Positions 1 through 64,000 of a stretch of 64,000 nucleotides of DNA are shown in pieces. The DNA lies in assembly GCA_010015805.1 (NCBI GenBank), contig ML978126.1, forward strand, positions 2,046,001-2,110,000, read 5' to 3'. Both the position numbers and the translations under genes were made by a program. Within the stretch, counting starts at the first letter, position 1. Each line of letters starts with the position of its first letter. The DNA is from Rhizodiscina lignyota. Lineage: Eukaryota. The notes under the pieces were generated by a model that was given only the letters and a program-made list of their open reading frames with translations, was not told the DNA's origin and ran no database searches.

Positions 1-372
1 GGGAAGCCAGGAATGCGGGGTGCTTGGAGCTAAAATGGTTAGTTCTTCCTCTCTAAGGGTTCAATAGCGTTTCTATCAGCGGTGTCGCCGCTGACTCTGA
101 GTTTGCCATTCGTTGTCTCAACCGACGAGCAGGAAGTTAGACGGCGAAATCGGAGCCTGTAGGAGTTACCTATAAGCTACCACGAGACTACTCGACTTAC
201 ATACAACAGAGACAGAGCAATGCTTTCTTGTTGGAGACACATTGCATTATCAGATAAATTTGGTTAAATCATTCATCCAGATAGTGTTTCTTACCATTCT
301 CAGCACTTACGACATACAAGTAATTTCACAGCAGAATCAGCGAGAGTATCTCATACGACACGCCGACTCAAC

Positions 373-1326
373 ATGGCGCCAAGCACAAACGCCAGCAACG
401 GTGACTCTACAAAGAAGCAATGGCGCCAACCCGCAGCGGTTCTTCGCGAGATGTTGCAGGACCCTGAAAAGATAGTGGTGTGCCCAGGTGTTCTAGATGG
501 CTTCACGGCCCGGATTGCACTCGATGTGGGATTCGACGCACTCTACATGACCGGTGCGGGAACAGCAGCGTGTCGTCTAGGAGCTCCTGATTTCGGCATC
601 ATCAATATGACCGAGATGGCTGCAAACGCTAGCATGATTGCGAACTTGGACGACCGTGTTCCTCTCATCGCAGACGCCGATACTGGATTTGGCTCGTCGC
701 TATCAGTCCGCCGGATGGTGAGGACGTATATTGATGGAAACGTCGCGGCTTTCCACATTGAAGACCAAGCGTTTATGAAGCGCTGCGGCCATCTTCGAAA
801 CAAGGAACTCGTGTCTTTGGACCAGTACTTGACCCGAATCCGTGCCGCAAGTATGGCTCGCGCAGAGTCGGGTCGGGATATCGTCATCATTGCCCGAACC
901 GACGCGCTGCAATCACTTGGGTTCGACGAGGCAATCCGTAGGCTCAAGGCAGTCTATGAGGCTGGAGCCGACGTGGCATTCATCGACGGCCTCTTGTCAA
1001 AGGAACAGGCTAAAGAAATGGTCAAAAGGCTCGCGCCTATGCCATGCCTCCTCAACATCGTTCATGGTGGAGTTACTCCCCCTATGACGGCGCAAGAGGC
1101 TAAAGAATACGGTTTCAAGATTGTCATCTGGTCAATCTTGTCCATGGCGGAAATCTACAATGCGACCCACAGGGCGATGACCGAGCTGCGAGACACTGGA
1201 TTTCTCAAGCAAAGGGAAGACGGTACAGGGGGTATTGAGGACGTGTTCCGCGTGTGCGGAATCAACGAGAGCGCTGAATTCGATGCCGAGGCTGGAGGAG
1301 AAAGTTTTAAAGGCGGCTTTTTCTGA
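373..1326 (+). CDS. Isocitrate lyase/PEP mutase superfamily lyase, oxaloacetate acetylhydrolase / 2,3-dimethylmalate lyase-like (317 aa, intronless)
   Basis: Motifs GFDALYMTGAG, PLIADADTGFG, HIEDQ, catalytic loop KRCGH, IIARTDA, LLNIVHGGVTP. Confidence 0.9.
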   Translation: MAPSTNASNGDSTKKQWRQPAAVLREMLQDPEKIVVCPGVLDGFTARIALDVGFDALYMTGAGTAACRLGAPDFGIINMTEMAANASMIANLDDRVPLIADADTGFGSSLSVRRMVRTYIDGNVAAFHIEDQAFMKRCGHLRNKELVSLDQYLTRIRAASMARAESGRDIVIIARTDALQSLGFDEAIRRLKAVYEAGADVAFIDGLLSKEQAKEMVKRLAPMPCLLNIVHGGVTPPMTAQEAKEYGFKIVIWSILSMAEIYNATHRAMTELRDTGFLKQREDGTGGIEDVFRVCGINESAEFDAEAGGESFKGGFF

Positions 1327-3117
1327 GTGTATCGTTGAGCCGCTGGCCAGGTGCTTCGTCCCCAGTCTGAAACAAATACATAGAACCAGAAATCATCATC
1401 TAATTGGCGGTATCTCAATACATTGTGCACCCAGAAAAGTTCCAGAAATGTCACGAGCCTAGCAACCAATAGGCATTGTATTAAGAAGAGGTCTAGCTAA
1501 AGAAGAAGAAAGAGAATTCTATAGAATGTCCTCAAGGTATACTCGGCTGCTGTCAAGCAACTCCAACTTACGTAATGTGGAATTCCGTGCAGCTTTCCAG
1601 GGCTAGGTGAAGGCCAGGGCTATTATACTACCCCCTTTTCTTTTAGGTTTTAGAGCGACGTACCTTTCTCTCTTTCAAGATGTTCGGCCTTCTTGGTTTT
1701 TTGCTAATAGGCACTTTAAGAGCTGTAGTGGAGGAGTCCTATAATGCTATAATATGAGGCTCCCGTAGCCTAGGCGGCGACGCCTTGACGCGGCGACGCG
1801 ATCGTAACTTTCAAGGAAGACAGCGTTACTAGGGTTCAGAAAGGGTCGTAGCAGGTGGCTTGCATAAGACTACAATGAAAGTCGACTCTGTGAGGATATC
1901 TGAGTTGCTTCAAGTCAAAGTACCTATGGTTTTTCTCGTCACGTAGTGGCTTTTGCGACATAATGAGGGAACTTACTGCTCGCATTTCAAATTAAAACAA
2001 TTATGAGCATTCGCTCCACTTGAACTTTACCCAATAGCTCTCTGAACTCTGAAGATTGTTGCTGCCATATCGACGAGGCGCACGTTGACGTGGGTCTTCG
2101 GCTTTGCGGAGCGGCCAAAGTCGGAATCTGCCGAAGTTCACTCCTTGCTCAAGTAAACTGAGATAAATGCCAATGTTATTAGAAATGTTGTTTGAATCTC
2201 TCACTAAATATTCGCTAGTTTTAATCCTGACCCTCAAGAGAAATCACATTCTCCAATATGGACAGTAGAGACAAAAGGAAAGCAGATGAATTGGTTGATG
2301 TACGCGGAGTTGTCGTGAGAATTCCTGAAGTCCCCCTACTCAATCAAAGTTCGACGATAGTTTGAACTTAACAAATGTTGTAATAGGCCTTGCCAACCAA
2401 GGGAAGCTGTTGCCTAATGACGATCTGTCTCACCTGGAGAGGAGTCCACACATAGAAGCTGCACTCTAATCTTGAGTTCAAACTAGCTTGCTGGTTAACC
2501 TCACTCTTGCAAGAGCACATAGATAAACGACCGCAGGCATGACTTTTGCTCGAATCTCGACAGATTAGCCTGCTCATGGCTTGAGCATGATGTGTCCCTT
2601 AGGGATCCTCCACTCTATGGAAAAGGTAAATAGTGGTTGGCAACGGGTCATCGCAGAGCGACACCTTAAATAAGGAGGACCATAAGTTTGATCATCGAAT
2701 ATCTCGCAACTGGTTTGTCTTGCCGGGAGTAGCTCGATAGCTCGATATCATGTTTGGCCTTTTCTTGTTCACACAAAGCCGCGGCCGTGGTATCTAGACT
2801 GATCCGCCAGTGCCTGAAGGTCATTCCTCGAACTTGAACCTTGCACGTCGGAAACTGTAGCAAACTGCAAATAATTCGAGTGGAAGACTTTGTCCATCAG
2901 ACCATCAACGGCCTCTTTGAAGCTGTCTACGCTTAATTAGAGAACACGAGAACAAGGGGATCCCATACAACGCAGAAGGGGAATATCGGCTCATTACATG
3001 ACAGACTCCACCCCATGCATCCGTTACGACGTTCAAATCAACCGAAAATCTAACGCCAGAAGCCATCCATGCACCGCTGCCTGTCGATCTTATCGCCATC
3101 CACTGCACGGAACGGGC

Positions 3118-4428
3118 CTACGACGTCTGAAGGTATCTCTTCGTGTCCTGCTGCGCAAAGCTAAATGGACTCTTCGTCATCTCCGGACTCCTCGGACTGA
3201 TCGGCAGCGCGAACAAGTCCTCGTCGTCCTCTTTTGATTGATTCAGCGCGCTTGAGGCCGGCGGTGGGGGAGCACTAGTGGTCATGGGTACCATGCTTCC
3301 GAACGAATCCATGCTTCCAAACGAGTTCAAGCTTCCCATCCCTCCCATCTGCTGCTGCTGGGAAAGTATCGACGCGGGTGGTTGCGCTGGCGCTATTCTT
3401 CTTGCCGCTGCAGGCTGGGATTCTACCGGTCGCTGAGCAGGCTTTGCGGCGAGAGATGATAGTGGCTGAGTTCGTGGTCCTTTGATAGTTGCGAATGACG
3501 ACACTGCAACATCTGAGCTCTCCGGTGAAAGTGGGTTTTGGCCTGGCGGGAAGCCGCCTTCTGGGTTGTTGGATTGCTTCAAAGTCAGCTCGTTCGCAGT
3601 GGTGCCGAGCCGCAGCCCCTTCAACTTCTCCTGCAACCGACTCCCACCTGGACTGCGCGGGCTCGCTGGGCCGGGACTCCTTGGTTGGCCCTGTAAGTTC
3701 TCCAATCCACCGCTTGTCTGCAGTGTAAGTGAAACTCCGGAAGGCTTGGCAGACACACCAAAGTTCTCTTCTATCCACTCTTTCTCCTGCACTGCCATTG
3801 TGAGCCCAACCGATTCGACGTTAGTCGCCGACTCGGAGTCAATTTCTTTCTGGAGACTTCGCAGCCGCTGCTTCGCCCATATTGTGTGCAGCACACCCTT
3901 CTTGCCTGCCGAACGAGCGGAGGCGCCAAGAGCAGGAGGGAAGATTGCGGGGAGAGGGTTGGTTTGATATGAAGTCTCTTTTGCGCCATTCTCTTTGTTT
4001 GAAGGCTGGAATGTAAGTGCTACGATCGGCGGGACCGCCGTGCCCGGCTGCAGCAGAAAGTACATTCTGTGCGCGCCTCCTTTCTCGGTCACTGTACTCT
4101 TCCCATCGGTGTTTGCCTCTATTGGCTTTGGGCATAGCCCGTCAGCCTCCTTTGTCTCCTCTTCTGGCGCAGCTGGAAAGATTGCTCTCATGCCTTCCCA
4201 TGTGACGTGCCAGTCCCCTCTCACGCCCTTGGTGCTCTCATCATCCTCCCATTCAACCATGAGGATTTTTGTGCCTTCATTGCCGCGACCAGACTCGAAC
4301 TCGAAGCGTGCGAGCGCATGTGGCGCTGAGACAGAGGGGGACTCGACTTCGTCATTCGCAGCGGTGTCCGGGAGTGCAGAGGTAGAGAATGGTGGTGGGG
4401 CCCTCGGTGATGAACTTGTCGCAGCCAT
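3118..4428 (-). CDS. Conserved fungal hypothetical protein (436 aa, intronless, low-complexity Ser/Pro-rich C-half)
   Basis: Long ATG-initiated ORF with ordered-looking blocks ARFEFESGRGNEGTKILMVEWEDD, PLPAIFPP, GKKGVLHTIWAKQRL and C-terminal DLFALPISPRSPEMTKSPFS. Confidence 0.8.
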   Translation of the reverse strand: MAATSSSPRAPPPFSTSALPDTAANDEVESPSVSAPHALARFEFESGRGNEGTKILMVEWEDDESTKGVRGDWHVTWEGMRAIFPAAPEEETKEADGLCPKPIEANTDGKSTVTEKGGAHRMYFLLQPGTAVPPIVALTFQPSNKENGAKETSYQTNPLPAIFPPALGASARSAGKKGVLHTIWAKQRLRSLQKEIDSESATNVESVGLTMAVQEKEWIEENFGVSAKPSGVSLTLQTSGGLENLQGQPRSPGPASPRSPGGSRLQEKLKGLRLGTTANELTLKQSNNPEGGFPPGQNPLSPESSDVAVSSFATIKGPRTQPLSSLAAKPAQRPVESQPAAARRIAPAQPPASILSQQQQMGGMGSLNSFGSMDSFGSMVPMTTSAPPPPASSALNQSKEDDEDLFALPISPRSPEMTKSPFSFAQQDTKRYLQTS

Positions 4429-6086
4429 TTTTGGGATTTGGAGAGGGAGAAGGAGGTTTCGAGTGAGCGGAGGTGTCTCCGATGGAAATGAGGTTGTGGC
4501 TGTCCTGGTGGAGAAGCGAGAACCTTAGGGTGTCAAGCGCCGATCCGCGCGACTAGCAGGATATATTCGTTGACGTCGCGTCGAGTTGCTCGAGTCACAG
4601 AGCGAGGAGATGTCAAGGACGAGCTACAGCTCTTCGCAGAAGGAGATCGTCGTCGGACGATCTGACTTCCCAATTTGCGCGTTCAGCCCTGGTCTGGTGC
4701 CTCCCTACTCGAGTCCCAGGTTGATCCTGAATTAGCCCTAATTGCGCAGGACTGCCAACTATTCAGAAGAGATTTTCCTTGATGCACTCGTCGTCGCCGC
4801 CGGTAGAGACTGAAAGTTAGCAAGTCGGTCTGCGAGAGCAGGTCTTGGGAAAGACACGGCGGAGTGTCTAGATGTGGGTTCGTATCCGTATTCCCAGACG
4901 ACCACTGTGCCGCGGACCCCAAAAGGCTCGAACGTTTGTAAAGCAGCTGCCAGGGCCACTGCTAACCTTCAGTCGCTGCCGTCGTCGGCTTACGCAAGCT
5001 GCGGAAAGGACAGCGCTCTGTACCCTTTTAAAGTTGCTGGAGTACGCAGAAGTGCGTCTTGGCGGATCGAGCCAGGCGAAGCGGAGGCGATGGTTATCGC
5101 GTAGCTCTGCTGGAATTATACTTGCGGGAGCGCCGCGGCCTTGGCTCTTTGTAGGCAATGGTAGTAGTGCCCGGATAGCGTGAGCCTGGCCGTCGTCGAA
5201 AGTCGTCGTACGCGCGGGCAGAAGCCGGAGCAAAGTGGCGAGCACGCATGCCGCCAGATCGCGCTCTGCTGCACGTTACACAGCAATGCACGAGTTTATA
5301 AATAGCACACTCTCGCCGCCAAAAGTCGACATGTGCCTTGTGGCCGAGTGGAGCGCGGGGATTTGCTGGGTGCCGCGTGGTGAAGGGTGTGGGTATGTGC
5401 TGCAGCGGGGCGCGCTCCGCCTGCCGAGATGGGTCCCAAACTCTTTGATTCACCCGTCGATGATATGATATAACCACGCCCTGCTCGTCTGTCTCTTGCT
5501 CGGAAATAGCGTCCTCGTCGTTGAGATCCTACATACGCTCGGCTGTATATGTAACACTTCGACCTCGCGAAAGTGGCCGAGAGGACGTACCGCGAGCATC
5601 CGCCTTCATGCATCATACAGGCTGACGCCCCTATGTCGATATTCCCTTGCATTTAGCGAGGCTCTCCAGGACATATTAGGAGTCTTCGAACTCCGGCGTA
5701 TTGGGAACTGTCGATGAGCTGCAGAAATCACCTGGACAGCATTTCCCGGGTGACACCACTGACCGAGCGGTAGCCCTTATCGTAATTTCCTTCGAGGAGC
5801 GACTGGCCTGGTCCGACTCGTGCAGCAAGTCGTGTGCCCGCCCAGCGTGCGCTGAGAGTCTTGACAGCTCTGAAAAGCCAGCAGAGGCCAGATTTTGCAG
5901 TGGAATGCATGGCAATAAGGAGTACGACGAGCTGTTACGCAAAGTCGGCTGTGGCTTTCAGGCGTCGCACCTCCCACTTTGCGCGGAGGCCGCCTGACCT
6001 CCTAAATGCTCCCAACTTTGACTTGACTTCATTCGATTCTTCCAACATCTCTCTCTCCTTCTCTTCTAAAGCTTTCTCATAATGCG

Positions 6087-8442
6087 ATGGCTCCCACTAA
6101 GCTCACAGCGCTTCTAGATGAACTCAAGCGCTTCTCCTTTTCACTCACTTCAGCTGCGGACTACGTGTACCAGCCCTTAAACCGGGAGGAGATCCGCCTC
6201 CTACATCTCCTTCCTGGACTCTTCGAAGACCCGATTTTCATCGCCATCAAACATGTCCACCTTCGGCCACGGCAAGCCAGGGCTCGAATTGCTGTTGAAG
6301 ACGTCCGACGCACTCTACCACCACAGTCGGAAGTATACGAGACTCTGGATGGGCGATTTATTCTCGTCGATGAGAATGATGCGAAATTTCCACGCGAAGG
6401 TGTTGGAAACGACCTCAGTGGAATGTCCGGTTCATTCAAGAATACCGAGTACTATGCACCTCAACCTGAAACTACAGAGGCAGACGACATGATAGACTCG
6501 ATGCCGAAATTTGAAGCTCTATCATACGTCTGGGGAAGCACCGAAAGTCCTCGAAAGATTTACGTTGCTACGAGCGAACAACGAGACACAGCAATGCCAG
6601 AGATCAATATTACAGTCTCTTCGCTTGATATCGCACCAAATCTGGAAAATGCGCTGAGGCATCTTCGGAAGAAAACCGAATCCCGGACCCTCTGGATAGA
6701 TTCGATTGCCATCAATCAACGCGATCTCAGTGAGAAGAGTGAGCAGGTGCCTCGCATGAGCGACATTTTTCGATCGGCACCTCGAGTTGTAGTTTGGCTA
6801 GGCCCGGAAGCAGACAAAAGTCGCACAGCACTCTCCACGCTTCGCTTGATTGGCGATCAGGTTGAATTCACGGCCAATATGCAACCTCTTGTGGCTCCGG
6901 GGTGTAAACACCCTGACTGGCTTCAACCCGATCATCCTTTTCCGTTCGACGATGCTGCATGGGAGGCTATCTCGTGTCTTCTGCAGAGGGCGTGGTTTGA
7001 TCGCCTTTGGACTTTCCAGGAGATACAGCTGGCAAACAGGCATGGAATAATGGTTTGTGGCGATGACGAACTCCCCTGGCGCACATTTCGACGGGCGATT
7101 CTTTGCCTAGGGAACAAGCACGGTTCCATTCGGTACCTCGCTCCTCGTCCAGAAGTGATGATTGTCTGCTATAACTCCACGAGACGACCATTTGAGCTGC
7201 TATTCGAAACTGCCGTGGCTAGACAACAGGAAGATCCCAGAGACAAGGTTTACGCAATATTAAATCTTTTGCCGCCGTCTCTGGCTGCTAAAATTCAACC
7301 AGACTACAAACTTCCGACGGCCACGGTATATACAGAAACCTTTCTTTCCTATGTCGAGATGTCTCAAAGGCTTGATCTTCTTGTCCATTGTGTTGACTAT
7401 CGATCACTCGAAAACAGCCCATCCTGGGTACCGAACTGGTCAGCTCGAACCCTCGATTACACTGTGTGGCCAACACAACTGGCAAGCGGTCTATCAGCTA
7501 CAAATTCAAGACGTATACAACCTGGTGTGTTGGAAGTTGTGGGCACTCGGTGCGCCATAGTGGATGAAATCACGGATTTCCATTCCCTGGAAGATACACC
7601 ACTGGCTTCGGGTCCTTCAGCTTTAAAGCCGTCGCTCCAGTGGCTGGCAGACTACCAAGGCGACGTTGCTAAAAGCCGCACACGCGTTGATGAGTTCCGG
7701 AAGAATGCCCATAATTTCTTGGATGCATGGGTATACGTTCTTTTATGTGGTGGTCTGAAAGGTCAATTTCCTTCCATCAACTCCTTCCCATCCCTGCAAC
7801 AAGCGAAGCAAGCCGTTGTCGACCTCTTACACCAAGCACGCACTGCCTCCCTGGACAATGAATCTCTCATTCAGAATTACATTGTCCAAAAGGCCCTCAC
7901 CTACTCCTTTCCGGGACAAAAGATGTTCACGACAACAGATGGCCAAATTGGTTTCAGCGGAAAGGGAGTTCGGCAAGGTACGCAAAGCATGCCGAGAGTA
8001 TTCATCGTTAGCTCTAACTTTGACAGGTGACATTGTCTGCGTTCTACTTGGATGCCACTTTCCAGTCATCTTGCGTCCGGCCGGCAAAGATACCTACACA
8101 ATCGCGGAGAAATGCTACGTCCCTGGTTTGCAATCTGTCGAAGCCTTGCTCGGGCCCTTACCTCCGAATTACACTCTCCAAATCATGAACGATGGAGTTG
8201 GTGGGCACACTGTGCAATTCAAAAACGCAGACAACGATTCTCTTGCGTCGGAAGATCCTCGTCTTGGAGATCTTCCTGCTGAATGGGAACAACTGAATGC
8301 AGTGCGGACACGTGATGATCCGCTGTTCTTCGCTCGTTTCAGGAATAAAGAAACAGGGAAAGTGATCAACTCGGACCCTCGTATGCTGCCAGGAGCTCTG
8401 GAAGCGCGTGGAGTGAAACTGCACAGTTTCAAACTCGTGTGA
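6087..8442 (+). CDS. HET (heterokaryon incompatibility) domain protein; one intron 7978-8026
   Basis: HET motifs YQPL..EIRLLHLLPG, FEALSYVWG, LWIDSIAINQ, RMSDIFRSAPRVVVWLG, WFDRLWTFQE, DPRDKVYA, PSWVPNW. The GTACGC..CTAAC..CAG intron joins RQG to the typical C-terminal GDIVCVLLGCHFPVILRP. Confidence 0.9.
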
Positions 8443-9098
8443 TGACTGCAAATACAACATTTGATGTTCCAAATATTCAACCTCAGCATGCGAGATCGAG
8501 GGTAGCAATCAAAAGCGGCCCACTACTACTCAACTCCCTGCCGACACTAGCGCAGCTCCTCTCTGGCTTTGCGGGCTTTTGCGCCGACCCCGGTTTTTCT
8601 GCACTCGCTGTTCTAACTCATCGGACAGCCTTCTGGGATGACGCTTATTATTGCGTTGTCTTCGTCCACGGTCGCAATCGAGTCTTCCAAATTCGATCCG
8701 GATCGGCGAAAAAGTTCGTGATTCTGAAAATCTTTGGAAAAGTCAACGCCCTCTGCTTTCCGGCTGCCGTTTTAACATCGAGGAACTATTGAGATGCTAT
8801 GAATGGTCGAAGGGCTAAAGCTCCCTGCGCATCTCCAATGCAGCGTGCGGAGATTAAGACACATTTCAGAGCGTTCGATGCGACAGAGGCCATATAGAAA
8901 GCATCATGGCTACTTTTGGAAGTTTGATGATGATTTTGATGAATTCGAGTGAGCAGGCCGCGGGTATGACCACTTAACAAGGATGTTAATAAGGGCTTTC
9001 AAGAGCTTTAGTCATTATAGGATCCGAAAGAGCTCCAAGAAGCTCGATATACATACAAATATCGATATCTAGAGTCCTGCTCCACACCTGCTTTGCTG

Positions 9099-10007
9099 CT
9101 ACTCGGCTGGATTCTCTGACGCCCACTGATGCACTAAGGTGATCGCCTTTGCAAAGGCCTCAGGAGCTTCAGAAGGAAAAGCATGGCCAACGTTCTCATA
9201 CACAAAACGCTCGTGCTTTCCTGAAAACATCTGATCGTGTGTGGCTGAGCCACCTGGCTTCAGAGGATCCACTTCTCCATCCAGAGTGACAGTTGGCACT
9301 GAAATCTTCAGTCTCGCTGCGAGTTTCTCCTCGAGATGCTCTAGAGCTGGATCGCCATCTTCCGTGCCGAGTACATGGCGGTATGTACCAACAACGACAT
9401 CAACAAAATCAGGGTTGTCAAATGATGTTGCCGTCCGATTGTAAACTTCCTCGCTGAAGTTCCACGTTGGTGACCACTGCTGCCACAGTATTTTGCACAA
9501 CTTGTGACGGGACAGTGATAGACATTCTTTTCCTCTTTCGCTCTGGAAAAGATGCTGATACCACATGACACATTCCAGCTCCGGATCACAGGGCCGTTTC
9601 TGATCCGCTCTGTTAACTACATCGTATCCCGCGTACGAAACGAGTCCGGCAACTCTCTTAGGCCAGAGTGCGGCTGCGACACAAGACGCCAAACCGCCCC
9701 AGTCGAACCCAGCGAGTACGGCTTTCTTGATGCTAAGTGCGTCTAAGAGAGAGATTAGATCGGAGCCCAGAGCCGCTTGCTGGCCTGCTCGCATGGTGGT
9801 TGAAGACACGAAACGAGTGGGCCCGTAGCCTCGGAGGTACGGGACTATGACTCTCGCGCCGTTCTTAACGAGGATGGGTACGACTTCGTCATAGGCGTGG
9901 ACGTCGTATGGGAAGCCGTGGGAGAGCACGACGGGCCATCCGTCTTGCGGGCCGTGCTCGTAGTATGCGATGTTGAGGATGGGGGTTTGGATGATTTTAT
10001 AGTCCAT
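9099..10007 (-). CDS. Alpha/beta hydrolase, epoxide-hydrolase-like (302 aa, intronless)
   Basis: HGFP oxyanion motif, VPYLRGYG, nucleophile elbow GFDWGG, C-terminal GHAFPSEAPE. Confidence 0.88.
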   Translation of the reverse strand: MDYKIIQTPILNIAYYEHGPQDGWPVVLSHGFPYDVHAYDEVVPILVKNGARVIVPYLRGYGPTRFVSSTTMRAGQQAALGSDLISLLDALSIKKAVLAGFDWGGLASCVAAALWPKRVAGLVSYAGYDVVNRADQKRPCDPELECVMWYQHLFQSERGKECLSLSRHKLCKILWQQWSPTWNFSEEVYNRTATSFDNPDFVDVVVGTYRHVLGTEDGDPALEHLEEKLAARLKISVPTVTLDGEVDPLKPGGSATHDQMFSGKHERFVYENVGHAFPSEAPEAFAKAITLVHQWASENPAE

Positions 10008-10945
10008 GGAAATTGACAGTTGTAGACGGGAAATCCTGTATATCGTTTTAGAGGTAAATGTATCTACTGAAACCCCAGTAAATAAATGATGTTTACGAAA
10101 AGCCTCTCTGCGGCACGTTTTATAAGAATGGAGAGCGAGTCAAAGGATTGCTTATTGCTGTGTCCTTTTATGGGTCGACGTACCCGTACGGCATAGTATA
10201 GGTGTCAACCAGGAAAGATGTATTAGAGAAGAAATGGAGACTACATTTCTACAGCAGCACTGGACAGTCCAAGACTTTCAATGGTTCCTGAGGTCGGCTT
10301 GCAGAGCTCCGATCAGTTGATACATGTATTCGGAGACTTTTGCGTCATGACTCATAAAAGTTAGTCTTTTAAGCTATTCCTGTTAGGGAGTAGATTCTGG
10401 TTACGTCATTATAGTTGAGAGGATCGCTTTGGGAATTCGAACGGCGGTGTGGTGGTGAACATGGCTAGGAAAGGTATTTCGAAATTAATGACACCACGCT
10501 ACATACCTGTTCAGGTCTTACACCTGTCATATCGTAAGCTGCAAAACTTGACTTACTTCAGTCTGTCACATAACCAACTCCTCGTGCCTATTTATTCCAC
10601 GTTTTATTTTAGTAGATTTATGTAAGATGTGCTGTTAGCTATATAGTTGATATACTAGAAACGACCTTGACCATAGATCCTCTTCTCCCAGAAGGTGAAC
10701 GGACTGCTGATATTTTATTTGGGCGTCTACCTTGGCTTCTTCAAAATACAATAAATGCTTTGACGGAAGGGTGATCATGATAGACTCAGTATTGGGGAAG
10801 GCAGCATCGAGCTAACATGCTGTGCCGCATGCTGTGCCGCAGACTATGTATCAAATGCCACATACGTGAAGTGTTCAGGAGATATTTTCTAACATGCGCA
10901 CGAGAGGCACGCGCGCAAACTGCATTTCAGCCACCACGGGGTATC

Positions 10946-12435
10946 TCATGTCCGAATAATATCACCAGCCTTATTAACCTGCACCCTCTTATCCTCGCCC
11001 ACACTGACAATACCCACATGCTTATCCCAGCATACCCCAAACACCTTCAACCCTTCCCCTCCCACAGGCGCCTTGCTCTTCCCCTTCTCTTTCAGAATCT
11101 CTCGCGGAATGACGTACACACTCTCCCCAACCTGTCCTCCACCAACTTCACCCACCCCTGGCCGCACGCTCCGGATATCCCAGACTCGGCACGTCCCATC
11201 GTGACTACCGCTTACGAGCCCATAAGGGCTATCGGGATCGGCAGCAAGCGACACGACGCCGTTTGTGTGCCCGCGCAGTGTCATCGCTGCGATGGTGGTT
11301 GCGGATGCACGTGGATCGATCATTGTGATATGCCGGGCACTCGTGCCTGCGGCGAGTAAATTGGCGCCGTTCATCGCAGCGAGTGAGAGCAATGGGTGTG
11401 CGGTTGTACGTGTATCGACGCATGCACTCGTTGTTAGATCCCATGTCCGTATTGTGTGGTCCCAGGATGCGGAGTAGCCGACTGTGTGATCGGTGGGCGA
11501 GAAGATGGCTGAAGACACGACGTCGGTGTGGCCAGTGAGGAGAGATAGTGGACCGCGTTGGGTGCCTGTTTTTGACGGAGTTGGATGGCTAAGTTTGCGA
11601 CGTTTGTTGCGTGCTTTGGGGATGAGGTTTTCTGGAGCTGAAGGCGCTTCGGATTTCTTGGTCGTCCACAGGCCAACGCTACGGTCGCTAGATGAGGAGA
11701 GGATGCGGGAGGATTGCGAATGCACAGCTATGGAATCAACACTGGATTTATGGCCATATAACTCGAGCGTTGGTGTGAGCGTAGCACTCTCTTCTGAGTA
11801 GTCCCATACTCGGATCGTTCGATCCATGCTCGAGGACGCGATCTTCTGAGGCGAGATGAATTTGACAGACTTGATGGCGAGGGTGTGTCCACCCTCATCT
11901 GGCGCATTGGATGTGGCAATGACTTCGTTGGACATATTCCACATTCGAAACAACCCGTCATAGCCTCCGGATAGTATCCTCTCCTGTCCAGATGACACCT
12001 CTTCAGCTTCTCTTACGGCGGGTGACGATCCGGATAGAACATCCACAGAGCTGATCCAATCATCGTGCTCGTACGATGAGACATGTAGTGGAGGGATGAG
12101 AGCGCGTACGTATTCAACCGTAAGCGTTGTTTCCGCTGATATGCCATTGGCAGTGAGGAATTCGTCGATGGAGGTGCGAAGGAATTGGCCATTGATGAGG
12201 AATTCGAAAGGTACGGGTCGCTCGGTTTGCAAGAGGTTGTTTACGAGCGTCGAGAGGGCATATCTTCGGAATCCTGGACAGCAGTCAATTAGGCTACACC
12301 TCGATACAATTAAATGGAAGACATACCTGTTGAGACAAGGAGTGGGCCGGGGTCATCGGGGAGTTCAATGTCCGGATACCTAGTGGTGAGCTGGATTCTG
12401 ACCTGCGCCGTTTTTGTTTCCTCTGTGGAAGCCAT
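10946..12435 (-). CDS. YTM1: Ribosome biogenesis protein Ytm1 (NLE domain + WD40 repeats); intron 12274-12326
   Basis: Spliced N-terminus [51 protein letters not shown], then [27 protein letters not shown] and WD repeats; GTATGT...CAG intron restores frame. Confidence 0.92.
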
Positions 12436-13358
12436 TGCGGTCGATAGTGCGAGGCTGGGATGCGAGCTTTAATTCTCAGCAGTGGTTGCAAAAATTCCAG
12501 CTCCGATCTAATCTGGATCTAATCGCTTGGCATCGTGGCATATTCCCATTGGGCGACTCGTGCGCCCCAGGTTCGGCTCGTTCCGGCGAGGATATGATGG
12601 CAATCCGCACTGCTTGGAGCTGACTCGATTGCTCTGTTCAGCAGTTTTGCGGCCTTGATTTCTGGTGCTCCCTTGGTAAGCCGGCCTAGTTCCACTCCTG
12701 GGATGGCCATGCATCCTCAGCTTGCACAAGCAACTATATTATGGCTTCCTGTGCTTCCACCTCGTACGGCCCTGAATCATCGGCACCGAAAGGGCCATTC
12801 CCATATCTAGCTGAACCCACACCGTGTGGCATGGTACCTTGATTTGCGTAGCGATATGGCCCAATTGTAGAACTCCGAGCTCGATATCACCCCATTCATA
12901 GAGAAAAACCACCAGCACACGAATGTCAAGATGACGTAGGCGTCAAAACACCTTGACAACCTCTCATAAAAAGACGCGCAGCGTCGCAGAGCATCCTCCA
13001 TAAGCTCTAGGACCTGCAGTAACACCGCCAGAGGGCAAGCTGACCTTCCTGCAAGCGAGCATTGCTGTCTCGGCAAGCTTCTTGCTCCTGCGGCTCTGAT
13101 TTTAGCTGCCCGCTTCCGCACTCTGGGGTTGCTGGTGGCCTTCAAATCCTTGCAGCGTCGCAAACACGCAGCAGTGACGTCTTGCGCCTCGCTTTAAAAT
13201 TACCCACCGTCTCCCGGTCCGCGCTTGCACACTGTCAGACTTTATTTTCCTCCTCCCCCCAAGTGTTCCAAAGACTCCAATTCTTCTGATTGCTAGCTAC
13301 CGCGTTCCTACGATTTCCAGGAAGGGTCCGTCCCTTTCCTGAGAGCTACTCGATCAAG

Positions 13359-16238
13359 ATGCCCACTTTTATCGTCTCTCTGTAAGTTGCTCCAGAACAG
13401 CCCAGCAAAGCTCGATAAACATCGAAAAGTCCAATTGAACTGTTTGCTGACTCGAGCAGCTTCTTACCGTACACCATCGACTTCCATGACCTCCCCACAC
13501 CAGCTCGCCGTTCAAGCCCACCTCCGTTCCTCAACCGCAAAGACTCTGCTCCCGACATCAACACAAGGACAAGCCTCTTCCCCCAAGGGACACCGCCACG
13601 TACGCCCGCTGCCACGGCCGACCCTGCCGAGTTCTTCTCTCAGACTCAGCCAAGCGTTGCGACCCACTTTCTCCGACCCCATGAACCTCGCGCTCTCGTC
13701 CGCAGCGATGCGCATATACCAGAATGGGGTCGCAATTCCTTCTTCAACCAGCCCCGATCGCGTGCTGGTCCCATCCCACCTGAGACAATCCTGAAGTACG
13801 TGCAAGCGGAGAAGGACAAGAAAGATGCCGAGAAACGGCATCATTCGCGAACGCCTTCGAGGCACCACAGGCGCATGGCATCTGGAAGAATTCCGGGCTC
13901 CCCCCGCTCCAGAACACTCAGCAAAGAGCGCGAAGGGTGGAGCACCGAGTGGACTGTCGAGCCAGCTGTCCAAGGAAATGGTGGCCTCACAAACGCTATA
14001 CGCGCCGCAACCGAAACTGGATCAATGAACGACGTTTTCTGGGTTGGAACTGTGGGCTTTCCTACCGATTCGCTCGAGGGCTCGATGAGAGATGAGATTC
14101 GGGAGAAACTCGATAACGAGTATGATGCGTTGACTGTGTATGTCAGTGATAGCGACTTGGATGGACACTACACGCACTACTGCAAGACGATCTTGTGGCC
14201 CGTCTTCCACTACCAGATCCCAGATCATCCCAAGAGCAAGGCGTACGAGGATCATTCGTACAACTTCTACAGGAATGTAAATCGCGCCTTTGCGGATAAG
14301 ATTATCAAGAGCTACAAGCGCGGTGATGTCATCTGGATCAACGACTACCACCTCCTGCTCGTACCGGGAATGGTGAGGGAGAAGCTGCCGGACGCGCAGA
14401 TTGGCTTCTTCCTGCATACCGCCTTCCCCTCGTCCGAAGTGTTCCGCTGTCTGTCTGTTCGAAAAGAGCTTCTGGAGGGTATGCTCGGTGCAAATCTGGT
14501 TGCGTTCCAGAGCCCAGAGTACTCGGAGCACTTTTTGACGACGTGCAGTCGACTGCTCGTTGTTGAAGCTACCGCGGACGGTGTGCAGCTTGAAGACCGT
14601 TTTGTCGATGTCGCCTCTGTGCCCATTGGTATCGATCCAAAGGGTCTGAATCAGGCACGAGCAGATCCAGATGTCATGGAGTGGATCGACGTGATGCAGC
14701 AGCGGTACAAGGGCAAGAAGTTGATTGTCGCGAGAGATCAACTGGACAACATTCGAGGAGTCCGACAAAAGTTACTTGCCTTTGAGCTATTCCTCAACAA
14801 GAATCCTGACTGGCGTGAGAAGGTCGTTCTCATTCAAGTCGCAACATCAACTGCCGAGAATACTGAGCTAGCCGCAACTGTCTCTGATATTGTCACTCGT
14901 ATCGACAGCATACACTCCACACTTGCTCATCAGCCGCTCGTCTTCCTCCGTCAAGACATTGCCTTTTCTCAATACCTTGCTCTCCTCTCTGTCGCAGACG
15001 TCCTCTTAATCACGAGCTTACGCGAAGGCATGAACCTTACATGCCATGAGTACGTTCTCTGTCAAGATGGCAAATACACGGACAAGAAGTTTGGGCCTAT
15101 CATTCTCTCTGAGTTCACGGGAAGCGCTTCCGTCCTCGGATCCAATGTCCTGACCATCAATCCTTGGGATTACCAGCAATGTGCCAATGATATCAGAATC
15201 GCTTTGGAGATGCCTGATAACGAAAAGGAGCGCCGCTACAACCACGTTAGAGACATCGTCACGCATCAAACGGGTGAATTCTGGTGCTCGACTCTATCGA
15301 AGCGCCTCGCCAAGGTCTACGAGGAGCAGTATTCGCGCGATACGATGAGTATCCCTCGTCTATCTCTCACAAAGCTCAGTGTGCAGTACCAGAAGAGCAA
15401 CACTCGCGTCTTCATCCTCGACTACGAAGGCACGCTGGCGACCCTTAGCACCCCGAAGAACGTCCATCTCTCATCGCCGCAGCGTGTCATCGACGCGCTC
15501 AACGACATTATCAGCGATGAGAAGAACATTGTTTACGTCATGTCAGGCCGCACACCCGAGGAACTCGAACGCCTCTTCATCCGCGTGCCCAGCCTCGGCT
15601 TGATCGCCGAGAACGGTTGCTTTGTACGGGAGTTTGGCCAGAATGAGTGGATCGCGTTCCCAGACCTCTCCAAGGTCGAGCAGTGGAAAGAGAGCGTCAA
15701 GAACATCCTCCAGTACTACATCGAGCGCGTCGAAGGTTCCGAAATCGACGAGCGCTATTGCAGTCTGCGCTTCAACTACGCTCGCGCCGAGGACGGAGAT
15801 GCCGCGGCGCGCCAGGCTGGTGATTGTGCGAATCATATCAATGATGCGTGCGGTAGCCAGCGCGTGCATGCTGTGCCCGTCGACAAGGCTGTGCTCATTG
15901 AGCCGATTGAATGGAGCAAGGGTACCGCTGCCGCGCACATCTTTGAGGGTTTGGTGGAGCAGAAGAAGAATGGTGGCGTCGAGTTCTTGATGGTTGCGGG
16001 TGATGATCGAGAGGATGAAGTTATCTTCCGCTGGGCGAATGGTCTTCAGAAGGAGGGCCTCGTCAAGGAGGTCATCACTGTTAGTGTGGGTAAGAGGAAT
16101 ACGGAAGCGTTGGCTACATTGACGCAGGGCACGAGTGGTAAGTTGTCATCGTCGCCTCATTGGAAAGAATATGATCTATTGACACTAGGATCTGCAGGTC
16201 TCCTCATGGCTCTCCAAAAGCTTGCAAAGCTGCGCTAA
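13359..16238 (+). CDS. TPS3: Trehalose-6-phosphate synthase complex regulatory subunit (GT20 + HAD phosphatase-like; Tps3/Tsl1 type); introns 13382-13459 and 16138-16197
   Basis: N-terminus MPTFIVSL|FLPYTIDF; YCKTILWPVFHYQ, WINDYHL, GFFLHTAFPSSE, LREGMNL; degenerate HAD motif LDYEGTL (lacks second Asp), as expected for the regulatory subunit. Confidence 0.88.
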
Positions 16239-16897
16239 GCATATTCTGCTCGCTACCCAACTGAACGCTCCGCAAATGCACCGACTACTGATCAAATGCA
16301 CTTCCTATTCGCGCAATGGTCATACTACGTTGTCTTACTCGATTTTTCTTTCTCGATGTTCCTCGAAGAACCAGAAGGACACACTCTACTCCTCTCCCGA
16401 CATTTCCCTTAATCCCTAACCTTTCACGACTGTCTTTTCTACCGCATAGCACCTTCAATTGTTTTGCTTCACATGCACGATACCAATACCCCAATACCTA
16501 GATAGCATGGCTTTCCCCTCTTCAGAAGAGCACAGTTTGTACGAGCAATACGGCGAGCATAGGCATAGCGGATGGCGCAATGGCCGGGCTCTTTCTTTAT
16601 GTACCTACGACACAAGAAAAAACCACTACAAAATGCGTGTATGCAAAAGAAACTTCCCCAAGACTCAATCACAATGATATCGAACTCGCTGTGAGAACAG
16701 AAACAAAAGAACAGAAAAAGAATAATGCATATTAAAACTCGCGCTATCACTTCCAATCCCCTCCTCTAGCCCAAGCGAGGAGCAGCCAATTTAATGCACC
16801 AACCAAGCCCTAGACCAATCCCCAAAGCCAAGTGCCTTTCCGCTTATACATAGCTCTCAACATTGCTTTCATTGCCCCACCATTCTCCAACTCGTCA

Positions 16898-19219
16898 TCA
16901 CCGAACGTATCTCGCGCTCAACCCTGCAAACGCATCAGGACTGTGCCGCCCACTCATACTCAGCCCCATGAAATCAACGCTCTCCCGGCTCCCAGCAGCG
17001 CCAATGCTGCTCACCCCGGTTGCCATCCCGCCCACTGCAGGAGCTGAACCTCCACCAGCAGCAGGCATCGCGAACGCGGAAGAGTTTGACGAGCTTGGCG
17101 GCTCACCGTTCTCGGCGACGGGCGCGAGCGTGCTGAAGGGATTGAGGTTGCCGGTGGCGGGGCCGCCGACGGGCATTGTGACGCTGCGCTTTGGGTGGGA
17201 GAGGGGTGGTGCGGAGTGGGTGTCGGGAGGGGTGTTTGGATCGCTGGGGAGTGTGGCAGAGGGGCGTGGAGGAGCGAGGTGTGGCATGTTGTAGAGGGCG
17301 AGGATGGAGGATTTGTCGTGGCGGATTGGCATGGTGGGGTGTTGTGATTGTTGGAAGGGCTGTGGTTGAGGTTGGGTTTGGGGTTGTTGGAATGGCTGCT
17401 GCTGTGGCGCTTGCGGTTGCTGGGCTTGCTGTGGACTGAATGATTGCTGTTGAGCTTGAAGTTGTGGTTGCGGTTGTCCTGCGAACTGCTGGAATTGGTT
17501 CTGAGGCTGGGATTGAGGTTGCTGATGCTGCTGAGAGAATGGCTGCTGATCCAACGGAAATGTCCAAGACTGCTGTTGGGACTGCGATCCAGCGGGCTGC
17601 GAGCTGAACGGTGAGGTGCTTGGCTGCTGAAGCTGTGATGGCGTCAATCCAAAGGGATTTGAGTTCGCCGAAGTGGTGAAGACTTGAGATCGCGACTGCC
17701 TCAAGAAAGGATTGTGCGCCTGCTGTGGCGGCTGCTGGCTTTGGTCAAACGATTGCTGCCCATTCGACATGAGCTGTGAATTCAGTGGAGCGAATGGAGG
17801 TTGGTAGGTGGATACAGGAGGAGGGGTATAGGTCTGTAGGAAGGGGTTGCTCTGATGATGCGGCGGGTTCGGAAAACCACCCGTAGAATGCGGGAACAGC
17901 TGCTGCGGTTGGTGTGATGGAGCAAGGTTAAGTGCCTGGAACGATTGGTCTAATGATGCCTGCTGCAACACGGCTGGTTGCGCTGGCATGAACGGATTAT
18001 ATGGGTTTGGAGTTGTGAAGCTGCGCGTCTGTTGGTTAACAGGAGCTTGCACGGTCTGTTGTTGATTTAGCGCATCAAACGGATTGGTCGATGTGATAGC
18101 AGCCGGCGTCTCCGTCAATGGTGGCTGAGCTGGCATCGGCGGTTGTCTGGTCTTCTGAATTGATATGCCGGCTGGAGGATCATCCTTTGGAGGCACAGCG
18201 GGACTGCCAGTTCTCGTCGGGCTCTTTGATCCCTCGCCGAGCCTGATCAGCGCTTCCACAGCCCTATCAATATTCCCATTGAGCCCTTTAAGAACAGTTG
18301 AGTTCCGTCTCTCATCTGGAAAGCCCATCTCCCGCAGTTGTGCCAGTTTCGAATCGAACGACTCGCTCGAGCTATTACCAATCGCGGATCCAAATACTCT
18401 TGACGCCTTGTTTAACCTTGGAGGTGACGTGTCTCTTCCGAAACCTCCCAACCCAGGTGAAACTGGAGGAGTTATTCGCTCTGGTCTGGGCATTGGAAAT
18501 GAGGACGACGACGAACGCAAGCCAAAGTGGAAGCGCTTGCTCGGCTTGGGAGGTAGGGGAGGCGGTGGCCCCTCTGAGCTTGTACTTGTGCTTCCTGTAT
18601 GTTGCCGCGGTGCAGGTGCGGCACCATCACTGAACGTCCTCTGCTCGTACTTCTGCCGTATAAAGCGCTCCATGGCCCCGTCCACCTCGTCGACGTCAAT
18701 CGGTATGGAAGGTCGGATGTTCCGAGGATTATATATTCGGTTGGCGGCGGCATTGCCCGTCTTCTTCATGTTCTGTGCTCATATGAGTATATATGAGAGA
18801 GTCACAACCCTCTTTCAGACGTACGTCGACCTGGTCATTACTCCAGCTGTCCATGCTCAACGACTTGACCTTCGTTACGTGCGTGCCGACCTTTCGGTGC
18901 AGCGCGGCGCAACGCAAACATAAGAATACCCCCAACTATCCCGCAGATCCCGTTAGCTTGTTGTATCCTCGATCTCCTCCATTCGAATGCGCGTCCACGT
19001 CACGTCGGGGTCGCAAAGGGGTTCGGTGGGAACTTACACTCCAACTTGCCCATCCTTCCGTCTATTAGCCATACGTCAAGCTCTCGAGGCTGAGGCGAAC
19101 ATACCTGGATTGCGCGCACCACAGTCGGCGCATTTGTCGTTGCCCGGGACGTTCTTGATCAGGTCCTGCAGGGCTCGCTCGTTCCGAGCTTGCTGCCGCT
19201 TGTTCAGCGTGCCGGCCAT
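16898..19219 (-). CDS. GTS1: ArfGAP zinc-finger + UBA + Q/P-rich protein (Gts1-like); introns 19055-19104, 18936-19037, 18773-18824
   Basis: Spliced CADCGARNPG|WASWS|LGVFLCLRCAALHRKVGTHVTKVKSLSMDSW; FIRQKYE; UBA-like LREMGFPD..GNIDRAVEAL; NPF motifs. Confidence 0.85.
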
Positions 19220-21553
19220 GTTGTGAAAGGGAAAGGCGGGATCTGCTCTATTGCGTTATGCTCGGGCTCGACAGCATGGCAGATCTACAAATAGATGGAG
19301 CAGGCACAACAGCGGCGAACCCTGATCACGGGGGCAGGATAAGCTTAGAAAGCTGCACGAGAGTGAGGTGGTGGAGGTAAGGTCAAGGTCCTGGCTCGCG
19401 CGGGAGATCCTTTCGGACTTTGTGTGGCTGCCCCGGCCCAAAGCGACCTCCCTTTGTGGCGTCTCGCCTCCTTTCAGCTCACGAAAATGTGATTGTCCGT
19501 CTGACTTGGGAGTGCTTTGGATGCAGAGGACAGTGTTTGGCGAGGACAACTTTCAGTGTCCTCGAGTTGGCTGTGAAGTCAACGTTGCTGCCAGCAACAG
19601 TGCTACCGAGTACTTAGGCTCGGGCCGTGTAAAGGGGCAAATCGGACACAGGTGGTCGGAAAGACTTGGGCACCGTTCATCTTCTTTACTTGCGGAAAGC
19701 ATGTCGAACTTAAAGACCTGTCCAACGGAGAACATGCTGCAGGCTATTATTGACACATTAGAGAAAGCTATGGTACTCCATAAGGGAATGTACGGCTCTG
19801 CAGGTGACCCAGGACGTCACCGACCGCACAATAGGCGGTCCAACGCTGGGCCTAATAGTGCCTCATTCAATCGGTCTAGAACGCCAACATGACCGACCAA
19901 CCTACGGAGCCCTCGAAGGGAGGAGAGCGGTTGATTATGCGTTCAGTGTATGAAGTGTGATGAAGAGAAGAGCGCTGGGGAGGAGGCGAAGATTTTGCGG
20001 TGGAGGCACTGCTTAGTCATCGCGTAAGCCGCATCAAAATTCGCGCGCTTGAGCCGCAACAGTTCTCTTCCTTCACCAACTTTGGCATTCGTCTCATGCT
20101 TCCAAGTAGCAACAACCACGCCGAGCCTCCGTAATATGAAACAATCCTCCGGGCTGCGGCTCTGAGACGACGTTTGCATGCTGGATCTTGGAGCCACACG
20201 AGGATGTCGCGGAGTGCAACTCCGCTCGGCGCAGTGCATGCAGAGCTCGAGCGAGCGAGGAGGCTCAATACCTTATCTTCGGTACATAGGCACCACGATA
20301 TGCCTGCCTCTCGAGTCGTCTCATGACCTTGAAGCATACTTCATCATCAGTGGGAGAGCAAACTCACGGGTTTTAGCAGGCCCACGTCTTCTCCACCCTG
20401 ATGTTTCTTCTCTCTATAGGGCATCAGGACTATTCAAACGGACGGACACACCAATGTTTCGTAATGATAATGCGGCATCATGCCATCGAAATTTGAAATC
20501 CAGCCATCACTTTTCACTCCCATCAACTACAATTCCATGGAACTCTGGTGACCGTGCTCGTGCGATATCGCTTAGGCTAAACTGATTGGCCCCGAGCTCC
20601 ATCAGCAGAAATACGATGACGAGCTGCCCCAACGGAGTGCACGTTGCCTTATCGATGGGTTCTTCCAAGGTCGCAGCAAGTTTTGAGTGCATTCGCTCGA
20701 CTCTTGGTGCGTCTAATTTCCGAGCGGACCTTCCCGGCTCGGGGCGTCATGCTTCTAAAAGTTTCTCTGCTGTAGCTTCGAGCATATATCACACCGGCCC
20801 CGGCAACGATCATACAGGCCGTATAGGAGGCGATAATCGACCTTATATTCGTCATGCTGCCTGAAAAGGCGAGCGGGAGGTGGCTCAAGGCACGGAAGGG
20901 GAGGACTCGAAATGAAGTGTGGCTGGTGCCCTCTGATTCAGATTGCGTGGGGCTCTGTGGCTGGCGCTTCTTGCGGCTGCTTAATCTCCACTCCCTGAAA
21001 TAAGATCCCCGGCGATCACGATTTAGTGACGCGCTTGACGGCTGGGGTTGTGGGCGGAGGCCTTGGACAATTGGTCGGCGTCGGCCCCAGACATTGCTCG
21101 TGGAGCACGAAACAGCGTGGCGCTTCCGCTATGGAGCTGCGGTCATCCCTGCATCGAACGAGCTTCCAGGATGCTTCCGACCATGTTTACCTTGCCTCAT
21201 TTCCAGACTGCCTTCCGCACCCCGGTGCTGTGTTCGAAACTCTCCCATTCCTCAATTCCTCATTGCGAGCTCATCGGATTTCCCATCTTCACTTTGCTGC
21301 GTGGACGATGCCCGTGGCATTGTTTGCATAGGCAGCAGGAGACCCTTTTGTGACTAGCTGAGCATCGACACATCCCCGAGCACCGCACTTGGTGGTTACC
21401 TCAGCTACGCCTGATGAACTCGACAATACAACTGTGAATTGTGATTGTTATCCATACACGACCAGTTATGACCTCACGTTCATTTTGAAGTTACTTTGAC
21501 CTGAGCGTCTTCTAATTTTCAAAACTTTCTTTCAACCCTTTTCAGCCTTCAAT

Positions 21554-24500
21554 ATGGGCAACGAACAATCAGCCTTGTCCCCTCGGGAACACAACAAGCT
21601 GACGAAACCTCGAACAAATCGACATGCCCCCGCAAACAGTTTTCGAGCTTCCCAACTGCGAGATTCGAGATCTATAATTTCCGACTACGACGAAAGCAAA
21701 CTTTCAATATCACGCTCAGATACCAATGACAGCAAACATATGCGTGAGTTGCGGAAACAGCTCCAATCGGAACTCTTTGGCTCTCGAGAGCTACTACGAA
21801 CTAGCGATGACCAATACGAGGATGAGTCTTCGACGAGTCGCCGCAGTCGTGCGTCCCGCGTGTCGAGAGCCAATTCACTAGCCACTGAGCAGCCCAGTAG
21901 TCATGCATCTACAATCAAGCTACAACATACCGGAGTTGCATCTCAGCTATCACTACTATCAGAGAGTTCTCCAGTGGATAAGAAGACGGCAGTGGCGATG
22001 TTGCAGAGGTTCAGTAAGAATGCTTCTCCGGACGAGCTTGCTGCACTTCGTACGTATATTCTCTGTCATTTCCGGGAAGATATCCTAATATTGTGACAGA
22101 AACCGCCATAGTAGCCTCACAACCGCATGACGTCAGTCCCATCGAAGACTCTGACCCGCCTGAAGATGCAACCGACCAAGATACTTCAGCTTTAATACGT
22201 CGCCGATCCTTTGCTCCTCCAGGTCTTGCAACCCGCCACGATCGGACAGTCGAACGCCCAGTTATCAATCCACTCGGAGCACATCCGGTGCGCGAACATG
22301 ATCTAGATCTAGGAGTATTACTGAGGGAGGAACATTTGGAGGAACATGTGGAGGAGCCACTGGACGAGCCTCCAACTCTGGATCGGCTAATGGTCATGAA
22401 CCTCAGCCCCAGTGGACGAGACTCTCCATACTCAAGGGCACAAACTCCGGGCGATATGGACTATCCCCATATTGGAACATTGAAGATTGGCTCTTTGGTT
22501 GTAACGAACGGAGCTGTATCACCGGAGCCCAGCATCAGGACTGCAAGAGCTATGACCCCAACTCAGTCATTCCTCGATTTGCGGGATGACGATTATTACA
22601 CAGCATCGGAAGGTCAATCTTCTGGAACGGTGACGCCAGCAACGACTTATGAGGTTCGAAACGGGAAATTACGAATTGCGAGGTCTGTGGAGGATATACC
22701 GCCACTGCCGAATTCCGTGCATAACAGCGCCAGCATGTTCAATTTGCAGGCACCAACAAGGATCCCTGCAAGGCGACCTTCAAGCCCATTGAAACAAGAG
22801 GCAACCTGGTCCGAGCCAAATGGTGACCACATGGTCCATGACATGAAACTAGCACAGCCGCAGCTTCAGGTCCAAGCTCAAGTGCTTACTAGGAGCGCAT
22901 CCCACTTTGCACGAGGATACCTATCAGAGCTACCATCAAGTCCCTACAATGCTAGGCCGAATCTGAGTCTGAATATGAGTCGATCAGTGAGCCAGGAGTC
23001 AACTTCTCAATACTCACAGGCTACTGACGAGGGTTTTGCTGAACCGAACATGGATGAAGCTTTTGACGAGAGCTTTGTCAGTGACCCGCAATCCATCTAC
23101 TCCGAGTATGGCCAATTGGAGGCCTCGCCAGTCTCGTACACTGACGAAGACGCGATGAAGACGCCTGTGAAATTGACCCGACCGAGACAAACGAAAGCTG
23201 ACTCTGGCTATTCATCAAGCACGAGCACCAGAGGTCTTCCAACTCCACCAGATGAAAAAGACGTTTCACCACTGTCATATGAAGAGCAGGTGGACGACAG
23301 GCCAACCCGGAGAAGCACCGTGTCCCGTCGAGACCAGAGCGATGTGGAGAGCCTCTATACATTCGATCAGATGCTCAAAGAGCTTCCTCCGGTCGCCGCT
23401 TCTTACCTTGACAGCCCCAAGGTCGCACAGCCAGCCGTCAAACCAGTTCGGATGTCGCTGTTACGTTCTGTCTCCTGGGGAAGGAAATCTCGGATGTCCT
23501 TTAGTCCAATGGCCTCTACTGACACAATTCCTACGATTGCCAGCACACTGACTTCCAAGTCAAAGCCAGAAAGCAAACAGTCGAAGAAGCTGCAGAAAGC
23601 GAAACCAAAGAGCAAGGTGCCAGTCCAGGTCCAAGCGCTTCGTGCTGTCGAATCGGTCCCACGTATTCCCACTCCGATCAGAAGGAAACACTCCAACCGC
23701 TTACTCAATAATCCCGGAATGGATCACCTAGAACGCACTTATGGCTCTACTGCTGACGAAGATATGGAAGATGGTGAATCAGAATTTGGGGAACCATTCG
23801 AGATACGCTTTCCCTCGCCAGCGCCTGAAGTAGATCTAGAAGAGGCTTTGGCGAAGAACAAGAAGAAGCATCGAAGTCGGCGATTCTCAAAGGCAGCGAA
23901 GACAGTGCAGAGCGAGCCAAGCTCACGACCGCCAACGCCGCCAGAACACCGTTCGGGGATGGCAAGTTTCTTCAGGAGGGGATCTCGAGGCCCATCTATG
24001 GATCGTCCACGTCCGAGCTTCGAGGAGACGGCAGCAATGATTGCGGATTTTGGAACTGCAGCCCAGTCTCTTGGCAGTTCACCATACGATGTCGCGACTG
24101 AAATGACTCGTTCCAACTCTCGCTCAAGCGCGGCTGCGGCACGAGAAGCGGTGTACCATCCGCATCAGATCAGCACTAATGTAATACGGCGAAGAAGCTG
24201 GGTGGAAATGGACGATGAAACGGCTGCCGAATTTGCACGGAGGAGAAGTCGTGAACGTGCCGCAATTGCAGAGGCACGTGAAGCAGCTACCTACGACTTT
24301 GCGCTCCAGTCCAGGAGAATTGCGATACCTCCGAAACGACCATCCATGGGCCCAAGACCTCATAGCTTCTATGACAATATACCTGGCTCCCGTGTCTCTT
24401 CGGGAGGCTCTGTCTATTCTCTGGGAAGAGCGAGAAGCTTTGATGAGGATCGACGGCCTATTTACCCTGTTCGCGTTCCTTCTGGAGGTTCAGACAGGAG

Positions 24501-25458
24501 CCGTGGCAGACCGAAGAGTTTCCAGGAATGGGAACTACAACGACGCAACAGTGGGCCTTCTCGCAGCAAGAGCCGACCTCGAGGAAAGCTTGTGGATGCA
24601 ACTCCACCTGTGCCTCCACTGCCAGCGCAGACGCTGGAGAGAGATGAAGAGCATTTCTTTTCGCCTACCCCACCTCAGCCCAGAACTAATACAGATGGTG
24701 TCAAAAATTTGCTGGTCAAGCCTCAATCGGGCCATCTGCGGAGCAAGTCGGATACGGCTCCAGAAGTCGTAGTCACGCCTGATTGGACTGCCTCCGGCGA
24801 CATTTGGCGGCAGAGACGAATGCAACTCAGCCAGAATTTGCAACTGCATACGAACAAGGGTTCGGTTCAACCTCTGCCATCAATGAAGGGCAATCAAGGC
24901 TTTGAGCAAGACGAGGCCATCAGTCCTATCGAGCCCATCGAAGAGATGAAGCCGCCAGCGATCGTGGTCTCGAGGTACATGACACCGTCACCGACACAAG
25001 GACTGACAGAACTTGATGCCATGGAGAGCGAGCGGCCTGTGGAACGTTATGAACTCGCTGCGTTCCCAACTCCGCCAAGACCGCCAAAACATTCAACGCC
25101 TGTTTCGGCCAGACCAAGGTCGGCCTCTCCAGCCCCATCGACAGTATTGGAGCAATCCATGGATCCAGTCTCAATGACGCCGCCAAGAAGGATGACGCCC
25201 TTTGATCGCGCTGCTGCGAAGGGAACATCTTCCCCGACTAAGGGTTCCTTGTTGGGTCCTAATCGGACTTCAGTAGCAATGTACGACCGCTACAGCGGTG
25301 GTTTGGCATACGAGTATGAGCCCGGCAAAGGTGTAGGAGGTAGCGCTGGAACTCGAGCCATCAAAGGCGCGACTACTCGAAGAAGCGGACCGTTAAGCCA
25401 AGGATATGGCGTGGATCTCAGCGACGTGCCAGTCTTCTTCCCTCAGCGAGTGGGGTAA
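21554..25458 (+). CDS. Large, mostly disordered hypothetical protein with putative N-myristoylation signal; intron 22050-22099
   Basis: Starts MGNEQS (G2, S6). GTACGT..CTAAT..CAG intron joins the 180-aa and 1121-aa ORFs in frame. Compact C-terminal block DRYSGGLAYEYEPGKGVGGSAGTR..YGVDLSDVPVF. Confidence 0.8.
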
Positions 25459-26219
25459 ATTATTCCGTTTGTGGGAGTTTTCAAGGGGAGATTAAATTAC
25501 TTTTTGGCTTTGGACTTGCTTAACTTTTCTTTTACGACGAATATGGATACATCTCATGGTTTTTAGGCACAGCCTCAAGGCTGTTTTGCCGCATTGTTCT
25601 ATACCCACGGCAAAGATAGGGCTAGCGCTTTGGCTTGGATGGAGGCATCTGAGTAGGCGTCGGCCAGTTGCATTGTATATACCCCTTCGATATTCTTAAT
25701 GTAATCGGATGGAACGTTCGATTCACCAACTTGTCTTGCGGATAATTGGCTCGCGTGACTTTTGTACCACCTCTCACTACGCTGACAGGTCTGATTGAAG
25801 CCGCAGATACTCATCCGCCATCGACTGCAAGCCATAACCTTTATGTGGATTCCCCTAAACCTATGTATCGTAAGAACATCCGAGATGATTCAATATGCTT
25901 GGCATTTGAAGCATTTGCTGCAGGAGAGCGCGGGTAAGCTCCCCCTGGTTGGCCAGAGCGCGAACGACATGGCGTGCGACTTCTAGCCAAATGTCCAAAA
26001 GCACTACGTAGCTCATTCGCTCTCTTCGGAATCAACACCTCTTTCCTTCCTTTTTGTAAATTTTCTTCGAGCAACATTGGCATCTAATCTCCAATGTTCT
26101 CACTGCACATGAGGAGCTAACCTCTGGACTTTCATTTCCTCAAACGCGCGTTCTTCGAGTCTCTCAATACCCCCCTCCCGTCTCTACGGAGTACCGAGCC
26201 AGCAACTGCTGGCTCTGCA

Positions 26220-28747
<2,528 letters not shown>

Positions 28748-29444
28748 TGAAGAAAGAAAAGAGGAGCTGTTGTCACTCCCGAATAGTGAAGTCCCTTTTC
28801 AAAGTTGGTGCATTGCGATGGCGTTACGTATGTCTGAGTAGGATTGGATTGTATAAGAATCACTATCTTGAAATGTAAAGCGAAGTCGGTCATCACCCCG
28901 ACATATCTCTATGCAAGAGATGCTTGCCTAAAAGCTTGTGTCCTTGCTTGTTTGCGGATTATACCCGCTCTTCCATCCTGTGTACGCTATGCCAAGACAG
29001 GCAACATTAACCCCAATCCCAGTTCAGTGTCCATCCTACTCCGTAACTCCAACCACACCATCCTTCGCCGCATGCAAGGCCGTTTCAGGCACCGGCGCGA
29101 CCCGTACGGACCGATGGAATGCTATTGGTCTATTCTGTGACCATGGTCCAAGAAGACCTTATCGGCGCCATGGCCGAAGGTTCGCCGTCCGGTCTGCGGC
29201 GCCGGCCCTCGATCTCTTCACGGTGAGACGTAGCTTGTTCTAGTATCTCCATGATCTCCTCGCTATCTCGCTCGTCATGTGTAATCGTATGTACGACTAT
29301 CAAGTGTGGGTCCTATGCGCGAGTAGCCATCCGAAAGATGGGTTAAACAGCTCAGGTTCGCCATCAAAGTAGGTTTTGCGCTCTTACTTCCGTCTGGTCA
29401 TACATATTCTCAGTCGAGAGAGTTCAGTTTGGACCTTTGGGACA

Positions 29445-31258
29445 ATGGCATCAGTTCAAGATGACGAGCAACCAACTATCCCGGGTACGGTGCACCTGGT
29501 GGATCTAGAGGGTACGATGCATTCGAAGCACGCTACTGGAAAGAATGTGAAGGATGTCGTTCTCGTTCCTGCGCCTTCGTCCGATCCAGATGACCCCCTC
29601 AATTGGAGTCCTCGCCGGAAAGCGCTCGCAATAACTTGCATGTGTGTGTATACACTGATGGTTGGCATTGCTTCTGCAGCCATCTATTCCGTCCTGGTTC
29701 CCATCAGTACCGCCACTGGGCTTACTCTCGGTGACCTCAATGCTGGCACGGGCTATATGTTTCTGTTCTTTGGATGGGGTTGTCTCGTCTGGCAGCCGCT
29801 TGCGCTGCAGTATGGCAAGAGACCGGTGTACCTTGTCAGCATGCTGGCGACATTGGCGATACAAGTGTGGGCGCCGTTTACGAAAACTAATGGCCAGTGG
29901 ATCGCGAACAAGATTCTTCAAGGCTTCTTTGGTGCACCAATTGAGAGCCTGTGCGAGATCACGGTTAGTTCTTTCTAGATGTATGTATACGTAAGTGATG
30001 AACTTTGATTGACGATTTCACAGTGCTGCGATCTTTACTTTCAGCATCAGCGCGGCGCCTATATTGCGCTCTATGGGCTCCTTCTTGCTGGAAGCAACTT
30101 TTTCGCACCAATCATTGCTGGTTTCATAGCCGATGGACAAGGCTGGCAGTGGGTGCTAGTAAGATCATGTCCCCCATATGGTTTTCTTTGCGTGGGCTGA
30201 CTTCTGTACTTAGTACTGGTGCGCTATATTCTGTGGGATTGGCTTCGTATTCCTCTTTTTCTTTATGGAAGGTGAGACTTTTTCAATCAGGAGCCCCCGC
30301 TGCGACTTACATCTCATCAGAAACAAACTACACTCGCAGTCCAATCCACGGAGACACTCCCACTTCTGCATCAGAGCAATCGAGTGAAGCTGTCGGCACA
30401 GAGAAACAGCTGGACGAGAAAGCTATTGCTCCAGTTGACAATCCAGTTGCGGAAACAGGCAATACAACTCTACCACCTTCGAGGAAGACATATATCCAGA
30501 AGCTTTACCTGTTCCAGTCGATGGATCTGAATAAGCCAAATCAGCTCAAGGGTATGGTTATGCGGCCGCTCATCTTCCTCACTTTCCCCGTCGTCTTCTA
30601 CGCGGGCTTCTCATATGGAAGTAGTCTTGTCTGGTTCAATGTCCTCAATGGCACGGCTTCGCTTATTCTGGGCGAGACGTATGGATTTCCTGCATCAATG
30701 GTGGGACTGACGTACATTTCACCGCTGATTGGAGTTGCCATTGCTGCGTTCTACACTGGAATCATCGGCGATCGATTCACTCTAAAGATGGCCCGCCGTA
30801 ATGGTGGTATCTTGGAATCCGAGTTCCGTCTCTGGCTCTTCGCACCATCCGTTATCCTGGTCCCTTGGGCTCTGATCCAATGGGGTGTCGGTGCTGCTCA
30901 TCACATCCACTGGTTTGGTTGTGTCTTTGCCATGTGCCTCATTGCGATTACCAACACCGTAGGCATCCAACTATCCGTCTCATACAACATCGACAGCTAT
31001 CGAGCACTCGCTGGAGATAGCCTGGTCACTGTGATCATTGTCCGGAACACGATGAGCTTCGCAATAGGCTACGGTATCACGCCGTGGATCAATAATATGG
31101 GGCTGCAGAACGCGTTCATAACAGCTGCATTCGTTGGGATGGCTCAAGTCTTGACGGTCTTGATTTTCATCAAGTGTGGGAAAGGGATACGGGAGCGGAG
31201 CATTAGAAGATATGAGAAGTATTTGCAGCAAATGGTGGAAGGGGGATTGGCTCATTGA
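29445..31258 (+). CDS. MFS transporter (Hol1/DHA1-like); introns 29964-30023, 30159-30213, 30272-30320
   Basis: PSSDPDDPLNWSPRRK, YGKRPVYL, DLYFQHQRG, EETNY, ESEFRLW, multiple hydrophobic helices; three GT-AG introns restore one frame. Confidence 0.88.
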
Positions 31259-32040
31259 TAGAATACTCGCAGCTCTTCGGAAGGTGCATGTCATAGAGAA
31301 TTTAGAATCTGAATCGCAATATTCCGCAAGGGTGATTGCCTACTTATTACGATGCTCAAGGTATACTCTTCTTTAGGAAGTTGAACTACCGTCCATAATA
31401 GAATGGAATGCCTAATTGTCAAATCTGATCAGGTCGGAAGAGTTCACTGGGGAGACGTCGATAGCTATGGGAGAGCGTTAATCATTTCGGACGAAATGCT
31501 GTCTCTTACCATTTCCGTATCGGGACTTTCAGGACTGGAGCGTAAAAGCCACAATCAACATCGTACCGTATCCCGGTCTTACATATACTCCGTAACAGAG
31601 TGGGAGTGGATTTAGGGAGGGATCCCTTTGTAATGTCGCGCCAAGACTTGATGTTTGTGTCACGGGCGGAGCGGACCTGGCGGGGCAACGACACAGGGCA
31701 GCTCTGTGGTATCTTACAAGTTTTGCATATTTTCGTGAGTTAAAAATTTTAATTTTTTTTTAAAGATTTCTGTAGGCCTCTAATGGGACGAGCACCACTG
31801 GCATACTGGGGTCAATCAAAGTTCGAATCTGAGCAGAATCTCGAACGTCTTGACGCATATGAGAGCGAGCACGACTCCACCATCAAGCCACTTTGCTACT
31901 GGTCGTGCCGTTTTCAACGAAGGCAGACTCCTGAACAGCTGAACCAACATCGCACCTTTCGGCACGCGCTCTCGTGAAATGGATCATCTTTACTAGCAAC
32001 AAAGAGTAGGACTAAGGATCAGGCCTTAGTACGCAGCGCA

Positions 32041-33168
32041 ATGTTGCGACAGCAACTCCTAAGAAGGACGGCCGCTCAGGCCAAAAAGGGCCTTTCACAA
32101 CAGAAAGGCATTCATGCCAGTTCTATAAAACGAATTCTCAGCGCTCCTAAGCCCCGAGCCAGTCCAAACCAAGAGAGAAATGTCAACGAGACCCTGAAAT
32201 TCAACCCGCCAGATTCCGTCGGAGCGAGGGAAGCCATTATAAAACGGCTTGAGGATGCCGTTGCTCGGGGACAGCTTCCTCCAGTGCGAGTTCTTCGCCC
32301 TTCAGTATTTTGTCTAATAGCAGCCGGCTTAATATATCTCGGTTGCGCTGCTTATGAGGTTCACCAAGACGTCAAAGCCACAAAGGCAAAGTTGCCTGTC
32401 GCCGCTAGAATCACATTCGACATGATCGAAGCAAACGGACGCAATACCCGTATTCAGGAAGCCTTCCATCCAATGCCGCCGTTCGACCTGTCCCGCCCTG
32501 GAGCCACATGGAATGGACTGTCAGGCCCGAACCAAGTGTTTGCCACCATCGCGGGCTTGAACATGGGCCTTTATGCACTACAGGCCACAGCGACCCCTTC
32601 ACTTTCGTATTACCTTTCGCATATACCGATCACGAACAGAAACTATACACATTTCACCTCCATGTTTGGACACGCCGGCCTCGCACATCTTGGTCTGAAC
32701 CTCTTTGCTCTATTCAACTTCGGCCCTGCCGTGGCCAAAACTCGCACATTCGAAGCCAGCGGCAGTCATTTGACGGCATTCTATCTCTCGGCAGGTCTAT
32801 TCTCCAGCTTGGCAGACCATTTCTCATCCATCTTGGGTGCGGGCCGAAGCCGTTTCATACCAGCCATGGGCGCGAGTGGTGCCATCATGGCCGTACTTGG
32901 CGCGTTTGCCATGTCGTATCCGAATGCGGGGGTTGGTATTATCTTTATTCCTATTAGCATTCCTGCGCAGTACGGGTTCGCTGCGCTTCTGGCTTACGAG
33001 ACGTACGGAGTGGTTCGAGGCTTTTCTGGTTCACGTATCGCACACGGGGCACATCTTGGAGGGTTGTTGGTTGGATCGGCGTACGTTTATATCAATGGAA
33101 AGAAGAATATCTGGACACCGACACGCAGGTTTGCATACAACCAGATGGCGCGTTTGAATATGATCTAG
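32041..33168 (+). CDS. Rhomboid-family intramembrane serine protease, mitochondrial (Pcp1/PARL-like), intronless
   Basis: Basic N-terminal presequence-like region; SMFGH..HLGLN, catalytic GASG, AHGAHLGG. Confidence 0.85.
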   Translation: MLRQQLLRRTAAQAKKGLSQQKGIHASSIKRILSAPKPRASPNQERNVNETLKFNPPDSVGAREAIIKRLEDAVARGQLPPVRVLRPSVFCLIAAGLIYLGCAAYEVHQDVKATKAKLPVAARITFDMIEANGRNTRIQEAFHPMPPFDLSRPGATWNGLSGPNQVFATIAGLNMGLYALQATATPSLSYYLSHIPITNRNYTHFTSMFGHAGLAHLGLNLFALFNFGPAVAKTRTFEASGSHLTAFYLSAGLFSSLADHFSSILGAGRSRFIPAMGASGAIMAVLGAFAMSYPNAGVGIIFIPISIPAQYGFAALLAYETYGVVRGFSGSRIAHGAHLGGLLVGSAYVYINGKKNIWTPTRRFAYNQMARLNMI

Positions 33169-33220
33169 GGCCTGTTTGCTCACTCAAAACTACGGCATGG
33201 AATGGCTTGGTGCCGAGGGT

Positions 33221-33257
33221 GAAGAAGAAAAAAAGAAAGAAAGAAAGAAAGAAGAAA
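33221..33257 (+). repeat. (AAAG)n purine microsatellite in the rhomboid 3' flank
   Basis: gaagaagaaaaaaagaaagaaagaaagaaagaagaaa. Confidence 0.8.
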
Positions 33258-33952
33258 CCTCCCAGACAAACGGCTTCTTGTGCGATAATTGGATAGGAAG
33301 AGAAACCGAAAGCAATTTCGGTACTTGAATGTCCTATAGTGTCTGCTTCTAAGTGGATAGAAAAGAAGCTGTATTTTAACCATACCAAGTACAGCATCAC
33401 CGATCTCTACTGTTAATCGTCGTGCTATTCTTCGAGCGAATATCCCCAGCAATTCTGTCAGTCATATGCATTGAACTCGAAACGGCAGTCTATCAATGCG
33501 TGGAACTAGGGTGGCGATAGTGGCAGAGCGGCGAGGACAAATCGAATAAAGTTGTGTGAGGACTGTGTTGTTGAAGATAAAATACCTGTGGAAATGGCCG
33601 GCGTAGAAGACGTCCTTCCGGGAGCTGAACGGGAGGCGACAATTGCGTTTAGTGGTGTTGGGAGTTAGTTTGTATTCTCCGCACGGTACCTTGAAGTTTT
33701 GATGAACTCGGATTCACATGAGAAGCTGAACACTACGAGCCTGGCGTGAGGCAAAATACAGAGCTCCGGTGCATCGGTCGATTCACAAATCTTTCATGTT
33801 CTAAGTTCATCGTGAAATAAATCAAGAGAATGAAGCATACCCTGTACACGAGGTTCCACTGCACGAGTTGTTGAAATGCGCGTCTATTTAGCAAGCTCTC
33901 ATACATACATTTGTCTCCAACTCCCGATCCCAAGTCCAACTCCGAAGGAGGC

Positions 33953-34956
33953 TCATCGCGCAACATATCCGCCATCGACTGACACGCAAGCACCGGTCAT
34001 CCAACTGGCGTCATCGCTTGCGAGGACAACAGCCATTTTGGCGATATCTTCGGGCCTTCCGGGACCTCGAAACGGATACATCTGGTTCATTGCCTCCATC
34101 GAGACCATGTGTTTTGTCGTCTCAGCGAATATAGCAGTTTGAACGTCTAGGCTTGGTTAGCACACGAGACTTGAAAGTGGGATGGAAGATTCTCACGTCC
34201 TGGGTTAATCGCATTGCAATGGATAAGGTGGGGTGAATAGTCAACCGATATGTTTCGCGTGAGATTGCTCACGGCACCTTTGGATGCACAGTATGATGCT
34301 TTGAGACAGTTAGCTGCCCTGCTTATTACACCTCGTCATCCCTGAATATGTCAAAGCGAAACATACGGTTATTCGCGCCCCCGACGAGACCGTATATCGA
34401 CGAGATATTGATGATCCAGCCTCTATCACCACATGGATGCGGTTCCTGTGCGAGCATCTGGGTAATAGCGTACTTGCAGCCCAAAAAAACAGATTTGGCA
34501 TTTATGCTCATGGTCAAGTCCCATGTCTCTTCGCTCGTCGTATGTACGGGTTGTGGATTCCGTGCTTCGAGCGCTATGCCGGCGTTATTTACCATACTGA
34601 ATGTTGTGGTCAGCTCATCGTTTCCGGAAAACCGGAGAGTGTAGTACTCGCACGTCCAGGCGACCATACTGAGCCACCGCTTTCTCCACCAGGCTCTCGA
34701 CGTCTGCTGCGATGCCGACATTGCATTCCACAAAGATGGCGTCGCCACCTGCTTGCTGGATAAGTCCATGCGTATCAACGGCCGTCTCTCCTGGCACTTC
34801 AGCTCTTGCTGTTGAGCGAATATCTGCACACACGACTTTTGCCCCCTCCTGTGCATAAAGCAGAGAAATTGCTCGACCAAGTCCGGAACTGGAGCCCGTG
34901 ACAATGGCGACTTTGTCTTGGAGACGGCCGGGAGGTTTGGTAGATGTGGCAGTCAT
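33953..34956 (-). CDS. Classical short-chain dehydrogenase/reductase; introns 34597-34651 (GC-AG), 34299-34366, 34147-34196
   Basis: VAIVTGSSSGLG, GRLDV|MVNNAG, INISSIYG, catalytic YCASK, NAINPG, C-terminal TGACVSVDGGYVAR*. Confidence 0.88.
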
Positions 34957-35439
34957 GATGATGAACAGAATAAAGGAAACGGAGTAGAGAATTGAAATGG
35001 GTCGAGATCAAGTCAGTTTTGAACAAAGTGTTGAGAGATACTTATACCGAGAGCTGCATCGTGATCGGACGGCAGCCTGCGAAAGTAGCTTATGAACAGC
35101 TCCAGCAATGTTGGGCCGGTGCACGTAACGGCAAGATTGCCGAGTCAATCAAGTGTTGAACAGCTAAGTGGAAGCTCCGTCAGTGTCCAACTTACTAGCT
35201 TACATCGTGACAAGTGGACATGAACACTGTTGAAGCCTTTTGGCTTGAAGTTCCAAATACCTCACGCCGAATTAAGTAACTTTCGCGGTAGGGCTGAGCA
35301 GCCTCGTCCTTTGAAACTTATCCTGGAAGGAAATTTACGCGAGCAATTAACCCCCCATTTCACACTTTCAATACCATTTCCTACGCATCGTCCACCGGCA
35401 AGCCTTCCCTTCGCGAACAACATCATAACCTTCCGAGAA

Positions 35440-35936
35440 ATGAAGATCCTAACCCTCAACTTCCTCACCTGCGCGCGCAAGACGTGCAAGTCCTCCCCCG
35501 CCGCCTTCCCTCTGCACCCCCGCGACGCGGAGCTCGAGATCGTGGAGACCGAGTTCAACGCGCTTTTCATCCAAAATATACTGCCACGGGTCGAGTGGGA
35601 TGCGCTGAAGGGGTTGTGTACAGAGGTTAGTCTCTAGCATTTTCTTTCTGCTCTTAGAATGTATTCGAGGTGCTGATGATAGAATTTATCAAACAGCTCG
35701 GGCTCACAAACGTCCCACCAGAAGCGCCTGAACCCAAAGAGCTTTTCGACACGTCTATAAAATCGGCGGGTATAGATGAGAAGGAGAAGGAGCCGACGCA
35801 ATTGACACGAGACCTGCATAATCTGCTCCTCGAGACGACGATACAGTCCGGGAAGTTGGTGTGTGGAAACTGTGGGCACGAATATGCGATTAAGGAGGGC
35901 ATCGCAAACTTCTTGTTGCCAAGCCATATGGTGTGA
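35440..35936 (+). CDS. TRM112: Trm112 methyltransferase activator subunit; intron 35626-35696
   Basis: MKILTLNFLTCARKTCK..FPLH; GKLVCGNCGHEYAIKEGIANFLLPSH. Confidence 0.92.
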
Positions 35937-36811
35937 AATGAAGGGAACATGATGAGGATGAAAATATCCAATGGACGCTTAAGGGCGGTCATATGAGCTC
36001 TCTACGATGATATTGATTGGACGGTCTATATTGAAGAGCGCTATGAACCCTTTCAAGGAGGGATCTGTTCGCTCTTCTGGGCAGCGATTAAACGAAGCTG
36101 CAGGCAAGTCCGGCGCATATTCATGCCGTGCAGCTCGGACGTGGCGGTGGCATGTCATATGTCAACCGGATAGAAGAACAGCGATGGCGGACGACTGCAT
36201 TCACGAGTCGAAGCGACTGGAGCAAATGTCACACTGGTCACCACGTCACGAAAAGATAGAGTCGTCAAAGATCAGAATGATCTTATATTCAAGCCTTCCA
36301 TTGCGCTCCCTTCAACGTTCAATGCCCGCTTCATGCTTCACATCGACGGACCATGTCGAGCCCAGCTCATCACTCCCAGCTCCCGCTCCATCCGCAATTG
36401 CGCAGATCTGTTCTACAATGCAAAGAAAAAAGGCAGAGAAGAAAAGACGGCAAGAAAAACAAAATTAGAGAGTCGAGTCGACTTTATGTATCTCATCTCG
36501 ACTTCCCCATTCAACGCTGACAAAGTCGCAACGCATCCCAAAACCATATGCTTCAAATGAGGTCGACAAACACCAACGTTCACTATAGAGAAAAAGGGAA
36601 TCCAGTTGAGAAGCCGGTGATGCTTGTTTTCTTTCCATTGCTGTAACCGCCAATCCGTCCACTCCAAGACACGCCGGCCATGCAGAAAGTTGAGAAGTGC
36701 GGATGCCCTCCGAAGTGCCGTCGGAAAGTCTGAGTTGATGCTTCTTGACGCCGATGAAAACTTTTAGAGAAGCCTTGAAATGACAGTTGCGGTTTTCGAT
36801 TTACAAGACGA

Positions 36812-39800
36812 TTAGTTGAGGAAACCTTTACAACCGACGGAACCTGATAAATAGATACATTAGTCTCATTGGCTACAAATGTGAGTTTATGTGAACCAAA
36901 CTTACCGCATAGACATGGAATACGATCGTCAGAATTGATCTCACGCTCAAACTTGTAGTCATAGGTGAGTTCTTCGTCTTTGGCGATATCTACACAGCAA
37001 AGTTAGCACTCGTTTCTGAACCAAACACCTGAGATTCGCAACATACCTCTGCAGCTGTAGATGCAGATCCTCGAAGTCCCCTCTGACTGAATGATCTTCG
37101 CCGTGCAATTAGGTGTACAGCTATGATTAATGAATCTCGCGATACCACCCTTCTTAGTCGCATCAATAACCGAGTCATCACCAATGCGGAAGAGATAGCT
37201 GCTGCCGATACCCTGCTTGAGATATCGCTCCTCACGAAGATTGGCGACTCGCTGGCGGACCTTCTCGCCGACGTATTCGATGATGAAGTCGTTGGCTTGA
37301 ATGTCTTCGCCGGCGTAGAGACCCCAGTTGTGGATTGCCGAGCGGTCGAAGCGGACGTTCTTCTTGCGCTTGAGGAGCTGATTGAAGCGGAGCGCATCAG
37401 AACTGGCGCCGAGAGTCGCCCTCTGAAGGGTAATGTCGTTTGCCAGTCTTCGGTTGTTGAGGCGATTGGCGCGAGACGATGCCGTGGCAGCGGTCTTGGC
37501 CGCTGCAGCTTTCGCAGCTTCGGACGTAGCGTGTGGATCCATCTTCGCCTTCTTCTCGCGCTCTTCACGCTCTCTCTGAACGCGTATGCGATGCGGGAGG
37601 TACATCGACTTCTCAGACTGGAGGATCTTCTTGAAGCCTTCCGTGCGCGCACTGCCAGTGGAGTTGGGCACATAGTAGCCCTCAATCTTTGTCTCGCTAT
37701 ACAATGGACCATGAGAACCACCATTGTTGAGCGACTTGAACTGTTTCTGCTTGTAGGACCATAGGTCCGCGTCGCTGATCCCAGTCGAAGTATGGCTCTT
37801 GAGTAAGCCTTTTAGCAGCTTAATATCTTCGTCGTCCTTGGCCAACAGTTGCCATCCATCCACATCCATAAGCAAGCCAGGATCGTCCTCCACAGTCTTG
37901 CGAGGGATCTCTTTCGATATGCCCCATTCAATTTCTGGAGGACGTTCCTCTTCTGCCTCCGCCTGGTCGGCCTCCAGGTTCGCCAAGAAGTTCTCGTCCA
38001 GCCCTTGTGCCTTCGCTCGCGCTTTGAGAGCTTCCGCCTCAGCAGCCAGCTCTTTCTTGGTCTTCTTCTTCGGCCTGGCGACAGCAGTCTTCTTCTTAGC
38101 GACAGTCTTGACAGGAAGCGATTCGGGCTCAGGCGTTGCAATAGAGACATCTACAGATGCTGAATCGTCCATGGGTACGTCAACTGCGGACGGAGTGGCA
38201 GACTTTCCAAAGAAGAGGACATCGTCCTCCTCTGCTGTTCGCTTGCGAAGTTTGACTTCCGCAGCAGCTCTTTGTCGGAGTTTGGAAGATCTCGGAAGCG
38301 TGCAGAGAACCTGTTCAAGCTCGTGCGCCGCCATGTCCTCTGGTTGCTTGCCAATCAAGTGACCAAGAGAACGCCGCGCAATCGCTTCGATTTGCTCATC
38401 GTCGCTGTCCGCACCCCATCCAGCCTCCAATCTCCTGCGTTTGTGCCTGGGCTGGAGATCTTCTTCAATGCCCGGGCTAGCCCTACTGATTGGCCTGCTT
38501 TCGGGAGCCTCCGAGCCCCTGGTTAAGATAGTCCGCTTCTCGTCTTCTGATTCGTCCTCGCTCTCATCAAAGGCCATAAGACGGCGATGGAGTGACTGCA
38601 CGGCGGGTCGACGAGTCGGCACCGGACGCTTGCGGCGCTCATCCAGGAAGGCATTAATAGGACGTGGAAGAAGATCCTTTCGTCTACCACCACGTTCAAA
38701 ACGTCCAGGTCGTCCTCTATGCCCAGCAAAACCATGGGCCCTGGAATCTGGCGTTCCAACAGATGGTGACATGTCACCCTTGAGAAGGGGGAGCGTGGGA
38801 GCAACTTTGTCATTGCTCCGGGGGTCTTCAATGCTGTATTTCCGTCTCTTCGCGACATGTCTATCCGGATCGAGAAGATCGTATAGTGCTGGTGCAGCAA
38901 TCCTCGACTTAATATCGCTCATAATAATGTTGCGTAGGGCCGGGACCAGTTCCTCCAAAGCACCTCGCACTGGATCCAGAGCTTCAGCTCTTTGTTTCTT
39001 CTCATTCTCAAAGTCCTTCTCGTCTTGTTCTCTCAACCTTTCCTGCTCTTCCTTGCGTTTCTTCTCCGCCAATACACGCTCTGGGCTTGGACTTCGCTCA
39101 TAATTCGGATTTCCATATTGCTGGCACTCCATATTCATGACGTACGTGAAGAGGGCGCACATATGGCACTCCTTGAAGCACCTAACGCACTCATCCTCAC
39201 CACGCTTCGAGTCCTCAAACACAATAAAGTATCCCGTCTTGTCCACCCTCACCTCCCGCCAATCATACACTTTCAGACGCTTTTTGAGATGAGGAATTGT
39301 GGTACCGAGAACGGGTACATAGCAGCAGGCGATGAAAATGTATGGTCTTCGCTTGATCGTATTAAGGACCGTGTCGTTTTCGACGAGCGCATGCGCAGCG
39401 TTTCTTGGCGCAGCAATTACAGGTGTTCGTGGACCAACTGGTGCGGGTGGAGGTGGAGCGCCTCTGCCGGATGGTCCTTTCGGGGCGCCAGGTGGAGGTC
39501 CTTTTTCTATAACAGAAATTGTTGGGGTGTGTGGCTTTCTCTTTTCTTCCAGAAGCGCTAGCTTCTCTTGTTCCGCGCGCAGTTGCTTGATTTTTCCCTC
39601 GACAAGATTTCTGCAGTTTCGCCCAGTCCTGTCCCGCGTAACCTTGACGACATTGAACCCAATCTTTTGACCCGAGCCCTCTTGCTCCGCGCGCCTTGCA
39701 GCAGTCACAGCCGGTATTGGCGTCCCGCGCAGAGGTTTGCTATCTTTGTATCGAATGAGACATATGCCCAAAAAGCTTCCAGATGCGGGATCTGCTTGAT

Positions 39801-40827
39801 TGGTAAACTCTGCGATCTCCCCATAAGAGCCAAAGATGGTTCGGATTTGCGCTTCCGGAGTCAATGGATCCAGACCTGTCACGACCACCTGTTTTGGTGG
39901 AGTAAACCACTCGTCGTGCCTAGGGTCAATGGCATGCATTTTGGCGAGATATGGGGCGACTCGCAATTTCGCCTTGTTCTGTGCACCCTTTCGGTTGTAC
40001 AGTCCTTCTGTATAGCCCGCAATTGCAAGCCGAGGATCTGGTGGGGGGAGCGGATTGGACTACACAGAATCGTTAGGAAATGTATAAAAGGCAAAAAGTG
40101 CATGCGCAAGCGCTGAGAAACCGTGAAGACATACCTCATGACCGAATTGCTTGTATTTCGCCTTGAACCTCTTCTTGTCCTTGGCTGAGAGCTTTTCGTC
40201 AAGTTCGGGATCCCACACCAGCTTCGAACCTTTCTCCTCGCCAGGTCCTGGACGTGCTTGCTGGTGCGTCTCTGGCGGGGTGTGGATCGGTGTGATGGTT
40301 TCAGAGACATTGTTGGATGTTACGTCGGCGGTCGCATAGAGCTCCGCGCTTTTGAGAGTCATGAGATCGCTGGGTGCTTTCGCAGATCGCGGACTCAAAT
40401 TCTTCCCAGGAGGAGAAGAGTCAGTGTTTGTGAGAGGAGTAAGAGCATGTTGGTGACCAGAGACGCCAGTGTAAGTAGCCATGTTCGGCTGTGCGCCGTG
40501 ACTGAACACAGACGACGCAGTGCTGGCGAGGGAGCTCGCCGAGCCTACGCCGTTTAGCAAGTCGCCGTTGTCGCCCTTGTGAGAATCATCGTCGTCGCGA
40601 GCAGTGAATATCTTGCCGGGTTCTTTGTGGGCACTTGCGCCGCCAGCCAACTTTTCACCACGCGATGGCTCGGTGCGAGAGCGTTTAGTCGAATATGGAG
40701 TAGCTGAATCCGTATGAGACGCGCCGTTGAGATCTCCCCCTTCCGAAGGCTGCTTCCTCTTCTTGTGGTGCGAGTCTGGCGCCTGAGAGGAAAAGTCCGC
40801 AATGCTACTCGCCGAGGCGCGCGACAT
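36812..40827 (-). CDS. SET1: Histone H3K4 methyltransferase Set1 (RRM, N-SET, SET, post-SET); introns 40060-40134, 36990-37046, 36844-36905
   Basis: [53 protein letters not shown], post-[16 protein letters not shown]. Confidence 0.95.
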
Positions 40828-42116
40828 ACTATGGAGCCACACCTACAAAGGAGACGATCTCCTCATCACCATCCTCGTGTCGAGCAGGTCCCAAAGTATG
40901 CCAACCCAGACGTGAAGTGAGAATGGCGGCGTCGAACACGCGCGAGAGACGTGTTAGCTTTTCTCACGGAGGAACGCGGTGGAGGGGATGTGAGGCGAGC
41001 CACAACGCGACTGCGCACGACAGCAGGATTATGCCGGGGTAGGGAGGTCAGCAGCGAGCGCGGCCAACGCGGAAAATGAGGGTGAGGATGTGTCGAGGAG
41101 CGCTGTTCTCGAGATGCGCACCGCGGGAGGAGCTCTTGAGGTGGAGATCGGGGGTGCAGTGGAGTTGGCAGGACTCATTCCTGGAAGCGAAGAGTCGGTC
41201 GTTGCAAAGAAGGGGCGCCTACCGCCAAGCCTCTAGAGTGACGTTTTGCCTGCACCCGCTCAGCTCACCACTCCGACAATGCCTCCAGCAGCAGCGCGTC
41301 AGCCACCGTGATAATGCGTATAAGCTGCTGCATTCGAGTGCAACAGATACAGCGACCGCCTCACGTCTTCGCCTCGTCGCGCATCGCGTGTGCACATTCG
41401 CCGCCGAGCCGTCCGAGAGGCGTCAGCTCACCATCCGCCTAACTGCACAACCCCCGCGCGGCCATTGATCATCGCGCATGATTCACAAAGCGCGCAATCT
41501 GCTCTGCTTGCGCTGGAGTCGGCGGGCAAACATTCCTCGATTCTTTATGCTTCACTTTGTGCAGCCTTCGCTCTCTCACTATCCATTATCAACTTTGCAC
41601 GTGCCTCACACATAACCCACATAGGTCGCGAAAGTCCTCCGACAGCAGATCAGCTCGCTCTCAGTTCGATCGCTTTCATCGAGAGGCTCGCCGTACGCAT
41701 ACGCAACGTTTCACATCATCTCAGCAGTTATAATTCTATGTACGTCATCGCACTGTGCAGGGGTACGTTCGAAGGAGCGCGAGAGCCATAGTAGTGGATA
41801 TGGTAGTGAACACGATGTGAAGTGGTTTCGCGTGGACTCAAGGTATCGCAGAGAAGGCGAAGGACATCTGTGTGTGGCATATTGTAGAAGGTAGAAGGTA
41901 GAGGAGTGCAGAAAATTCGATGTGTGTGAGTCGAGGGCGAAACTGTCGCCGAACTGTGCCAAGTTAATCTGCACAAATGACCCTTGAACCTGGGATGGGT
42001 TTGTACAGAAAGTTCTTTGGATATCATGCCATTAAATCCATGATGTCGACCTTCGAACGCCATGCTGGCGGCCGGATGAGACCGCAGACGATGCAATAAC
42101 CACGCCCATTCACAGC

Positions 42117-42987
42117 TTAGTCTTGTCGGCCCTTCAACAGTCTCTTGGTCACCTTGTCTTTCTCAATGATGTAGACGTGTGCTCCCCACCCTGAAAGCGC
42201 ATCTCGGTCGACAGCGTTGAGGAGAGCTTGCGAGACGGTCTCGAACAGGTCTTCTGGGCCCTGTGGAACAAAAAGAATCAGCATCAGTGAAATAACTTAA
42301 AGGCTCGCCAAGTAGAAAAGCAGTATGTCCTACCAGATCGGGTTCCCACAGCCCTTCACAAGTTCCAAATAGCTGGTCACTAGCCGTTCCACTAACAATA
42401 AAGTCCTTCGCAAAGTCGATGCACCCAATACTATCGAATCCACAAATGAACGGCTTTCCTGTAGTATGGTTGATCCCCGCAATAACCGGACTAACAAAGT
42501 ACGGTCCAAACCGCCGCTCGTACAGCGAACTGCTGACCAGGTTGGCCATCGTCTGCGGGCTGATCTGCCTCTCCTCGCGCAGCCTGTACATGTTCACCTT
42601 GTAGCGGAAGAGGTCTGCGACGGTGCTGACATCCGTTGCGAGGCCGGTCAGACCGAGGTATACGTCACCGTAGGAGAAGATCTTGGGGAAGTTGTTGGAG
42701 ACTGTGAGGGCTTGGAGGCCAAGGCGGAGGTCGCAGGCGATGGCAACGCAGTCTTTGCCCACCATGGCCACGCAGGCGCCGCCATCTAGAGCAAAGCATT
42801 AGTGTGAGGCAGGGAGAAAGGCGTGTTTGCGGAGGTCTAGCGCACTTATTGAGAAGGGATTCGACTGTGATGTAGTTAGCTTGATGTTCAAATGGCGATA
42901 TCATCTTGGGACGGAGGAGGTGCGGAAGACTCAGAGGACAAATGCAGCTCTGAGAACAGTTCAAAGGGAGCAAAATTGACTTACCAT
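42117..42987 (-). CDS. PUP3: 20S proteasome subunit beta-3; introns 42865-42984, 42786-42845, 42261-42333
   Basis: [49 protein letters not shown]. Confidence 0.95.
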
Positions 42988-43252
42988 GGCTGTATCATGC
43001 ACGAGAGAGGTGTTGTTGGAGGAGTTGAGAGAGGCAGCGGTGGATGTTGAAGCACGCGTTGCGGCTCTCCAGGTTGAAGCTTGGACACGCAGCTCCCTGC
43101 AGCCTCGCGGTGGCATTTCACGAGAGCTCTGTGCAGCAACCACCACACTCTACCATACCACCTAGCAACCCCCTCTACCACCTCTGCCACCCTCTTTACC
43201 GTTACTTTGAGGTCATTCGAACTCTACAAGCGTCAAAGTACTACTCAGAGCT
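42988..43252. promoter_or_regulatory. Bidirectional promoter between proteasome beta3 and alpha7 genes with Rpn4/PACE-like sites
   Basis: 265 bp between divergent ATGs; GGTGGCATT at 43109-43117 (+), GGTGGCAGA at 43183-43191 (-), GGAGCT at 43091-43096 (-). Confidence 0.65.
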
Positions 43253-44399
43253 ATGGTATGTCCTTCTCTCATAGTGCAAAACCGCGTTTCTTCATCTATT
43301 TCTGAGCTTCGCTAACATCACCTCTGCAGACCTCCATAGGCACAGGTTACGACCTCTCAAACTCCGTCTTCTCCCCCGATGGCAGGAACTTCCAGGCATG
43401 CAGCACCCAGCTCCCCCATCATCGCCACCAAAAACTGATGCTTCAAACAGGTCGAATACGCCGTCAAGGCGGTCGAGAACGGAGGCACAGCAATCGGCAT
43501 AAGATGCAAGGACGGTGTGGTGCTCGCGCTGGAGAAGCTGGTGAGCAGCAAGCTGCTCAAGCCTGGTGCGAATAAGCGCATAGCGACGATAGATCGAAAT
43601 ATGGGTGTGGTAAGCTCCTCATTCCCTCACATGCTACACGATATAATATATTGGAACAGAGCTAACAATTGCAAACAGGTTTCAGCAGGTCTCCTCCCCG
43701 ATGGTCGTCACTTCACGTCCCGTGCGAGAGACGAGGCGGCGCAGTGGCGAAGAATGTATAAAGCTCCTATCCCGACATCCTCGCTTGCAGACCGCATGGG
43801 CAGCTACATCCAGGCATACACGCTGTACAATAGTGTGCGACCGTTTGGTGTTACGTGCATAATCGCCGGCTGGGATTCTGAGGCAGAGCTCGCAGTGGAT
43901 GGACAAGTTGGCTCAGGACCAACGGTCGGTGCAGGTGGAAAGGTAGACAAGATGAAACATGGAGGACCGTTCTTGTACATGATCGAGCCAAGTGGATCAT
44001 ACTGGGTATGCACTATCTCTGTGGATCTTTTGCGTGGTCTTTTTGCAACATTGGACTGATATATATCAGGGCTACTACGGCGCTGCGACCGGCAAGGGCC
44101 GCCAATCAGCCAAGTCAGAACTGGAGAAGCTTAATCTGACCGAGGGCACTCTCTCACTAGAAGAGGGCGTCAAGGAGGCCGCACGAATCATCTACATTGC
44201 ACACGAGGACAGCAAGGACAAGGACTTCGAGCTCGAGATGACTTGGGTAAGTTCACTAGACGGCCCGACAAAAGGCCGGCATGAGGAGGTGCCCAAGAAG
44301 ATACGAGAGGAAGCCGAGCGACTGGCTAAGAAGGCATTGGAGGACGATGATGAGGAAGAAGAGGCCAAGGCCGAAGGTGGTGAGCGCATGGAAGAGTAG
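43253..44399 (+). CDS. PRE10: 20S proteasome subunit alpha-7; introns 43256-43329, 43396-43450 (GC-AG), 43610-43678, 44006-44069
   Basis: M|TSIGTGYDLSNSVFSPDGRNFQ|VEYAVKAVENGGT, YTLYNSVRPFG, LYMIEPSG, GKGRQSAKSELEKL, acidic tail. Confidence 0.95.
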
Positions 44400-44730
44400 A
44401 AGTTTCGGGACCGAGATTGATGTCGTGAGAGGGAAGAGCATCAGCACACGTTCGTCATTGCGGGATATAGGACGTGCAGATTCTGTACTTTAAACATTTT
44501 CACGGAGCATGCTGGCGCTTGATAGAGAGCAATATATCCACCTTGCATCGACTTCTTCATGACGGAACATACCGGGTCCTTCAACCTCAGGACGACGTGT
44601 ATCTTGTGCGCGAGGAAGGCGGCGAAGGCTCCCAGTCATTCTCTCTGTCCCACTTGTTTATGCATAGTAATTCTGCAGCCTTTCCTGCTGAATTATACGA
44701 GGGCCAAGCTGCCTTCCGAGAAGGCGAGAG

Positions 44731-45800
44731 ATGCCTCCCATCGTAATATTGATTCGGCATGCCGAGGCGTTGCACAACCAAACACATAAGTCACCCACTG
44801 GTCCCTTACTCCCGCGAATACACTCTTCCATCACACAGCTCTAGGATTTATGTACTGATTTTCCCAGCACTAGACTGGGACATTCCAGACCCGAAACTCA
44901 CACCGCTCGGGAGGAAGCAATGTCTGGAGCTTTCAGCACACCTGCGCAAGGATGTGTCGATGGCAAACCATGTGGAAACCATCATCGTCAGTCCGATGCG
45001 GAGGACGGTAGAGACTGCTCTGATCGGCTTGAATTGGTTGATTGCTGGTGGAGCGAAGATTGAACTGGATGCGGACTGGCAAGGTAAATATTTCGTGCGT
45101 TCAGATTTTATGTGTAGCATCTGCAAGCTGTAATTTTCTATTCATTTACAGCATTGCTCCCTTAGTATCCACTCAGCGCTTTACAGTTTATATGATTTCT
45201 TCATACTCTAATCTCTGCAAGAGTACGCTCTCTTTCTGCAACAATTAGCACCCTCACACATATCAAAACCCAACCCTAACCCCCCCTTCAGAAAATAGCG
45301 ACAAGCCCTGCGACAGCGGGAGCGACCGCAACATCCTCGCCGAAGAATTTCAAATCATCTCCGCCCTCTTCTACCAAGTCGACCCTCTCTACCCCGACAA
45401 GAAGACTCCTCTGCCAGACGGGAGAGAAAATCCGTACGCCTGGACGCGCAGTGCCATCCTCGCGCGCGGCCAGCGTTGTCTTCGCAAATTGTACGAGCGG
45501 CCCGAGAAAGTGATTGCGGTGGTCTCGCACTCTGGATTCTTAAGATTAGGCGTTAGTCGCACGCAGTATGCCAATGCGGATTACCGGATCTTCGACTTTC
45601 CGGAGCGGAAGAGTGAGGACGAGGAGTTTGAGCTTGTGGAGAGGGAGGAGACAGCGACGCCGGGAGGTGGGATGGGGAAGAGTCCGAAGGGGAAGTGGGT
45701 TCTAAGGCATGATGACTTCCCACATGAGGTGGATGAGAAGAATGAGAATATGGGGCAGGCGAATGGCGAAGCCACTTCTGAAATCCCGGCAGAGAATTGA
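44731..45800 (+). CDS. Histidine phosphatase / phosphoglycerate-mutase family protein; introns 44786-44870 (probable AT-AC) and 45084-45291
   Basis: MPPIVILIRHAEALHN (RH motif), DPKLTPLGRKQC, VSPMRRTVETA, WQ|ENSDKPCDSG, IAVVSHSGFL. Confidence 0.82.
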
Positions 45801-47542
45801 GGACAAACGACTAGTCGTCGTGATATTACTTGCATAATTGCATCTACATAGAATGATCGTCGTCAGGATAGACTATGGGGTTGATAGACACGGAAGAGAC
45901 TGGATCAGCCACCATTTCATAAACATTGAATGATTCTTATAATCTCAGCAATAGCCTTTTGTATATCCATGCATATAGAATGAAACAGTTGCCCTCTGCC
46001 TTGCACTTGCAACTGGCTTGGACTGCATTCAGCTCGACGCACCACTCGCTAGAATAGATGGATTACACCATACGCTGGGGCTAAGATACCCGGCAGACAC
46101 TGTTGCACTGACTTCAGATAGAAGTATGCTGGACGGTACGCTGGGGCGAGAGCGGCTGTCAAGTGGATCACATGCATAACTAGTGCGTGTTTATGTTCAG
46201 TGGCGAAGTTCGTGAGCGGCATAGACGACAGAGAACGGCGTGAAGCTTGCTTTGAAGGTTCTGACACACGTGGCCATTGCGGTGAAAATGAACTACCTAC
46301 CGAGCCCAAATCCGAACAGATGAGGCAGTGCAGTGTCGATGGCAAGGATCGGAGGTATCTGATACCCTGGAGATCAATACTCCGTACTTGTAGCAGATAG
46401 CTTTAAAAAAAAATGATGCGTGACATCAAGCCTCGGAACAGACTGAATCTGGGTTGAAAAGTCTCACTCTGGAAGATATGCCGGACAGTCACAGTACTTC
46501 GTGTAGAATTGGCGTTATCGAAGCGAGACCGGATAGATCCAGCAGCATGGAAGTGGGAGCGAACTTGAGTCGGATGAAGTCCCAGTTCCAGATCTCCAGC
46601 ACGGACTGAGCTTCTCGAGCAAACGCGTAGAATATTCTATACGGTGACGTAGCCAATAGACACCCAGGATATGGCGGCAGCACGGATAAACGTGTTCAAA
46701 AAGAGACCTATCAGGCGCGAGAGCAGGAAGCATGACGCTCAGAGCATGACGCTCAGAGCCTGCCCAGCCCAGCAACGCTGTTACTGGGTTGAGGAATGGG
46801 CATTGTGCACTCACCGATGGGCAGTATACAATCGCCAGAAATGGTGTGGAGCCATCCCATTTATTGGATTGACGTGCTGCGCCCCTTGGGCCGCTCCCGT
46901 CGATGGTGGTGGACGAGCAAGCACCTCAGGTCGGTGTGCCCCTGAGATGAGGCAAACGTAACGGCGGCCATCCCTGTCAGCCACCACTCTGCTTTGCGAC
47001 ACTGACGAAATGGAAGGACGCCGCCCCATTCGCACGTCTTCTGCTGGCCGAGCAAGACAGGCAGCGAAGGGCGCGGGAGCGACGTCGATACGTACAGAGT
47101 AAGCAGAGAAAAGGGGGAGGTGGATGGTCGGCGTCTGGCACGAGCCGCGGTGCATGACGATGTTCAGGTGTTTCGGCTGCTCAGCCACTGCAGACAGACA
47201 GTCGGTGGCCTCCTGCAGGGCCCAGCAATGCGGCGAGAAGCTGGGTGTGGGTGGTGCACGCTGGGTGGATCGGTCGTGTCTTGGCCCAAGCAGCAACCTG
47301 ACACTTCGACATATTTAAAACAACGACCATCGTTGCCCGTTTTCAGCTCCACCACAAGCCCCCCGTTCTTTGACGAAACACCTGTCTACGCACCGTCACG
47401 ACTTTCTTATCCTTCTTTTTGTCCTCAAAGCATCGAGGATTCATTTATTTGACGCACCGCAAGCCTGTTTGATCGCTGCGCTGTGATTGCTGAAGCTCGA
47501 CGCTAACAAAGCATTTGACACAACCCTCACTTCAAGCTCACC

Positions 47543-49802
<2,260 letters not shown>

Positions 49803-50052
49803 ACGCCCGGAATGCAATGCCCTGGGCCTTTTGATGTATGGCGCATGAGAATGGAGGAAAACTTGCTACGACTACTACCTGGCTTTTTCGGATATGCAGG
49901 GTGGGGATCTTCTCGATCGTGTACTGATAGTTAAATGCGAGCTAGAGAGCTCTTGAAGAGCGATGGACTGCACGATGGACTGCACGGTACTATTAGACAG
50001 TGAACTTACTGCTTTACGATTCTAATTTCCACATCTTCCAGAGTTCCGCCTC

Positions 50053-50210
50053 GTAGTTCACCCCTAGGAGCATCGCCCCCGAGTGATGCCCAGTAGTTCA
50101 CGCCCCGGTTATCGCCTTGGAATATTGCCCTGAAGTAGTTCACGCGGAACAATGCTTTCAAACCGAAGAGGTGCCCTGGTCGTAGAGTAGTGCCCTGAGA
50201 GGGGCTCACC
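50053..50210 (+). repeat. Degenerate 40-47-bp periodic repeat with conserved GTAGTTCAC / TGCCC blocks upstream of RIB4
   Basis: GTAGTTCAC at 50053, 50093 and 50135; TGCCC four times; ATCGCC in the first two units. Confidence 0.7.
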
Positions 50211-50232
50211 ACCGCCCCACCACGGGCGTTAA

Positions 50233-51118
<886 letters not shown>

Positions 51119-51518
51119 AGTTGAGCAGAAGGAGAGAGGAGAGGGGGATGGGGATGGTGGAGATGAGAGAGCAATAAGATCGTTTGCTTTTGGATATGTG
51201 AACGACAATCGGTGCGAAGGGAAAACGATACTGGCCGGCGTATTCGTGACAAAAGAGAACCTCGCATTCTTGGAGTATCTGCCTGGGGCTTCCCTGAGAT
51301 GCACGCAGCTCATATGCAGTGCAGACTAGGTACAATCTAAAAGTTTAGACATAATTACATACTCCTCCAGTGCCCTGTCACCGTCTTGCTGTATACAGCA
51401 TGCATCATCAGCTGCCATCCATGTGCCTCAAAAGCGCCTCAACGCCTCCAATATGCGAATGCACCTTAACCGAAAGACCGATCCTGAGCCCATCCCCATA
51501 CATCGGGCCATGAGAGGC

Positions 51519-52376
51519 CTACATCATCATCTCGTGGTCTGCATCGGTGAAGTTAACACCCTGCCTCATCGCCTCGAAGGCGCCATACTGGTTCTCCATG
51601 TCCTGCATCTGAACACCACCTTCCTTCGACACTGGCCGCAGGTACACCGGATCCGTCGCCTGATTGTACCTCGTAGTTTCCTGCAGCGCGACACCACCCT
51701 CCTGCATCATCGTCTGCATCCGCGCCTGCTCTTCGTATTCCCTCTTCGCCAACATCTCGTACCCGTTCACCATATACGGCTCCGCGCCTCGGGGCATGTG
51801 TGAAATCTCGTGGGTTACTGGCTGCACCGGCGGAGCCACGGGCGCAGGTGCATCGGTCATCGCGTCTTCGGTGTCAAAGTGGGGATCGAATCTCCGCCCT
51901 GCCATCATCTTCTCATACCTGATGCGCGCCATGGCCTCCTCCTGCTGCAGACTCGTGTCGGGCCAGACGCCCGTCTCCCACGCCTTCTCGTGCTCGGCGT
52001 AGGCGGGCGGGCAGATGCGCCACAGCTCGAGGAGTCGCAGGCGCTGGTCCGAGTCGGCGTACTGGAAAAGCGTGAGCTGCGATGGGAAGAGGGCTGAGGG
52101 GTTAATGCTGTTCTGGACGAGAATGTTTTCTAGCTCGGTGCGCTCGAGGTGCGAAGATGCTTCAAGAGGTGGGGAGGCCATGCGCGGAGCTACTGGTGCG
52201 ACATGGCGCGAGTGATTGTAGTGTGTGGAAACATAAACTATCGGTTCGGAAGTCGGACGCTTTGGCGCCTCATCTGGCTGAGCAATTGGCTCGGGAGGCG
52301 GTGTGGGAGACGGTGCGGGTGCAGGTGCGAAGGTGAGACTCTGGGCAAAGAGCCGTGACAGCTCGTCTTGCTGCAT
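51519..52376 (-). CDS. Conserved fungal hypothetical protein (285 aa)
   Basis: ATG-initiated ORF with GC3-rich codons and blocks INPSALFPSQLTLFQ..QRLRLLELWRICPP and AEPYMVNGYEMLAKREY; possible 5'-UTR intron 52422-52507. Confidence 0.8.
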   Translation of the reverse strand: MQQDELSRLFAQSLTFAPAPAPSPTPPPEPIAQPDEAPKRPTSEPIVYVSTHYNHSRHVAPVAPRMASPPLEASSHLERTELENILVQNSINPSALFPSQLTLFQYADSDQRLRLLELWRICPPAYAEHEKAWETGVWPDTSLQQEEAMARIRYEKMMAGRRFDPHFDTEDAMTDAPAPVAPPVQPVTHEISHMPRGAEPYMVNGYEMLAKREYEEQARMQTMMQEGGVALQETTRYNQATDPVYLRPVSKEGGVQMQDMENQYGAFEAMRQGVNFTDADHEMMM

Positions 52377-53469
52377 GTCCGGCTGTTGGTCGGGTCTATT
52401 CGACGCGTCTACCGCGGGTACCTGAAGCGCGATGCCGTGCGAGTGGGCGCTGCACTATGACGTAAACGGTCAGTCTATCAGATCTGATATCGAAGAAAGG
52501 GGCTTACGTGGCTGCAGTATTGGTCTTGCGAGAAAACAGAGGCGGAGAAAGCTACAGGAGTGTTGTAGTTGCAAGCAGAGCAGTGATGAACGAGCATTGG
52601 GAGCATGGAGGGGTGCAGCAATGAGGCCGATGATAAGTCTCGATACTGAGGCCTGCCTGGATTACTGTAAGATCTGTTCTACCAACAGGTATCTACACAA
52701 GACGTGAAAGAGACAGTAGGCCAAGAATGAAGACGAACAGTTATTTCGAATTATTGTGGTGCTATGTACGAGTAGCGAAATGAAAGGTCCCGGTCCAGAA
52801 TGTCCAGGAGTGGCTCAAGGGCGTCCGAAAGGTTCCTTTGTCCGGAGGCTCCGAGAAATTGGGAGAACAACGGAGCGGTCAGCTGCCACTTGTCCTTGGA
52901 GGAGAGCAAGCCTTTGTGGGCCTGGAGAAGCGATATTCAATGGATGCCACCGCGGTCATAAACGGTGGGAAGGTTGGTGGTGGAAGGAAGGTAGGCGGGG
53001 AGGGGAGTGTGCCATTAAGTAGCGGGCAGACAGGCCGTGGATAATTTCGACGCACCCGAAACATCATCCGCCACCGCCCTGTCCGCGTGAGCCAATGGAC
53101 AGCTATCAATACACGTGGTACCCTGCCATAGCATCAAATGCTGCAATGGCGGCCAGAATGAGTCGAGTCACTGATCATGCGTCAGGCTCGCATTGGGTCG
53201 AGGTCGAGCTAATGCGCGGGATGTGAGAAAGAAGCAGCGCTAGACCTATCATCACGCCGTCGGGAGTGAAAAGGGAGGTGGATTTTCGAATCATGTGTGT
53301 GATGGCTCGAGGTTGGAATCCATGCGGTGAGGTGTGAACCTGCTGGTGGCGTCCTGCGCGGCCACATCTCTGCAGAATCGCGCTAACCCAAAACTGCGCC
53401 ACACTTGAACTTTCCGTCGTCTTCAGTTGAGCTTGCAATTAGAATCCAGCAGCACGACTTGTGCCGACA

Positions 53470-54185
53470 ATGTCTGTGAACAGGGTGCTCAATGCAGAGC
53501 ACATCAGTCTAGCAAACTCATTACCTCCAAGATTACTCCGCTTTTTCCAGAAGTACCCCCCATCCGTATACCAGGGACGACAATATCCTCCGGCCAACTC
53601 GCGACTGAACAGACTTCCCCATACTGCTACCGCGGTCCCAGTAGTGTCTACGACCTCCTCTGTAGACGTAAATGAACGTATAGCAGAAGCTGCAGCCCCT
53701 CCAGCTGCAACAGACTCCTCCACAGCCACACTTACATCTTCAAGAGAGGAGGACGACTACCCCTTCAACCCGTTCCTCCCCGTCAAGAACCACATCACCG
53801 GCTGCTGGCGCTCTCCAGTATTCTCCCTCCGACGGCAAGCAGACATCTGCAAGCTCGCTGCACATCACGGCGTGGAAGACTGGCTGCCGTACTCGAAGAA
53901 GCTGTCGTGGGTGAAAGAGCAGAAGCGCGTCGAAGGCGGATTGAGGGTTAGGGGAACAGGTGTAGGACAGAAGGTCAAGGGACATGCATGGGAGAGGCAG
54001 ATGCGGCAGAAGCTGGAGAAGAGGAGGCAGGCCATGCTGGATATGCCGAGGTTGATAAGGGAGTGGAAGGAGGTGAGTGCACATTACATCTCAATTGCCA
54101 TGATTCTGGGACAAGCCACTAACGTTTCGAGCAGAAAGGTCATGGCAGAGGATGGAAGAAATGGCCGAGCGGGAAAGCCACGTAA
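53470..54185 (+). CDS. MRPL25: Mitochondrial large ribosomal subunit protein mL59 (MrpL25); intron 54073-54134
   Basis: LPPRLLRFFQKYPP, NPFLP..WRSPVFSLRRQAD, VKGHAWERQ, MPRLIREWKE|KGHGRGWKKWP. Confidence 0.88.
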
Positions 54186-54535
54186 AGTTCATCTCGTCCA
54201 TCACGAGTTCAGTGGTCTGAACGCCGATTCTCCATCTGTATACTATCGCCCATCACCTGACTTGCATTGGGTTGGCGTTGGCACTGAAAGAATTACAAAC
54301 ATTGGTTCAATTGTACCGAATATTTCTGCTCTGGCGAGATGGTCGCCATTTGTACAGCGCATCCGCAATGCCTTATACAATCTGATAAGACAAGATCCCC
54401 CAGTTCAACTACCATTCCCTGCCAGTCCCCGGTGACGCCTCGTCTCTGCTGGATCGACATTACCGGATTCAGTAACTTTGCTGTTGACACTTCAGAGCTT
54501 ATTCAATTCATATGAGGTCCGGCCCACTTGATCTT

Positions 54536-54814
54536 TCATCCACCCAACCACGAAGAAATGACCCACTCCATCCGCTCCTCACAACATCTTGCGCGTGGTG
54601 TGGAGCATCCACCACACTTCCTCTCTGCAGCCGGGGTGGTCGTCCGGCAGAGGCAGCAAGTCCAGCCAGTCGACTTGCGTATGTATTCCACGCAGCTCTG
54701 GCATTTGCGATGCAGACCGCAGTTCGAGCAAGGGCCTAGGCCGGCCGTCGCGATGATCGTATTGCAGCGGCAGCATTTCCAACCCTTTGAGCCGGGTACC
54801 GGTGGGGATGTCAT
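54536..54814 (-). CDS. Small Cys-rich putative zinc-binding protein (92 aa, two WxCCxC..CxxC units)
   Basis: MTSPPVPGSKGWKCCRC..CSNC..HRKCQSC..GWTCCLC..CGGC..RCC; 14 Cys in an internally repeated spacing. Confidence 0.6.
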   Translation of the reverse strand: MTSPPVPGSKGWKCCRCNTIIATAGLGPCSNCGLHRKCQSCVEYIRKSTGWTCCLCRTTTPAAERKCGGCSTPRARCCEERMEWVISSWLGG

Positions 54815-55656
54815 GCTGTTGGCTGAGGGGGGTGCTTCTTGAGCTGGTCCAGAGGCACAAGTAACCTCGGAGTACAAGACTCAATCGGAAGCGCAGGGAG
54901 ACTTGAAGTGATTGGTTTAACTGTGAGGATGGAGCTGCTATACCGCCTGACCGTGAGATATATTTGCGAACAGTATGATCCCTCCGGAGATCACTGTCTC
55001 ACTAAAGACAGTTGATAAACTCAGAACGTCAGTTTTCGCTTGAAAAACTGCTGGACAAATTCAACTTTCAATGAATTGATTCCAACTCGTACAATATTGG
55101 AACAACATGAACGAACAATTGAGAGGAGTCATAAGCAACCCTCCAAAAGAAATACTCCATCTGACACTGCTACCCTACTTAATTAACCTCCCTACCCTAC
55201 CCGTACTACCGAGCTGTTCCTGATTGAAGATGTCACAAGACAATCGCGACCCGTAGGCGCTCGGGCTCCATGGCGAACGGTGTTGTGAGGGTGTGCCCAG
55301 ACGCCACCTGCGTTACCATAAAAGCAAAATTGTATGGGCGCCTTGGGGAACGTGGGATTGCCCTGTCACTTTCAACTGGTAGGGCGTCTGTAGACACTGT
55401 GTGATTGAGTAGAGAAAGAGTTTGGGAAAATACTTTTTGTCAAGGAGGAAATTAGGCGATGAGAACGGTCTCGTGGGTACACAGGAGCTCGAGCCATATT
55501 GATAGACCTGGCACGCAAGGATCACCAGTTCACGCCAATTCCTTCCGAACGCTATACAGGAAATGGCCCCCAACGTTCAACACCGCCTGTTCAACTGCCG
55601 CCAATAGCCGAGCGCATCTCAACCGCCAGAAACTCGCGTTTAACGCCGATGCTGCT

Positions 55657-57621
55657 TTAACCATCAAGTGCATACTCGGCAATCAGCCTCTCAGCGGCAG
55701 TCTCTCCAATCGTGTACGCAACAGACTGGACATGACAATTGAACACAAACGGCGTGACGCTCATATCCGCGACACGCAGGCCCTCCAGCCCACGCACCAT
55801 GAAATCGGTATCCACGCACGACATCTCGTCATCTGCGCGCCCCATCTTCGCCGTGCAGCTCATGTGCCACGCCGTGGCGATCGTCTGCGCGCAGTGATCC
55901 ATGATGTCCTCATGGCTATCCGACCTGGGCGCGAGCACCCAGCTCATGGTGTTGCGAGCGAAGGCATCGGAGCGCAGGACCTTGAGGAGCGCCTTCATGC
56001 CCAGCTTGTAGTTCAGCAGATCGAATGGGTGCGTCATGATCTTGGGATCGCAGATGGGCGCGTCGTCGGGGTTTGCGGATGCGAGCGTTACGGTGCCGCG
56101 AGATTGCGTCGACATAAGGACTTGGCAGGCGGGTAGGTAGGTCTTGGTTTGGTCGAAGGCGGGAGGCACGGGCGGTGCAAGGTTAATCCATTCGATGACT
56201 GGGACGTTGCGTTTGCAGATGTGAGCTTGCACGTCTGGGGGAAGGGCTTTGAACTCGGGGCTGCTGAGAAGCTCCTCGGTGGCGTTGTTGAACGCCATGA
56301 TCACAATGCCGTATGCCTGCGCGTAGGCGCCAGTGCCGCTTTCGATGAACTGCTTCTTCGCTGCCTCGGCGAACGCCTGGTCGGCAAGTTGGGAGAGGTC
56401 GTTCAGATCGTCGCGGATTTGCAGAAGGGTAAAGTTGAATGGGTGGTCTCCAAGGTTGCGGCCGACACCCGGGAGAGAATGAACCATGGGGATATTATGC
56501 TTCGTGATTTCTTCTTCCGGCCCAACGCCCGAAAGCAGCAGGAGTTTAGGCGTGTCCAATGCACCAGCGGAAATGATAACGTCCTTGTTGGAAGAGTCTG
56601 CGTCACAATTCGTCACTTGCTGATCCCCCCGGTGAGCTTCGGAGAGCGAGGTTAACTTACAAATCTTGCCATTTGCTTCTACGCCAGTAGCCTTCTTGCC
56701 GTTGAATATAATCTTGGTGGCTTGTGTATCCGTCAGAATAGTGAGGTTCTTCGGCGTGTCTTGCAAGAACTCGGTGGCCGCTGTCGATCGCCAACTGTTC
56801 GACGACGTGCTGGGGCAGATGGCTGCACCGATTACATCCCCAGAGTTTAGGTCTTTGTTGATCTTCAGGCCAGCCTCCTCCATCGCATCCAATGAGAAAC
56901 TGACGTCCTTGGCCCACTTGGATGGAACCTCAACATGCACTGGCCCGGAAGACCCATGGACCTCTTTCACAGGTTCCACGTATTTTGCGTGCTCTGCATT
57001 TTCCGGGACAACGTACGCCTCGAATCGCTTTCGCCTTTCGGTAGCGTGATTCCAGTTGAAGAAGTCATCCCCAACAATCCGCGCCCACTCATCGTAGTCT
57101 TCCTTTGGCCCGACGGTCCAACATGCAAAGTTGACTGCAGTTGAGCCTCCGAGGCCCTTCCCTCGAGAGTAGTCAACTACACCACCATTGTGGCCATTCT
57201 TAACTGCTTGGGGTTCTGTCTTGTAGCCCCAACTCATGCTCGGGGTCATGAATGTCTGGAATCGCTGAGCGAGCAGTCGGAGCTGGGGATCCGCATTTGG
57301 ACCGCCGGCTTCGAGGAGTAGCACTGATGGTGCAGTCTTTGAACGAGATAGTCTAGACGCAATGGTAGCGCCAGCGGGGCCACCTAATATGCATCGTCAG
57401 CTCTGGTCTTGAATGAATAGGTCGACTTTAAGCTTCGTCAAATTGGTGAGGGAAAATATATTTTCCACGCAGAGAGGAAAAGAAAGAAGTGGTAAGAGGT
57501 GCTTGCTGAGATCAAGCATTTGACCGTAGGATTTAACATGCTGGGAAGCCAGCTCATATAGCCGAAGAGAGGTATGTTCATGGTAGCAGATACAGCTTCA
57601 CATACGCCCTTGTGTAAACAT
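55657..57621 (-). CDS. GMC (glucose-methanol-choline) oxidoreductase; intron 56598-56660; 5' exon uncertain (candidate intron 57384-57605)
   Basis: GPAGATIASRL..VLLLEAGG, RGKGLGGSTAVN, SAGALDTPKLLLLSGVGP, VGRNLGDH, WHMSCTAKMG, GLRVADMS. Confidence 0.85.
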
Positions 57622-58744
57622 CAGGTCTTATGCCCATCAGTATCTCCGAAAGCGCTAAGGAGCAGAGCTTTGGTAGGGTAAGGGGAGCTTGCAAGGATAC
57701 CACGATGTGTCCACCGAGCCGTACTTGGGGTTAGAAGGTCATCAACGTTGTTACAGAGAATCAGCGGGCTAAGACGGCGGCTACCTATGGCGTAGTCAGC
57801 AACGATCAGTTAAGTGGAAATAACAACCGTGAAGGATGGCAGATCTTGAGGCCTTCGATGACTTCTACTCTTACGAGAATGGTTAGCCGCCGATGATTCG
57901 CTGTCATTTTGAACAGTCCGATTTAGCATATTTTTATGATTAGAAATACCCCAAAGCAAATAGATGGCTTAGGCTATGAAAACGTTGCTTGAGAAAATAG
58001 AGCAACGGTAAGCTGGAACGCATTGAACTATTCGAGACTCCTCTTACAGGACAGTGGAGGAGTTCCCTACAGGCTTTCTTCGCGAATCTCGCCAACGGTA
58101 TCTTGAGCTGGCGCGTTACACGAACAGGTAGGTGAAGTATTACTTCAGCCGCCATGTAGCCACGGCAAATGAAGCTTGCCATTATAGATCTTTAATAGTG
58201 ACAGATCCTGCGAGCACTGGGGAGGTCGCTTCGAACAGGATCCCTCATTTAGCATGGAGAGCTGCCTCATCCGGAACCTCAACTCTCGGAATAGTCCGAT
58301 AGATAGACTAATATTAATGCCAGCGTTCCTATGTTTATGCTTAATAATAATCTTAAACGGACGGCCGACAGAGAGAATTCGCCCGATCGTTTTGTTTTGT
58401 CTTTGCCGGGTCTCCTCGGGATACATAGTGAGCGAATGCCTCAATATCTCGGTGTTGCGAGTCGTCCGATGCTGACCGAGTTAATCACAAGGGGCCATTC
58501 CTCGGAACTGGCGTCGGTATCACTGATACGTGGACGACAAAGCTTTGGGAAGTTGAAGGTTATTTGAAGATGCCGTGGAAGAACGGAAGATGGCATTGTC
58601 ACGCGTGGCCGCTTTCGGAAAGTGGCTTCTGGATGCGGAACATTCTGTGCACAAGAGCTTCTTTCAACGCCCCACCACTGCTCTCCCGACAGCTTCATTC
58701 TCAACCTCACCGCCAAAGGAGTTCGGTCTAAACAGTCGAACACC

Positions 58745-59767
58745 ATGCCTGGCTACGGCGAAGACCCGGAGTGGTCAGACATTGTGCCATTGCCACAGGA
58801 TGACGGCGGACCAAACCCTCTTGCGGCCATCGCATACTCGGACGAATACAGCGAAGCCATGTCCTACCTGCGCGCCGTCATGGCCAAGAACGAGTTCAGC
58901 GAGCGAGTGCTGCGCCTTACCGAAGACATCATTGACATGAATCCCGCACATTACACCGTTTGGTAAGCACTGCTCTTATTCTGGACAACATCGCGCAGGA
59001 CGTGTCTAATAGGGAGCAGGCTATATCGCGCAAAGGCACTCTTCACCCTTCACAAAGATCTTCGAAAAGAGTTCGATTGGCTCAATCCGTTTGCCCTGCG
59101 TCACCTCAAGAACTATCAGATCTGGCATCACCGGCATACAATTATCGAGGCCCTCGCATCCGACTTGGACGAGAAGTCTCCAAAGATAGACAACATGATT
59201 CGGGAGGAACAGGATTTCCTTGACCGGATGTTCACGAAAGATGCGAAGAACTACCATGTTTGGTCATATCGCCAATGGCTTGTCGAGCGATTTAACCTCT
59301 GGGACTGCGAGGAAGAACGTGAAGCCGTCGATGACTTGCTTAGAAAGGACGTACGAAACAATTCCGCCTGGAATCATAGATACTATGTCGTGTTTGGTCG
59401 CCCAAACGCACCGAAGAACACGACAGAGGGCCATGTACTCATGCAGCGGGAAATTAACTACGCAGAGGCTGCGATCCGCATCGCACCGCAGAATCAGTCC
59501 CCATGGAACTACATCCGGGGAATCTTGTCGCACTTTCAGCAGCCACTCTCCAACATTAAGTCTCTCGCCAGCGAATTTGCGAGCTTAGAAAAGCCGGACG
59601 AAGTCAAGAGCAGCCATGCCCTGGACCTATTGGCGGAGATCTACAAGGAGGAAAGGCAACTCGACTGCGCCGGAAAAGCTTGGGACCTCCTTGCTCAGAA
59701 GTACGATCCAATACGATCCAGGTACTGGATGTGGAAAAAGGAGCAGCTAGGCACAGCTGCGGCATGA
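58745..59767 (+). CDS. RAM2: Protein farnesyltransferase/geranylgeranyltransferase-I alpha subunit; intron 58963-59019
   Basis: WSDIVPLPQDDG, IAYSDEY, prenyltransferase repeats NPAHYTVW|LYR, KNYQIWHHR, KNYHVWSYR, RNNSAWNHR, DPIRSRYW. Confidence 0.93.
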
Positions 59768-60029
59768 TATGACGGCAAATCTTTACAGTATGCATTGGAC
59801 GGCGTTGGACGGTGTTGGAGAACGATACCCTGGAATTATTTTAAAAATCACAATCCGACTCGGATGAACTGCACACAGGCTTACGTTATGGCTGACAAAC
59901 TCTCACAAATCGCAAATTCTTGCTCTATTATTGTCCTTCTCTAATTTATGAAGCGGGATACAAATTCACGAAGCCGCCCCTACTCTGGCCAAGTTAGGTA
60001 AAGACAGCGAATCCCCTATTAACGTCTTA

Positions 60030-61286
60030 TTACATTGCTCTCCTCCATGTCTCAAGCATCTCTACGGTGACTACGCTTCCACCGCAAATCTCCAAAATTA
60101 CTTTCGTATCCTCGCCTCTCCAGCGTCCCAAGCTTCTCAGGATCGTCTCCAGCCGTCTCTTCTCATCATAGCATAGAGCGATGCTTACACCACAGGACAA
60201 CTCGACCATCATGCGCTCCTCATTTGCAAAGCGGACGCACGCACGAGCAGCTTCGTCGTCCGTTAGAACGACAGATTTGATGTTGAGCGAAGGGTCAGTG
60301 GCATAGTCGAAGGTCTGCTGGCAGACACGACGGGCGCCGAGAGAAGTTGCTGCAGACTTGATGGCTGGCAGAGTTATAAGTTCTCCTGCAGCCACCGACG
60401 AGGCCATTGAATCGGCGCCCAGTGTCTCAGTTCCAATCACCGGGGTCGACGCCCAGCTGGGAACATTTGGAGAGCTTGACGTTGACGGATTGAGTGATGG
60501 CGAAGTGATGCCCTGGACGATTCCATTCAGAAGGCCACCTCCACCAACGGAGCATATGATCGCATCAGGAGGCTCTGGAATCACTGTTTCATCCGTAGCC
60601 ATGGGGGTACGGAAATCTCCATTCGTCTCCGGACCACCAACTCCACTATTCGTCCTTGCCGCCACACTAAGTTGCGCGAGCTGCTTCACGAGCTCTTCCA
60701 CCAGCGTCGCATTACCGCGCCAGATATCAGGGGCATCGAACGGTGGTACGTATACGCCTCCAGGGTCTTTGCTAAGTAGCTCCTCGCGCAGAAAGGCGTC
60801 CGCTTCCTGCCAGCTAGCGCCATGAACGATCACATCGCTCTCCCCTACGGCGCGGATCTTGTCGATCATCAGTTGCTTGGTTGACTCCGGCACGACGACC
60901 GTGCAAGGATGGTGCAACTGGGCTGCCGCTGTTGCGCATGCCAGACCAGCATTGCCGCCAGATGAGCAGTAGAAGTGAGCTGGAGCGTTTGTCCTTGGTT
61001 GGTCGCCGTCATTGACGGGGGTGTTGGTGCCGTTTGTGCTTGGTGGCGTAAGCTCCCCAGGATGTTTTGACCTGGCTAGGTGACTGATGAGATAGTTGCC
61101 AATGCCCCGAGATTTGAATGATCCTGAGGGTTGGAGGTTGTCAAGTTTCATGAAGACCTTACTGGTATCCACTATTAGCCGCCGGTGGAGGGGTACTGAG
61201 ATTGGATGAAAGAAGTCTTACCATCCTGCTGCTCTTGACAACGCAGCGGATTCGATTAGAGGGGTTTCACGCCAGGGCTTGGTCAT
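60030..61286 (-). CDS. PLP-dependent L-serine/threonine dehydratase; intron 61162-61221
   Basis: MTKPWRETPL, KLDNLQPSGSFKSRG (PLP lysine), SSGGNAGLA, CSVGGGGL, ICGGS. Confidence 0.9.
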
Positions 61287-61737
61287 TGCGATCTCGACAA
61301 GTTTTGACGTTCCTGAATGAGATGCGGAGTGAAGAAGGAGATAGATGCTTAAAGCTGAATGATCTCGTACGAAACTCGTACGAAATTTGAGAAAGTGACG
61401 ACTATATCAGTTTCTATTGGCGGCTACCGTCGGCCCCGCGCCCTTCCACAAGGAGCAAGACATATGAACGTGGTGAAAAGCTGGCACTTGGATATCTGCA
61501 AGGCGGGCCAATGACGGGCGGGCGATATTGAAGTTATAGGGTAATTATGGGGTAATGAGGGAAGACATCAAGCTGCAGTTATCGCTTTTCTTTATCGCAT
61601 CGAGGATTTCTCTCCGCGACGGAGTGATGCCTGCCGCTGGAGTGTAAGCTGCGCGAATTTACAGTTCCGACATCCTCCACCAACTGTGAATGCGAAGCAA
61701 AAGTGTCCGAGCCACCCAACCTTACCCTCCCTCCTTA

Positions 61738-61766
61738 CCCCAACCCCAACCCCAACCCCAACCCAA
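61738..61766 (+). repeat. (CCCCAA)4 plus partial unit
   Basis: ccccaa ccccaa ccccaa ccccaa cccaa. Confidence 0.85.
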
Positions 61767-62186
61767 GGCCACACAACGCCCGGACCGCACTTTTTCCGAC
61801 AGGCCCCCGCCGATTTCGTCACTCGCCCTTCGATCATATGCAGGTCCGCTCGTGAACTTTCACCACAATCACACCCAACACACACCCGCCACCTCACTCC
61901 ACGAGCTCCCCTTCTTACCTTTCTCTTCCTCATCATTGCTCTCCTGCCCTCCCCTGCGGCAGTGACAACACAAAAGGACGCGCGACGATAACCACGAGCA
62001 CATGCGAGGGCATCGATAAGTCCGAGCCCGACACGCGAACTTTCGGAAGCAACTGGCGTGCCAACGTTCACTCTTCACCACTCCACAAGCCCTCAAAGCT
62101 CTCGGTGCATCCTCGTCCACGTGTAATCATCGAACAACATCCAAGACACAGCCTACTCGAGGCTATTCGAGCCTTCTCAACCCAGC

Positions 62187-63894
62187 ATGGCCGACATGGA
62201 CGCGGCGATTGCCAGCTTCACAGCCATAACGGGAGCGCCTGCCGATCGAGCAGCGCAATACCTCCAGTTGAGCGATGGAAATCTCGAAAATGCTGTTCAG
62301 CTCTATTTCGAGAGCGATCTAGATGTCACAGGCGCAACTACATCACAGGCGCCGCCCGTCCCGCCACCTTCAACAAGACCGAATGCGGGACATGCGAGTA
62401 ACTACCCTGAAGACAGTCATGGCGTCGTACACGTTCCATCAGATGATGATGAAGAGAATGATTTCGACATGGCTGATACACCGCCGCATGCAGCGCCTTC
62501 GCGTCCGACTATAAATGTGGACGATGATGCAGAGATGGCTAGGAGGCTTCAAGAAGAGTTCTACACTCAAGGAGCCGGAGCGGGCGGAGACTCTGAGACT
62601 GAAGGTGTTCGGGCGCCGATGGCTCGGAGAACAGAGACACTCGTCGGCCCTGACGCAGATTGGGGAACAGACACAGGCGATATGAGGACGGCAATAACGG
62701 AGCAGCTTCGCATGCGAGAGCGAGCTCGAATGGGTAAGACGACACATGAACTGTCTTATGGAATTAACTGTTATGTCAGGTCGCCCAGGCATCTTTAACC
62801 AGCGAGACACATCTTCGATTTGGAGCGAGGGCGCAGCGTCGTCCGCATCCCCAACACTTATGCACCAACGAGAGCTTTCAGCTGCAACAGGTGGCGCATC
62901 TGATTCTTCTTCCAAATCGAACCTCCTTGCAGAGCTGTTTCGTCCACCATTCGACATGATGTTCCACGGCCCCTGGGATTCAGCGCGAGACAATGGCAAG
63001 GAGGAAGAGAAGTGGCTGTTGATCAACGTTCAGGACCCTTCAGTCTTTGACTGCCAAGTCCTGAACCGTGATATCTGGAAGAATGAGGGTATCAAGGAAA
63101 CCATCCGCGAGAACTTTTTGTTCATCCAGTACAACAAGGACGATCCTGCGGGCCTGGAATACATTCAGTACTACTTTCCCGCACATGAGTCGCATGATGC
63201 GTACCCACATATCGCCATTGTCGACCCAAGGACTGGCGAACAAGTCAAGATCTGGAGTGGCAGACCTGTCCCGCAACCAACGGACTTCTTGATGCAGCTG
63301 CATGAGTTCTTGGATCGCTACAGCCTGAAGGCTAATGCTCGAAATCCAGTAGCGAAACGGAAGCCAGAGCGCACGAAGCTGGACGTCGATCGCATGACTG
63401 AAGAGGAGATGCTTGAGATGGCCATGCAGAACAGCTTGGAGAACAACGGCGGTCCAGTGCCAGATGATCCGGATGCGTTGACGAAGAGCGACATCTTGAC
63501 TAGAGACAAGGGTAAAGCGCCAGCTCACGTGGACTCTGGAATTGGGACGGACCTTACTCAGCCAGACACAAACGGTACTGCAGCGGATTCGCCGTTCGCA
63601 CAGATCTCATCTTCTGATCCTCATGAGGAACCCGCACAGAACGCTCCAGGTATAACGCGCATTCAGTTCAGACATTCGGGAGGTCGCGTTGTACGGAGGT
63701 TCGCCACTAGTGACCCAGTTCGTAGGATTTACGAGTGGATGAAGGCCGAGCCGCTTCCTGGCAAAGAGGGCCAAGAATTCGAACTGGTAGCGATGGGCAA
63801 GAACCTCATCGAAAGTCTCGATACGACCATTGAGGATGCCGGACTCAAGAACGGCACAGTGATGGTTGAATTTGTCGGTGGTGATGAAGAGTAG
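62187..63894 (+). CDS. UBX5: UBX-domain Cdc48 cofactor (UBA-UAS-UIM-UBX; Ubx5/UBXD7 type); intron 62734-62779
   Basis: N-terminal UBA-like (AAQYLQLSDGNLENAVQLYFE), LAELFRPPFD, FDCQVLNRDIW, UIM-like EEEMLEMAMQNSL, UBX TRIQFRHSGGRVVRRF..AGLKNGTVMVE. Confidence 0.9.
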
Positions 63895-64000
63895 ACATGG
63901 GTTATTGGCAAGAACAGTGACTCGGTCATCTTGCGTGCATAAAAATGGCGTTCATTCGGCGCTTGATCTCTCACGGCATCATATTGAGCATTCTAGTTAA

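Follow-up and report, generated by a model that had tools for sequence, protein, structure and literature searches.

Evidence for an ancient U2-type AT-AC intron in a histidine-phosphatase gene family of filamentous ascomycetes

Introns with AT and AC ends that are of the U2 type (AT-AC II introns) have been described in animals, in the SCN4A/SCN5A sodium-channel genes and in TAF2 (Sheth et al. 2006, PMC1557818), and the passages of that paper drawn on here count 24 of them among about 610,000 introns from five species. Their donor is given as /ATAAGT, which otherwise follows the major-spliceosome consensus (PMC5029451). The same pairing of ends has been engineered into yeast and human introns as double mutants that combine G1A with a last-base G-to-C change (Parker and Siliciano 1993 and others, as cited in PMC5029451 and PMC1557818), and the last-base change is reported to rescue G1A in both systems, with lower efficiency (PMC1557818). 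Among fungi, RNA-seq of Fusarium graminearum detected AT-AC junctions in FGSG_08743 and FGSG_10073; in the latter, whose coding sequence measures 786 nt, a 52-nt AT-AC intron lies towards the 5′ end, and the earlier gene model was wrong (PMC3577648). As far as these reported junctions go, they indicate that AT-AC introns are processed in Pezizomycotina. In addition, AT-AC II introns have been hypothesised in xylanase genes of filamentous fungi (PMC1557818), and a nested AT-AC intron is described in RPL30 of Saccharomyces cerevisiae (PMC5029451).

Here we analyse a gene in a 64,000-nt stretch of Rhizodiscina lignyota DNA (the window), for which a first-pass annotation, made from the sequence alone, had proposed a natural U2-type AT-AC intron.

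Gene layout and the signals of intron 1

Positions 44731-45800 of the forward strand contain a three-exon histidine-phosphatase gene (PF00300), with the following features:

44731..44785, + strand: exon 1; ATG at 44731, MPPIVILIRHAEALHNQT, then C as the first base of a split codon; contains the RH..HN motif
44786..44870, + strand: intron 1; 85 nt, phase 1, AT...AC ends; proposed U2-type AT-AC intron
44786..44791, + strand: 5′ splice site ATAAGT, the U2 consensus GTAAGT with A at +1; window donor ATAAGTCA
44853..44859, + strand: branch-site candidate TACTGAT (CTRAY type); branch A at 44858, 13 nt before exon 2
44863..44870, + strand: 3′ end of intron 1, CCCAGCAC; proposed 3′ splice site at the AC of 44869-70, followed by TAGACTGG
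44871..45083, + strand: exon 2; TA completing Leu, then DWDIPDPKLTPLGRKQC...LDADWQ, plus G
45084..45291, + strand: intron 2; 208 nt, phase 1, canonical GTAAAT...CTAAC...CAG
45292..45800, + strand: exon 3; AA completing Glu, NSDKPCDSGS...VVSHSGF..., TGA stop at 45798-45800

The N-terminus encoded by exon 1 agrees with that of 72 homologues (MPPT.IL.RHA..HN). Exon 2 alone matched PF00300 (His_Phos_1) with an E value of 1.1e-05 and 25.6 bits, against a cut-off of 21.7, over profile positions 21-62, and since the match begins at position 21, the start of the domain would be supplied by exon 1. Exon 3 alone gave no Pfam match; a protein search with this exon retrieved 388 homologues (E ≤ 0.001), and the 120 matches listed were from Pezizomycotina, chiefly Dothideomycetes, at about 45-63% identity. 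PF00300 is also carried by homologues. Both the IRHAEALHN motif of exon 1 and a second conserved His motif, VVSHSGF, in exon 3 align with homologues, and the RH/HN and VVSHSGF His residues are presumably catalytic. The upstream neighbour of the gene encodes proteasome subunit alpha-7, whose best named matches are in Pleosporales (83-85%) and other Dothideomycetes (79-82%). Genes for alpha-7 and the phosphatase also adjoin in annotated genomes (DPSP01_006470/006469 and K452DRAFT_287403/287404), many further pairs coming from contigs of equal length, and this neighbourhood, common to annotated Dothideomycetes, indicates that the window gene is an orthologue. The ascomycete host presumed in the first-pass annotation agrees with the dothideomycete-like character of the gene and of the neighbouring proteasome gene.

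Reading the exon 1 frame onward leads to a stop at 44842-44, and the frame encoding DWDIPDP is open from 44753. The stop makes an intron necessary and the two frames place it in phase 1, as had been stated in the first-pass annotation; every base quoted there for the intron (C/ATAAGT, TACTGAT, the 3′ end and TA GAC TGG) is present at its position. The terminal AC is flanked by AGs, one in a CAG at 44865-67 just inside the intron and another in a TAG at 44871-73 just after it. Enumeration of in-frame pairs bore out the claim that these AGs (44867 and 44873) give one residue more or less, and isoforms of this kind may arise in the window. The trinucleotide CAC stands before both cut sites, so that a cut at 44782/44868 (CA..AG) yields an mRNA identical to that from 44785/44871. 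Among 36 AT-donor sequences this three-base ambiguity is found in the window only; a one-base slide to the left is possible in a few loci, including L004, L011, L012 and L054, and to the right in most. The window is atypical among orthologues: its AC is flanked by a CAG 3 nt to the intron side and a TAG 3 nt to the exon side, and its branch A is at 13 rather than 11 nt.

Intron 1 in orthologous genes

Orthologous introns were collected from metagenomes with the pattern R-H-A-[EQ]-[AG]-x-H-N, followed by seven free bases and [A/G]TNNGT, which is unbiased between A and G at +1. Positions +2, +5 and +6 are fixed by the pattern, so their conservation is not evidence, and the sample consists of orthologues with such donors. 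The scan yielded 57 loci, 13 of them non-orthologues and 44 orthologues, with 42 of the latter scorable; the other two were a degenerate copy (L006) and a gene cut by the contig end (L013), which shows ..AAACAC/GAGATTACC. Acceptors were placed by the conserved protein spacing alone, blind to dinucleotides. With this placement, all 35 introns with an AT donor end in AC (36 of 36 when the window is included), and six of the seven with a GT donor end in AG, the remaining one (L016) ending in AA, with a CAG 3 nt upstream that adds one residue. Intermediates of the AT-AG or GT-AC kind were absent from the 42 scored loci and the window. In a free profile search over all acceptor positions, AC ranked top in 32 of the 36 AT cases and AG in six of the seven GT cases. 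The four AT failures, L017 (a 283-nt intron, outside the range) and L026, L034 and L049 (near ties with distant positions), all resolve to AC under the spacing rule.

The AG of GT-AG orthologues occupies the position of the AC, as can be seen by comparing L045 (..GTAG/AGGACTAC) with L042 (..ACAC/AGGACTAC). Most orthologues have an in-frame AG also 3 nt after the AC, which is the next-best acceptor in the free profile search; in L020 and L039 the neighbourhood of the AC contains no in-frame AG, which leaves the AC as the sole route to the conserved protein in these two loci. The 43 introns correspond to 40 distinct sequences, 34 AT-AC and six GT-AG, and 33 of the 34 unique AT-AC introns have lengths of 47-108 nt. 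Both ends of the intron are thus conserved in sequence and covary. The first-pass annotation had suggested looking for conserved AT..AC ends in orthologues; all 35 AT-donor orthologues from the metagenomes have them at this phase-1 site, which supports, at the sequence level, its reading of a natural U2-type AT-AC intron in an ascomycete.

Annotated proteins gave further hints. Three homologues, from Coniosporium (P0005), Saccharata (P0010) and Cryomyces (P0078), continue HN-xx-HKS/NKS/NKF, a reading that requires x-A-Y-A-A-R and hence A, not G, after the split-codon base. Orthologues of the Pleosporales type are intronless, with uninterrupted ORFs of about 255 aa in metagenome contigs of up to 112-116 kb (P0068 and P0179), which we take to mean that their introns were probably lost. 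Their HN-x4-W spacing agrees with the AT-AC product, as it should if the intron was lost by copying of the spliced form.

The phylogeny comprised 67 sequences: the proteins of the window and of those loci that reached 80 residues or more (41 in all), and 26 references, the majority with names; L026 (45 aa) and L046 (60 aa) fell below the length limit. Intron states came from the loci and the window, and the tree was rooted at its midpoint. The deepest starred split (SH-aLRT 99) has AT-AC introns on both sides, one with named Dothideomycetes (Aureobasidium, Cenococcum/Glonium, Botryosphaeriales and Pleosporales) together with the window, and the other with named Xylariales and many loci. At least two changes on the tree account for the GT-AG introns, one in a clade of six loci and one in the Xylariaceae-like L045, and none of 500 shuffles of the intron-type labels was as clustered as the observed distribution. 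The 35 AT-AC loci are therefore to be read as related by descent and not as independent events, with about two independent switches to GT-AG. With the reservations that attach to a midpoint root and to intron states taken from the loci and the window, AT-AC would be the older state and predate the split, be it a class-level divergence or an old duplication. Judging from these comparisons, AT-AC is an ancient state in this family of genes from filamentous ascomycetes, and one that has probably been retained because either single change, to GT-AC or to AT-AG, would splice badly; lineages would then either remain AT-AC, become GT-AG by changing the two ends jointly, or dispense with the intron.

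Indirect signs of splicing were found in relatives. P0055, an Aureobasidium-like sequence, reads HNVNQEYDIPDP in a 250-aa uninterrupted ORF on a Logan contig of 1,632 nt; it is the same as the NCBI model of Aureobasidium melanogenum (P0074) throughout exon 2 up to one substitution near the end. In P0074, P0094 and P0125 the model reads through the intron, with ..HPA or ..RPA directly before QEYDIPDP, which means that the last two bases of a P0055-type intron are not AG, whatever the junction phase. In the related genomic loci L004, L011 and L012 the frame is interrupted by an intron of 60-61 nt, which argues that P0055 is spliced, and the size of its contig and the uninterrupted ORF point indirectly to its being a transcript. 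To find a genome/transcript pair in a relative, exon 3 of L012 was used as a query; none of the full-length proteins was more than 89% identical, and no same-species pair emerged.

Public gene models are wrong at intron 1 in Cenococcum, Aureobasidium, Coniosporium, Saccharata and Cryomyces. The Cenococcum protein P0034 reads HNVENNIPDP, and the loci L009, L041 and L057, which are 93-95% identical to it, give HN[VA]EKDY[SN]IPDP by AT-AC splicing; the error is traced to a forced GT four bases into ATAAGT joined to a later AG, with loss of the conserved KDYS. Most NCBI models of Aureobasidium are truncated (127-183 aa), partial or provided with a false N-terminus, and the JGI-derived model of A. 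subglaciale (P0140) has the right form. The Coniosporium model runs through the intron, and those of Saccharata and Cryomyces diverge from the family at this point. Pipelines limited to GT/GC-AG introns thus mis-model this gene, with the catalytic RH motif lost or displaced in most of the faulty models, and permitting ATAAGT..AC would mend them.

Splice-site choice and the spliceosome involved

Beyond the positions fixed by the scan pattern, the 34 unique AT-AC introns have A at +3 in 32 and at +4 in 31; their last base is C in all 34, and the base before the AC is C or T in 32. All 34 contain a YTRAY motif near the 3′ end, as located by a simple heuristic search, and the distance from the branch A to exon 2 is 11 nt in 24 introns, 12 in six, 13 in two (one being the window), 14 in one and 16 in one. 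The corresponding distances are 11, 11, 15, 18, 23 and 23 nt in the six GT-AG versions of intron 1, and 10-32 nt in the canonical intron 2 of the same genes, where seven of 18 lie at ≤12 nt vs 30 of 34 for AT-AC; the intron 2 set had 24 rows, five of them without a motif and one, L045, spurious, as this gene has no intron 2. This pattern suggests that a short and constant spacing to the branch point may determine the AC 3′ site.

As to the spliceosome, the donor of the window intron is not ATATCC(TT), and no TCCTTAAC-type branch site lies near its 3′ end. The absence of the U12 donor ATATCC, noted in the first-pass annotation for the window donor ATAAGT, extends to the unique AT-AC orthologous introns (0 of 34 start with ATATCC, although the G at +5 required by the pattern would miss such donors). 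The U12-type CCTTRAY motif was not found in the window intron, and among the 34 introns there was one stray match, in L031. At the DNA and protein level, the intron has the features of AT-AC II introns, namely AT..AC boundaries, a U2 consensus donor except at +1 and a U2-type branch site. These U2-type donor and branch signals are those of the major spliceosome, which would be the machinery that removes intron 1. The literature concurs with two further points of the first-pass annotation: U12 splicing is reported to be missing in Ascomycota and Pezizomycotina (PMC2846911), and A(+1)/C(-1) replaces G/G in U2 splicing of yeast, the rescue being less efficient (PMC1557818). Its U2-type reading also fits the orthologues, since lineages with G(+1) have G(-1) at the homologous position and the donor ATAAGT is accompanied by a fungal CTRAY branch site.

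The product of each possible splice was compared with the family. The spacing given in the first-pass annotation, HN-x3-D[WY], corresponds to HN-x4-[WY and similar]-x3-D[PA] in 72 of the 83 full-length homologues, and the N-termini of the 72 that fit HN-x4-aromatic-x3-D[PA] made up the profile against which all 1,628 in-frame donor/acceptor pairs of the region were scored. The AT-AC pair (44786..44870) reached 124.5 bits, the best value among pairs ending GT/GC-AG, AT-AC or AT-AG; the few pairs above it (up to 126.9 bits) were all devoid of any splice signal. The runners-up were ATAAGT..CAG (119.3 bits), ATAAGT..TAG (117.9) and GTCCCT (44801)..TAG (117.6), and the gap to the ATAAGT isoforms is small (5-7 bits). 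Compared with these CAG, TAG and GTCCCT alternatives, only the AT-AC join reproduced the HN-x4-aromatic-x3-D[PA] spacing. A GT at 44790 (ATAA/GTCACC), the donor used in the Cenococcum model, was also tried and rejected: its acceptors are AG 44838 or 44844 only, and the resulting introns, of 49-55 nt, lack a branch site and leave long inserts (112.0 and 111.8 bits).

Altogether, the data make it very probable that intron 1 is a natural U2-type AT-AC intron, with 44785 joined to 44871. In Rhizodiscina lignyota its excision would proceed as follows: the donor ATAAGT would pair with U1 and U6 as GTAAGT would, save at +1, and the CTGAT branch site would be used in the usual way; in the second step, A(+1) would be matched by the last-base C, in a putative contact between the first and last intron bases that would be the counterpart of the usual G/G one. 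C44785 would thereby be joined to T44871, giving ...HNQT-L-DWDIPDP....

Use of the AT donor with a flanking AG (44867 or 44873) as the main 3′ site, which would give HNQTPLDW or HNQTHW, is quite unlikely. The phase-1 donor is in frame with each of the two AGs, the CAG sits between the branch site and the AC, and the AG 3 nt after the AC in most orthologues is the next-best acceptor there. These AT-AG products nevertheless score lower than the AT-AC one, the spacing of the family, intronless orthologues included, fits the AC only, L020 and L039 lack any such AG, and selection on an AG acceptor would leave the invariant C(-1) of the 34 unique AT introns unexplained; according to PMC1557818, moreover, A(+1) needs the last-base C for the second step. 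Very unlikely is a canonical intron from G/GTCCCT (44801) to the TAG (44873) or the CAG (44867), with HNQTHKSPT[D/AL]W as its product. The phase of this model fits, its intron would be 67-73 nt long and the same branch site would be usable, but the donor has no G at +5, the scores (117.6 and 115.3 bits) are below that of AT-AC, and the product has 4-5 extra residues, four for the best pair (44801..44873), an insert of a type found in none of the 72 clean homologue N-termini; the arrangement conserved in 35 other loci is the upstream ATAAGT..AC.

Extremely unlikely, too, is the reading in which the gene is a pseudogene, decaying or left unspliced, or in which A44786 comes from an assembly error or from a private mutation in an intron that was once GT-AG. 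The relatives by which selection on the coding sequence could be judged are no closer than about 50-56% identity; against this reading, the three exons are open, the RH..HN, ENSxKPCD and SHSGF motifs are kept, exon 2 is above the Pfam cut-off, the gene adjoins proteasome alpha-7 as in annotated Dothideomycetes, and A(+1), with its matching C(-1), is the conserved state of the family. The first-pass annotation had advised verifying A44786 in reads, and the A is identical in contigs of the two sequencing runs found for 44690-45840, neither of them recorded as RNA and neither showing a splice joint: in run X1, a 54-kb contig with a word depth of 147 spans the gene with zero differences and is probably the source of the window, hence not independent; in run X2, from a second study, a 190-nt contig, its sole cover of the gene, is identical over 44599-44788, A44786 included.

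A further proposal concerns the origin of the proposed U2-type AT-AC intron. It might have outlived the minor spliceosome, having begun as an ancestral U12-type AT-AC intron whose donor and branch site turned major-type when early ascomycetes lost U12 splicing; we regard this as unlikely. Under such a history, the AT-AC ends and the U12-like branch distance of 11-13 nt would have been retained, and the intron would be trapped, each single step to GT-AG being deleterious. A milder form of the idea, if true, would mean that the AC is chosen by branch-point distance and not by scanning, and that a slow second step has been kept, tuning expression of the phosphatase.

Within the family, one and the same site occurs naturally in AT-AC, GT-AG and intronless versions, in organisms reported to have the major spliceosome only. 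Such a series would confirm cleanly, by comparison, that the first and last intron bases are in contact, and the genes would be handy material for experiments on the choice of an AC 3′ site. It also suggests that a non-canonical state can last across class-level divergences, presumably as the route to GT-AG crosses a fitness valley.

Comparison with known AT-AC introns

In the literature searched on AT-AC introns in fungi and on histidine phosphatases, with subscription papers outside its scope, intron 1 was unreported. A text search on the identifier FGSG_10073 found no paper, and the published primers for this gene matched no fetched locus within 4 mismatches, with two chance matches at 5.

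Intron 1 resembles the animal AT-AC II introns, as described in the sources cited above, in its AT...AC ends, its otherwise consensus donor and its long retention in orthologues. On the other hand, it differs from them in being short, in having a fungal CTRAY branch site at a nearly constant 11-13 nt before the AC and in its host, a filamentous ascomycete from a group reported to lack the minor spliceosome; here, use of the major spliceosome would follow from the signals. With the U12-type AT-AC introns it shares the terminal dinucleotides and a short distance from branch to 3′ end, whereas the donor is ATAAGT and not ATATCC(TT) in 34 of 34 and the host lineage is one reported to be without the minor spliceosome (PMC2846911). 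As in the engineered double mutants, A(+1) appears to be tolerated with a last-base C, and the natural covariation of GT-AG and AT-AC would be the evolutionary counterpart of those experiments; the mutants are laboratory constructs described as less efficient, whereas intron 1 is a natural state across a gene family.

The layout of FGSG_10073, as reported, is similar to that of the window gene, and both would be natural AT-AC introns of Pezizomycotina. The Fusarium and xylanase reports, in the passages drawn on here, concern single genes in single species, whereas the present intron is conserved family-wide. RPL30 likewise has an endogenous AT-AC junction in an ascomycete without the minor spliceosome, but that junction is described as a 1-2% side product with a donor unlike ATAAGT, whereas in the phosphatase gene AT-AC would be the sole route to the conserved protein. 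Judging from these sources, an intron of this kind is already known from the animal AT-AC II introns, the xylanase hypothesis and the single Fusarium cases detected by RNA-seq; as far as the literature was searched, what is new is the conservation across a whole gene family, the paired switching of both intron ends and the fixed branch distance.

Donor variants and length of intron 1

At the site of intron 1, the proposed U2-type AT-AC intron of the histidine-phosphatase gene, several metagenome loci carried variant AT donors, namely ATATGT (L005 and L032), ATACGT (L001) and ATGAGT (L007 and L036), and the 3′ end was AC in every case. The AT-AC intron of locus L017 (oriented positions 1531-1814) was 283 nt long, compared with a range of 47-108 nt among the 33 remaining unique introns, and contained an additional CTGAC 82 nt upstream of its end. 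This length, together with the second CTGAC, indicates that an insertion within intron 1 of this locus is likely. In locus L020, whose exon 1 reads ..CRPPKLILIRHAEAEHN (oriented, start to ~68), the 37 nt that remain up to the end of the contig contained no ATG; a changed start codon, or one located elsewhere, is possible.

Probable intron switching and loss

In the Xylariaceae-like orthologue L045, the intron 1 site was occupied by GTGAGT..TAG, and the second intron was absent altogether. The Pleosporales-type orthologues P0022, P0038, P0043, P0068 and P0179 (JGI metagenome) were predicted as uninterrupted open reading frames of ~255-261 aa, and the contigs carrying them were as long as 112-116 kb. 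This suggests the loss of both introns in Pleosporales.

Database gene models and a second Cenococcum-like copy

Comparison of the NCBI Cenococcum geophilum model (P0034) with loci L009, L041 and L057 (~1531-1581 in match orientation) revealed that the model reads HNVENNIPDP and that the conserved KDYS is missing. This sequence fits the replacement of the AT-AC intron by a forced GT..AG intron, with the GT located four bases into ATAAGT. A second, Cenococcum-like copy was observed in L006 (match 1501-1537), with a stop codon shortly 5′ of IRHAQALHN and no ATG; ATAAGT...CACAC was retained, but the family motif was no longer encoded 3′ of the AC. This copy looks like a decayed duplicate.

The NCBI Aureobasidium models of the phosphatase gene (P0018, P0027, P0074, P0079, P0094, P0106, P0125 and P0128-P0132) were mostly truncated, labelled partial or provided with a false N-terminus (MAKHCTTSIISDILHRRGF...), and therefore devoid of the catalytic RH motif.

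The neighbouring proteasome gene

A proteasome gene was also noted in the window:

43300-44400, + strand, gene for proteasome subunit alpha-7, containing short introns

One of these introns is in-frame, within the open frame 43439-44059. The phosphatase and alpha-7 genes are conserved neighbours in annotated Dothideomycetes, with adjacent locus tags for the pair in Paraphaeosphaeria sporulosa and Aplosporella prunicola.
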